Assembly: GCA_017654855.1 (NCBI GenBank)
Contig: CM030332.1
Span: 744,001-808,000 of the forward strand
Origin: Podospora anserina
Lineage: Eukaryota
Direction: 5' to 3'
Length of the DNA stretch: 64,000 bases
Part shown: piece by piece, positions 1 to 64,000 of the stretch
Numbering within the stretch: the stretch's first letter is position 1
Layout of the letters: each line of letters opens with the position of its first letter
Notes under the pieces: model-generated
What the model was told of the DNA's origin: nothing
Databases searched by the model: none
What the model saw: the letters and a program-made list of their open reading frames with translations, nothing else
Program-made: the position numbers and the translations under genes

Positions 1-3000
1 GTAAAAATACAGTTTCTATAATAACTGGCGCACGAGCATCGAAGGCGTGTGAGGCTGCCAAAAAATAGCGTATTTTTGTGGAAGTCCGGTTTGCAACGCA
101 CAGCGGAGCTTTATTTTTCACGAGGACACTACGGCTACTGCTACACTACTTTTTGTGCTGGTGGTGACTCAGTACTAGCCACAATTATTGGTGCTTGATA
201 CCTAGGTGACAGCAGCTGCTGCGAGTCCTGGGATTCGGTGACCCGGCATCTGCTTCCGGCATTGTTGACCTAGACAGACTCGAACATAGCCGGCCGCGAC
301 TCGATCTCAACAAAGCGCTTCGGGCTCATCTTCACCGACCCTTTGAATCCTGTCCTTCTTATCGGTTCCGATAGCTCACCCGCCGACGAGAAACATCCCC
401 ACTGTTTGATGACGAAGAGAGCAAGTGTCTCAAAATCCGTCCTCAGGATGGCCAGCGGGTCCCTACATGCATCTCACCATCCGCACCTAGTCCTCCCGCC
501 CTGCACAATCTCACACTATGTACAAGCGCACTTAAGCTAGTGGTTGGTGATGTTGGTAGCCATCGCCATCAACCCACAACCGCTTCCTGCCAGCCTTCGG
601 TTCGGAAACCAGGTCAGCTTCAATCTCCAGAATTTCCCTCGGTTGCCCCAACGCAACACAACCAGACATATAGTGTAAATCGTGCTGATAAGAGCGTATA
701 GGTTATGATTTTATGTTTCAATGCCGGAAACTCGCTAGGCTGGATAGGGTAAAGAACCACAAAAAGAAGCAGATCTTCAGCGTTGGGGCGCGGGGCATGT
801 AACGCGGACCGGAACAGTCAACAAAAGTAACAAACAGTCATGATCGGATCAGAACAAGACGGTCGAGGATTCTGACGGCCAGATCTTGTGATACACCCAC
901 TTCAGACACCACCCACATAAGGTAGTGTAGAAATATGCCCCTCCTCATCCGTCCTTCCACCCCTCCAATCATCCATCTTGCGCATGAGGTGACTTTGGCG
1001 GGTTGTATGTGCTGCTGCTTTGTAGGAAATCGCGATTTCCGTTCTGAGATTGTGACATGAGGTGACTGACGTTTGATTCTCGTCTTCATTTTCTGACCGG
1101 CAAAATATTGGAGATCGAGGTCTGCACCGTGATTTTTGTACCGTGCAAATGGTGACTTACACGGTGACTGTGTCCCCCAACTTACTGGATCTCTCGAATC
1201 ATGGTCCCGCTCAACAACAGCTACTCTTTCTTCTGATACATCGATTGCCACCAACAACAAGAGAACAAGAGATACAACCTGTGGGATCTCATATTTTGCT
1301 CATCCCATCTCATCCCCATCCCAAGCCAACAACTTCGGAGACAGCTGACCTCTCAGTTTTCGTCTGTCATGCCGCATCAACGCTCATGCAGGCTTGCTGC
1401 ACAGTTTTCCTGCACCTAGGAGGAGAGACAAGCGAGTACCTGCAGTCTCAGTTCAGTTCATGTGTATTCTTCCATTTTCTTTCGTTATCCGGCCCACGAT
1501 TGATTCGACCCTTGCCCCGCACACATGACTTTGATGTCGAAGGTCTCACCATTAGATCAGCAACTGTCGATCTCAAGTCTAGGTTGCCATCGGCCCAGAA
1601 GTGATACATGATTTGTCTTGTCCAATGGATAGAAATATCGCTCAGTTATTTCCCGCGTGAGGGTGGGACAAGTGGTTACGTTTTTTATCGGTCATGGGCA
1701 GCACGCGACCTGAAATCAGAATGCTGGGTGTCTTGAATTGAAGCTAATTCGAGTAGCAGGAAACGTTCAAGGCGCCAGTAATACGGGAGAGGGGGGAGAC
1801 GGGCTGTCGTTGTCTTCTCCTTGGTTGGCATGAAGCGGGGTTCCATATTCACGAGCTTGCCAAAGATTGGGGTTGTGATTTTACTTTTTCACCGCAAAGC
1901 CAAACCTTCTTGACGTTCTTGACGGCCATCACCCTCACAACCTCGTTTTAGTATTCACGAGCTCTTGTTTTCACATCACCTTCTCCTGCCCTTACTTGGT
2001 CATTTACTTCATCGCAAAGTTGCTTCACGGCTGAGCAAAAGCACACCCACAAATAGGGAGCCCCAAGTTCTCACGTTTCCCACTAAGAGGTAGTGGTGTG
2101 TGTGTGGGACAGCAGAGCAAGTCTTACCAATGGGGTAGCAGCCCGTTATCGGCCTTTGTTTCTTTGGTTTGGCCCTCCCAAACAGAAATCTGCTCATTCC
2201 TTGTGATCTGTCTATCGCTTGGTTGTTCGGTTGAGGGGGGTGGGTGTGTGATTGACAATTCGTTTGTTGCTAGCCAGTGCTTTGGTTGCTATCGGACACT
2301 ACCCGATCCCCGCTATAGTTTGCTCTGTGGCAAACATAGAGATAGTTTGCTTCTTGACTACCTCCTTTATAGTTTTTTGATGGTTAGGTGCATGGAAAGT
2401 TGCCTGCTGTGGTTGCTACAGGGACGTCTGTGTCAACAGGTGCCCCTGAGCACGAGCACGGACCATATCTATAAGTAAAGTATATCAGGGGCATTGATCA
2501 TAGCATATTACCTTTAAAGAATGTTGTTATGATGTGCTTTGCGGTTGAACTTATTGTATGGTAAGTACTGCACAATGCCGTTGATTGTTTCTCTGCATTG
2601 GTACCTAGCTATAAAACGTAGTTCTCACGAAGTAAACGATTGCCTGCTGCTCTGAGAGAGTTGACAGCCAAACGCAGTTCGCAAGGAAGAACACTTGGTT
2701 GATGATAGTTGAGCAGTTCATGGACTTGAGGCCTGCCTTCTGAGTGTCATGGAGAGTAGCTATATATACTTCATTACCATACCTTTTTCCAGTTCGTACA
2801 GATATTCTTTTCAATCTTGCTATGTGCATCATGCCATTTCCTTCCTTTCCCTAAGGGGCATTCCGTTAGTGAGAGTGTGCCATAGTCTGAACCCATCCGG
2901 CGAGTCTGAACCAGCCTGGCAGGTAACGATCCTGGCCCCGCTTATGACTCCTCGGGTTCGGCCCTCCGGAATTGTGGCGGCCGGTCCCGGACCCTGGGTC

Positions 3001-4370
3001 ATCTGCGAGATAAGGGTAGAGTTTGAAAGCGGTTGGGCCCATCTTAACCTAGATCTCTGAGACTGATGACGGCGCCGGAAAGAAAAGTCTGTGCAGAGTT
3101 TGTTATCAGGTTGTTGGGAGCATCGAAGAGTGGGGAACCAACGTAGGAGCAGAGATAGGTTTGATGGCCTCAGGTTGCTCGACATCGAAGTGAATAGAGG
3201 AGTCCCTATCTCTGCAATGTATTCACCCGATGTTTTATTTACCAGGCCACCTATCTCTGCCCTTCTACAGAGCTGGATTCACACGTAATCTGATAAGTTG
3301 GGATTTTTACGTTGCTCTCGTAGCCCCTAGTGTCCCCTGACTCCTTTGTCCGAACTCCTGGGAGCACATCTCAACGATTCTAACTGGGTCTATCTGGTTA
3401 TCTTGAAGGTGAATTATCTAGATATCTCTCCCAGCCACCTTGATAAGGCGCGTGTGAGCGTCAAGATACCTGTTTCTTTGTTTATTCACTGCGGAAGGGC
3501 CCAGGTGAACTCGACGCAGTGGGTCTGGCCCAGCCGTCTTCTCTCCTCGAGAGGTTATAAAGTCTTGCCCTCCTTCCCTCTCAACGCCTATCTTTCTTTC
3601 CCACTCACAACCACAGCAAAGACCATTGCTTGATCTACATCAAGCAACCAGCCAAAAATCTTTGCACCAACCACTCTCCGGTAAGTTCCTACCTTGTACT
3701 CCTCTCCTGGTGTTACCCAATACCCTGTATTCGAACGACATATCCCTCCTCCCATTCTTTCCCAACTCTTCTCCTTCTCTACATCTTCCTCTTCACTTCT
3801 ATAATCACAAGCTGTTTTCTCCCACTTCATACCCTCAGAAATTCCGCCCTCTCTCCTCGGCTCACTCCAAAGTTTCACTCATTCACATCACTCCTTACCC
3901 CTACCTGGCACTGTTGTATCATCCTCACCTAATTCCTTCCCCCAGATCTTTCCTTCAAACCTACCGTTTTTCCTGCCTATTCCCACCATCCTTGCCACTA
4001 CCACCTCTACCGGTCAGCCACAACCACCCTCTGCTCCTTCCTACCATCGGTTTGCCTTTGTGGGTACCGTGGCGGTGGCTTGATCAAGTTTTTCCTCATC
4101 TCTTCTAGCTGGAAGCCTTTGCTACACTTCACTTATCCCCCCTCCACCCATCTTGCTCTTTTGTCTACGCTCATTTTAAAATTTTCACCTCTCCCTGTTT
4201 CTTTGGCACCTCTCCTTCTCCCTGCCGAGATTTTTGGGTTCACTTACCATCCATCACTTCACTTTTATCCACGCCCTCCTCAATTCAGGACAGTAAAAGC
4301 TCACTATTTTCAACAACAGCTGCAAAACTCTTCGCTCTAGACATCGCCGAGTCATCACCAAGTCGATACC

Positions 4371-7300
4371 ATGGCGAAATCAAAGAACAGCAGACAGAAG
4401 GGCCGAAAGAATGCCACTCAAAAGGGTGAATCCAGTGCCCAGGCCGACAGACGCGCTACCCAACTGGAGCTTCCAGAGGGTTACCAGAAACTTAGCCCCA
4501 ACAACGGTGGCTCCAGCAGCTCTGGCCATCCCAGAGGCAATGGGAAGCTCAGCAATGAGTCTAAGAAAGCCCAGGATTCTGCCAGTTCTGCTGGAAAGCT
4601 GTCTCCCTCATACCCCAAGCCGTGGGAGATGTCAAAGCTTTATGTAATTCTCAGTTCTGATCCTTTGCCGGCACCCACGCTAACAGTTTCACAGGGTGCT
4701 CCCATTGACAAGCCTGGAACTCTGAACTTCAACTACGATCGTCCCTGGGTTTCTCTCGAGGGCAAGCATGTGAAGTATGAGCTCGCCACCGCTCTTGAGA
4801 AGGGTCGCCGTGAGATGTTGCCTGCTGTGTTCCCTGACTACATGCCGGAGCAGAAGCAGGAAGTTCGGAACCAGTACGAGAGAAGTGGCTTGTTGGGGTT
4901 GTTTGAGGCTCGTGACAGCTGCAACAAGAATGCCCCGAAAGTTCCTGGGTTTTTGGGTGGCGTAAGTTTTGTCCTAGTTTCCCTGTTCAAAAATTGCTGA
5001 ACTGACACTGTTGTATAGATCAACCCTGACATGATCTCGGTTGAAGACACTACGCAAGTGGGCGCCAACGATGTGAACCCACTAATTGGATTCCTCACCC
5101 AGATTGATCTCGCCAGAGAGATCATCAATCTCTTGCATCCGAGTGTGCGCGATATCACGGCATTGGCCTTCACATGCAAACAGGCCGGCCAATATGTCGA
5201 CCGAATCATGGTTAGTGCCTCACCTCTAATATCTTCAACCTATATTCAGTGTTAACCTTATGTCAGGAACGCTGGGACTACACCACCGGGGAGAATTTCG
5301 CTGATGTTTATCTCCCCAAATTCGGCAACGATGGAGGAGAAATCAAGAGAGCTGGTGTACGGAGCGACATTCTGGTCATCACACCAACCTCCCCCAAGCC
5401 CCCGAGTCGCACGCCATATCTCGATGATTTCGGGAGGACTCTTCATATTAGTAAGGATATATCAATGTTTCCTCAGCTAAATTCATGCTAACTCATTCTT
5501 CTAGTCAAGGTCATGGTTAGCATTCCGCAGAGTTTCCGACACGTCGTCCTTGACCGGCTACCCTTTTTGGACGTCAACATGGTGGGTCTGGTTATCAGTT
5601 CCATGCCCAACCTTGAGAGCTTGGCCATCTCGCGTTGCGACCTCCTCGACGTCGCCAAACTCCCTGCATTGATCAAGATCATCAAGGAGCATCCGAGAAC
5701 GCCCCACAACAAAGGCAAGGCCAAAGCCTTACGCACCAGTAACGCTGTAGAGGGCGAGAATGTTGGAGAGAACGGCGGCCAGAATAGTAACGGTAACAGC
5801 AGTGCGGATGACAGCAGCTCTACGGAGGACGAAGACCAGACGAGCAGCAAGGACACATCCCTGTTGACTGAGCCCGACACCAGCTTGATCTCTACGGATA
5901 CAGCAGCAACCTCGGTGGGTGATGAAGACCAGACGGGCATCGACGTCACAGCAGCGACCACGGATGCTGAGGGTAACGCTCCAATCCACTATATACGATT
6001 GGATTTCAGCCCTTTCTTCTTCCGCGGCCCCAACACTTGCAAACGACTTGGATCTTTTGGTGTTACGTACAACGAGCCCACGTTCCACTCCCCAAAGGCC
6101 GTGGTAGCTCTTATGATGCAGTGTTGGGACGACGCGGATACTATCGGGATGGACTTGATGAGCGATAGCTCTTCTTTCTTCAGCTTCGTCCGTCGTCTTC
6201 CCGGCCGGAACTGCTTATGGTCCTTGAAAGCGCGGGATGCTATGCTGTCGTTGAAGCGGGAGACCAGCGGTACCGTGCTCTCAGCAGACTTCCAGCGCAC
6301 AGTCGAGCGCACAGCTCGCTCCGAGATTATCGCAGAGAATCACGGCAGTTCTAGGGTTGCCCAGCCAGCCTTCCTTGATCAAGTCACAGCCCGTGTCGTA
6401 AAGCTCCGAAAGGAGAAGCACGACGAAATCAAGAAGGAAGCCCAGAACCGCTTTTGCGATGATCTGATGGCAGCTACCAGCGGCGACGACTTCAGGCCGT
6501 CGGATTACCCTCTCCCGAACAGTATAGCGTTCTATCTCGGTAACGCTGAAAACCACAACGCCTTCGGGTACTGGCGTCGGCAGTATTTATGTCAAGGCTG
6601 CAAAAAACTCCTGCCCCGCGTCCTGTTTGCAATCGAACTCGATGATTGTTGGGGCTGCAAGATGGTCGCCTTCGTCAGGGACATGGAGAGCAGCGACCTT
6701 CGCCGCTGGAAGCAAAGCGCTATTGGGTATTACCTCAAGGGTCTGGACATAAAGAAGGGGTCACTGACTGATGTCATTGACCCGGCCCGAGGTCGACACT
6801 TGACGGCAGCTCTCGGGGCGGCCAAGATAGCCGATTCTATCTGGCTGAAGTTTATGAACTTCTCCCCGACCGATCCGGTGGTGTACCCCCCCGAGCCACC
6901 CAACCTACACAGGAACACCGCCGCTTACTCACGTTATCGGTGGAAACATAATTGGCCAGAGCAGGCGTTTGATTACCGGGAGGGTGGTCCTCAACATGAG
7001 GATCCCTTCAAGCACCCAATCTCCGACTGGGAAGACACCGAGATCTGCGGCGGTGAGCCTCCCGAAAGCTTTAACGCCAATTTCCAGTGGTCAGAGGAAG
7101 CCAGTACGACTCTCTTTGAGGAGTATATCCGTCGAAACGGACTCGCGAAGCAGATCACCGATCCCGAGGCCCAGAAGAGGATCGCCGCTGCAAAGGAGTG
7201 GGAGAAGATTCGGCGTCTCCCCGGGCCAAAGGATTATTCAAAGAACGGAATGTGGCACCTTGGACGGGACCTCAGGCGCTACTACCAGAACCAGGGTGAC

Positions 7301-7492
7301 AAGTCGATTCATGCCTTGATTCACGGAAGGGTCGAGAAGTGCATTTGGTCCTTCAACACGCCTATGCTGCGTCCCTTTGACCTGGACCACCCGATTCCAG
7401 ACAAGCGGGTCGACTACGAAGCCTGGGAGGAGCTCAAGGAGCGTGAGATTTGGGAGTTGGTTCCTGCTGGCCACTCTAGGCGGTGGTTGTGA
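4371..7492 (+). CDS. Uncharacterised ~967-aa protein with an F-box-like segment, RNI/LRR-like repeats and a CxxC..CxxC pair; 5 exons
   Basis: ORFs 4371-5000, 5031-5255, 5249-5491 and 5513-7492 join in frame through canonical introns 4644-4694, 4962-5018, 5211-5266 and 5451-5504 (GT donors, CTRAC-like branch sites, YAG acceptors). Motifs LAREIINLLHPSVRDITALAFTCK, LDRLPFLDVNMV..MPNLESLAISRCDLL and CQGC-x15-CWGC. Domain calls are by eye. Confidence 0.8.
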
Positions 7493-8564
7493 GCAGTCTG
7501 ATTCCAGGTCGTCCACAAGGAAGGGAGGAGGAAGGGAGCTGTTCGATAAGTGTGGCTCTGTCTTTAACGGATCAGAAAACAGCAAAAAAAAAAAATGAGA
7601 AGCAAAAAAAGAACAAAAAAAAAGGAAATATGGGGGCAATTTCTTGGTCAACTTTTTCACCGTCCGAGGGCATCATCAGGGTCATCTGGAAGGTTTTACA
7701 GCATATTTAGCATTTTTCCTGGTGTGCATAAGGGGGTTTATATCCGGACAGCAAAAGGGCATGGACTCGAGATTTCAGAGTTGGGGGAATTCATCAGACA
7801 TCAGCATGCATTTGAGATTTCGAGCGAGGAGTTAGCAGGTTTATGGCGGTGGTTTGGGGCATGGCGTTAACAGATACAAGGAAAACGGCATGATTGATGA
7901 TGGACGGCAGGGAATTATGAGGATCATGAGGATAATGAGGACTGGGGGGGAGCTGGATCCCAGGGAGATAGCCAAGAAAAAGCCTGGGTTTGTTTTTTTA
8001 CCTTGTTGTGTGATTCTTGAGTGAAACCTGTGTGCATGCAACTCAAAGTGATTGACGCCTTGCATTGAACTCACAGATTCGTGATGATGCTGCAATAGGT
8101 ATGTTGCGGGAAGGGGGTAATATTTGCACATGGAGATGAAAAGAACCTCAAAAGTGCAACCATGACCAAGTTCCACAACATCCTGCTTGACGTAATGACT
8201 CAATCAGCAACACCACTCGCTCGTTATTCCAGGCGTATCTACCATGTAAAATATCACCCCTTCGGTTCAGTATTTTACTGCCTTCAACAAATTCAGCTAG
8301 CTGGTCAAGTATTCACGGGATAAATCATGGATACTCACCCCTTAACAGACACCCTCACGTCACGGATGAACATAGACAAAGCTCTAGACAGCAGTTAAGC
8401 ATCCTCCCTGCCTGAATACACCCCTTGTCTAATTGCCAACACCGCTACTCATAAAGCCACAGCGCTATTCCCTACAGAAAACAAAATAAACTTCCCGGTC
8501 CAAGCAATATCTCTCAACCCCCCGCCTTTAGGGCTTCTTCCCTCTCTCGAACTTCTTCCCTCTC

Positions 8565-10798
8565 TTAATGGTCTTCTTCAAGCGACATCTGTATCCCTAA
8601 CTGCTCATCATCTTCGGGCGAACCCTCGCTCTCAGATCCATCCAATTCTCCAGGCGGCGGACTTTTGTCACCACCTTTCTCACTCGATGCCTCCTCATCT
8701 CCATCCGAATCAGACGCTTTAAAAAATTGCCAGGTCTCCTTTGCCTGAGGTAGAGCATCCTTCCCAACCTCCACCTCAACCTGCAACTTATTTCCCTCCA
8801 TGATATTGGTCACAAAGTCAAGAAGTTCCAATTCCGTGTTTCTTCGACCCATCATTGAAATGCAAAGGGGTAGCGCTTCTGTAGCGCGACTGATAGCGGA
8901 AGAGAAGGATATTCTCCCCACTGGCAGAATCACCTGAGGTCGTTCCAGAATGGCAGCCAGGGTGTCGTCCCAGTTTGTCATACGGTGAGCTGTCGGAGCG
9001 TAGCTGCTGGGAGAATAGACCCGTGACCTTGGACGTTGGCCTGCCACCGTTGGCAGCAGTACAATCGGCTCTTCAAGAGACTCCATCGATTTATCAAACC
9101 ACTCTGCAAAGTCTCTTATCCGAGCATAGCAGTTTCCCCGGTCCTCGTTTGAAAGATTATCCACTTCCCGCCTAGACGCGTTCCCAAGAGTTAGCTACGG
9201 TCTGAGATGCAATCGGACATGAATAGATTCATGAATAAACTTGACAAGGATATTAGAAAATTATCGCGGGCCTCTTACCAGACGGATTCAACTGCATCAT
9301 CCCAATAAAGCCTGAGTAGATCTCTCGTCTCGGCGGATGGATTCTTATAAGCATAGTCATCCATAGACTCGTAGTATCTCTGGCCAAAATCATGACAGTA
9401 GGCCTTCCATGCGCAGTCTTCCATGTAGTTATGAAGCGGATCCTGAGACGGGGCCTTTGGTGGTGATCGCGTTGCCCAACTTGTTTCCATGTCAAATTCC
9501 TCTGTTGGTATGTCGACGAGATTCGCTAAGTGGAGAGATAATTCAAGATTTGGTTTTGAAAACCTGTGGCCCAGGTAAACGATGTTTGTTGGCGGTGTGG
9601 AGGAGTTCTTGTGTGTTAACGCGGTTTCGATTCTACTGATGGATGCCTCTACAGCTTGTTGGACCGATTTCAGAGATCGTGACATGAAGGCAATGGCGCT
9701 CAGTCGCATGGAGGGCATATCCGTTTCAGCGAAAAGTACACCGGAAGAGCTAAGACGAAGGGCGAAAAGCCCATACCATTCAGCTGTTTCCATGAAGCCA
9801 CCAAGGGTGTCGATTCCAACCGCGCAATCAATCCATTTGTAGCCAGCCAGCGCCGAGCCAGCACCGGGCGAGCTTCCCAATGCCTCTTGATAGCCGTCTG
9901 CACGGGGATTCTTTGGGCTAGAAACGTCGACCCAGGCCGAGTGTAAAATGCCAAACTGCGATACTTTGGTTTTGCCGACCATTATGGCTCCCAACCCGAT
10001 CAAGTGTTTGATGAGGTGGCACGTTTTTGAGGAGGGGGGATAGAAGGACGTCCATGATTCACTTGATAACGTAGTCTTTACTCCCTCCACTGGAAAAAAA
10101 TCGTCGACAACAAATCGCATACCGGCCAGGGGCTTCTCGGGCGAAGGATCGGAGTAGTATAGTCGGCTGGGCACGGCTATGGCTTTGTGAAGTCCATCTT
10201 GAGACAAAGCAGTGACAGGTCCAAATGCACTAGTTGAACACCTCATGTCAGCCAAATGCTCTTGCCATATCGACAGATGGACCTAGGAAACTAGGGGAAC
10301 TAGATACCTATTCTCAGCTTTGTGAAGACTTTTTGGAAAGACACCAAAGTTGAAGGCACGGAGGCTATCAGGATAGAGCCTCCAGGCTTGATGGAGCCCT
10401 TCGTTGTATAAGAAGTAGGGCCCCGGTCTCACCGGATGTTCCGAGTCCTCAAGGATCAAGCCGTGCACCACATGTAGTGGGAACTTGTTGTCCGCGCCAG
10501 CTTTGGCGTCAACTGTTGGGTCCTGGTGGTCAATGGTGACAATCCTGTGACCGAATCCGGTCGTGTAGACATCATCAGCCACGACAAATCTCTCGAGAGT
10601 TGAGATACATGACTCGTCTTGGTATTGTTCGAGAGTCAAGCCAGTTACAGGTACGATGTCTCGTAGCTTCGATGCGTTTCCGACACGTCCCAGTCTTTGT
10701 GGATGAACAAAGTACTGAACATTGTCGACGGTGGTGAAGATCTGCCGCTCGAGGTGTCGGTCCAATGACGGAGGCTGCTTCCTGTCCGGGGCGGCCAT
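8565..10798 (-). CDS. Amidase-signature family protein with degenerate catalytic residues (~682 aa, 3 exons)
   Basis: Exons 10798-10308, 10229-9279 and 9171-8565 splice in frame. Fungal amidase motifs GPYFL, IAVPSRLYY, LGAIMVGKTK, NPRADGYQ and GSSPGAGSA. The first ATG is at 10798; the ORF-track start at 10861 is TTG. Confidence 0.85.
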
Positions 10799-12729
10799 GA
10801 TCAGATCTCCGAGACGTGGATAAGGATGGCGATGGCTTGTTATACTAATTGCTGTTGACAATGGTGGACTCTACAGGTGCCTGTAGAGATGAACACGATA
10901 ATAGCATAAGATGAGTTCGAGTGGTGGTTGTCTGGTTGAAACGGGAGTTCAAGCGTCAGCGTGGTCGACGTCCAATCTCAGCAGGCAGCCCGCCTTCCAT
11001 CTTTTGGGTTGCTCAAGGGGTGGCGGCACCTTCCACATTATTCCCGCTCAACCAGGCGCGAGGATCCCTCTTTCCACTTTTCTCCTGCAATTTTTCGTGA
11101 CCAGAGTTACAACAAGCTTTCCTACTTGTGTCTTGGACAGACATGATGTTGTGGGAAGCCGCCGGCCTTGCTCCCGGATGACAAGCCATCTTTGCCTTGA
11201 ACAAGGAGAACCTCCGAACCTCTCGATACAGCGTTAGGGAAGTTCCCCATCACCTACATCATCTTCCGTCTTTCCTTTTCGGTCCCTGTGACAACAATAA
11301 ACTCCGAACTCTGGGCCGTAGCTCATGGTTACCACAAGATGGATCGGACTTAAGCTTAATTGTACCTACATCTCCCGCGAGATCGGTTGGCTTGTGTCTA
11401 CAAGGGACATACTCGGCGCTCGTCATTCTAGATGGGGTTTATCAATGGTATCTCCAGAGCTGGGCCTATTACTGACCAGAGCCATGTCAATCCACCAAAG
11501 AAGAGATGGCATCTTTGGGGGTAGTTCCAATCGTACCTCTAGGACCCTTCAGTATGGGATCTTACATCCAGACAGCCACCTATTGGTCCCCGCATCGTGG
11601 CCGCGAATGTAACCGACGTCACGAAAATGAAACTCTCCGGCTTCAGTTCGGGAACTTCTGCATTTCCAGCCATTCATACAGACGCCACCTGCCAGCCTCG
11701 CCTGTCACTACACCGAACATCATCCTTCCACAGCACAATCCAGCACATGGACGCTTCCCGTGTTGTGTCTCATGCCCCGGAATATGCCCCCAAAAGATCA
11801 ACCAACTGGCCTCTCTATTGTCACATATTTCATTTCGATCCCGCCTCTCGCCAACACAGTTAACTCCGGTCCACGATGTCCATCAGAGGATCGACTGCAA
11901 CACAACATGTGGCACAGTGTACAGACAAAAAAGAAACAAAATATTGAAACCAAGAACATGTGCGTTGCTGACTGAACAGATCTTGGATCAAACATGCAAC
12001 AGCAACAACAATAGCCAAAAGTCCCCTACTCTGATTACCCCTGACTTGCATCGCCAAGGCTCGGACTACATACAGCCCTTACAAATACGACCTGCTAACA
12101 CCGAAACATGTGAGGGGGATACTGAACAGTGAAGACGCAGTAAACAAGTTTTCCGGTGCGTCCGGATATACTCGGCGGTTGCAATGCACGCAAAGGAAAA
12201 GAAAAGAATACCACGATAACAAATCAGGGCCCACGTGTTAGCTAACATACCTACGGACAGAGTCTTGGGTTTGGAGCTGCAGGATATGTACAAAAATGTC
12301 ATATTAAATACGTTTACTTATATCTACACTATGTCCTGTGTATCAATGCCCAAAATACATACCGTTTGAACTCCATGCTATCCATACGTGTCCCTTGTTG
12401 CCTGGCGTACCTGCCCATGCCCCTTGTCCTGTTAGCCATTCCTTGTTATAACTCCATGACTTGATCCCAACCTCCCATACCAGAAATGACAATAACCCGC
12501 TAAAAGCTCAACAAATAAAAACGAATGGGGGCATCTCCTCCATCTCGCAGTCCGAAGTATCAACCGCGTGGGTATCATCACTCCTCAACTTTTCGAAAAC
12601 CGCCCCTTGCTGGAGAAATACCTTGCTGGAAAGATAGCTTGCTCGACAGATCTCTGGAGCCACTGGCGGCATCACCAAACTGACTGTATATCGCGCACCA
12701 GAGTCCCAGTTCGGATCACCACCCAGAAA

Positions 12730-13985
12730 TCACCTCCCTCTCCTCAACCTCTCCACTACCGTCCCATTTCCCCGTAACCCATCCAACTCAAAATTCTTAT
12801 ACCAACACCCACACTCCCCCTCCGCCCCATCAATCCCCCCAGCAGTCCCATTATCTTTCCCCCCAAACAACCCCCCCAAGTCAACCCCCCTCCCATCCCT
12901 ATAACAATCCGGCACCACACCCCCTTCCCCATCCTCACCACCTTGTTGCACCTCCCCAACCTCCACCAAAAAAGGCCAAACCCTCTCCTCCTCTTCCTTC
13001 CCCGCCCTCCCCGTAATCTCCGTCAGAATAACCCCCCCCAAATCCTCCGGCCAAGAGGCCCTCTGCCGGGTGTATATCGCCGCTGACAAAACAGTAGTGT
13101 TAAACCAGCATTGTATCCTCTCCTCTCCTCCCCCTTCTGTTCCATTGGTAGGAATCGACAAAGTGACTGGCTTGGGGTAGATAAGCGAAAAGACAAAACG
13201 TTCGTTGTATTGGTTAATATCGAGGTGTGTCAGTGTCAGGTTTTGGAATTGCGGACCGGTGGTGTGGGATGGGGTGGAGGAGATGGTATAGCCTGATCTC
13301 GGGGAGGGGGTTATCGTCCAGTGGAATATCGCTGCTGATAGTAACCGTGGTTGCGGTTGTTGTTCTGGGGAGGTGTAGCACTGCCAGGCGGTGGCCAGAG
13401 ACGGAAAGGTGAGGCAAGCGGTGGAGGTATTAGTTAGAAGAGCAGTAGTGAAGGTGTAAGACCCCGAGGGGAAGAGGTTCGTTGGGGAGGGGGAGTCGGA
13501 TTGGGAGGATTGGTTTCTATATAGAACAAGATATATTAGTTATAAAATGGCAAGCAGAAGAAGACCGAGAAGAAGAAAAAAAAGACGAACCGTTTTCGCA
13601 ACCCGATGGTCAAACCAACCGATAACCCAACTATCACCCCTACGACCAGCAAAACCCCAAACATCTTCCTATACCACCCCTTCCTCGCCACCGGTCCCTG
13701 ATCCCTCCCCCCCCCTCCCACCACCTCCCGCTGCGCAACCTCCATCTTTGCCGTCCCCGACGCCGGCCTATCCACCCCTCCCGAAACTGCCCCAAAAGGC
13801 GGCGGCGTTCTCGACCGATGACTACCGTGCACACTACTCCCCTGCGAATTCGACCTCGAAACCGGTGGTCGTCGCGGCGACTTGGGCGGCACCCCCGGCG
13901 GCGGCGTGGTAGAGTGCACCACATCCTCGATAATCATCGGCAACGGCTGCGATAGCCGCGACGAGGACCGACTCCCGGGCGCCAT
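12730..13985 (-). CDS. Type II single-pass membrane protein with Pro-rich cytosolic N-terminus and Cys-containing extracellular domain (2 exons)
   Basis: Exon 1 (ORF 13985) ends in TM helix FGVLLVVGVIVGLSVGLTIGL-RKR, then intron GTTCGT..CTAAT..TAG. Exon 2 from ~13517 is open to the stop at 12730 (FPSGSYTFTT..C..WQCY..CWFNTT..WPF..PDC..CGCWYKN). Confidence 0.8.
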
Positions 13986-15032
13986 AATAAATGGTGAACA
14001 CTCCTCGACAGACGCGCCCGGGAGAGAGTCAAGCTGTGAGGGTGGGGGGAGGAAATGACGTTGTTGCGTGATGGAAGCAAAATAATGGTACTATTCCAGC
14101 ACGATCAAATCCACCATCATCTAACCTCATCAGAAAAACAAAACCTCAATTCCAGCGAAAATAACACAAATGAATGAGGAAGGAGAAAAGAGTTGAAAAA
14201 AACCTCGGCATCAAACAACATCAATAATACCACCACAAGCACCACCACCACTTACCTCTCTCACCACTGCGACCGTGATATCCCGCCGCTGCTCTCCCGC
14301 GCCTAGACGAGCAGAGGCAGATCATCCTTGTCCACAATTTCTCTTTGGTTTAGATAGTATCCTCATCCTTGTTCGCGCCGTAGCATTTCTCCTCCTCTTC
14401 CTCCTCCTAGGGTGATCATTCTGGGCATGGGGCATGGGGGGGTTTTGTACATACATACGAAAGCGAAAATGCATGCAACCACCCATACCCCCTCTCTGCA
14501 GAGCTGAAGAATCCAAACTGTCTAGACCCTTTGCCTCCCTCACCGAGAGATAAGGTCCCAGACCCGAGACATCAACCAGAGAGCATAATGATCCACGGGA
14601 GTCTGGATCACGTTTCGGTTTCGGCGGATAATCCTCTGACCGACAAGACACACCATTGGGACGTTATCGCGGCGCCACGCAGGCATAGCGCCAAACCACC
14701 TTCACCGTTAGCCCAAGAGAGGAAAGGCGTTCTCTCGACACAACTGCAAAAAAACGAAATTGCGATCTTCCCCGCAAATGCACAGTGCCGACAAGAAGCT
14801 TGGTCACTGCTGTAGCCATGAGGCGTAGAATTTCAACTCCCAAGATAAGCATCTTAACATCTTGATAAGTACACATCCTCAACGCCCTAAGCTGAAGGTA
14901 CTCCGTATCTCTGCATATACAGCTAAAGTCAAGTGGTATCCGCAAACAACAGGCTGAACAGGAAAAAAGTACACATGAAAAGAACCATTATTTATCTTCA
15001 TCGATGAACCCCATTCGTTCCTTGTTGGTCCC

Positions 15033-17281
15033 CTACTTTCTCTGGCCCTTGTTGCCTCCAAACTTCTTCACCCACTGGGCATCCCACGAGTCAAGTTCGA
15101 CGGCGAACCTGCCTCTCTTCTCGAGCTGATCCTCCTTCTTGTCGGCTCTCTTGTCAGGCTTGGTGAATCCTGGAGGCAGAAGACCGCCGCCTCTCCTAGC
15201 ATGGATGTTAGCTGCCTCAATATCACCGCAGTCTGGCCTCTTGAGCTTGTCGCCAAAAGTATCAGCTGCCCAGATAGCTACGCCGTTGGTCCAGCCGAAC
15301 CCTTCGACAACCTCATATTCGCCACCCCCACCAGCCACATTCGTGGCGTTGTCGCTGTACTTCTCAAACATGGTTCCCTTCGCTTCTGGGGCTAGGCCTT
15401 GAAGCTTGGGCGTCTCGAAGGTTGAGCCACCGGTGGCATACCAGGTGCAAAAAGTGGAGTCGATGTAGCGTTGCGCGAGCTTCAAGCTCAGGTCCTGAAC
15501 GGCCTGGTACGAGGAGTCATCCTCGCCAAAGGTAGGTGGTGTCTTGAGAAGGCCCTCCATCAAGACGTGCATCAAGGGAGGCCAGACATTAGGTTCGTCC
15601 CACTGCTGTCCAGTAAAATAGTTTGTGGAAGGGATCCCGCCGGCCTTCTCCTCGAGCATCGCCGCAACTCTCGCATAGGCCCTTTGAACCGCCAAGGGGT
15701 TGTTCTTGAGGTGGTTGGGGGCCGCGCCTGTCCAGAACGGGAACAGTTGGCCAATCTGGAACGAAACCTGCTGTCCAGGAGGTGCCGGGCCAGTCTCCCT
15801 AGTTCTGACATCCTCATCGACAGGAATGAAGGTGTTTTGCGAGGCAGATGTGAGATTGTAGTCAAAGTACGACCAAAGGGTTGAGTTCCACATGACGTCG
15901 TACATGGCCTGGCTTCTAGTCTTCGCCTTGGCAGCCCACTTCTCGGCTTCGGTCTCGTTGCCCTGCTGCTTGAGGAAGCAAGAGATGATCTCCTCGTTCT
16001 GGTAGAGAATCGAGTTCAACTCGACGGGAATAGTCTCAAGCACGTTGAGAGAACGGAGAGGGAAGTACTTGTCCTCGGCTGCGTCGAGAGGCGTGCGAAG
16101 CCAACGAGAGCTGTAGTCCCAGCCAGATTCCGCACCGCTTGCGAGGTTGGCGTAGACCTTTTCTTTCTCGGTCTCGTTGAGGGGCGTTTTAACAGGATAT
16201 ATTATACCTGTCTCGGCATAGTAGCTCTCGTTGTTGGCTGTAATGTAGTCCTCACGGTAGGACTCGGGACGGGGCTGGTTGTTGTTGACGAAGTATCTAT
16301 TTTTGTTGTGAGCCTTTCTCTTCCTTCATTTGGCTTGATCGCAGAGACTTACCTGTTGAGAGTGTACTTCTTGCCATTCTTCTCAACCTCAACTGTCCGG
16401 TTAGTGGCCCAGAACTCGTGCTCCTTGATCAAAAGTGGCACTGCGCGCTCCAGAATGCTTGTATCATTGGTGTGCTCGATGTACACCTTGACCATCAATG
16501 AGAGCACAGGTGGCTGACTGCGGTTCAGATAATAAGCCCTGGCACCGTTGGGAACGAAACCGACAGTGTCCACCAGGTCGAGGAAATTGAGGATGATGTT
16601 CTTGGAGATGTCCACAAAGGAACCACCGGTGCGCAGGAGACCTTCCAGAATCCAGTAGGAATCCCAGTAGTACGGCTCACGGAACCGGCCACCGGCAACC
16701 ACAAAGGTGCGGTTGATGGGGATGAAAGAATTGGCGCATCCTGTGCAGTTGTTGGAACCACCTGCATATCGTCTTGTGAGGTCGGGCCAAATGTCAATAA
16801 CCTTGCTCACGAACTCCCTGACGACCGGGTCCGCGACTCTCTCCAAGAAGACAGGGTCGGTCTCGAATTCTTCCTTAGGAACCTCTTCCAACTCACCACC
16901 CGCGGGGGCAAAGTTCTCGCGGAAGAAGTTCTGCAGCTCAGTATTGTTGCTGAGGGGCAGAGAGAGTTGCTTGAAGGCCTCCAGAACTTCATCCAAAGGC
17001 TTGATAGTGGGCCTGGCGTTCCACAGTTAGAACATGTCTCAGACAGGCATGGACAAGATTGTTTTCGATGAAACCTACATGTCGACGAATGTCTTGGAGT
17101 CGGAAAAGGGATGGGCAAGCTGGATGGCCTTGAGAACATCACCCTGGCAGTACAAGGGCGAGTCGCAAGGCGCGACCACCGAGCCGTTTACCCAAAGAGC
17201 CTGAGGGGTGGCGACGACTGCGGTTGCCCAGATCGCGAGTGCAGCGCCTGCCACGAGGCCGCGATGCACCGGCGGTACCAT
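15033..17281 (-). CDS. Secreted alpha,alpha-trehalase, glycoside hydrolase family 37 (3 exons)
   Basis: Signal peptide; motifs DSKTFVD, GGRFREPYYWDSY, NRSQPP, PRPESYRED, SGAESGWDYSSRW, QWDEPNVWPP, GGGGEYEVVEGFGWTNG. Introns 17078-17013 and 16352-16297. Confidence 0.95.
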
Positions 17282-18868
17282 TGTGAAGGCTGTTCACACA
17301 CGGTTGGGTTCTTATGCGGCTAGAATTGTGAGATGAAGAGGCAGGGGTGGAGTGAGGGTGCTGTTGTTGTTCAGTCGGTCAGTGCTGAAGAAAGTCTGAC
17401 TCGGCGATCGGACAGTGTGATGGGAGAAGGAATAAGCAGGGCAGGGTGGGCAGGAAGGAACTCAGGAGTGGTCGATATGGGGGGCAGACAGGCACAAGAT
17501 ATAAAGTGGGCAGGAGCGGGCACGAGCGGGCAGGAGCAGGGTCGGCAGGGGCGCGAGGACGGGCCCGGGGATGGGAGTGACAAGATCGGACAGAAGGCAA
17601 GCCGTCTTGGGCTTCTGCTCTCTTCTATACTTTCCACCTTGCACTCACAAGAGAGGCAGGCGCGTCTGGGAATGGTGGTGTCGTCAAGCCCAGAAATCAG
17701 CACTTTAATAATTCTGCAGGGCAGCTGCCAGTTCTGCATGCAGTCAAGGTTGCAATAAGCTTGCCGTGCCTTCCACTTCATCATAGCAGGCCACGCCAGA
17801 CAAGCGAAGAGAAGAATTGGGACGAAATACCAGCAGAGTCACGCTGATCTCGATCCCAGATTCCAGGTTCCGTGTCTTGCCCATGTCTTTTCCAGGTTGT
17901 CGTCAAAGGTGGGCTTTCCTTGGCGTGCTCCTCATGATCGTCATCTCTCTCTCTTTCTTGCCCATTGTTTCTCCAACTTTTTTTTTCTGCCGCATTGAGA
18001 TCCATCATCCATTGATTCGATGTGTTCCGGATCAGGTACCTCTTAACCTCCATTGCGGCCAATTTGATGCTTGTGTGCCCCGGACGAGAACGGTTGTGCA
18101 TTCCTCCCACACGAGGCTCTTTCGAGGCATGTAGCACCTGCCACAACCGGGCAATTCCTGCTTGTCCACCGCTCCAGGCTGTATTCCGTCGGTCAATAGA
18201 GACGGCAAGACGTTGGATTTTCGGGAGCTTGTTTGGAGCTTTCCCCGCATTCTGCACTCTCAATGCTCCGGCATAGGCCCGGTCCGCAGCTATTCTAGCG
18301 CTTCCATTCGCTGGGACCGGCGGATCCACGGTGACGTCAGCCATTGGCAGGGTCTCTTGACCTTGGGGCTAAGGCGGGGTAAAGAGCTTGCAGAGACGCG
18401 GAAGCATGCTCCTCATCCAGAGGCGCATACCACGAGGCGGTAAGGAAAATGGCTGTTTCACACAAATGGTGCGCCCAGGAAGCCCTCACGGCCCTTATAG
18501 TCTTCAAAGAAAGCCACAGGTCATCGTCAGTGGCGGTATCTTTAGCCTCTTGGCTGAGGTCTGCCGTGCTTTGCCTTATTCCCTGTCGGTGATTTTAGTC
18601 ACCATTCAGCTGCGAGTCTTGTCCTCTTCGACCGAGTTCATTTTGTGTTCTCGTTACCAAATCATCGGGCAGTCCGGCGTCTCCGGACTCACTTTGTATG
18701 GACAGAAGCAAGAGTTCGGCCCGCATCTTCGGCCTTGCCCTACATGAAGGAAGACTTGGCAAGGGATCTCGGCTACCGACATCAACAATCCAAGTCGGCT
18801 TTTATAATCATCCATCGGTGAACATTGTTAGGGTGTCGGGATGTGTAAATTTCCTATTTGTCGGCACT

Positions 18869-20351
18869 TTACTGCGATGTCCGATACATGGACCTTTCTC
18901 CTTCTTGCCCCTTCAAGCCCTTGCTGTTTCCATTCTTCTCTCCCATAATTGTCTTGAAGAGGGATTCTAGACGAGGAACAACAAACTCGCGGTTCTGGTA
19001 GATTTGATAGTGTATCACCAGTCTCCCCCCCATGAGCTTCAAGCCAGCCTCCTTTCCAAGCTCATCAACCCGGGCGTCTGGACAGTTGGCATCTTCAAGA
19101 TCAAGCCAGACCATGTTGGTATGTACCGGATGGATAAGCTGACCGCCGAGATCAGTCCAGATTTTGGCAACCTGCTGTGCCAAAATATGCGTATCCCGCA
19201 GCAAGCCCCCTTCACCATTTGGTCCTTTGCCAAACGTCTCGTCAACGGCAACCCGGGCCGCTGCCGTGACGACTCCAGACTGTCGAAGCCCGCCGCCAAT
19301 TGATTTCCTTACCCAGCGGGAATGCTTGATAACCTTCTTGTCTCCAACGAGGACGCTGCCGATAGGGGCGCCGAGGCCTTTGGAGAAACACAGTGTAACA
19401 GTGTCGAAACATGAAGCAAATTCCTTCAGGCTTCCTGCGCCGGAAGCCGCAGCCTCCCATAGTCGTGCTCCATCACAATGCATTTTGAGCCCATTTTCTT
19501 TTGCGAAAGCCGAGATGCGTTGGACTTCCTGGAGTGGCATGATCATGCCGTTGAGAGTATTCTCTAGGCTGATGAGACGAGTTGGGCAGGTGTGTACGTC
19601 GTCATCTAGGTAGACATTGGCCTTGATGTCTTCCAGTGACAGATAGATGCCATTTTTTGGTACGATTGTCTTGACTGTGGCACCTGTCAGGGCGGAGACG
19701 CTGTTTATAAAGTTAGCAAACTGGATATCAGGGTATAATGTGTGCAAGTTGCCTTACCCTCCAGCCTCATACTTGACAATATGGGAACGGTAGTCACACA
19801 CCAAGCCATGGGGCGGCTGAGTCAAAAGAGATCTCAAAGCTAGCTGGTTACCCATGGTCCCGGACAGGACAAAAAGACCAGCCTCTTTGCCAGTCAAGGC
19901 AGCACAGTGAGCTTCCAGATCGATAGTAGTTGGGTCCTCCTGGAAGACATCATCAAACAGTGTGCAGTTCTGAATAGCAGTAAGCATGGAGGCTGTGGGT
20001 GTTGTCATCGTATCGCCTACGTTCACGTTTGCCTTCAGCTTCACGCATCTGATTCAGAACCTCATATGTCAACTCACTTCTCAGATCATAGCCAGCTGCC
20101 CCGGCACTTCCAACCCAGGCATTTTGTTTAGGACCATTTCCCTGCTCGGCATTTGCATTTGCCAATGACATCTTCAACTTTGAGGATGGTGTTGATGTGA
20201 GACACCGACGGCTTGATTGAGTCAAAGATCGAGAGGTTGATCTTGTAAGAAGTGGAGAAGCTGCTTTTACCCCTCTGGTAAGGTATGCCCGGAGCTCACC
20301 CGTTAAGGAGGAGGATGCCGGTGGCCAAAGTCGCATTATTTTTCCGTGCAT
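18869..20351 (-). CDS. GLY1: Low-specificity L-threonine aldolase (PLP), with a possible N-terminal mitochondrial presequence
   Basis: Spliced DLRSDTMTTPT, SGTMGNQLA, HIVKYEAGG, LENT, HCDGARLW, CFSKGLGAPIGS, RKSIGGGLRQSG. Two introns. The core starts at ATG 20171; in-frame upstream ATGs at 20336 and 20351. Confidence 0.93.
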
Positions 20352-21744
20352 TGGGGTTGTTTGGGTGAGAAGTTATGCCGCCTTCGTTGTATTCAGCGGC
20401 TCATGGCTTGTGTATTCCCGGGGGCAACTCCACCGATCTCACACGTTACGTACAAAAAAGTAGATGATATGTTGTATGATAAAGCAATAAAATGCCATAT
20501 ACATGTCTTTCAACGTTATTGAATGATTTCTGACCGTCGTTCAAAGATCTTCTGACCATTATTCAAGGCCTATTGGCTCTTTTTCCAAGGCATTGGTCTC
20601 TGCCGCGGCCTTGATTTCAAGTCTCAGTCTCCATTTTTTGTTCGCAATGTGGCACTGAAGGAGCAGTGATGTCGGCCAGTCCCCCCCACCGATAACTGAT
20701 GGTGATAACGTGCATAGTGGGAAGGACCCACTGAACTGCCCGCCGGTGTTGGGCCTTCGCAATGTGCTGAACTTCTGAACTTGCAGCCTCCATCAGCTCA
20801 CTTTTGGGCCTTGGCCAGTCCTCAGCTTCCAATATTCCCTCGTCCGATTTCAAAAGGGGCAAGATGTCGTCCACAGTGGCCCCATTTGAACCACACCCAC
20901 ACTTAGTTCCCAGGACGCCATTCGCTTCCATTCACACGTGGCTAGAACAACGGTCGTATGAGGTTTCAAGCCACATGGCACAACCAGACTACCTATCGAA
21001 GATCTAGAATCTTTTTGCCGGCTTCGACAGACCAAAGTCACGATCTCGATTCGATGCAGTCATCACTCAGGTCGGCAGGCAGGTCCCCATCTCTCCGTTA
21101 TTGCTTGTGAAACCCGAAATCTAACCAATTCGAATCCCGATCCAGGGTCCACTGGGTCCGAAAGTCTTCGGAGCGCTGGTGGACTACGGACCCTGACCAT
21201 ATCACATCTCGGAGGGGCACCTGTCTCTCAGCTCTGGCTTTTATTCATGCGAGAAACCTATGTGTCCATCGTCGGGCCCCGAATTATGATGTGTCCCTTC
21301 CCTCGCCTGGTTTCTGACCGACGATCCCCCAAAGGAGACAAACTGTCAATCATTTACCACTTCAAGGAAACTCGACAGAAAGACAACAAATCCAGAACGA
21401 CACTATCGATAAAATAATTATTTTCAAAGAAGACATGCGAAAACCGGCCACTTTCCCATCCATGTCTAGGAACCCGAGCTTGGGCGCCAATATCTCCCCC
21501 AATGATTCTCTCCAACAAATTCCAGGTCCCTTCTTACCATATCGCCCGTCATTCTATCCAAGAAACACCTTCTTTTTCAACGATTAACGACGAATTCCTA
21601 AAAGAACTGTCATGACAAGCCAACGCCTACGCCATCGCTTAAAAAACACCACACCCGAAAAAAGCCTAGTCCACCAGCTGCAAAGTTGCGTCTCCGGTTC
21701 AGCGCCAGACCCCCTCGATTAAAGGGAGACACCGGATCCCATGT

Positions 21745-24581
21745 TCACATCCGTGGCGGCTGTTGGTTCCCCCAATACCCAGGGTTTCCAAGATCAAGTT
21801 GCTGCCAGTCCCAATACTCCAACACACTGGGCACAGCAGGCACCGCATCCTCCGATACCTCCTGGATCGCTCCTTGGAGCAGACCGAAGTTTGGATTGGC
21901 ATCAGGGGCCGGTTCCCACGCGGGCTGGGTGTAGCCAAGGGGGTCAAGCGGCCCGGAGTGGAAGATATGATGGTCATTGCTGAACTGGAGGTCATTCGAT
22001 GACACAAAGCCGCTGTTGGGTACGAAGCTGTCGGTCACCAAATATCCATTCGAAGGGACCATGCCTGCGCTTGAGGGCATGAATTGGTCGACTGTGCCAT
22101 AGTATGGCGAGGGCTGCATGTTTGGTGCATGCATATGGCTCAAGTGATCATGGCCGTTGGAAGGTGGTGGGTTATCCATTGGCCGATAGCCATGGAAAAC
22201 CTGTCCATTCGCAGACGGGATGGGGGCGTTTGAGCGCAACGGAACCTCGGGTGAAGGAATGTTGTTTGATGACGACGACACCACCGATACCGAGCCATTC
22301 GAACCGAGTTGAGAGCTATTTGAGCCGAGCTGAGATTCGACCAGTGTCCCATCGGTATTCGATCCTTGAGCTACGCCCTCGGAGATACGATCAGAAAGAA
22401 TTCTTCTAGCCAACGCATTGTTCGATGAGCCGGCAGCTGTACTGTCGCCTGTCTGGTTGGCATTTGTGCGCTTGCTGCGTTTCGGAGCTCCGATTACTCC
22501 CTTTTCTTGAGGGCTGAGCGGCAGGTTGATGATGAGGCCCTTGAGAATACGATACAGGGCTGCCGTTGTCTTGGACTCGGCGTATGACTCCTCGAGCATG
22601 TGGAGACCCTTGTTGATAGCCTCGAGCACCGTCTCGCGCTGTGGCAGAGTGCGGGCCTCATCGTGGACAAAAGCAGAGCACATGACCGTCGTGGCATCAA
22701 AGATGCAAAAGATGGCATAGTGGAACTTTGCACCGGCTGAAACCATGTTCTCAAAGAAGCTCCACGACACATCCATCAGATCGAGGCCGGCTTGGACACC
22801 AGCCGCGCGCAGCTCGGATTCAAGCTTCGTCAGAGGCTTGCCAGAATTTCGGGTGACGAATGCCTTCAATGGGCTGAAGAGAGACATGTATCCTATCAGA
22901 TGGAGATATCGGCGCTGGAAGACAACCCAATCAAACTCCTCATCCCACTGGGTGTCGGGATTCGTGCGGGAGTACTCTTTGGGAAGATCCTCATACCACT
23001 TATAGACGACATCGCGCAGTCTTCTGGCCTGGTCGGCCTCATCCACTTTTCCATCGGCGCGAGGAGCAAACTCGGCTGCCATGGCAAGACACAGCTGGCA
23101 ATGCAAATTCATATGACGGAAGGGCGACGGCTGGTTGAGCCGCTCGGGATCAATTTCGAGGGCCAGAGTTGGCATTACGAAAGTGCAATCGGCATGGTTG
23201 ACAAGTAGGGGGCGTGAGAGCATGGAGCCAAGGGCACTGTCACCAGCTGTGAGTAGAGGTACTCCGAATTGGATATAGACGCATACTCACAAATCCCACA
23301 TGTAGAGGACGCCCCAAAGACGCCTTCTCATCTCACGGTCAAACTCGGACATACCTTCAGACAAAGAGTCCTTGTGCAAGCCTATTTCACTGTCAGTTCA
23401 TCCGCCAGAAAACAACGACTCAGCCGAGGGGAAGATTACCAATCTCGTTGGCAGCACGAATCGCTCTGCTCAGGGCGTGCCATGCTTCAGTCCACTTCTC
23501 TGCCGACTTGTACCAGAACGCTGTCAAAAAGAGCTGCTGGACGTGAATCAGACCACCCTTTCCTGGCGCTATGCTTGTGCTGAGCTTGTCGGCCGCGTTG
23601 TGCATGCGTTGGGCGAATGTCACGGCGTCGGCCTTCAGTTCGGTTTCGAGCCTTTCTTTGACACTATCATCGATGATGAAATGCAGCGAGCATGCACAAA
23701 CACGCAGAATCAAGCTGGTAAGCTCTGGCGAGACCTTGTTCGGCGGAGTTGCCCACCAGCCATCATATTGGGTTCGGAACTCGGACGGGTAGAGGGCACT
23801 TGGGAAACTGGTCAACAAGTGCGATACATCGGCGATGTTAACAGGGACAGGGACGTACTAGTAATGGTGGTTGGCACCGTTGAGCCAATTGTCGACAAGG
23901 CAATCGGTGTAGGGCTTTGCAGGCATGGACTCAAGGGCAGCCTTGAGTTCTTCGGACGGCTCAGCTTCATCCTCGACAACATCTTTACCTGGCTATTGAA
24001 TGGTCAGTCGGTCTCGCAGTCTCCAGCGCGCACGGAACGTGGTAAAAAGCTGCTCACTTTGGGGCCGCTTCCATTGCCAAGGACCAGATGATGGTCATGA
24101 GGCATGTAGCCGAGGGCATTCAGAGCATCGCTGACTTCAGCCGCAGAGTGTTGATTGTCAAAGTCTGCGTCTCCGTCAAAAGCGTCACCGTAGTCTGGGC
24201 TGTCTAAACTCCGCTTCTTCGATGTCCTGACGGCGCGTGGAAGATAGGGGTTAGCAACGAGAGACACAACGGGCTTCCCCGTCCTTTACTCACCTTAGCT
24301 GGTTGTCGTTGATAACAGTATCCTCTTTGCTTGACTTGGAACCGACCCCTTTGGATACAAAGCGGCAGAGGTGCGAGACTCCTCGCTTCAGGCAATGATT
24401 GCAGGGGAACTGTTTGTTGCACTGGATCGAGCTGTCAGTCAATCTCTACCTAACCAACGATCCAACGATCCGACTCTAATGCAGCGCGGGCCGTTGCGAG
24501 GGTGCTTTCACCAGACTTTACCTTTTGCTTTCGTCTTTGGCACTCAACGCACGACACCGCCGCAGCTGTGCTTGCGCTCAT
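21745..24581 (-). CDS. Zn(II)2Cys6 transcription factor with fungal-specific middle homology domain (multi-exon)
   Basis: Spliced CVECQRRKQKCNKQFPCNHCLKRGVSHLC binuclear cluster. Downstream AWHALSRAIRAANEIGLHKD..EMRRRLWGVLYMWD..LSRPL motif; acidic C-terminus. About six canonical introns. Confidence 0.92.
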
Positions 24582-26199
24582 TTTGCTGCCTGGTGTTGAC
24601 CTGACTGGCGACGAGGAGGAAAACCTGGAGAGGGATGGTTCTGATGAAAATTTCTTTCTGGGTGGTTTCCAGATCTGTTTTGTCTTGAGATGATGGGAAG
24701 GCTCCCAACAATAAGCAATATCGCCGACCACCGCACGGGGAAGGGTCGTGTCGAGGATTGGGAGAGCACGGGGGGCGGAGAGGCACGGCTTGTACCCCTG
24801 CTGTGGCCGGAGCTGCTGGACACACACGCCATCTCACCCCCCTAGCCCTCCCCAGACTACTATTTTATAACCCCTGCTAGTCAGCTAACTGTTCTGTGTT
24901 ACAGGGCCCAGGGGCCTAACAATTCGGTGTTGTCGACGCACCGCTTTCAGCAGAAGCCCATTACTCCAATAACCCCCCGTTCTTAACTGTTGATCGCCAA
25001 GCCTGTAGGGGATTTGTTAGGGTGGAATCTCGAACTGTCTTCCCTGCAAGCGGGTACTCGTGGGCCATTCACCTTTCACCACCCACGAAGCTACACTTAT
25101 CAGAAAGAGTCGAGATCCTTGTTATCGGGAAGGCTGAATACCTAAGCAGTTTTCCAGCCCCCTCGGTGCCGGCATCCAACGCCCGAGTCGGCATGAGCAG
25201 AACTTGTGGCGGCAGCGATTCCAAATCCTTTCGTGATTGCTACAGAGTGTAGCTAACTGGCCGGGTTCCTTTACACGAAGAAAGATGCTGGTGCGCGCGA
25301 CAAGATTCCTGGGAGGGCCAGGTGTGGATTCCAACCGATCAAAACACGCCGATGGTCAGGGCTCATGCAGGGTCCTCGAGATCTGATCTTCCCATTCTTT
25401 TTCTGGGCAACCAACCCTCTCCGCCTCGCGAAACCCTCCCTTTCATTACATATATACGCAGACCAACGTCAACGATGTCGGTGCCGGGCATGCTAACTGG
25501 TGGCAATTCTGCCTTTGCGGGGATCGACAAGTCCTGGCTCATTTTAACAAAGTGTTTGCCGTACGATCTAGATCTGGGCAGCGTGGGTAGGGTTCCCATA
25601 TTTGCATGGTGAACCCGTCATCATGCTCGACAAATGTCTGCACTATTTGCGTCAGTGTTTCTTGGGGGTATTGGTATTGTGGATATCGAGGACTGCGGGA
25701 AATAGGGGAATCATGTGGGAAAAGCAAAACAAGACGGTTATGGGGTATGGGATGGTAGTATGGGGGTGGGAGGAGTCGACTACCGCCGGATAGCCTTTGC
25801 TCCGGGTGGAATCACTTTCGACTCGCTTTGCAGTCAGGGGACGTTGTGGCCAAACAGAGACCAGAATGAGTCTCCCATGACCCTTGGGCTCCTCTCCATG
25901 GTGGGAGGCTTGCGTCGGTGGTGGCATCGTCCCCGGGGTAGGCAGCCGTACTTCCCCAGCGGCAGTAGGGCTTGTCGACCGAGGCCACTGGATGGATGGA
26001 TGGATGGATGGAGTGTTGGTGAACCTGACAAGACACTCTTGGCGAATCACGCCTCCTCCCACTCGGCCTCCCTGTTCGATATAATCAAGCCCCCCCGTAG
26101 CCGTGGCCGGGACTCTCGGATGAATATGAAAGCCGTGTGTGTGAAGTTTTGCTGGCAAGCTGCTAGCAGCACCTCACCCGCATACACACACACCTCTCT

Positions 26200-26882
26200 A
26201 TCCTTCCATCATAAACGAAAGCCAGCATTTCATCTTTCATGGGTCCGACACCTACCACCTTCCACACTCCCATAAGGCTCCAAAATCCCTCTGCAGCTTG
26301 CTGACCGGGTTAGTAGTGGTTTCGAAACGATGTCCACTCTCCTCCTTCTCCTCCTCCACCCCGAAATTGGGTTTCTGTTTGACCCCGTACGTATGTACTT
26401 TTGCCATCTATCCACCAACAGCTTTTGTCCAGCTGCGAAGATTCTTTACGAACTGTCCAATGTTTGTTACTTGGCCATTCTGTCGGCCCATGCCGGCCCG
26501 CAGAGAGCTCATTTCGGGGTTTTCGATGGCGAAGATTATTCGGGTCGTCCTCGGCGTAAGATAGGTGAGGTTGGTGTAGTAGGGGGTTTTGATGGGGTGG
26601 GTGAGGAGTGGTATGTATGAACATAACTTCTTGACCAGGTTGGCCTACCTTGGGGGTTTGTTGTAGAATTCCTGGTTCAGAGGGTTGTCGACGCTGCGGG
26701 AGAGGTTTGAAGCTTGACCACCCGGAGGAGGAATGTGTATCCCCCCCCCCCCATGGTAGTAGTGCGGATGATTAGTAGGTCTCTGGTGTTTGGGAACTGG
26801 GTTTGAGCAAAGGCATTGTTGCTCAAGAGGGAGGCAAGTGCCGAGGGTATCAGTTTGCCGAGGATATCAGTTGGAATTTCAT
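26200..26882 (-). pseudogene. Probable pseudogene of a small secreted protein
   Basis: ATG 26882 gives the signal peptide MKFQLIPSALASLLSNNAFA once one copy of a 17-bp tandem duplication (26839-26872) is removed. G12 run and two in-frame TAG codons downstream. 3' limit approximate. Confidence 0.45.
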
Positions 26883-27733
26883 CTTGAAACGGTTGCAGGG
26901 TAGGTATCTGGCTTCAGGTGAGTGATATTAGGCTGGATGTAGTCATCAGCAAGCGTATATATCTTTCATGGACGTAGGTGTCGAATGATGTTTAGAGGTT
27001 GGAATTTGGCCAATGTTGTTATTTCATCCCCTCTCTCGTCCCGGCCTTGCCCGTGATATCAGAACATTTGAAGTTCGAATCATCGTCCCCATGCCGAGTC
27101 GAATATGTATAAAGTATACACGCATATCATCGATCTGATGCAACTGTCTCTCAGCCTAGTCCAACAAGAACTTGACATTAGTGTTACTCTAAGTATGCCT
27201 GCAACTTGGGCATACCTTAAAGACTTTATCAAGGCAGATGTCAATGAGCAGAAACTCGTGACCTTGATCCCAGCTCGTAATTATATGTACAAAATTATGA
27301 CACGGCGCGCAAAGTATCACCAAGCGCTGTTGTCTGTATATACAAGGGCGGCCTTGAAGACCTCTCAATCAATACCACCACCCAAAATCGTTCCGTTGCC
27401 TAGGAAGGGAAGATGATTTGTTTTTCCTTGCAGGATTATAGGTTGGCGTACTCCCCCCTACCATTCCCTTTCTTCAGCCCGGCCAAATATGCCAAACTAT
27501 ATTCCTGGCAAACACACGCGCCGCGCCGTGTGATATCCAAAGTTTACTCGTCAGACTCTATCCACATCAATCCTGTGATATTCAACGTGAGCCCAACGTC
27601 CTCGCATATCACCCAAGGACCCAAAACAACAAACAGGATTCAACCAGCCTTTAACCCCCCCCCATATACCATCCCATTATCCAACTCTTTATGTTAACCC
27701 CCCTTCCCCACCCCATTCCCAGTTTGATCCCCT

Positions 27734-28498
27734 TCAACTAAACAAAAACTCCCTCACCACCGGCGCCCCACTAAACTCAGGATTCAACAGTATACAATTC
27801 AAAAAATACTGCAGCCCCCCCCTCCTCTTCTCCAAAAACCCAGTCTTAAACCTCTTGACCAAACTCTTCGGCGGCAACTCCGGCACCGCAGCCTCAAACC
27901 CAGGAAACGTCATGATCAACTTTTTTCTCAAATCATCAAACTCGCTGTATCGCTTCCTAATATTTATCCTCGGCCCTTCTAGCGTCTCTACCGAAATATT
28001 CCAGACTGTGAAAGCCCCGATGTTGGTCGAGGAAGTGTTGATCGTGATGTAATCCGTTATTGTCACCGATCTCGCCCAGCAGGAGCGGTTGCGGTCTTGA
28101 GGCGTGGTTGGGGATGTGGATGGGAAGTGGTAGGAGGGGAGGTCGGATTCGTTGTCTTGGAGGGTTATCGCCCCGGGTGGGAGGACGGATTCGATGGAGG
28201 CGGTGGATAAAGGGCGGAGACCGTTCGAGGCAGGGTGGTTTGGGGGGTGGGATGTTGAGTGCCAGTATGGAGGGGAGGTTACAGTCACGGTGTCGTGGTT
28301 GGAGGAGGAGGTTGTGGAGGCTACATCGTCGCCGTCGTCGTCGTCGTCGTCGTCGAATAGGGGGTTACGTCGGGGAGGTGCTTGGCCGTTGGTTGCCACA
28401 GACATGTTTGCTAGCGATTCGGATTTATTGCTGTCGAGTATTGCTGCTTGCGCCGGCTCATGTTGCGCCTGGGCGCGGTGCTCGTTCTCGGATGCCAT
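27734..28498 (-). CDS. YPT35: PX (phox homology) domain protein, Ypt35-like
   Basis: Single 254-aa ORF; C-terminal PX domain with IRKRYSEFDDLR, PELPPK and FLEKRRGGLQYFLNCILLNPEF. Confidence 0.85.
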   Translation of the reverse strand: MASENEHRAQAQHEPAQAAILDSNKSESLANMSVATNGQAPPRRNPLFDDDDDDDGDDVASTTSSSNHDTVTVTSPPYWHSTSHPPNHPASNGLRPLSTASIESVLPPGAITLQDNESDLPSYHFPSTSPTTPQDRNRSCWARSVTITDYITINTSSTNIGAFTVWNISVETLEGPRINIRKRYSEFDDLRKKLIMTFPGFEAAVPELPPKSLVKRFKTGFLEKRRGGLQYFLNCILLNPEFSGAPVVREFLFS

Positions 28499-29872
28499 GT
28501 AGCTAATTTAGGAGGTGCTACCTTATCGGTTGAAGCCCAAGAGTTCAAGCTGAAGGCGAGAGCAATATGCGCTCCAAGGTGAGGGGCGTGCGACACCGGC
28601 AGTTACTGGAAAGTTGGGGATGACGGCAGTGCAGTCTTGGGGTCTTGGGGTCTTTGGATAGAGTTTGCGACTTGGATGCGATGCGATGCGATGCAATGCG
28701 ACGCGCTGGTTCTTGTGTGGGATGCTTGATGTCAAGGATAGCTTTACAGAAAAAGACAGCGGGATCAAGGCTGGCGGTAGGCAATATAACAACAGTATTG
28801 TAGGTAGGCTGAAAGCTAAAGGTATTCGTGTTACAAAGATGTTGCTCAAGAGAGAACAATCAAAAAGACCTGTCGCACAGTCCACGCAGACTCAACGGTT
28901 TGTCGTCATGGGTCGAAACCCCTACTAGTTGCCCCACAAACCCAAGCGGGACAAGGATCATACAGTGCGCCTTCAATACCATAGGACTGTGCTACTTACA
29001 TTAGGTTAAAATATCAGTCTAGGTTAACCTTCACAATATCTTTTTATTATCTATTAGAAAGAAATTGGGCAAGAAGGAACATAGTCAATCTCAAAAAAAA
29101 AGATAGAAGTATAAAAATGCGAAAAAGCTCACTGACACCTCTCCAATGTTTTGGAAGGGTGTCAGCTACGAAAACCCTGTAGGTTTGCAGTTTGGTTTTT
29201 TAATTTGGTTTCTTTTTATTTTCCTTTGAGTTACCGCCATCCTGGCTGGCAGTATGGGGTTGTTTTTTATTATCACCACTGACCCTTTCAGGGCAGGGGA
29301 CAATTTCTTTAGAATCCCTTCTTCAGCTGGGCTAAGAGGGGTGTTATTCTTGCTCTTGCTCAGCATCATGTCATCTCAATGAGGATGACAGAGTAGAGAG
29401 AGCCCTTGATTCTTAGGCCATGTCTGCTCACAGTTGTATAGTATCAGATATGGCATCGGTCCTCGGTTTCTTGCAGATATGGCGTCAGTGCCCGGTTTCT
29501 TGTTGCTTGTGCTCGCTCGTTGAGATCAGATCCATCTGATGAGGGCAACGGACCCATTTGATCCTGAAATGACCCGCCCTGGAGTCGAACCTGAACTCTA
29601 GAGCGGTCAGGACCTCTTTTCTTATCCCGTCCATTAAGTCATAGGACCATGGAGGGGTTGCCATTTGTTGACGGAAAGTGTTCCTCAACTCGGTTGTATG
29701 AACTGTGGGCTCGCTCCTTCCCAGATATCTCACGGCAGGAGCAACAGTCCCAAGCAACCAGCCCCAAGCCAGACCAGTGACGACCGCACCAACACCGTGA
29801 ATGCAGGGCTCTCTATTCACCGACATATCAGCTCTCAATTCTTGTTTTTGTGCAAGGTATCATCATGGGCAT

Positions 29873-31067
29873 CTAGAGCTCGTCCTTCACAAAATACCTA
29901 CCCTTCTCATCTTCCGTTCCCGGCACCACACCCTCAAAGTGTCCCTCCAAATCCATCCACTCTCCCACAAATCCAGCCACAATCTTTGCCCAATCCTTCA
30001 CCGTGGCCACATCCAAGTTCTTGACGTCATCATCCATGGTGTGCCACACCCTAGGAAACGGCGTTGGGATAATGTGCAAGATATCCTCCACCCCCCTCCT
30101 CAAGAACGGCACATGGTCATCCTCGACATACCCGGCAAAGTTCCAGTTCGATCTCTCGGAGTCATGAAGAAACCTTCCCGCCTTTGGCTCCGATTCCAAC
30201 AACTTCAACCCTCTCAACCTCTCTTCCACCTTGGCCATGTTCTGATACGCCCAATGAGTCTTCCCAAAGAAACTCGGCACCGTCGGATCCGCCGCCCCCA
30301 ACAAATCCAACAACACAAACAAACTAATCGTATCAAGCCTCGAACTCCCATCCTCATACCTTTCATTCTGCCAATCCTCCGCCAAAGCCCTATCTTCACG
30401 TCAGCCACATCCCCCTTCCCCCCTTTAGTATCACTCACCTGCTCCCATAAAGACTATCCTCCCCACTCCACTGCACCCAAGCCTCCTCCCCATCAAAAAG
30501 CACAACCTGCACCCCCTTCCCCCTCTCCAACCCATCATCCTCCCACTCCCCCCACCTCTTCCCCATCGCCCCATCCAGTTCCTTCAACACCCACAACAAC
30601 ACCGCACAAGGCACCGCACTGTCCACCGCCCCTATAAACCCCTCCGGCCGATACAAACTATCATAGTGCGCCGCCAGCGTCAACCTCTCCATCTCCCCTT
30701 CCCTTTCCCTCGTCATCCCGGGCGGATCCCTCCTGATGATCAAGTTCTGAAACGGCACCAGCTTCTCCCCCGTTGCCGGCGTTTTTGACGTCGAGTTATG
30801 CCACTCTATTGTCCACTCCGGCGACAGGTTAGACTTGATGTAATTAATAAAATGCGCCTGAACAGCCGCGTGTCCTGGCGTTCCCGGGACGCGGGGGATC
30901 AAGATTGGTGAGAGGAGGGAGCCATCGAACGGGTCCAGTTCCGACGGCGATGACGCCGAAAGGGGGGAGGATATATGCCGGAGTGTGTCGTCCGAGAGTG
31001 TGGTATATCCTGCCGTTGTGCCCCCGAGAAAGGGCAACAAGAGATGGGATAGCGTGAGGCGTGTCAT
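29873..31067 (-). CDS. Glutaminyl-peptide cyclotransferase (peptidase M28 family), secretory pathway, C-terminal KDEL
   Basis: Signal peptide from ATG 31067; motifs PRVPGT, AAHYDS, GAVDSAVPC, FDGEEA, SLYGSR, LLDLLG, EDDHVPF, WHTMDD. One intron, about 30439-30391. Confidence 0.92.
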
Positions 31068-31936
31068 CTTGACAGGTGGTGGTGAGAGCAACAACAGTTG
31101 ATGATGATGATGATGACAACGCGGAAGGAATGGGCTGGATGGGGTGAGCAGATGCTTGAATCGGTGCTATCGAATCCGCATTGTATGTCCCCTCATCGTG
31201 CTAAAAAAAAAAAAAAAAAAGCGGTCCGAATCTCAAGCTCAGCAGAGGACTATATATATGAGTCTGAAGCACTCAGTTATGGAAAGGTGTCGAGAGCAGC
31301 CGTCAGCTTCCCCGGCTCTTACCCCTAACCGTTAGTGACCCCTGCACACGCCCAACGCAGGGGGGGGTCAAGCACAGTGTGGGGAAGGTCCACGGTCTCC
31401 ATCCAACCTCCAGGTTCACCCGCTTGGCACTCCCCAACGTTTATCATATCAATCTTATCTTTCATCCATACCCATATCATTCATTCATTTGTCTTCTCTT
31501 CTAACTCTTTAATCTCTATGGAAATCCAGCGTAGTTGATTCGCTGTTACTACTATGTACATTAAAAACGATTAATAAACCTCTCGCTATCTACTACGACA
31601 CAACGACAACAACCCGACCTGCTTCGAGCAGCACATCTAGAAATCCCATCCAGGTATATATGCAGAGAAGTTACTCCAGGCCCTCTCCAGAGGATATCGC
31701 CAAGAACCGTTACCCCTTGACCGTTGAGGCATGGGCTTAAACGCCATCATGACAGACAACACACGCAAAAACGCCATGCTAGGATGCAATGCAATGCCAA
31801 CCACCTTTTTAGAAAGTCAAATCCCAGCCCACGACCGACCCGCTGCTAACGAAGACAGTCCTGCTCTTCTTCCCGATCCCGATGCATATGAAGGTTTCAT
31901 TCTTCTCTACTACTCCTCATGCTTTCTCCCTCTCAA

Positions 31937-33448
31937 TTAATCCTTCTTTGGCGCAAGCCCGTTGATGATACCGGCTGCCTTTCTCTTGTTCTCCATCTGC
32001 TTTTCGTAAGGAATGGTCAAGCAGTTGATGCCCAAAAAGTTGCAAATGCTCGTCGTGACGAGATAAGCCCAGCGGAAGTAGACAATCGCCGCAAAGCCCA
32101 AGTAAGACACCAGGTACATGTGTTCATACTCCGCTGAGACGGCCGGAAGTCCAATGCGAGGAAGGTTGGCCATGACGGCGCCACCAACAAGCGGCCACAG
32201 CATGACGGTCCAGTAGGGGAATGGCTGCTTGGTAAGGTGTGCAAGAATCATTTTGGTCGTCATGCGGCCAAAGACGAAGCTCATGATGATGCAGAAAAGA
32301 ACGAGGTGGTTGTCGGTGCGGATGTACGAGTATGGGCTGTAGACCCAGGCGCCGATGCTAAAGGTGAAGATGGCCATGGGGGTCCATTCGAGGAAGACGG
32401 GAGCCACGGGCTGGCCGCGAGCTCTCCGAGCCTTGACGACGTTCAAAACGCAAAACGGAATGTGGGTGGCCAGCAGCGAGAAGATGATCAGTCCCACCCA
32501 GATGTCCCGGATCGACAGGTCGCCAATAGTGTCTTTTGTCAAACCTAGGTTACTAAGTAGGTAGACACGACCCTCGGCGAGATCAACCAGCGGTTCGGTC
32601 CAAACAGCCGGTCCATAAATCCCAGACAGGATCATGAACATGCAGGCAAGCAGGAGTCCTTCAGTCGGTCCGTTGATGACTCCGAGATAGAGGGTGTGCG
32701 TGTGGTAGGTCTCCCATGTCGAGAAGAACATGGGCAGGCAAGGTACGAGAGCGGTGAAGACACCAGACTTGGAGGTCCCGAGACCCATTGCGGCGGTTTC
32801 CAACAAGCTGGCCAAGGTGCAGTTCAAGCTGTCAATGCCGTGGTCGAAGAGCTCTCCCAGTCCGCTGGATGTGCCGGTACGTCTCGCTTGTTTGCCGTCC
32901 ACGTTGTCGAAAGTCTGGTACATGAAGAGACCGAGCGCAAAGCTGAAGTATAACCATGTTGGGCCCTGAAAAGCGTCAGCTCGTGTTTCCCACACCCAGT
33001 GCCTTGGAAAGTATCTCACAGGTCCCACGAGATCCGGCATATAGATGACCAAAAGGGCGACATTAATCAAGATGCAAAAGAAGCCTAGAAGGGTCACCAT
33101 GTTTGGGGCGACCCATAATGGCAGAACCTCCACAAACGCATTCCACTACAAGGTCTCAGTCTAGTATTCTCGTCGGAGGCGGGGCATAGAGCGCATACCC
33201 AGTGCTTGAGGACATAGTTTGATATGGGGGACTTGTCGACGGCGGAATATTTGTAGTATTTTAGGTGGATGAGTGCTTCTTCGGAAACACACTCGGCAGC
33301 GGCCCTTCCTGTTGCACAGATTCCATCGCCGTCAGCCACATCGTCTTCTTCGGAGCAAGATCGCGGGGGAAGCACAAATGCAGGTATGGGGAGTCAATGC
33401 AAAGGTGGGGCAAAGGGGGTTGCGCGCACTGCTGCTGTCTAGTACCAT
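31937..33448 (-). CDS. sn-1,2-diacylglycerol choline/ethanolamine phosphotransferase (CDP-alcohol phosphotransferase, CPT1/EPT1 family); 5' end uncertain
   Basis: LKYYKYSAVDKS, WVAPNMVTL and the CDP-alcohol motif DNVDGKQARRTGTSSGLGELFDHGID; multiple TM helices. Introns near 33199-33148 and 33019-32966. Start codon unresolved. Confidence 0.9.
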
Positions 33449-34625
33449 GGTGTCGGTCAACCTCCCTGAAAGGGGATTGATTACGCTCCAAGGGCTGCGA
33501 TTAAGGTGTATGGCTGGTACAAAGAAGCCGTTTCGAAAAATACAACCGCGACGGTAGTTTAGAGGTATGTTTCTTAGGATCGGTGCCGGTTCGGTGATAG
33601 GGTACTCGTGGCCGTTGATAGGAAAATGAAGGAAAAATCAACAAGTCAAGAGACGGCGGCTGCCACCAACTACTTTGTCAAGATACCGGGAGCAAGGTTT
33701 GGTCGGCGGTCGGAGGTCGGTGGACGGGATTTGCTCGTTTATCAAGCCCGGGTCCAGTGAAGGGGTCCACTTGAGCAAAAGGTAGTCCAGGAAATAGCAG
33801 CACTTTGTAGGCGCCGGTCTCTTCAGTTGTTGAGAGACAACGCTGGTGTCGTTGCGAATCAAATCTCAACAGACTGCTCTCTGCCAGCTGGTTTGAAGGG
33901 TCTGCCCCACTCGCTTGAGATTTGAATTTTTGCACGTGAAAATTGGCAGGCGGTGAGGCTGCAGTGAGTGAAATGAGGGCATCTGCCGCTGCATGGAGGA
34001 CGGATGACGAGCTTCATGTTTACTCTGTGCAACACGGCTCGTGGATCTTTGTGAGAGTTCAGCGTTTGTGTTTCAAGACGTGTTTGTTCCTGGAATTCCC
34101 GAGTCAGAATCGAAAGATGTGCGTGGATGAGTGCAAGTGGCTGTGTGAACATCACACATGGGATGAAGAGCCAGACCTTCAGATGAAACAATCACCCGAC
34201 TAAAAGACGGCAATAAGAGGTACCAGCCGTTATGCCTCGAGCCTGCTGACATTAGAGTGAGTCGAGTTATACACCTGCGTGGGAAACAGCAGCAATGCGG
34301 TACTGTGTAACCAGACCCTTGATTTGTGAAACGAACTGTCCAATGCCAAAAAAATAAAAAAGGATTCACCTATCAAAATTCTCCAAACGACCAATGAATT
34401 GTAGTGTAGTAGTTTAGACATTAAGGATATTAAACACCTCCCATCGCACCTTCCTGGAACCCCTTTTAAGTATGTTCCTGGTTCCTAGGCTCAGCTCCTT
34501 CCACCGTCAACGCACAACTTCTTCCTATACACATCAACCCCAACCAACACCAACAGCAAACCAGAGAAACCGCTTTTTATATTCCTGAAGCACGCATTTT
34601 ACCAGACCACGCCAATTGTCGGTCT

Positions 34626-35324
34626 CTAAAGAAGCAAAGTGAAGCCAGCAAACAGACCAGTGGCAACAACAGCGAGACCATAGGCATTGCCGAGCGCGAG
34701 AGCACCAGCGCCGCTTCCTGGTCTGCCGTTGTTGTTCTGGGTACCATCGCCGAAGCCGTCCGCAATTCCATCAGTTGGGGTCGCCGTCTCCTCAGCCGCC
34801 GAGGTGGTCGCCGTCTTGGTCTCGTTGACACGGCTGGGGTTCTGGGCACCGCAAGGATGTTCCTCACGGCAAGCAGCAGAGCACAGGTTGTTGGTGCCGC
34901 AGTCCTTCACGCACTGAGTGCCCCAAGCTGTGCACACGTGGTAGGGGAGGGTGAGGGTGTACTCGGACATGTTTGGTTGCTTGTTGTCGCTGCAGAGGCA
35001 GCCGTAATTCAGGGTTTCCTACACGGTTTTGTCAGCGCCGAAAGCTCGTACGATCGAGTCAGCCCAGGCCACATACAGGATCGCAGTCGTTGACGAGGGG
35101 CTGGCCAACACTGGTTTGACGGCAAATGGTTGGGCAAGTGCTCCTTTGGTCGTTGCACCAGGCCTCTGCAAATTTTACCTGGTAAGCATGTCTCCCGACA
35201 GCAATTACTTCGCGTTAAACATACTTCTGGCAGAGAGAGGGATGGTATTTGGGTCGATCACGTAGTCGGCTGAGACGGTGACGGCGGCGGCAAAGGCCAG
35301 GACGGTTGTTCGGAAGTTGACCAT
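34626..35324 (-). CDS. Small Cys-rich, probably GPI-anchored cell-surface protein (3 exons)
   Basis: Signal peptide MVNFRTTVLAFAAAVTVSA; spliced WCNDQRSTCPTIC..NDCDPETLNYGCLC..LPYHVC..CVKDC..CSAACREEHPCG; Thr-rich linker; hydrophobic C-terminal tail. Confidence 0.85.
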
Positions 35325-37825
35325 TGTGACTGAGGAGCTCAAGGAAACACGCTGGTAAGATGCGAAGGGATGCTGGAGCAAGATGGCGGTCTGAATGAGG
35401 TTATGTTTAGCAATTGATCGGAAGAACACAACAGGGCCGACGTCGCCACGGCCACGGGGTCCGCATTCCAGTGGAAAGGTGAGGTCAAGTCTTACAGCTG
35501 CGGTGGATCCGAGACCTGAGGAAAAGGAGAAGGCGTGGACGGTGACTCGTAATATTAACGGCGTTCTAGGAGATTAAAGCACCGGTTGCGACGAGGAGAG
35601 GCGGCCAAAATATACGAACGAGGGCAAGAATACAAACAATTCCCAGAGACGTGAGTGCTCTTAGCGAGTGACAGCACACAGCTCTTTTAAAGGGATCGGG
35701 AACGAAAGACAGTCCGCAGATGGAGATGGGGATGGCATAACAGGAAGGAAAACGCGACCGAGATTCAGTAAAAAGGGCCCCAGCGACCCCAGACCCACGA
35801 TGGACTATCTAGGCCGTGGCTGGCCCCAAGGTCACAGAGGATTGGTCCCCTTGGCAGCTTAATCACCCGCCAAAGCCGTTGATAGGTTTAGACCGGCCAT
35901 CCCTGTCGGGCATGTTCTTTGTTATTGTCGCAGGGATCAGCAGCCCGAGCACTCGCAACAAGCCGAACACAGAGGAGAAAAACTTCCAATTGGGCCACCG
36001 CAATTGAATACTGGGGGAGCTCTGTGGCACAGATTGACCACTTTTGGGAGAGCTGTCTCGGGCGACGCAACATCACCATCAACACACCGCTGAAAAGTGT
36101 CGACGTTTCTGTCATTCATCGAAAAGCCGATGGTTCGACTACACTAGAAGGGCAGCTCGGCTCCACCGTCTCAGCGGACTGAACGCCCCGAGGACAGGCA
36201 ACGGCTCGTCCGATGCAGTGCCATTCCTTGATACCAAGCAAGGCTCATATGTCCGAATCCATGTTATGTTGCGTTTTCGTGCGGCACCTCCAAATACATG
36301 GATGCATCCGAATCTGTGCCCCTCACAGTGGAAGCAAGCAACTTCTAAAACGGAAGCAGAAATCCGAAGCCCTAGGCGGCCCATGATCTTAGCGTTATGT
36401 GTGCACTTTGCCTTCACTTTTTGCCAGTCCTCCGTGTCAAATCTGTCAGTTGCCATCCGATCAAGTGAAGCTTTCCTGCCACTCTTTTTCTTCAGCATCG
36501 TCTGTGTTATCTGTCAGTGCTTCAGCTGATCTGCTCTCATTGCTATACGAGAGAGCTTTGGTCATGGAAAAACCACGAGGTCTATCACCTCAGTTTGCCC
36601 CTCATGTTCTAGAATCTCTTGATATCCAACCTCGATGGTCACCCACACATCCATCCCCACGCCCCGCGCGCCCAGACTTCGTGTTTAAGTGCCGTGATCT
36701 GTGGCCAACACTAGGCAGGATCCTGGTGTGTTTGCATCTCGAGACTGACTCCCAATCGCTTTTGAGAGTATGCATATCTGCCTGCAGTAACCAGCCTGCA
36801 ACATGCCGGAAGTCCATGTTTCTCCATGCAAGACCACAACATAGATAGCCCCGCCTTGAACTGAACAGGAAGGCGGGGGATATTCCTGCCAGCCAATATA
36901 TCATGACTTTGCAAACAAAGGTTGGTCGGGCGGAGAGATAGCAAGCCCCGATGCACAAATTGATTGGTGTCTCGGACAGAGTTGCGTATGCCTCCGTTCA
37001 TGATATCGTCCACGGGCTTCAGGTTTTGCGTCAAATGGTATCGTATCGGGGGCCATCCACAAGTTGATCTCATGGACTATAAGTAAACCGAGGAATCGTA
37101 AATGGTCTTCCATTCGGTGTCTGGCTGCTTATACGGCCTGGAAACGATCACGAATGCTGTCGAACACCGAGCTTGCTCTTAATCCACCCACCAGAGAAAA
37201 ACTCGACCAATCAGCAACTGTGAGACGCTTGTGAGCAACCCATTTGGGAAAGTTTTTTTTGTTTGCGAGCAATATGACCGCCAAAGAATATTACAACATG
37301 TTGATTAACAGTCCTTGTGAGAATTAACTGCGTTTTGTAGACTACAGGGTTCATTCATAATGCATTGGTAGGAAAGATCATGCTGCAACATTGGACGGGG
37401 AAGTTCCAAGGCACAAGTGGGACACATTTATTCCCTCTGCGAGGACAATATTGCAACCGCCATGTTGTTGAATTCGAAGGCAAGACTCATACAGACGAAC
37501 TCTGACATTCATGATGGAGCAAAAAAGCAGAGAGAGGAATCCTTTACTTCCACGACGTTGAGCAACAAGACTCTTGGTCAATATCAATGTTGAATATTCC
37601 AGAAAAAGAAGGCGCACAGGCCACATCCCATCCGATTTCCCCGGTGTCTTGGCACTTGGCCGTAGCGCCGCGCATGGAGCATGGAGCTTGAACAAGTGTT
37701 CATTGAGGCACTGGAAGTGACAGCTCCAATTGCCATCATTAGCCTCGTCACCCAGTAAAGTTGCTTCACGCAACGACGGGCTGCACCGATTTACGACACA
37801 TTCCACATATATCCGATAGCCTATC

Positions 37826-38865
37826 ATGAGGTTCACACAATCATTTGCGCCAGCGCTTCTGCTCCTGGCTGGCGTCGCGCAGGCTACATCTTGGGGGTTC
37901 GATGATGGCAGCGTCTCAGTTGTCGCAAAGCGGGCTGGCGATGCTGGCAGCAAGGAGAGGTATACAATACCTTCAGAACGCCAAGTAAAGTTCCGCCGTA
38001 GAAAGCTAACACAAATCGTAGGTTCACCTCGAAGACACTCGTTACGAAGCCCCTCTCGCTCGGCAGCACCGATACACTAAAGATCAGCTTGACGGCAAAG
38101 GACAATGGTCAGGGGAAGCGCCCGCATCAAGCGTTTGTTATTCTCAAAGAGAAGGAGACTGGGCTTGAGGCTCCCTTCCCCTTGACGGTCAAGGAAAGTG
38201 GAAAGGCGGTCGCTTCAATTGTAAGGCAAATGGAAACATCGAGATTTCGACAACCAATGCTGACGAGGACCGGCATAGACTCACAAGGACCTTCCCGTCC
38301 AATTCCTGCACAGCGACGGACCCCTCGAGGCCTCGATTATCCTCGGCTCCTTCGGTTCCTCCAAGGCTCTTAATGCCCCCGTGTTCGATGTCAAGCTACA
38401 GAAGGACCCCAATGTCCCCCTCCCACCCTACGAGAAGCCCGTCCGCTATGGCAAGAAGGAGGAGATCCACCACATCTTCCGCGCTGATCCCACGAGCCCG
38501 CCAAAGGTGATTTCTATCTTCTTTGCGCTGTTTGTGCTTGCTACGGTTCCGGTTCTGTTCATCAGCGTAAGTCTTGTCTGCCATTGATCTAATTCAGACA
38601 GCCACTAATATCGAATTCAACACAGTGGATCTTCCTCGGCGCAAACCTCAACCACCTTTCCAAGGCCATTGGTGCCGCCCCAGTCTCACACGCCACCTTT
38701 TTTGGCTCTATCCTCGCCATGGAGGGTGTCTTCTTCCTCTACTATACCACCTGGAACCTCTTCCAGGCCCTGCCTGTCATTGGCGCTGTTGCTGTGGTCA
38801 CAATGCTGAGCGGTACCAAGGCACTGGGTGAGGTGCAGAGCAGGAGACTTGCCGGAGAGCGTTAA
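37826..38865 (+). CDS. SWP1: Oligosaccharyltransferase subunit ribophorin II / Swp1 (4 exons)
   Basis: Signal peptide; KRPHQAF, RYGKKEEIHHIFRADP, three C-terminal TM helices, ends GTKALGEVQSRRLAGER. Three canonical introns. Confidence 0.9.
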
Positions 38866-39708
38866 AGGAGATATAAGGAAGATAAAAGATATGGGATTCC
38901 GCTTGGTGCAAAATGAAAATGGACGGGGTTTGGGCAGTCAGCCCTATTGTAACATCACTTCTAGAAAGATTCCCTGTGGTCCACCTGGGGCGATATGTCA
39001 AAATGTCGTGTATTTGGCAAGCGATTATGTTTATTATGGAAAATACTGGGACAGAACATGAGCCTTTTTCTCTGTTCGTCACTACTGCAAAACGATAAAA
39101 ATTGATTGCTATAGAAGCCTCCGGTTCCTGATCTAGGCCAGTGGTTCTCATCCAGTCAGAGTGGTGTTGAATCAGGAATTGAGACTTGGTCGCAGCCCGA
39201 TGGCACCAAAAACGGTCTGGTGGCAGCTGGGCCAAGGCATGGCACCAATGAAATCACTCCTTCTGACAGTGCCGGCGCATTCTTGCCCCACTTCCACCTA
39301 CGCTACCCGTTGCTGCCCCACTTGGCCCTATTTTGTATCTCTGTACTCTTGTAAACAAATGGGTCTTGATCGCGTCTCCCCCAGCTTTGTCACCGTCACC
39401 TGCTGTGTGCATGAGGAGAGCCCGCCCTTCGCGACGTTCCCTGTCGCCATTGCCCTGCAACGCGACTCTGGCTTTCAGCATGCGACTGCCTGCCTTGCGA
39501 CTGCATTCGACACCCGAAGCGCTTGCCTGAGTTTTGTTTACTTTGCAGCAACTCCTGCGGCCCGGACGTTACCCGTCGTATTGTTGACATTCGACCTCCC
39601 TTCCAGTGTTATTTTTCTCTGTTCCGTTTGTTGCACTTGCTCGGATTCCCATCTTTTGCATCCCCCCCACGACACGGCGCTCGACGCGCTCCCAGCAGTT
39701 AGCCCAAC

Positions 39709-42700
39709 ATGGACGTCAACAGCAATAGGTCAAATCATCATCAATCTAGCAAACCACGGCATATATCTAGGTTAAAAAAGGAGATGCTCGAGCACCGCAT
39801 TCAGCACAACCCCTTCAGCTCCCCGCCATCCTCCACAGGTTCCCACGATACTGTTAGCACCACGACCGAGGAACTCACCCGAAATCTCTCCAATTTTTCT
39901 TTCAGTCCGGACGGCGAGGGCACCCGCCGGCTCAGCGAAGACTTCACCAACCCGGCCAAGAGGCAGGCTACCCGATCTGGCCGGTTCGGTTCCTCAAGGC
40001 AACCTCGTGATACAAACACCGTACTTAACACCTCGGCCATCGCGCGCACCTTCCCCGAATGGAGCGGACTTCTCAACAACAAGACCAATAACCAGGACAA
40101 GGACACGGCAACGCTGACCCAGACGTTCGACTTTGCCGGAGTAATAAAGCCTCTCACAAACGGAGCCAACGGTGGGAAGGAGAATGTCCCCCCCGCCAGA
40201 GAGGTCACCGAGGAGCAGACTTTTGACAACCCATTGGACTCGAGGAAAAAACGAACCCGGGCTGATATGCAGGCCCGTGTCGAAAATGAATCTGAATGCT
40301 CTACAGTACTCTCATTATCGATGTCTCCAGGTCGGCATGGGCGCCGGTCCCGTTTCCAGAACCTGGATGGTGTCATGTCTCCTGAGGCCCCCAAAAGGTC
40401 TATCCAAGACATGGTTTCCAAGATCCGCACCGAAAAGCAGAACAGCCGGCGCGACATGACGCCACGAAAGTCTTTGATGAGGGAACCTTCTACTGCACAG
40501 CCCAACCCCGACACTCTCCAAGGCCAGAGTTTCGAAGAAGGCCGTTCGTTTTTCCTGCCGGGCTTCCGACACCTTCCTGATTGGACATCCGGTACTCTCA
40601 AGTTCAGCACCATGCAGAACGGCGTTCCTGTTTTCGTCAAGTCCAAGACTGGTGTTAGGTTTGACCAGTCGGCGAATGGTCACGGCGCTCTCAACTCCGT
40701 GAGCATTCCCGAGGAGGACGTGGAAATCTTTGTGTCAATGGATAAGCTCCAAGACGAGGTGCGCGAACTCCAGGATCACGACGCTATGCTCCAGCGTGAG
40801 GCAGAGAAGTTGCAGCGCGAGGTGAACCATCTCCAGTCTGAGCTCAAGAGGTTCAAGAGTAGGCACCCTTCGGACAGCGCTATCGGCTCTGACACGGACG
40901 GTTCCTTTAGGCGCAGCAATGGGCATGACCAGGAATTAGAGGGTCAGATTCAGGAGCTGCGGGATCGTCTCAACCATGCGAGTCAGCAAGTTGGTATGAA
41001 TGATATCCACAGCGCCGCGCTCTCTGCTGAGCGTGATGAGGCGTTGCGTCAGGCATCGATCGCTCGCGAGAGGGCTGCTAAACTGCAAGCTGAGCTGGAG
41101 GCATCACAGAAGGATCTCCAGTACTCGCTGCAGTTCCGTCAGGATAAAGAGTCATTGCAGCTTGAGAATGGCATACTCATGTCTGAGGCCGAGGCCATGC
41201 AAAAACAACGGGATGAGGCCATGCATGACAATGCGACTTTGATAGCAGAGAACGATAGGCTTCGCAGGGAACTAGCTGGGGTCCGGAAGGACCTCAAGGC
41301 TACTCGTGAGGAGCTTGCTTCGGTTCGCAAGCAATACGAGGCTCTGAAGGGGGAAAGGAAGATGTTCGTCGATGATCACAAAAGTATGGAACGGAACAAT
41401 GACACCTACTTTAAGGAGAACAAGAAGCTTCAGGCACAGGTTGCCGCCCGGGACCAGCACATCACTGATCTTAGGAAGGGTATCAGCGCCCGTGACAAGA
41501 TCATTGATAGCATGCAGGGTCTGACCACGGATACCGCTGTGCTTCAGCTGAATGCGGACCTCGAGGTGGAATTGGAACGTCTTACCAACCAGATGGAGGA
41601 GCTCAAGGACGACATTCACGAGAAAGACAGCCACCTCAACGACAGGGAGACCCGTATCCGTACGTTGAAGGATGAGAACATGGAGATTTCCATCGACAAC
41701 GAGCGCCTCAAGGATGAGAACCGGCGTTTGCGGGAGGAACAGAAGGAGATTGAAGACCAGTGGGTGGACGAACGGCAAAAGGTCGTTCGGCTGAGCCAGA
41801 TGCTGAACAGCAAGTCATTGAACGACAATGAGGATTGTGTACGCTTGGGAGATGATTTCAGGATCAAGGAAGCCGAGCTCCAGCGCAAGCTTGATCGCCG
41901 GGAAGCCGCCGTCAGGAAGGTCAAGCTGCTCACCGCCAAAATTGCCGAGATTGCTGAGCAGGAGTTTACGGCGCTTGCGATGAGGACGACCAAGGTCAAG
42001 GTTGTTGATCCTAAGGATGTGGATGACTTTACTGGCAAGAGCAGCAACATGCACATCGACGAGGATCCCACAACCGAGCTCCACATGAACGCCCAAGACA
42101 CGGACTTTGCCAGTGTCATGGAGGGCGAGCTTGCCAAGCTCAAGCAGACATATCAGGACCTTCAGCGTCGACAGCAGCAAGGCGATACCCAGCAGTTTAC
42201 CGACTACTCTTTACCCCAGCTGCCTAGTCTTCAGCGGAGCAAATCTGACAGTGTTGTTTCATCCAAGATTGCTCAACCGCTTCCTGGTATCCTTAAGAAG
42301 TCTAGTCAGTTTGCCCCGTTGGAGGAAGACACCGGTCGGTTCAGCGTGCGGTCAGCTATGAGCTTTGCCAGCCCGCTCGACGACGAGTCTGTTCAGATCA
42401 CGCAGAACAACACCCGCCGGTCTGTTGCGAGTGAGGCCACCCGGCCGGAGTCTAGGATGCGCCGGAACTCAGAGAACACCACGACTCAACAGCAGCAGCA
42501 CACAGGGACGGTAGAGCCCAACATGACTTCTGCGTTTTTCATGCCTGACATAACCCTGTCCGGCGGGAACAAACAGCAGCAAGCTGCCTCCTCGAAGCAA
42601 CAAAGCAACGTCCCCTCCCTCAGCAAAGACGCCCGGCGCGTGTTGGACGGTATCTGCAACCACAAATCAGGCAACTGCAACGTCTGTGTCCGCATCGCGG

Positions 42701-43203
42701 CGCATGGTGCCTCGGCCAAGGAAACCACCCAAAACCTTTTGTCGACCAAACTTCAACTCTCAGCCGAAGAACTCAAACGCGGCAAGAAGACCGTCTCAGT
42801 CGAGAAGCCCGTCCCGGCCTCAGACAGGTACTACACCGACGAGCCGACCATGCGCCCCTCGATGTCACCGGGGGAAGCCCTCGCTATTCTAATCAAGGAG
42901 ACCCAAGACGAGATTGAGCACTTGCAGATGGAGCTCAAGAGGGTGAATGAGGGGTATTTCTCGTTGGACAAGTCGGTGGGTGCGAGGGAGAGGAAGAGGT
43001 TGATGGGGGAGATGAAGAGGTTGCAGGGGGAGCTGGAGGCGAAGAGCGGGCAGCTGTACCGGTTGCACGATGTGCTTGAGGGGCAGAAGCAGGCTGGCCA
43101 GGTTATGGAGGGGGAGGTGGTTGATGTTACGGTGCTGGAGGGGCTGCCGGTGAGGGTTGAGGGGGGGGGAAGGACGGAAAGTGTTTTTGAGGGGTTTGAA
43201 TAA
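39709..43203 (+). CDS. Coiled-coil spindle pole body protein, Ppc89/Cep57-like
   Basis: 1164-aa intronless ORF; long coiled coil, MTSAFFMPDIT, H-x4-CNVC and C-terminal EPTMRPSMSPGEALAILIKETQDEIEHL (resembles the Cep57 microtubule-binding region). Confidence 0.8.
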   Translation: MDVNSNRSNHHQSSKPRHISRLKKEMLEHRIQHNPFSSPPSSTGSHDTVSTTTEELTRNLSNFSFSPDGEGTRRLSEDFTNPAKRQATRSGRFGSSRQPRDTNTVLNTSAIARTFPEWSGLLNNKTNNQDKDTATLTQTFDFAGVIKPLTNGANGGKENVPPAREVTEEQTFDNPLDSRKKRTRADMQARVENESECSTVLSLSMSPGRHGRRSRFQNLDGVMSPEAPKRSIQDMVSKIRTEKQNSRRDMTPRKSLMREPSTAQPNPDTLQGQSFEEGRSFFLPGFRHLPDWTSGTLKFSTMQNGVPVFVKSKTGVRFDQSANGHGALNSVSIPEEDVEIFVSMDKLQDEVRELQDHDAMLQREAEKLQREVNHLQSELKRFKSRHPSDSAIGSDTDGSFRRSNGHDQELEGQIQELRDRLNHASQQVGMNDIHSAALSAERDEALRQASIARERAAKLQAELEASQKDLQYSLQFRQDKESLQLENGILMSEAEAMQKQRDEAMHDNATLIAENDRLRRELAGVRKDLKATREELASVRKQYEALKGERKMFVDDHKSMERNNDTYFKENKKLQAQVAARDQHITDLRKGISARDKIIDSMQGLTTDTAVLQLNADLEVELERLTNQMEELKDDIHEKDSHLNDRETRIRTLKDENMEISIDNERLKDENRRLREEQKEIEDQWVDERQKVVRLSQMLNSKSLNDNEDCVRLGDDFRIKEAELQRKLDRREAAVRKVKLLTAKIAEIAEQEFTALAMRTTKVKVVDPKDVDDFTGKSSNMHIDEDPTTELHMNAQDTDFASVMEGELAKLKQTYQDLQRRQQQGDTQQFTDYSLPQLPSLQRSKSDSVVSSKIAQPLPGILKKSSQFAPLEEDTGRFSVRSAMSFASPLDDESVQITQNNTRRSVASEATRPESRMRRNSENTTTQQQQHTGTVEPNMTSAFFMPDITLSGGNKQQQAASSKQQSNVPSLSKDARRVLDGICNHKSGNCNVCVRIAAHGASAKETTQNLLSTKLQLSAEELKRGKKTVSVEKPVPASDRYYTDEPTMRPSMSPGEALAILIKETQDEIEHLQMELKRVNEGYFSLDKSVGARERKRLMGEMKRLQGELEAKSGQLYRLHDVLEGQKQAGQVMEGEVVDVTVLEGLPVRVEGGGRTESVFEGFE

Positions 43204-46200
43204 TTTCGTGGGGCATAACTGGGCTAGGTAGGGAACAATGGGCAAGGATAACAACATTTTTCAAGGGAGGGGGAGGGATTGTAAGGATATTATGGTTGTT
43301 TTTCTGGTGGGGTTTGTATTTCGAATAGGGTATTATAACTTTGGCAAAGGCTGGGTTTGGGCGTTTTGGGATTCTCTTTTGTTGTTGTTTGTGATAGGTG
43401 GTATTATGCTAGGTTTAGTTATGCCGGGCAAAACAGTGCGGAGGATAGCAGGCAAGGCGAGCAGGCAAGGCAGAGCAAGGCATGTGTGCATCAGCAGGCA
43501 ATGAAAAAGATTTGTTCTTTAGTGTCTTGTCTTCAAGAGTCCTGCTTCGTCTCTTGCCCGCCACCTGGGCTATAATCTTGTCACCTAAACGGTATCTGCA
43601 ATGAAGTCAAAGTGACAGTTCTCGCCGTAAACTTGCATTCAGCCTCAAAGAGACGGGACTGTGCCAAAAGTCTGGGGAACATCGCACTCGAGTCGCCCCT
43701 TCCAGCGTCGGACAACATGTGCCAAGCTCCTTCCCAAAACAGAACAGGAACGTCACCTCAAGGCAGCGGCGGTGACCTTGGGTTGAATTTTTAGGACTTG
43801 AGAAGGAAGTGGCAAGTGAGTGAGCGTGCTTTTCATGCTTTTCATCTCATATATGAAGAGATATGATAATGCAATGTCCATGGCCGCTGCTCTGAGTACC
43901 TACCCAGGCATTGAATCCGATGTGAAACCTCCCCCAATCGTATATCCTCACCGCACCTTCCGAGTGAAATTTAGAAACTGACTTTTGACAGGTTGTAATT
44001 CCTGGATTTCTCACTTCTTGGCGCAGCGGGAATCACCTCATCGTGAGAGCATCTGCCGTGGGCTCAATGCAGAGACGCCACATATTCGATAACCAAGGCC
44101 CGGTCTCACCCTCCTGCAGTAGCCAGGACACGTTCAGGTGACGCTGTGGTCAACTATTTCCCATCGGGCACCTACACGCACCCACGCTCCTGTGACGGGA
44201 TAGCGTCACTGAGCCTGTGCAGCTGCAAGTGTTCAAGACTATCGCCGACCTAGGCCTATTGGTAAGGATAGGAAGAAGCTGTCAGTTCTCTCTTTTGCCG
44301 TACCGTCGATCCTCGATCCGACTATGCGTCTCAAAGCCTTACCAAATCCGGAGTCCCAAAGAGCCCGACCCAGATTTCAATGTGACCCACCTCCCCGACT
44401 CCCGACGGGACGAGGTCCTCCGAAACGGAACACACCGAGACCCACATCGCCGATAGCCCCACACCGAAGCCCGGGACATCCATCGGGCTTTGGCTGCGAT
44501 GGTCGAGAACTTGTTGCAAACTTGTGCTTCGTGGATGTTATCCTCCGATCACCTTTCCACATGGTGCGGGTCCGAACTGATCATAGTAGACGAAAACTCC
44601 GACAGAAACCCCTCAGAAACACCCGGCCACGACACAGTACCGGAGCAATGCCATATCGGCGGGGTTGGTTGGAAGCACCAGACCTTTTTCTCAGCACACC
44701 TCCTTTTCGAATGCAGTACCCCACATTTGGACACAACCCTTTCTCCTGGCAGCGCTGCGGCTGCATATGGTGTGAAGACTTGTGCATCTCCTAAAGGCCC
44801 ATATATCCTATCTCGTTGCATGTGTAACGGCAAAGATATCGATTTCCAATTTTAGGTGACAACCCATATGATCGCCACGGAACCAACGATGAGGAACCTG
44901 TCACCCCTCACCGAGTTCGTCCAACTGCCGAGCCATTAGGTTCACACAGTCTAGACGACCTCGTGATGCTGATGATGATGAGCCAATGCAACCAAAAATC
45001 CTTTGCTGGCCGACTGCTTCTGGGGTGACACAAGGTCCATATAAATTCGCATGAGTACGACACCAGGCGCGTGTGATAGTGAGGGCGGTGATAACGTGGC
45101 CCAGGACAGTGGGAAAGCTTCCATTACTGGAATGTGGATACCACTCTAGCTATCCGACACTTGGTACAAAGATTCACAAAGGAGCAAACCCTAAGCCGTC
45201 TCTTCTCTCTCCGCCACTCTGGAAACAAATCACATTCAAGAGTTTGAAAACTCTTAGTGCAGATAGGCGTTTGTGACAGCGGGAGGTTGTGGAGCTCATG
45301 AGCGAGGTTCCGGCCCCATGTGGACTGTGCTTTCTTTCGGACTTGTTGTCGGGAACGGCGCCCGAAGTTCGGCTGCTCGCCTGCCGCGGCAGGGAAAAGG
45401 ATCGATCTCCAGATTGATTACACCGCCGATGTGCTGATCCTGGATTCGGCTGGCGCCCATGCCACCAACCCATGTTCCCTTCCCTTCCTCACCGTAGTGG
45501 TGTGAGTGGCAGTCAACAATCCGGACAGGGGCAAAACCAACCCAAGATTCCCGATCTTGGCAGGCCCCAAGGAATTCGAATATTGAAAAAAGCAATATGA
45601 ATTACATGACGGGGCACGCACACGCATTCGCTAGCGCTTGCTGGCGCACACCGTCTCTTCCAATGTTCAAGTGACAGATCACGAGAGTCTCCCCCTTCCC
45701 AATCTTGTTTTGTAAGCTCGGTCAAGCTCTCATGATCACCACAAAGGCGGGCTACCATCAGCCAACGCCGCGAGCCTTACAAACCTTACAACAACGCTTA
45801 TGTTAACCCACTTTGTTGACCTCAGCCGCATTGGTCCAAGTCTCGTCTGAAAGAAGGAACCGGCTCCGTGGGACACAACGTGGCCGAGGTGTGTGAGACT
45901 CCTGTGCCGCTCCCATCATCACGACCGGCCTCCAAGCTTTCCGTTTTGTGACCCCTTTCGCTTGTTGGGGGAGCCTCTTGCTGAGGGATTACGCAGTGGA
46001 CAGCCAACTTAGCCGTTACCAAAGGTCACCCTCCTCTTACACCGCCCAATACTTTTCCAACTCATCGACTCGGTCCCTCAGTCACCTTATCCTCCAGTCA
46101 ACCTTGCCACAACAAGCCGTCCTCGGATCTTTTCCCAATATATTTTAAGCCTGGACTTTTTGCCCCTCCACACCGACGCCAAACATAGAGCCGCTTTATC

Positions 46201-47494
46201 ATACTCCAAGCCCATAGCATCAGCCAGAAGACCAGATTCGTGTTCGGGTTGGGCGGCGCGTCGTCGTTCGAGGTGACCTCTTGTGTACGCTGGTACCACA
46301 TCTTGTCCGCTTGACGGTCTCACATACCTAAGGAGAACCACGGATTTTGTCCAGCTGGCCCAAGCTCTCACAGGGACGCGGCAAATTCTTCCTGTCGTGC
46401 TTGCATTTGTCACCTCTGCCGGTCGAGGCAAACCTCTCTATTTTGAGAGAGGAGCTGTCCCTGCAGTTGGACGGAAGCACCGGCTTCGGAGGCTCAGAGT
46501 AAGCGGCAAAGAATCCGAGAGGCTCTCTCTCTCACGGGGGGTGTGAGAGTCAGTTCAACAGCACGTACCCAGCAATCTCGCTGGATGATAGAATTGGTTC
46601 TACCAGTTCCCATCTATCCTGTCCCACTGTTTGTTCTGTTAGCCTTGCGGTGACGGGAAATATAAGTTGACACACACAGCCGGGTTCTGTGGATCACGAC
46701 TTACGCGACAGGTGTTGTGTGGTGTGTGTGTGTGCGTCTTGTCAGACCTTCCCAGTCGGTTGACAAGCGGAGCAAGCAGCAGAGGAGGGACCCCGGACAT
46801 TTGCTTTGTTTGCATTCTCTGTCTCTCTCTCTCGTCTTGCATGTGCAGCAGGTTCCGCGGGACTGGGAACACATAGCCAGGGGAACCCACTGTACCTTTT
46901 GCTTTGGCCCAATCCAGGGTCAACACGCGATTTGGCTATTCAGACAATTCGGGGGGGGGGCGTCCGGAGTGAGAAGTCCAAGGCTGTTGAAAGTTTTCCC
47001 CTATCTAGACAAGCTTTCTTCTCTGCATTGCTCACACGGCACAAGACAACAACTACCATCGCATTATTTTCTGTTGTCTCAGATTTTCGGACGGAGAAGA
47101 CCAGATCTTCCATTGCCACGGGTTCTTTCTTCTTTGAGTATTCACTCTCGGGCGATAGCTTAGCACAGACAGACAGGTCCTTTGTTCGATTGCGTGTACC
47201 TGCCTGGCGGGTGGTGTTATCTTTCCTCAACTGAGACTTTGCAACAAGACTCCGCGGTTTGCACTTTCTGAGGTCCTCTCGGCGGGTGTTTGTGGCAACG
47301 ATTTCAAAAGGAAAGAGCGAGGAAGGGTAACCCGACGGAGGAGATTGAGCTGTGGAACACGCATACTTGCAACTTTTCGGCAACAGCGAACGGGTCTGAA
47401 TCATCAAGTCAGGCAAGGCCGAAGGATCTGGTCTGGAAGGGTTGCCTCTTTCTTTCGCCTACCTATCTCGACGGGACGGCTTACTTTTTCCAAC

Positions 47495-47500
47495 CACACA

Positions 47501-47540
<40 letters not shown>
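47495..47540. repeat. (CA)n microsatellite, about 23 units with one interruption
   Basis: Directly visible, about 290 bp upstream of the ABC transporter ATG. Confidence 0.95.
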
Positions 47541-47544
<4 letters not shown>

Positions 47545-47826
47545 AACATACAACACCTCCGACAATCAACGAAAGGCAGCACGGAAAAGGCCAAAAAAAA
47601 ACATCCTCGTGTCATTTTAGGCTTCCATCTGCCTTACCGTATACCATAACTTTAACTTCTTCTACGACGATCGAAAAAGGAATCCATCTTTTTACTTCCG
47701 CTCTGTGTTGCTATCTCGATTGCACGTTCGAGAACGACCAGTTTACACAGCAACAAGCAAACAAACGATATATAATCTCTTTTATTGGCCGAGGCTAGCC
47801 AGCCCTCTCTATAAACCCAACACACA

Positions 47827-50800
47827 ATGGCGGACCCATACGACGCCGACGTCCCAGAAGAGGAGAGCCCAATATTCCGCCACCTCCTCGCCTCGCTTCA
47901 CTACGGATACCCAGCCGCTGTCTTCATCTACTACACCATCTCGTCCACCATTGCGGTTTGCACTCTCCAGACCCGGTCCACCGCCGAGTCCAAGGACCAT
48001 CCCCGTCGCAGGTTCATCTCTTGGCTGTTGATGCTGGGCATTCTGAGTTGGTTTGCTCAGCTGGGATATCTACTATTTGTGGCGGTTGCCGAAGAGAAGT
48101 TCCCCCCGGCGGAGCAGGATGTCATCATCGGCTTGCTGAGCTGCGCGCTGGTGTTTGGGGTGCAGTTTGCGGGGCTTTGGGAGGCGGAAAAGGCGGTGGT
48201 GCTGTGGCCGTATATGGGGAGTGTGGGCATGGGGATGGTTTTTGAACCTGTTTTGGTTTGGTTGACTTGGAAGACTAGGGTGGAAACTGGGGGGTTGGGA
48301 TTCAGGGAGATTTTTGATTTCTCGGCGGCTGGGGCGAGATGGGCTGCGTTTGGGTTGGTATTGATGTTTTATTTTGAGGGGGTTTGGAATGTGAAGAGGG
48401 AAAAGGCTACTGATATGGAAAGGCAGGGCTTGCTCAACAAGACGAATGGACATGTGAACGGGGTTGAGTCGGATGGGGAGGAGAGGAGCCAGAATGGGTA
48501 TGGGGCTACGTCGGATAGTTCTACGGATGCTAGTCAGAGCCCGACTACTGATGCGGTTGAGTCTCCGTGGGAGAGGAGGGAGAGGCAGGCAAATGAGGCG
48601 ATGGAGAAGAGGTTGAAGGAGAAGGGTAACTGGGTTACATACGCGAAGAGTTTCTTGGTATGTCTGAATAGTTTGTGGATGCTGAGGTGAAGCTAATGTG
48701 ACACGGATGCAGGTTTTCTTCCCTTACGTTTGGCCTGTCAATCATCGGTCGCTTCAGGTTCGCGTTGTTCTTGTTGGTGTTTGCTTGCTCGCCATGAACG
48801 CCATCAATGTTTTGATCCCGCGGCAGATGGGCATCATTATGGACAGTTTGGCTGGTGATGTGGACAGAAACCCCTGGACCGAGGTCATGATATTTGCTGG
48901 TCTGAAGCTGGTAGCTTCCGAAGCAGGTCTTTCCCTCTTGCGACAGTGGCTTTGGATTCCGGTTGAGTATTACTCCTTCGATGCTATGAGCACGGCGGCA
49001 TACTCCCACGTCCTTAACCTCTCGTCCGATTTCCACGATTCGAAGAGTTCTTCCGACATCATGATGGCCATTCAGTCTGGTCAAAGCATCTCCAACATGC
49101 TCGAATCGATTTGTTTCCAGGCCGTTCCCATGCTGATCGACATGACAGTCGCCTTCATCTACCTGTCGTATACCTTTGGACCGTACGAGGGCTTCATCAC
49201 CATTGCTACCGCGGCCGTGTTTCTGTATATTGCCACTCGGATGATTTCGAAGCTCAAGTCTGCGAGGAGGGGTGAGGTCAGCGCCTGGTTCAAGGAACAC
49301 TATGTCAGACAGGCTGGTATTCAGGGATGGTCAACGGTCACCTGCTTCAACCAAGTTGGACATGAGGAGGCAAGATACTCGGAGGCTGTCAAGGATCGGG
49401 TGGCAAAGTCGCAGAAGGTGTACTTTGGCTACGTGGTTGCTTATGCTTTCCAGTTCTTGGTGTTACTGTCGGGTTTGCTTGCTGGTGCTTTTCTGGCGGT
49501 TTACCAGATTACACATGGCCAAGTCACACCCGGAAAGTTCATCATGTTGCTGACGTATTGGGCTCAGCTGGTGGCGCCGCTGACCTTCTTTGCTGGGCTG
49601 GGCAAGACGATAAGCAAGGATCTTATTCACGCCGAGCAGCTGTTGGAGATCATGCAGACGAAACCGACCATCAAGAACAAGGAGGGGGCACCGCCACTGC
49701 ATTTCACCGGCGGGAGGGTCAAGTTTGATAATGTGTGCTTCTCGTACGACAAGAAGAAGGAGATCTTGAGGAATATCGACTTTGAGGCCACGCCCGGGAT
49801 GACGGTTGCTTTTGTTGGGGCAACGGGGGCGGGAAAGTCGACGATTCTGAAGCTGCTGGATCGGTTCTATGATGTGACGAAGGGAAGCATCACGATTGAT
49901 GGGCAGGATATCAGGGATGTGGATTTGTTCAGGTATGGTACCAACGAGCTGATTAGATACGAGGGTAATGCTAACGACGTGAACAGCTTGAGAGGACAAA
50001 TCGGCATTGTTCCGCAAAGCCCGATCCTGTTTGATGACACCATCATGAACAATGTCCGGTATGCGAAGCTCACGGCGACAGATGAGGAGGTCCATGAGGC
50101 GTGCAAGGCTGCTAGTATCCATGAACAAATCATGGGATTCTCGGACGGTTACAACACTCGGGTTGGGGAGCGTGGTGTCAAGCTTTCTGGGGGTGAGCTT
50201 CAAAGAGTGGCGATTGCAAGGGCCATCTTGAAGAGGCCGGCAATTGTGCTCCTCGATGAGGCTACCAGTGCGGTCGATACCGAGACTGAGCAGAAAATTC
50301 AGGAGGCATTGAGAACCCTTTGCAAGGGGAGGACCACTTTTATTGTTGCGTAAGTTTTGCTGAAATGGGAGACAAGGGGCTAAAGTGCTGACGTTGTTTT
50401 GATAGGCATCGACTTTCCACTATCATGAATGCTGACCGCATTATTGTTGTTGGCGGAGGAGAGATTGTCGAACAGGGGAGCCACGAGGAGCTGATCCTGC
50501 AAGAGGACGGCAAATATGCCGAGCTCTGGTCGAAGCAAATTTTTGTCAAGCCCAAGGACAGCAAGGATTCGACTCCGGACGGCACCAAGTCCCCGGTCAA
50601 GGGACGTAAAGCACCGAATATCGTCAATGACCTGAGCGCTGAAGCTACCAACTCGGTGCTCGCGAAAGTGACAAACAAGCCAAGTGTGCAGACGAATGGA
50701 GACGCCACGAAAGATCCGAACAGCGCTGTAAACGGCTCCGTCGGCTCGGAGAACACCAAACCAGCGAGTGGTGCGGTGAACGGGCACAAAAAAGAGGTAT

Positions 50801-51650
50801 GATTGATAGAATCCTGTTTGCACTGAAGGGAATGTATCGGGCTCTATATATATCGTGACATATATATCTAGATACATGGACTTTTTGGTGGCTCGGGGTT
50901 CTATCTTTCCTGGCCTTTTCTAACCCCGTGTAGGACACTTCGTCGTCGTCGAGCCGCTTGAGGCTGAACCCTGGTGCTCCGACCTTTATGCCTCGCATTA
51001 GCACAACCACTCCGTCTAGCCCTGTTGGAAGGGTAGTGGATCGGTCATTTGGAAACGACAGCCCGCGGGTTGTACCTTTGACTACTACTCCTGCACCGCC
51101 TCCTTCACCTGTTGCCCCCCTTCCTCGTGGACTTGTTCCACCGCCTGGGGTCATCCCGCCGAACCACCACGTTCAGTTTTTTGCCACGCCAGTGGTTATG
51201 GTTCCTGCTGGGGCGGCGGCAACGCCATATCCGCTGTTTCCACCCGGCGGCGGGTTGCCTTTGTCGTCCTCGTTGGGTGTGAGACAAACGCAGCAGCAGA
51301 GAGGAGGGCAGGATGTCAAGCAGCAGTACTGGGGAAAAGTCCCGTCAACCGTGGGAATGATGGGTATGGGATTGACCACAACTCCAAGAAAACCGAGATT
51401 AGATTGGAAGTCGATCTCGCCGCGGACACCTGAGAGTGATGACGAGGAGGATGAGGACGAGAAGGGAAAGCGGATATGTTTTGATGATGATGAGAAGAAG
51501 GGGAAGAAGGGGGGTGGTGATGGGGATGATGAGAAGGATGGAGAAGTGAGGGGATACTTCCCGTTTTATTCGAGGAGGATTCAGAGCAAAAGTGAGCCGA
51601 GTGGTTCTGGGCAGGGTGTCAGTCGGTCTCCTACCGAAGTGGAGGAGTGA
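47827..51650 (+). CDS. HMT1/ABCB6-like ABC half-transporter; short form stops at 50802, spliced long form runs to 51650
   Basis: N-terminal TM extension, ABC membrane domain, Walker [10 protein letters not shown], signature LSGGELQR, Walker [18 protein letters not shown]. Introns 48658-48712, 49933-49986, 50350-50405 and optional 50797-50933. Confidence 0.9.
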
Positions 51651-52714
51651 GTGGGTGATCAAGCATCTTTTTTGGGGGGTTCATACCTTTTGACTGCAGC
51701 ATTGTGCATCTATAGAGGGGTTGAAAGGGGAGTGTTAGCTATTTTATTCACAATCATATTAGAGGTGGGATAGGTAGGGGGGAGAGAGCCGGGGTGGTGG
51801 GGGTGGTTTAGAAATGGGGTTAACTTATTTGCATTCTGTTTCATGGGATAGATAAAGTTTCGTGTTTTTTTCTTCTCCTTTTTTGTCTTCTTTCGGGGGG
51901 TGATTATAACGTGATAATGGTGGCTGAGAAAATGGTTGGGTGTAAGGAAGGGTTGAGTTGGTGGTTTAATTCTTATGATAATGATATCGTGGGATAAGGC
52001 GGGGGAGGATTATTGATTTAGTTATACGTGTCTTTGGTTTAATGAGATGAATTATTACTGTCTTGATTTTGTGTTGGGTGAGACAGATGTGTGAGCTGAT
52101 CAATGATTGTAATCCAAGAGAGAAGTGGTGTGCCGCTGAATATCTCTTTTCACTTTTTTTGGTCATTCTTTTAGCCTTCATTAATGCATACACAACAATT
52201 GTACATATGGATGAGAATGTTTACCCAGAAAGGCAAAAGATACTGAGATCCTCCCTCTTTTCCCAGCTATTCGGGGTGAGCTCCTCCTACCACCATTTTT
52301 GCTTGTCCCCCCCTCTCATCTGGCCCAGCCAACTTGCTCACACACCATCAAACACTCCCACCAGACTCTCGCTTCCTCCTTTCTCCCTAATGTACAATAA
52401 AAAAACTACAAGTAATGTCCGCATCATGGAAAAAACAACACATAGATGCTCGCTTTCCCCCACCCCCCATCCCTTCCCACGCCAACAAATTTTAAGAGTG
52501 GTGTTGTTGTTCGTTTTTGTTTTCATGTGTGGTGTGTGTGTCGAAAATGCTCAAGGCGCCGCGCAACCTACCCCCCTTCCCTTCTATACATTTGCCGAGA
52601 AATGGTTCCTGTCCCTTGCTGAACATTATCCCGTATAATACAGTCTCTTGCTTTTTGTTTTTTTGGTTTTGTTTTTGGCCAACAACACCAAATAAAAAGA
52701 AAGAAGAAGCAAAT

Positions 52715-54389
52715 TTAAATCCACTCCCTCCCGCTCTTTTGCATCTCAATCAACCTCCACCCTCTAGTCTCTGGGTTGTTGACATCCTCAGGTATCCTCG
52801 TGATACCAATAGCATATGTCACGAGCGAGACCTTGTCCTCCATGCCCGCCGCGAGCTTGCCCGTCTTGGCGTTGCGGTACACATGCACCTCCTGCGTCCG
52901 GCAAGTAATAACAAAAACCGGGATCTCGCCAGGGTCGAGCATGCGCGCCTTGAGGACGTCCACACCTCGGATATCGAGGATGCGGCCGTCAGACTTGAGG
53001 CCGTTTTGGAGGTACTGCTTCGTCAGGGCCTCGTACACAGAGTACTGCGCCTCCGAGAGCCAGAGCTTGAGCGTCTCGACGTCACCCTTGACGTAGGCGT
53101 CGAGGACTTCGGGGAGGATGTACTCTCGAAGTTCCTGGAGGAAGGTCTCCATCTGGAAGGCCGGGTCCATGGTGCGGACCTTCTTGATGACCATGGCCGT
53201 CTCGTTCTCGGCGAAGAAGCCGGCGACGCGGTCGGTGATGTTGCGGGCGGTGGAGATAAGGGGGTTCTCGGACTCTTGGTAGACTGATTTCAGGCCGAAG
53301 ACGCTCTGCATCATCTTGTTGGAGTCGCGGAAGTCGCGCCAGGCTTCCTTCCAGGCGGCGTCCTTGTGGAGAGTGACGTTGGTTCCGGCACTGAGGGAGT
53401 ATTGTTAGCTGGTATGCTTGCTACTTTGCAAGCAACAAGACTTACTTGGGGTCCTCCTCATGGATCTCGGTCTGTGGCCTGAGCTTCTCTAGAGCCTCTT
53501 TCCGCTTCCTGCGCTCCTCCTTCTCGATCCACCCACCATATCTCGAACTGCTTCCGTCGTCGATCACATCCTTGACATTCTTGTACGCCTCGGTCTCCCG
53601 AATTGGCTTGGTGGCCTTGTCGAGCACCTCACCAGTAATGTTGGCACCCTTTCTTACACCCTTCATGGCACGGGTCTCCCAGGTCCACTGAGCACCCTTG
53701 CCGATGGCACCAGCAGTGGTCTTGACAACGGTCGCGGCAGTGTTGGTGACGGCACCGGTCGTGGCCTCGTAGGCCTCACGGGCCTTGCGGACCTTTTCGC
53801 TCTCGATAAACTCGGTGGCGCCAGCGGACAGGGCCTTGGTTGACTCATTCCACTCCTTCGACTGCTTGAATTCGCTCTGCATCGTGTCCAGGAACACCTG
53901 CCATGGAGTCTTATCGCCATGTGGTGGGGGAGGTGGCGCATCGCCCTTCTTTCCCTTCTCCTCCTTCTTGCCCTCTGACTCCTCGCCCTCACCCTCTTCT
54001 TTCTTCTCCTTGGCCTCTTCCTTGGTCTCCTCCTTGCCCTCCTCCTTGGACTCTGGCTCCTTCTCCTTCTCTTCTACTGGTACTTTACGTGCCTTGGCGT
54101 TCTCGGCCTGAAGTGATCTGGAAGAGGCATGGAACGAGCGGCTGTGTGATGGTGGTGATGTGTCTAATCTGAGCGAACTGGGGAGGAAGGTCGATCGGAG
54201 GAGGGGTTGTTGCTGGAGCGAAGGAGGGGTAGATGGCCGCCGAAGCCCGTTCTGGGTGTGGGAGGTCTGGCTGGAGAGAAGGCGAATCTGTGCTGGCACA
54301 ACAGTATTGTTGCTGGTGATGTTGCGGAGGCCCGATACTCGCAATGGAGCGGCGGGCGACAGCCTCTGGATCTGCCGGGAGGCGTTCAT
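52715..54389 (-). CDS. TIM44: Mitochondrial import inner membrane translocase subunit Tim44 (2 exons)
   Basis: Arg/Ser-rich presequence from ATG 54389; SSRYGGWIEKEERR, ESENPLIS, FFAENET, LREYILPEVLDAYVKGD, GWRLIEM. Intron about 53445-53392. Confidence 0.95.
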
Positions 54390-54856
54390 GATTACTGCGG
54401 CTGTTGCTGCTGCTGTGAAAGAGGACGGCCCTAGACAGGCGCGAAGAGAAGTGGAAATATTGAAGCCGACAGCCGACATCAGCGAGAGTGTAACAGGAAA
54501 GAAAGCGCGCAAGTGTGGTGGGATTTGGGCCCATGCAAAGTGGATGGGATGCGGCAACAAGAAGATGCTTCAATATCTGGAATTCTTTGGCCGCCCGCCA
54601 AAATCTTTGCCAAGACCCCGGCAAATTCCCGGCTCGGCGCTCCAGTCGGCCGCCACCGAGGGGTCCTAAAATTAATTCGAGCTCCAAAGGCGGTCATTGC
54701 GCTCAGCAGTGATCACCTAGTGAGCGACCTCCAATTGCGCCCCGTGTCTCCGAAGACCGCCCACGACCAATCCGCTAGTGCCCCGAGTCGAGTCGAAACC
54801 GAACAAGCCGTTCCGATCCTCTTTGAAACCCAGCAGACGGCAACTGGTAACAAAAG

Positions 54857-55513
54857 ATGAGTCGGTTCTCGACGCCCCGCCTCATGGCACAGGGCATGCT
54901 TCGGACCTTGACCAAACCTCGACACCCAGCTCCCAGCGCGCCGCAATGGGCTCGCCTCTTCTCCCAGTCGCCCATTGTACGGGCTGATAACCCTTCTTCC
55001 CCAGCATCACAGTCGGACGCCATGATGACCCTTACGAGGAACTTCATGGAGAACGTTGCCGATCCCTCCAAAGCCAACAGCAGCAGCGGAGACCTGACAC
55101 AGGATTTCAATCTGGATCCTTTGGAGGAGGATACCGAGCTGGAGCCATATCACTTCCACATTTACTCGCACAAGCACAACACACACGTCACTCTCACAAA
55201 GCCCAACCGGGACGCCCTCATCTCGCTATCTTGCGGCAACCTCGGTTTCAAGCATGCCGGACGCAAGCACTACGATTCGGCGTACCAGCTGGGAGCATAT
55301 GTGATCGACAAGATGAACCAGAAGGGTTTGACGAAGAAGATTCACAAATTGGAGGTTATCCTGCGCGGTTTCGGATCCGGGAGAGAGGCGGTCGTCAAGG
55401 TCCTGATGGGCAACGAAGGCAAGGGGTTGAGGGATAAGATTGTCAAGGTGTCGGATTCGACAAGAATCAAGTTCGGTGGTACCAGAAGCAAAAAACCAAG
55501 GAGATTGGGTTAA
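54857..55513 (+). CDS. MRPS18: Mitochondrial small ribosomal subunit protein uS11m
   Basis: Presequence followed by the S11 family motifs HNTHVTLT, SCGNLGFK, LRGFGSGRE and DSTRIKFGGTRSKKPRRL. Confidence 0.9.
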   Translation: MSRFSTPRLMAQGMLRTLTKPRHPAPSAPQWARLFSQSPIVRADNPSSPASQSDAMMTLTRNFMENVADPSKANSSSGDLTQDFNLDPLEEDTELEPYHFHIYSHKHNTHVTLTKPNRDALISLSCGNLGFKHAGRKHYDSAYQLGAYVIDKMNQKGLTKKIHKLEVILRGFGSGREAVVKVLMGNEGKGLRDKIVKVSDSTRIKFGGTRSKKPRRLG

Positions 55514-55914
55514 AGGGTTAATAGAAAACTGGGGGGTTGGGAATGTCGAAACCTGGGGCAGATCCATATCCTGTGTACATGTTGTATATTATCATGTTCT
55601 TTCCGGGGACTCCTGGGAGGCTTTTCTCCTTTGTTCAAAAGTGTTTACCCATCTTTGACCATGGGAACAGGCCCTAAGGAATATATCCCTCTGGTGGTCT
55701 TGTGTTCATCCTATGTTGAAGCAACGAATGTCGTTCTGAGGTCTTGGGTCCGGCGGAATGGATACCGAAGCGCCGGCTTGCAACGGCGTGGACCCACTTA
55801 AAATTTCAAGTTCTCCCGGCCCTGTCAATTCAACTTTCAGCCTTCCGTCCCGCAAGTGGCCTTGCAACCCACCAGATCCATCCCCGACATCACCGCGCAA
55901 TGTAGCCGTCCACC

Positions 55915-57444
55915 ATGCCGGCGCCCAATTCCCAAATGCCGCCCGCGGCGGGCCTGCCGTTCCCGCCATCACCACAGTCAGCACAATCACCACCACCATA
56001 TAGCCCCTCAGCCCCGCCATCAACGAGCCCCTCCACCGCGGCGGCCCCCTCCTTCCTCCCCCTCGACCAGCTCTTCACCAACCCCGTCTTCGCCGGCGGT
56101 CTCGGCCTCGCCTCCCTAGGCGCAGCCGCCGCCTTTGGCCGCCGCGCCCTGATCCAAGGCACCGCCCTCCTCCGCCGCCAGCTCCTCGTCAACATCGAGA
56201 TCTCCAAGCGCGACCCATCCTACTCCTGGGTCCTGGCCTGGCTAGCCCAACCAAGAGACAACTCGGGCTTCATCGCCCAGCGCCTCACCCGGCTCCGGTC
56301 ACTGTCTGTAACAACAACAACCAAATCCCTCTCCAAAGTCGCCGGCGAAGAAGGCAACGGCCGCACCCACGCCGATTTCCGCGTCCAGCCAGGGTTCGGG
56401 CACCACATCGTCCGCCACAAGCCAGGGGTGTACATCGCCGTCAACCGCGAGAAAGCCTCCACCGCCACCACCGCGACGGGCGAGCCCCACGAGACGTTGA
56501 CGCTTACCCTCCTCTGGATGCACCGCCATGTCCTGGCCGAGGTCTTCACCCAGGCTCACGAGCTGGCGCAGTCTTTCCAGCAGGGCAAGACAGTTGTCTA
56601 CACGGCCCGCAACATGCAGTGGACCGTGCTTGGGAAGCCAAGACTCAAACGCCCTCTCGGGAGCGTCATTCTCGACGAGGGGGTGAAGGAAAGCTTGGTG
56701 GCGGATGTGAAGGAGTTTATGGCTGCTCAGGAGTGGTACACGGAGCGGGGTGTCCCCTATCGGCGCGGATATCTGCTTTATGGCCCGCCGGGGACGGGAA
56801 AGACGAGTTTTATCCAGGCGCTGGCGGGAGAGCTGGATTACTCGGTTGCCATGATTAATTTGTCCGAGATGGGCATGACGGATGATTTGCTGGCGCAGCT
56901 GTTGACGCAGTTGCCCGAGAAGAGTATCTTGTTGTTGGAGGATGTGGATGCTGCGTTGGTGAATAGGCGGCAGAGGGATCCGGATGGGTATTCTGGGAGG
57001 AGTGTTACTGCTTCTGGGTTGTTGAACGCTCTGGACGGCTTGGCGGCGGGCGAGGATAGGATAGCGTTTTTAACGACGAACCACATTGACAAGCTTGATC
57101 CGGCGCTGATCAGACCGGGGAGAGTGGACATGATGGTGAGGATTGGGGAGGCGTCGCGGTATCAGGCCGGTCAAATGTGGGATAGGTACTATGGGGATGT
57201 TGACACTGACCACAAGGGCAGGGAAAGGTTCTTGGAGAGATTGGATGGGTTGGGGCTGTTTGGTGGCGACCAGAAAGATCCTGCTGTTCCTAAAAGACAC
57301 ACGTCTACGGCGGCCATTCAGGGATTGTTCCAGTTCCACAAGGGGGACATGGAAGGGGCGATCAAGATGGCTGAGCACTTGATCCCGAGGACATATGAGC
57401 CTGAGCCTCCTACTGTGGAGGGGTCGATTAAATCTCCTGCCTGA
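55915..57444 (+). CDS. BCS1: Mitochondrial AAA-ATPase BCS1 (Rieske protein insertion into complex III)
   Basis: NPVFAGGLGL TM, RPLGSVILD, RGVPYRRGYLLYGPPGTGKTS, LLEDVD, SGLLNALDG, LDPALIRPGRVD. Confidence 0.96.
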   Translation: MPAPNSQMPPAAGLPFPPSPQSAQSPPPYSPSAPPSTSPSTAAAPSFLPLDQLFTNPVFAGGLGLASLGAAAAFGRRALIQGTALLRRQLLVNIEISKRDPSYSWVLAWLAQPRDNSGFIAQRLTRLRSLSVTTTTKSLSKVAGEEGNGRTHADFRVQPGFGHHIVRHKPGVYIAVNREKASTATTATGEPHETLTLTLLWMHRHVLAEVFTQAHELAQSFQQGKTVVYTARNMQWTVLGKPRLKRPLGSVILDEGVKESLVADVKEFMAAQEWYTERGVPYRRGYLLYGPPGTGKTSFIQALAGELDYSVAMINLSEMGMTDDLLAQLLTQLPEKSILLLEDVDAALVNRRQRDPDGYSGRSVTASGLLNALDGLAAGEDRIAFLTTNHIDKLDPALIRPGRVDMMVRIGEASRYQAGQMWDRYYGDVDTDHKGRERFLERLDGLGLFGGDQKDPAVPKRHTSTAAIQGLFQFHKGDMEGAIKMAEHLIPRTYEPEPPTVEGSIKSPA

Positions 57445-57911
57445 GAAGCAGGCAAAGGTTTTTGTATATCAATGTACATTATGTAAAACTGTATAGACCG
57501 TTGATACCCCAGCTTTTATCCAACATTGCTTGATGCTAGCCCCTCCATATCTTTACTTCGGCTTGGCCTGCTCCTTTGATTATGGGAACTTCATCGTAAG
57601 GTTGAGAAGCCCCTAAAAGCTCATGCCACTCCTTTATATGTCCTCCCAACTGACTTGTTGTCAAGTCGCTCGAGGCGTAGATATGTGCCAGAATAATAAA
57701 TATGGCACAGGACCACATAAAACTGTGATCGTTTGCATCTCAGGTCTTCCAACTGGCCGAATTGGATTCCACCTCCTGGTTCCAAGTGATTCGTTGCCAA
57801 CTGGCCGAGTTTGCTGATGTGATATGTCGGCCGGGCCTGCAAAAGCTAGTCGTGATCCAACACTGAGCCGGATATGAGTTTCTGATAACCGTAGTCCCAG
57901 TGGTAGGGGTC

Positions 57912-58523
57912 TCAGTCGTCGGCGGTCTTGTCCTTGGTGGGATCGGCCTCCTTGTTCTTGGGCTCTCCTTCAGAGTCAAAGCCCAAAGCATCAAGCTCGC
58001 GAATAAGCTCGTTAATCTTGAGGACCTTCGCCAATTGCTCAGGCAAGAGAGCAGCACCTTCCTCCTGCTTCTCTTGAAGACTCTTCACCTGCCTGAGCTT
58101 CTTCTTGAGGTTGCGGGCCTTCTTCGCCTTCTCCACCTCGGAGTCGAGCTCTTCCACTACAGGCTCGGGGGCCTTCTCGGGGGCCTTCTCGGGGGCCTTC
58201 GCCGAAGCACCGGCAGCCTCCGCAGCTTGAGCCTTGTTGCGGGCCGCCTCACGTCGCTTAGCGTTCTTATTCGCAGAGGCGGACGCAGCAGGCTTTGGTT
58301 CGTCCTTCAGGCCTTCCGAGCCGGGAGGGGGGCCCTTGCCGCGCGTGCGAAAGCTCTCGGCGGCGGGGTTCTTGTAGACTTCGATATCCTCGGGAGGGCG
58401 GTAGCCGGGGCGGATCTTGATTGCTTTTCTTGTGCTACCATCGGCACGGACGGACTCGGGGATGTGGCGCTCGCCGCTGGCCTCGTCGGTCACGATACCG
58501 GATTTGGTGGGTTGGGATGGCAT
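57912..58523 (-). CDS. PYM1: PYM/WIBG Mago-Y14 (exon junction complex) binding protein
   Basis: GERHIPESVRADGSTRKAIKIRPGYRP N-terminal WIBG motif; C-terminal KARNLKKKLRQ..L..EQLAKV. ATG 58523. Confidence 0.88.
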   Translation of the reverse strand: MPSQPTKSGIVTDEASGERHIPESVRADGSTRKAIKIRPGYRPPEDIEVYKNPAAESFRTRGKGPPPGSEGLKDEPKPAASASANKNAKRREAARNKAQAAEAAGASAKAPEKAPEKAPEPVVEELDSEVEKAKKARNLKKKLRQVKSLQEKQEEGAALLPEQLAKVLKINELIRELDALGFDSEGEPKNKEADPTKDKTADD

Positions 58524-59023
58524 GGTTGTGGAGGTGGGGTTTGATCTGATGAAGCTGATGGGCGACAATGTGATGGAAGAAACAGAAACGGCCGGATCCA
58601 GTTCACTCAGAATAAGTCTCGGCGGGAAAAAGGTTGACGAGGCCCGTCACCTGCTGCACACCGGCGTGGCAGTACCGTTGCATGAGTTGCGAGAAACGGT
58701 CGAGTTGTCAGATGTGGATGAAAGACGCCATGTTGCTCTCTGCGCTCTCTGCTCCAGCAATAAATGTTTGGCGGGGTTCAGTCCCCGCCAAGCTTTCTGC
58801 CCTGTCAAGCCTGGGAAGACAGCTTTGGCCAATCAGAAGGCAGCCGGATAGTTCCGTGCGGTGTTTCCGGCTTCCATTCAGTGGTCAGTCAGTTTTGCTT
58901 GCTCAATCGCATCGAAACACCCGGCCTTGACCAGCTTCGCGATCTCGCATCCACCTTCCCGACGTCAACCCCGGAACCCGAGTCTTTCAATTGACCCAGG
59001 TAGTCGCCTCGAGAACCGACAAA

Positions 59024-59478
59024 ATGGTGAGAGCTGCCCCCGTACCAAGAGAAATGAACAACTCAGTGCTGACCATGTGCGCGATGCTCCCAGTCTGCCA
59101 TTTACAAGCAAGTCCTGCCCTACCCGTCCGGGAGAGAGAGACACGCCGGAGCCGACGACTACCGATACTAACCCAGCTATAGCGCCATCTTCCGCAACAA
59201 CGCCACCATGCTTGGTGCCGTCTTTGCCGGTGCCTTTGCGTTCAACATGTATGCCGCCGATTAGACAAGAACGCCTACCCGCGCAAAGAACAACCATGCT
59301 GAACATGTCAACAGGGGCTACGACACTGTCATGAACAAGGTCTGGGACCACCACAACCGGGGGGTACGTCGACATGCCACACTATTCAGAATGAGGGAAG
59401 GGAAATGCTGACTGAGAGGAACAGCGCCAATGGAAGGACATCCGCCACAAGTACGCCGAGTCTGAGGACGACGAGTAA
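59024..59478 (+). CDS. QCR9: Cytochrome bc1 complex subunit 9 (61 aa, 5 exons; absent from the ORF track)
   Basis: Exons 59024-59026, 59094-59107, 59183-59248, 59315-59363 and 59425-59478 give MSAIYNAIFRNNATMLGAVFAGAFAFNMGYDTVMNKVWDHHNRGRQWKDIRHKYAESEDDE. Confidence 0.93.
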
Positions 59479-60318
59479 AGGATGGCAGACGAAGGAAACC
59501 ACACACACCACCGCATGGACCCAAACGAGGAGCGGTTAGTCGAGGCAGGAAAATGAGGAGGGGCCCCGACCTTGTATAATTCTAGACCGGAGACGGCTGT
59601 AGAGGAACCTGGAATAGAACATTGCTTGGCGATTGCAATGGTGCATCATCTCTGAAAGCTGGCTCTGGCAGGTCACGGTGATTAGGGGAGGTAGTGGGAT
59701 GAACTCGGGAGCTTCAGGGATTGGGTATGACTTAATAGTTGTGCCATGTATGAGATAATGCTCCGTCCAAACATATCTCTAAGTACCTAATCATGCTTCG
59801 GTGGAACGGATCTCTCTGTGATACCCAGTGGGTGATACAATAATCCACTTTTGGTAATGCTCAAGCTTTTAAAGTCTTTAAAACTTGGAGCATCACTAGA
59901 GCACTCTTTTAAGAATCCAAGAGGACAGCCCAACTAAGCCGCTTACACCAACAACCAAATTCCTTTGTGATAGTCGTGCATGCAAACACTGCACCCAAGC
60001 GCCGAGACAGCTGAACCGCCTGGACCTTGGAAATTGGTGACGCCCCAGCACGCCACCCCTGACCGACTTCGATCTACCACGTTTGGAACCCCACGATTTC
60101 CCCTCCATTCACTTATTGGGAGCAGCCCTCTATCAACCACCACCGATAAGACAACAAACCACCGTTAGTTGTTGGCCCCATTTCGAGATTCAGCAACGGC
60201 GCAAAACACACCAGTACACGTCTATACAATCAATCCACCTCTTTTACTCGATGCCCACCACCGTATCCGACCTGAAATAAGAGTTGACGTCACAAACGCA
60301 AAAGGCGGCTCACCGATC

Positions 60319-63300
60319 ATGGCCGACATGATGTCGACGCAAGAGCAGCAGCTCTGCCAGGTGCTGCGAAACTTGCCCTACCGCCACCGGTGTCGATACT
60401 CTGAGGATGCCGCCCGAGATCTGCTCAAGGACCTTTTCTGGTCCATGGCTGGCGGTCGGGACGACTACATGGAGCTTTTCTTCCCCACCGGTGGCCCAAC
60501 CCGACCTGACGGGACCCTCAAAATGCGAGACGCCCAGGGCGCCATCGAAGGCGCAGAGTACACCGAGGCTGCGCGCGGCAAGGCTTGCGGACACATTTTC
60601 AAACAGGGCGAGGCCTCGTACGCATGCCGGACATGCAGCGCTGACGATACCTGCTGCCTCTGCAGCAAATGCTTCGATGCGACGGACCATACGGGGCACA
60701 TGGTTAGGATCAACATCTCGCCTGGAAACAGTGGGTGTTGTGACTGTGGAGATGCAGAGGCGTGGAAGAGGCCCGTGTTTTGCACGATACACTCGGTGTG
60801 GGAGGGGGAGGATAAGGGGAAGGGGAAAGCAAACACTGGAGCGCCGGAGGACCTCCTCGCCAGCATCCGAATGACGATCGGCCGCGTCTTTGACTACATG
60901 TGCGATGTCATCTCGTGCTCCCCTGAGCAGCTCCGGCAAACAAAGACGGTCGAGTCGATCGAGAGAGACGAGGTAAACTCTAGATTATCCTCAACATACT
61001 GCGGCGGGGACACAACGAGGCCAGAAGAATGGTGTGTACTTCTTTGGAACGACGAAAAGCATACGGTTGCAGACGTTCAAGACCAGGTGGCGAGAGCATG
61101 CGGGACGACGCTGGCAACCGGCCTCGCAAAGGCCTACGAGACGGACGGCATCGGTAGAAGTCTGTTGATGTACGACCAAAGTATCGAAAAACTCATAGAA
61201 GTTGCCGAGGTTTTGGAAAGGATCAGGGTCACTGTCACAATTCGCTCAGCTCGAGACACGTTCCGAGAGCAGATGGTCAGCACGATGGTGGATTGGCTAA
61301 GAGACATCTCGGGATGCAGCGTCGGCAACGACCACAACATTCTTAGGCAAGTTGTTTGTGAGGAGATGCTCAAACCATGGCGCCGAGGAAGTCGAGCTAC
61401 ACACGCCAATGTTGGACAGGACGGCATGGATGACGAGGAGATGACTGAACGCCAATACTTTGAGGAGGACGAGTTCTATGCCCAGCAAATAAGAATCATG
61501 GTGCAAGCTCGAGCTGCCGCCCGTGTGGGAGAGCCCATAGACGATTCTGATGATGATGACGACGGAATTGATATCGACGAGGAGGAATATGAGCACGCCC
61601 TTGGGAGTGATATGGAAGAGAACGGGGATGACGACGGCGATGTCATGATGATCGATACCAGGACAGAGGGCGGCGATATTCCCATGCAAGACTGGCGTCA
61701 AGACAACGCTTTAGAAGATGATGAAGCTACAGCTGCTGGCTATCCGCCACCACCGCCACCGCCTCCTCCAGTTCCAGCTCCCAGACGAACTGCTCGGGAA
61801 AGGGAGCTCACTCCTTCGGATTCTGATACCGCAGAGCCGCTTATTGCTCCTACGGTGTCTTTCAAGCCTCGTCTCGACATACCCAAGACACCCGGCAACA
61901 ACAAAACCGGAGAGTCAGCCCCAGCACCCGGTTCATACTGGCTTGCCACTCCCACAGGCTATGTGGAAGAAGAAGGAATCCCGGTTGCCGAGGACCTGTT
62001 TGAGAGGGTGCGGCTGGACTGGATGATTCTGTTCGACCTCAGGATGTGGAAGAAGGTTCGGAATGACCTGCGATCCTTGTACATCTCGACTGTGGTCACA
62101 ATTCCCGAGTTTAAGCGCATCCTGGGTCTCCGGTTCGCCGGACTCTACACCACGCTTGCGCAGTTGTATCTCATCGGCGACCGCGAGCCGGACCATTCCA
62201 TCATCAACATATCCTTACAAATGCTGACCACCCCATCCATCACGGCCGAGGTCGTGGAGCGTGGCAACTTCTTGACAAACTTGATGGCCATCTTATACAC
62301 CTTCCTGACGACTCGGCAAGTCGGGCACCCCTGGGATGTGGACTCCAGCGCTGTCTTGGCCTTCGACACTGGTTCCGTCACCAACCGCAGAATGTATCAT
62401 TTCTTCCTTGATCTCAAGTATCTCTTTGGCTCCCCCAACGTCCAAGAGCGCCTTCGGACAGAGGAGCGGTACATGATGCAGTTCTTGGACCTCGTCAAAC
62501 TGCACCAAGGCATCTGTCCTAACGTCAGGGCGGTGGGTGAGCACGTCGAATACGAGACGGACAGCTGGATCAGCGCTTCGCTGGTCACTCGTGAAATCAA
62601 CAGGCTATGCCGGCAGTTTGCCGAGTCTTTCCGGAATGTCAGTGAGCAGGAGTTTGTCCACGTGGAGAAAGCTATTCGCCTCGCGGCCAAGTCGGTCATT
62701 GTCAACTCCATTGGAGCTGAACGCAGCCGGTTCAGCGGATCGGAGATCAAGGATGAAATTCGGTTCAAGACACTCAGCGACTTTGAGTTTGACCCGACAC
62801 ATAACGAGATTGAGGTGGTCAAGTTTGTTGTTGAGGAGCAGCCGATAAGTTTCCACCATGCGCTTCACTACACTCTGTCTTGGTTGATCGAATGTGGCAA
62901 GGCTATGCCGGTGGAACAGCTCAGGGCACTCTTGACTTTCACCACGCAGGAGCTTACTATGAAGCCTCGCTCCATGGGCAAGAAGGTGTGGCCAAAGCGA
63001 GAGTTTACTCCCGAGGACTACCTCATGGCTGCCTTTGACTACCCGCTACGAGTGTGCGCGTGGCTTGCTCAGATGAAGGCGGGCATGTGGGTCAGGAACG
63101 GGTTGAGCTTGCGTCACCAAGCTGGAACATACCGCGGTGTTGGTCAGAGAGATGTGTCCCACCACCGCGATATCTTCTTGTTGCAGACGGCCTTGGTGGT
63201 TTGTGATCCCAGCCGCGTGCTGGCGTCTATCATCGATCGGTTCGGCATGGAGAAGTGGGTCAAGGGCATCTTTGAACAAAAGACCAAGAGTCAAGACGAT

Positions 63301-64000
63301 GGTCAGCATCTGGATGTCGTGGAGGACATGATCCATCTTCTCATCGTTCTGCTCAGCGACAAGACGTCTCTGGTCCGCAATGATGAAGAGAAGAACCCTC
63401 AAATCGCTTCCATGCGCAGGGATCTGACTCACGTTCTGTGCTTCAAGCCGCTCTCATTCTCGGATATTTGCGCAAAGCTTCCTGATAAGTTCCAGGAGCA
63501 AGAAGACTTCCACCGGATACTGGATGAGATGGCCACCTTCAAATCTCCCGAGGGGCTGACTGACGTTGGACTCTTTGAACTCAAACCACAGCATGTCGAA
63601 GAGGTTGATCCATACATCGCCCACTACAACAAGAACCAACGAGAGGAGGCGGAGATGGCCTGGCGCAAGTGGATTGCCAAGAAGACTGGCAAGCCCATTG
63701 AAGATGTTGTCTACGAACCCAAGCCTCGCCCTGTCACGTCGGGTGTGTTTGCCGGACTGGGCAAATTCACCAGCACCGGGATGTTTGCGCAGATTGTCTA
63801 TTACTCGCTGCTGTATGCTCTCACATACTCGAAATTAACACCAGGAGTTCCTGCCACTCGAGTGGAATCCTTCTTGCAGGTTCTTCTGCACCTCGTCCTG
63901 ATTGCCATCGCCGAGGACAATGTCACGGATGACGAGCAGGAGCCAGAGCAGCCTTCGTTTATCAGCATTGCCCTGAATCAGCAAGCTCGCCATTTCGTTC
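60319..64000 (+). CDS. UBR1: N-end rule E3 ubiquitin ligase UBR1 (N-recognin), 3'-truncated by the window end
   Basis: Frame from ATG 60319 appears open to the window end. UBR box CGHIFKQGEASYACRTC..CLCSKCF..HTGH..GCCDCGDAEAW..CTIH; ClpS-like LLWNDEKHT; SLQMLTTPSI, GEHVEYE, SFHHALH, WVRNG. Confidence 0.95.
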   Translation, partial: MADMMSTQEQQLCQVLRNLPYRHRCRYSEDAARDLLKDLFWSMAGGRDDYMELFFPTGGPTRPDGTLKMRDAQGAIEGAEYTEAARGKACGHIFKQGEASYACRTCSADDTCCLCSKCFDATDHTGHMVRINISPGNSGCCDCGDAEAWKRPVFCTIHSVWEGEDKGKGKANTGAPEDLLASIRMTIGRVFDYMCDVISCSPEQLRQTKTVESIERDEVNSRLSSTYCGGDTTRPEEWCVLLWNDEKHTVADVQDQVARACGTTLATGLAKAYETDGIGRSLLMYDQSIEKLIEVAEVLERIRVTVTIRSARDTFREQMVSTMVDWLRDISGCSVGNDHNILRQVVCEEMLKPWRRGSRATHANVGQDGMDDEEMTERQYFEEDEFYAQQIRIMVQARAAARVGEPIDDSDDDDDGIDIDEEEYEHALGSDMEENGDDDGDVMMIDTRTEGGDIPMQDWRQDNALEDDEATAAGYPPPPPPPPPVPAPRRTARERELTPSDSDTAEPLIAPTVSFKPRLDIPKTPGNNKTGESAPAPGSYWLATPTGYVEEEGIPVAEDLFERVRLDWMILFDLRMWKKVRNDLRSLYISTVVTIPEFKRILGLRFAGLYTTLAQLYLIGDREPDHSIINISLQMLTTPSITAEVVERGNFLTNLMAILYTFLTTRQVGHPWDVDSSAVLAFDTGSVTNRRMYHFFLDLKYLFGSPNVQERLRTEERYMMQFLDLVKLHQGICPNVRAVGEHVEYETDSWISASLVTREINRLCRQFAESFRNVSEQEFVHVEKAIRLAAKSVIVNSIGAERSRFSGSEIKDEIRFKTLSDFEFDPTHNEIEVVKFVVEEQPISFHHALHYTLSWLIECGKAMPVEQLRALLTFTTQELTMKPRSMGKKVWPKREFTPEDYLMAAFDYPLRVCAWLAQMKAGMWVRNGLSLRHQAGTYRGVGQRDVSHHRDIFLLQTALVVCDPSRVLASIIDRFGMEKWVKGIFEQKTKSQDDGQHLDVVEDMIHLLIVLLSDKTSLVRNDEEKNPQIASMRRDLTHVLCFKPLSFSDICAKLPDKFQEQEDFHRILDEMATFKSPEGLTDVGLFELKPQHVEEVDPYIAHYNKNQREEAEMAWRKWIAKKTGKPIEDVVYEPKPRPVTSGVFAGLGKFTSTGMFAQIVYYSLLYALTYSKLTPGVPATRVESFLQVLLHLVLIAIAEDNVTDDEQEPEQPSFISIALNQQARHFV

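Follow-up and report, generated by a model that had tools for sequence, protein, structure and literature searches.

A probable last-intron retention switch in Sordariomycetes and the PAM2-like tail of an HMT1/ABCB6-type transporter of Podospora anserina

Pa_1_2140 of Podospora anserina encodes an HMT1/ABCB6-type ABC half-transporter. Its last intron, which has an in-frame stop within its donor, is kept in the assembled mRNA and is followed by an open exon bearing a PAM2-like motif. We give a probability of about 0.7 to the reading that retention of this intron is a conserved switch, in which the short form dominates and a long isoform with a PAM2 tail, deduced from conservation, would be produced upon splicing. 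The initial annotation of this DNA had proposed such a two-isoform system. The intron and the in-frame tail are indeed conserved, and a short and a long product are the best reading of the data, but the long form was not seen as a junction in four runs.

Structure of the Gene and of Its Last Intron

The window, that is, the whole 64-kb stretch of P. anserina DNA that was analysed, contains the gene whose features are listed in Table 1. Exons 1 to 4 followed by GTA TGA give a translation identical to P0016 (936 aa), and PODANS_1_2140 (P0010, the 954-aa GenBank model) is the exact reading with intron 2 kept. On exon 2, Pfam reports PF00664 ABC_membrane (E 1.5e-22) and PF00005 ABC_tran (E 1.4e-29), as it does in P0004. 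One ABC transmembrane domain then one nucleotide-binding domain is the arrangement of a half-transporter. S. pombe Hmt1 and human ABCB6 have the same two domains, and the ~290 residues that precede the ABC_membrane match may correspond to the extra N-terminal membrane domain of this family. The orthologues are called "heavy metal tolerance protein" or "vacuolar ABC heavy metal transporter" in their sources. Work on S. pombe Hmt1 places the yeast protein in vacuolar/endolysosomal membranes, where it transports metals or phytochelatins.

Table 1. Features of Pa_1_2140, with positions in the window.
Feature	Position	Strand	Basis
Exon 1	47827..48657	+	ATG at 47827; ORF list; translation compared with P0016
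Intron 1, 55 nt, GTATGT..CAG	48658..48712	+	Protein models and sequence; outside the stretch compared with the RNA contigs
Exon 2, transmembrane domain and start of nucleotide-binding domain	48713..49932	+	Pfam, translation
Intron 2, 54 nt, in frame, donor GTATGG	49933..49986	+	Joint in 4/4 runs; wrongly kept in the 954-aa model
Exon 3	49987..50349	+	RNA contigs, translation
Intron 3, 56 nt, GTAAGT..TAG	50350..50405	+	Joint in 4/4 runs
Exon 4, end of nucleotide-binding domain and 87-residue linker to conserved ..GHKKE	50406..50796	+	ORF list, orthologues, translation
Last intron, 137 nt, phase 0	50797..50933	+	Sequence; unspliced in assembled mRNA; orthologous introns L001, L003
Short-form stop TGA, intron positions +4 to +6	50800..50802	+	Sequence; 27 orthologue clusters likewise end ..EV
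Exon 5, 238-codon tail, stop TGA 51648-51650, first in-frame ATG 50988	50934..51650	+	ORF, T. setosa alignment, codon score
PAM2-like motif	50964..50993	+	Pattern search; 46/46 long orthologue models; PF07145 on orthologues
Hydrophobic block, 16 residues, conserved in Sordariales	51165..51212	+	Alignments
Conserved C-terminal block, 15 residues	51555..51599	+	Alignments
3' UTR to poly(A) site	51651..52060	+	Untemplated A12 behind 52060 in run X1

The stop of the short form lies inside the donor of the last intron, as the initial annotation had it: AAA GAG/GTA TGA at 50791-50802 reads K-E-V-stop. The intron was also correctly delineated, with donor GTATGA, TTCTAAC at 50918-50924 and gTAG at 50930-50933. 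The branch A is 10 nt from the acceptor, and exon 5 opens with GAC ACT. Stop-codon read-through was rejected as a route into the tail, there being a second in-frame stop 7 codons on. The idea that the C-terminal KKEV is a di-lysine (KKXX) retrieval signal was dropped because several Sordariales/Coniochaeta short forms end in QKEV, MKEV, TNEV or VSEV, and the Xylariales ends differ as well.

The Podospora intron (137 nt, compared with 54–60 nt elsewhere) contains a long hairpin (fold z = -3.97), inverted repeats and, as previously pointed out, TATATA runs (50843-50877). A search of Rfam over 50600-52200 gave no match at E <= 1, so no known snoRNA or other RNA family is recognized in this long intron, and its sequence is not a repeat found elsewhere in the 64-kb window. 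The orthologous introns measure 60 nt in L001 (a genomic locus) and 56 nt in L003 (an RNA contig), with donors GTAGAT and GTAGTT and an AG end. In both, the acceptor directly precedes GSKLNPGAPEFTP and no ATG occurs from the acceptor to the motif. The intron length modulo 3 is 2, 0 and 2 (window, L001 and L003, respectively), yet the exons join in frame each time.

Conservation of the Predicted Spliced Product

The predicted 238-codon in-frame tail corresponds to a stop-to-stop ORF (P0001, 50934-51650) which begins directly behind the acceptor TAG and has the SPRTP sequence, the acidic patch and the 11-residue feature attributed to it. The proposed exon join is letter for letter that of 1173-aa proteins of five Podospora species in GenBank, to which the joined reading of the window is identical at 1163–1165 of 1173 residues. 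The tail is rich in proline (14%), glycine (11%) and serine (10.5%) and evolves fast. Its identity to P0002, an ORF of T. setosa, is 75%; the two are separated by about ten indels, all of which keep the frame. The tail is also colinear with the tails of N. crassa (E 7e-07) and Corynascus. It has the best codon score among the six frames, and its GC content is 0.56, compared with 0.41–0.42 in the flanks; GC at the third codon position is 0.55, compared with 0.60–0.68 in the ABC exons. The C-terminal block is common to the tails of Chaetomiaceae, Neurospora/Sordaria, Diaporthe, Sporothrix and Phialemonium. Xylariales tails include an additional RG/RGG-rich run, and such runs are common in RNA-binding proteins.

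The breadth of this conservation emerged only when the fused 1173-aa model was used as query. The tail alone (P0001), searched against 1.84 billion representatives, matched solely the T. setosa protein, and the "near" and "longer" word searches gave P0002, P0003, P0004 and no others. A metagenome scan with P0001 returned 590 pattern matches, none of which was confirmed, and a Xylariales tail gave no usable match in the ESM Atlas.

With the fused model, 311 orthologue clusters passed E <= 1e-100; all counts given here cover the best 120 of them, which are all from Sordariomycetes. They comprise 46 long models, 66 short ones and 8 that are truncated or odd. The long models, among them the reference ones of N. 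crassa OR74A and P. oryzae 70-15, all carry L[ND]P.A..F.P, located 3–10 residues past the GHKKE junction, and in all of them (46/46 among the best 120 of 311) the spliced product is in frame, as are the joins of L001 and L003. Conservation of the motif and of the frame in relatives, on which the initial proposal depended, is seen across the Sordariomycetes examined. Judged from these sequences, the architecture (a phase-0 intron after KKE, an early stop within it and a motif just past the acceptor) appears to be ancestral to Sordariomycetes.

A PAM2-Like Motif

The motif lies where it had been placed and starts 10 residues past the junction. The PAM2 consensus is given as xxLNxxAxEFxP in an excerpt of PMC4466420, and the Leu and Phe residues insert into the pockets of MLLE domains (excerpts of 10.1101/2024.03.22.586338 and PMC4466420). 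The window copy has five of the six residues of that consensus (Leu3, Asn4, Ala7, Phe10 and Pro12, Glu9 being replaced by Thr). Among the best 120 of 311 clusters, all six are present in 29 of the 46 long models: 26 have LNPGAPEFTP, the commonest version and a full PAM2 consensus, and 3 have LNPGAAEFTP. Relative to LNPGAPEFTP, the Podospora changes are E to T and T to M, and the Thr-to-Met change is specific to the Podospora/Triangularia clade.

A six-frame search of the window for the strict pattern LN[PVA].A..F.P gives a single match, compared with 0.02 expected (mean of 200 dinucleotide shuffles), whereas a looser ELM-style pattern is not significant (4 found and 2.7 expected in the window). 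The comparison with the Pfam PAM2 model that had been suggested gave a divided answer. All seven Xylariales/Diaporthe tails match PF07145 (best score 22.5 bits, for a gathering cut-off of 20 bits), but the Podospora copy is unreported, in the window even at E <= 10 and likewise in P0004, and thus stays under the cut-off. Out of 13 other long forms, six score 13.7–17.4 bits, below the cut-off. PF07145 reports no Podospora, Neurospora/Sordaria or Sporothrix copy; in these the Glu is replaced by T, A, S or P. By this curated model, the motif can be assigned to the PAM2 class in orthologues. PDB searches with the motif region found no PAM2 peptide or meaningful match, and no solved PAM2 peptide was matched by a profile of the tails. 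No MLLE/PABP domain was detected by Pfam in the window (25 of the 39 ORFs of >= 200 codons; the other 14 are antisense frames, frames that overlap, or the ORFs of the transporter and tail, scanned earlier).

The first in-frame ATG of the tail (50988) is inside the motif, so that translation of the motif requires splicing. The nucleotide-binding domain of ABC exporters is cytosolic; from this topology and from the composition of the tail, the motif is expected to be in an accessible, disordered, cytosolic segment.

It is possible, if somewhat unlikely, that the long isoform is real and that LNPxAxxFTP serves something other than the MLLE domain of Pab1, as a sorting signal, a dock for a kinase or phosphatase, or a ligand of another peptide-binding domain. 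The replacement of Glu outside Xylariales/Diaporthales, with Pfam scores of 13.7–17.4 bits or nothing, is in favor of this possibility, and the Thr-Pro-Arg behind the Phe varies less than the general PAM2 consensus allows. However, the ancestral-looking LNPGAPEFTP fits every fixed position of xxLNxxAxEFxP and passes the Pfam cut-off, the Leu and Phe that occupy MLLE pockets are invariant in 46/46 long models (best 120 of 311), and the RG/RGG-rich run added in Xylariales tails is of a kind common in RNA-binding proteins.

The Last Intron in the mRNA

In the contigs of four runs from four studies (4/4), introns 2 and 3 are removed and 50797-50933 is bridged colinearly, unspliced. These runs (X1, X2, X7 and X12) have no RNA label, and were taken as RNA-derived from the two GT..AG joints and from an untemplated A-run in X1: A12 follows 52060, where the genome reads GTCTTG. 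An intron-containing but otherwise spliced mRNA is thus seen in 4/4 runs, with a poly(A) tail in X1. Since the contigs pass through the intron and poly(A) is added at 52060, the short form is the product of this intron-retention mRNA, which extends for ~1.26 kb behind the short-form stop.

The suggestion that the TATATA-rich runs act as a 3'-end signal is not supported by these contigs, which cross the intron in 4/4 runs. No contig end or loose A-run was found within the intron in the four runs, and intronic polyadenylation was rejected as the source of the short form. The junction 50796^50934, the predicted signature of splicing, was sought and found in 0/4 runs; because contigs drop minor variants, this result is compatible with the existence of a spliced form.

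The same picture is obtained in relatives. L003, a metagenome RNA contig from a distant relative, has an unbroken ABC frame of 907 codons in which the last intron alone is kept, and it likewise runs on past it. The retained form is also the assembled one in L002. Ten full-length ORFs from several genera, known solely from Logan assemblies (P0016, P0040, P0068, P0075, P0085, P0088, P0095, P0108, P0131 and P0144), all terminate at the stop within the intron. In every RNA-derived assembly examined, the major (assembled) form is the retained one. Intron retention is the commonest type of alternative-splicing event in P. anserina according to an excerpt of PMC9801653.

The 66 short models among the best 120 of 311 clusters end ..EV (27) or ..EV followed by 1–8 residues (39), which indicates that they read into the intron. 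In Xylariales the intron-encoded peptide (V-D-P-S-K-D-Q-S type) is conserved, with the stop at +6 in 7 clusters, +7 in 30 and +8 in 1 (best 120 of 311).

An improbable alternative is that the long protein is the sole functional product, the intron-containing mRNA being incompletely processed, nuclear-detained or bound for decay, and the short form having no role of its own. This would fit the conservation of the motif and of the in-frame join in 46/46 long models (best 120 of 311), the use of the long form by the references of N. crassa and P. oryzae and by the newer model of S. macrospora, and the length of the sequence behind the short stop, which far exceeds the median 3' UTR in P. anserina (212–239 nt in an excerpt of PMC9801653). 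It is at odds with the assembly of the retained form in 4/4 P. anserina runs, with the other introns removed and one contig polyadenylated, as well as in L003, L002 and the ten Logan ORFs. Moreover, 66/66 short models (best 120 of 311) stop within 0–8 codons, and the conserved peptide and stop position of Xylariales fit a translated C-terminus, although a constraint on the RNA could equally explain them.

Gene Models

The fusion had been presented as undescribed. It is in fact the reference model in N. crassa OR74A, P. oryzae 70-15, the newer S. macrospora annotation and five Podospora species; what holds is that no discussion of a PAM2-bearing, splice-dependent transporter tail was found in the literature searched, and the supplementary tables of PMC9801653 and PMC4466420, which were outside this search, may list such an event or protein. 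The evidence used to build four of the five Podospora models included proteins of P. comata and PODANS_v2016 (excerpt of PMC10936905), so that these models are not independent. The long isoform of P. anserina is deduced from conservation and from these non-independent models. The present analysis corrects several gene models: one keeps an in-frame intron, many are "short only" and some split the gene in two.

In the annotations of T. setosa and of one Sordaria genome, the tail forms a small gene by itself. In T. setosa, a 218-aa protein starts at the equivalent Met and adjoins a 937-aa transporter. It could thus be supposed that the tail of Podospora/Triangularia is a gene of its own, transcribed from within the enlarged, TATA-rich intron and translated from Met19 (50988), and that the PAM2-like residues are untranslated. 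The clade-specific Thr-to-Met change, the length and TATA-richness of the intron and the lack of a spliced contig in the four runs would be consistent with this arrangement. However, LNPGAPTF is preserved in front of the Met and agrees with the Sordariales consensus, which would be unexpected if it were untranslated. The contigs are continuous from the ABC exons into the tail (X1, X2 and X7), the places where contig depth steps up differ between X2 and X12, a pattern expected of 3' bias, the stretch from 50800 to 50988 contains three ATGs that open short ORFs, and an excerpt of PMC9801653 describes no clear TATA-box signal at P. anserina promoters. We consider a separate gene very improbable. 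That the frame behind the intron is open by chance, within a long 3' UTR, and holds the motif by coincidence, as the third-position GC, which is not raised, and the sole T. setosa match of the tail-alone search might suggest, is refuted by the 238 open codons, the frame kept in T. setosa, the rarity of the strict motif and the homologous motif-bearing tails in 46 clusters (best 120 of 311).

Proposed Mechanism and Comparison with Known Systems

According to the switch that we favor, when the intron is kept the ribosome would read GTA (Val) and then TGA, giving the 936-aa transporter from the main form of the mRNA. Removal of the intron would add 238 codons to the cytosolic C-terminus, as a Pro/Gly/Ser-rich tail whose first conserved element is the PAM2-class short linear motif, with two further conserved blocks after it. 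The motif might then dock the MLLE domain of Pab1 at the organelle membrane that houses the transporter, on its cytosolic side, and intron retention would determine the number of transporter molecules able to dock it. Binding to MLLE, tethering of mRNPs and coupling to translation, which the initial annotation had envisaged, are pure inference.

The established PAM2 partners (Paip1/2, ataxin-2, eRF3, GW182 and Pan3) have a 12-residue motif in a disordered region, with the consensus residues Leu, Asn, Ala, Phe and Pro, shared here, and Glu, shared by the orthologous copies that keep it. They are soluble, whereas here a polytopic ABC transporter would bear the motif at its cytosolic C-terminus, and only after an optional splicing step. 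Unlike them, the Podospora copy has no Glu and is unreported by Pfam, while Xylariales orthologues pass the cut-off. In the Hmt1/ABCB6 family, no PAM2-bearing, splice-dependent C-terminal tail was found described in the literature searched; one is predicted here. Retention of the last intron is a common form of alternative splicing in fungi, in which a canonical short intron is kept in polyadenylated mRNA and translation ends within 0–8 codons, as here. Unlike ordinary retention, the present case seems to be conserved class-wide, as does its in-frame spliced product, and the switch would toggle a defined protein-binding motif.

The proposed logic, by which mRNPs would be linked to an endolysosomal membrane, is similar to that of Upa1, the FYVE endosomal adaptor of Ustilago maydis with PAM2 and PAM2-like motifs, in which a membrane-associated PAM2 binds the MLLE domain of Pab1, although the PAM2 motif of Upa1 is itself dispensable (excerpts of PMC4466420). 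The comparison is one of function only, since the window protein is an integral transporter from an ascomycete; Pfam found no FYVE, ankyrin or RING domain in P0001 or P0004, so that it does not belong with Upa1-type adaptors. A more ambitious and doubtful proposal is that the spliced isoform might anchor Pab1-bound mRNPs, as an integral membrane protein, to vacuoles or endosomes in Sordariomycetes, and would then be the equivalent in ascomycetes of the Upa1/Rrm4 link; regulated retention would set the number of anchors, possibly aided by the hairpin in Podospora, and the RG/RGG run would add a contact with RNA in Xylariales. Rrm4 has been described for Basidiomycota and early-diverging fungi, and it is unlikely to be the partner of the motif in an ascomycete.

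We know of no description of the membrane link of endosomal Pab1 and GUL1 in ascomycete moulds. If true, the anchor could explain how particles with Pab1 and GUL1 ride endosomes in Neurospora and Sordaria, where both proteins shuttle on these organelles (excerpt of PMC12852828, a recent review). N. crassa, S. macrospora, P. anserina and P. oryzae lend themselves to a direct test, because the reference models of these species already contain the motif. PAM2 motifs have been described in soluble proteins that regulate translation and mRNA decay, and in a peripheral endosomal adaptor of a basidiomycete, Upa1. A polytopic organelle transporter would differ in two respects: a PAM2-class motif would have been kept throughout the history of Sordariomycetes, and its inclusion would depend on the removal of an intron that is otherwise retained. 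It would be a direct protein handle from an organelle membrane to poly(A) mRNPs in ascomycete moulds.

The transporter gene and its last intron

The gene PODANS_1_2140 (Pa_1_2140) encodes an ABC half-transporter of the HMT1/ABCB6 type, in which Pfam matches ABC_membrane and ABC_tran, and whose orthologues are named "heavy metal tolerance protein" by their sources. It ends with a canonical intron, which is retained in the bulk of the assembled mRNA and carries an early stop. Judged by the sequence, the exon behind it continues the reading frame and opens with a motif of the PAM2 class, conserved across the Sordariomycetes. The initial annotation had described a stop inside the donor, a phase-0 intron with its branch site and acceptor, a 238-residue exon and the position of the motif, and each of these is exact in the sequence.

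Features of the transporter gene and of its tail exon
Feature	Position	Strand	Basis
Coding exons before the last intron	47827-48657, 48713-49932, 49987-50349, 50406-50796	+	translation identical to P0016
Donor and short-form stop	50797-50802	+	GTA TGA directly after codons AAA GAG
Branch site TTCTAAC	50918-50924	+	sequence
Last-intron acceptor TAG	ends 50933	+	sequence
Tail exon, 238 codons, stop-to-stop frame	50934 to TGA at 51648-51650	+	sequence
PAM2-like motif, 10 residues	50964-50993	+	sequence

The protein P0016 (936 aa) is the exact translation of the four exons plus GTA TGA. The GenBank model PODANS_1_2140 of P. anserina S mat+ (P0010, 954 aa) is an exact translation when the 54-nt intron 2 (49933-49986) is kept, which places 18 extra residues inside the nucleotide-binding domain; intron 2 is removed in the RNA-derived contigs of all four runs considered below, and newer Podospora models also lack it. 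The surrounding genes are ordinary housekeeping genes, with TIM44 downstream in convergent orientation. A (CA)n microsatellite lies at about 47480-47540, just upstream of the transporter 5' UTR or within it, and by length arithmetic the contig of run X1 would start near 47514.

The last intron of Podospora is 137 nt long, whereas neighbouring introns measure 54-56 nt and orthologous ones 56-60 nt, and a nested inverted repeat makes up the extra length. Folding of 50780-50950 gives a long hairpin (50792-50920) at -56.6 kcal/mol (z = -3.97; none of 200 shuffles folds as well), and in the outer stem the exon end and the donor GU pair with a U-run just before the branch site. The hairpin region matches no Rfam family and has no second copy within the window.

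Conservation and nature of the motif

With the tail alone, both a word-indexed search and a search of 1.84 billion representatives returned only a Triangularia setosa protein. The fused model was more informative: the best 120 of 311 orthologue clusters (E <= 1e-100) were classified, and these are all from Sordariomycetes, with a bimodal length distribution. Among these 120, 46 models are long, and all 46 carry L[ND]P.A..F.P 3-10 residues past the conserved ..GHKKE. The motif reads LNPGAPEFTP in 26 models, LNPGAAEFTP in 3, LNPDAPTFTP in 3, LNPGAATFTP in 2, LNPDAPAFTP in 2 and LNPAAPTFTP in 2, and each of eight further variants occurs once. LNPGAPEFTP represents Xylariales and LNPAAPTFTP Neurospora. 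Short models end in ..EV (27) or in ..EV plus 1-8 residues (39), and 8 models are truncated or odd. Valine follows glutamate in 66 of 66 short models, as expected if translation runs on into the intron GT. The window tail is colinear with those of N. crassa (E 7e-07) and Corynascus (E 3e-04 and 0.002).

The PAM2 consensus is given as xxLNxxAxEFxP (PMC4466420), and its Leu and Phe are described as entering the pockets of MLLE (10.1101/2024.03.22.586338). Across all six frames of the 64-kb window there is a single match to the pattern LN[PVA].A..F.P, for an expectation of 0.02 (200 dinucleotide shuffles); a loose ELM-type pattern occurs 4 times for 2.7 expected, which is not significant. All seven Xylariales/Diaporthe tails are matched by Pfam PF07145 (best 22.5 bits for a cut-off of 20, E 7.8e-05), hence a curated model classes the orthologous site as PAM2. 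For 13 other long forms, six score 13.7-17.4 bits and seven are unreported (Podospora, Chaetomium sp. P0031, Sordaria, Neurospora, Cercophora sp., Niveomyces and Sporothrix); the window copy itself was never reported by PF07145. From its residues, the Podospora copy reads as a diverged PAM2 member (Glu to Thr, Thr to Met) in which Leu, Asn, Ala, Phe and Pro are kept. It is possible that the motif serves a partner other than the MLLE domain of Pab1.

Retention of the last intron

Contigs of four P. anserina runs from four studies (X1, X2, X7, X12) were compared with positions 49500-52300. The GT..AG joints at 49933-49986 and 50350-50405 are present in all four runs, and in X1 position 52060 is followed by an untemplated A12 in place of the genomic GTCTTG. 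These contigs are therefore RNA-derived, the "RNA" label itself being a guess. In every run the contigs cross 50797-50933 colinearly: X1, X2 and X7 each have a single contig from 50406 to between 51753 and 51794, and that of X12 spans 50693-51497. The joint 50796^50934 was not found in the contigs of the four runs; since contigs drop minor variants, its absence leaves room for a spliced form. The main P. anserina mRNA keeps the last intron and encodes the protein ending in KKEV.

This mRNA extends about 1.26 kb behind the short-form stop, and the median 3' UTR of P. anserina is reported as 212-239 nt (PMC9801653). The poly(A) site of the plus-strand mRNA is at 52060, marked by the untemplated A-run. 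An intronic 3'-end signal had been proposed in the initial annotation, but no contig end or A-run falls inside the intron in the four runs, which leaves that proposal unsupported. The two-isoform PAM2 switch proposed with it is partly supported: there is a genuine and ancient PAM2-class tail that depends on splicing, and the short form comes from intron retention and not from intronic polyadenylation. Contigs of TIM44 (52718-54569, minus strand) begin 64-98 nt past 52060 (52124-52300), so that the 3' ends of the two convergent genes nearly abut.

Retention is a common state outside Podospora too. Ten full-length ORFs known solely from Logan assemblies (P0016, P0040, P0068, P0075, P0085, P0088, P0095, P0108, P0131 and P0144) all end at the intron-encoded stop; the gene has introns and these ORFs are uninterrupted, hence they are RNA-derived. 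No RNA-derived long form was seen among the orthologues examined; the long P0109 and P0148 are MetaClust entries.

Three loci of distant relatives came out of a metagenome scan that used seven aligned Xylariales/Diaporthe tails. L001 is genomic: ..THKKE is followed by GTAGATCC.., the opening of a 60-nt intron whose in-frame stop comes after VDPSNDQS, and on the acceptor side ..TTGTAG precedes GSKLNPGAPEFTPR.. and a tail of 224 codons. The 3947-nt contig L003 has an ABC frame uninterrupted over 907 codons and is thus spliced RNA; the sole intron that it keeps is the last one (56 nt, GTAGTT..TACTAAC..AACAG), before GSKLNPGAPEFTPC. L002, from another sample, has the same retained form.

The other three introns visible in L001 begin with GTAAG, and the last intron begins with GTAGAT in L001 and GTAGTT in L003, without G at +5. 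By the usual fungal donor consensus these two rank as weak donors, in keeping with habitual retention; for GTATGA, the donor of Podospora, no such weakness is obvious. The last introns of L001 (4028-4087, Xylaria-like) and L003 (3101-3156, Microdochium-like) have long identical stretches in common, GTAG.T.CGTCAAATGATC..TTGACTGATACT.

Intron read-in peptides are conserved in 38 Xylariales clusters, with a stop after 6-8 further residues. Such conservation would reflect either translation of the peptide as the C-terminus of the short form or a retention signal in the RNA. If only the long form mattered, retention would be noise, a reading weakened by the frequency of retention and by the conservation of the stop position and of the peptide in Xylariales.

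The tail as a probable part of the transporter

The length of the last intron modulo 3 is 2 in the window, 0 in L001 and 2 in L003, and the spliced reading is in frame in all three. The stretch from the acceptor to the motif contains no ATG, and the first in-frame ATG of the window (50988) is within the motif, so that the motif can be translated from spliced mRNA only. Its conservation therefore argues that the long isoform is produced and under selection. The reading of a separate gene translated from Met19 of the tail is weakened, since the motif is intact upstream of Met19 and the contigs are continuous.

Several measures mark the Podospora tail as coding sequence. The tail frame obtains the highest codon score among the six (0.073 versus -0.12 to -0.31; 0.232 in the second half), and its GC is 0.56, compared to 0.41-0.42 in the intron and 3' flank; the coding case is weaker on GC3, which at 0.55 shows no rise. 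Identity to the T. setosa ORF is 75%, with about ten indels, all in frame. A chance ORF was refuted.

In an alignment of 46 tails, made after four near-identical Podospora models had been set aside, a 13-residue block is common to Sordariales, and a C-terminal ..YSRR[IV]QSKSEP to Sordariales, Diaporthe, Sporothrix and Phialemonium. Xylariales tails have SPIRNSWAEDVEEE and an RG/RGG-rich run. This run lies near the C-terminus of the tail (for example P0070, residues about 1085-1110, and L001, with its tail at 4088-4759) and is absent from Sordariales tails, which have ..YSRR[IV]QSKSEP instead. At 51480-51540, the Logan-derived P0003 lacks 17 residues of an acidic/Gly-rich run relative to the window ORF P0001; the length differs in frame, at a short direct repeat (GATGATGAGAAGG).

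The 1173-aa models of five Podospora species already use the exon 4-exon 5 join of the window, whose joined reading is identical to them at 1163-1165 of 1173 residues. Four of them were built with MAKER from P. comata and PODANS_v2016 proteins as evidence (PMC10936905), and they are thus not independent. The reference models of N. crassa OR74A (P0149, ..HQKE followed by HLKLNPAAPTFTPR..) and P. oryzae 70-15 (P0166) are long forms, Cercophora samala has a short model only, and S. macrospora has an older record of 918 aa and a newer one of 1058 aa. The locus is annotated as two genes in one Sordaria genome (Sordaria sp. P0141/P0138, 918 and 117 aa); that of T. setosa (P0007/P0002) is a 937-aa transporter ending in KKEV with an adjoining 218-aa protein that starts at the in-motif Met. 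In both, the small "hypothetical protein" begins at an internal Met of the tail, and these split models are probably artefacts of retained-intron transcripts.

Possible role of the long form

A minor or conditional spliced mRNA would yield a transporter with a cytosolic tail able to bind Pab1. Its membrane, by analogy with S. pombe Hmt1, is presumably vacuolar or endolysosomal, and the tail may tether poly(A) mRNPs, or Pab1 itself, locally. The tethering of mRNPs by Pab1 binding is thus a putative function of the tail.

Literature searches that combined PAM2 with ABC transporter, heavy metal tolerance, ABCB6 or Neurospora gave, judged by titles and abstracts, no description of PAM2 on this transporter, and the main text of PMC9801653 does not mention Pa_1_2140. 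The motif is therefore undescribed in the literature searched, yet present in public reference models. Pab1 and GUL1 are reviewed as shuttling on endosomes in Neurospora and Sordaria (PMC12852828), and an integral PAM2 anchor would be a candidate link for this endosomal shuttling.
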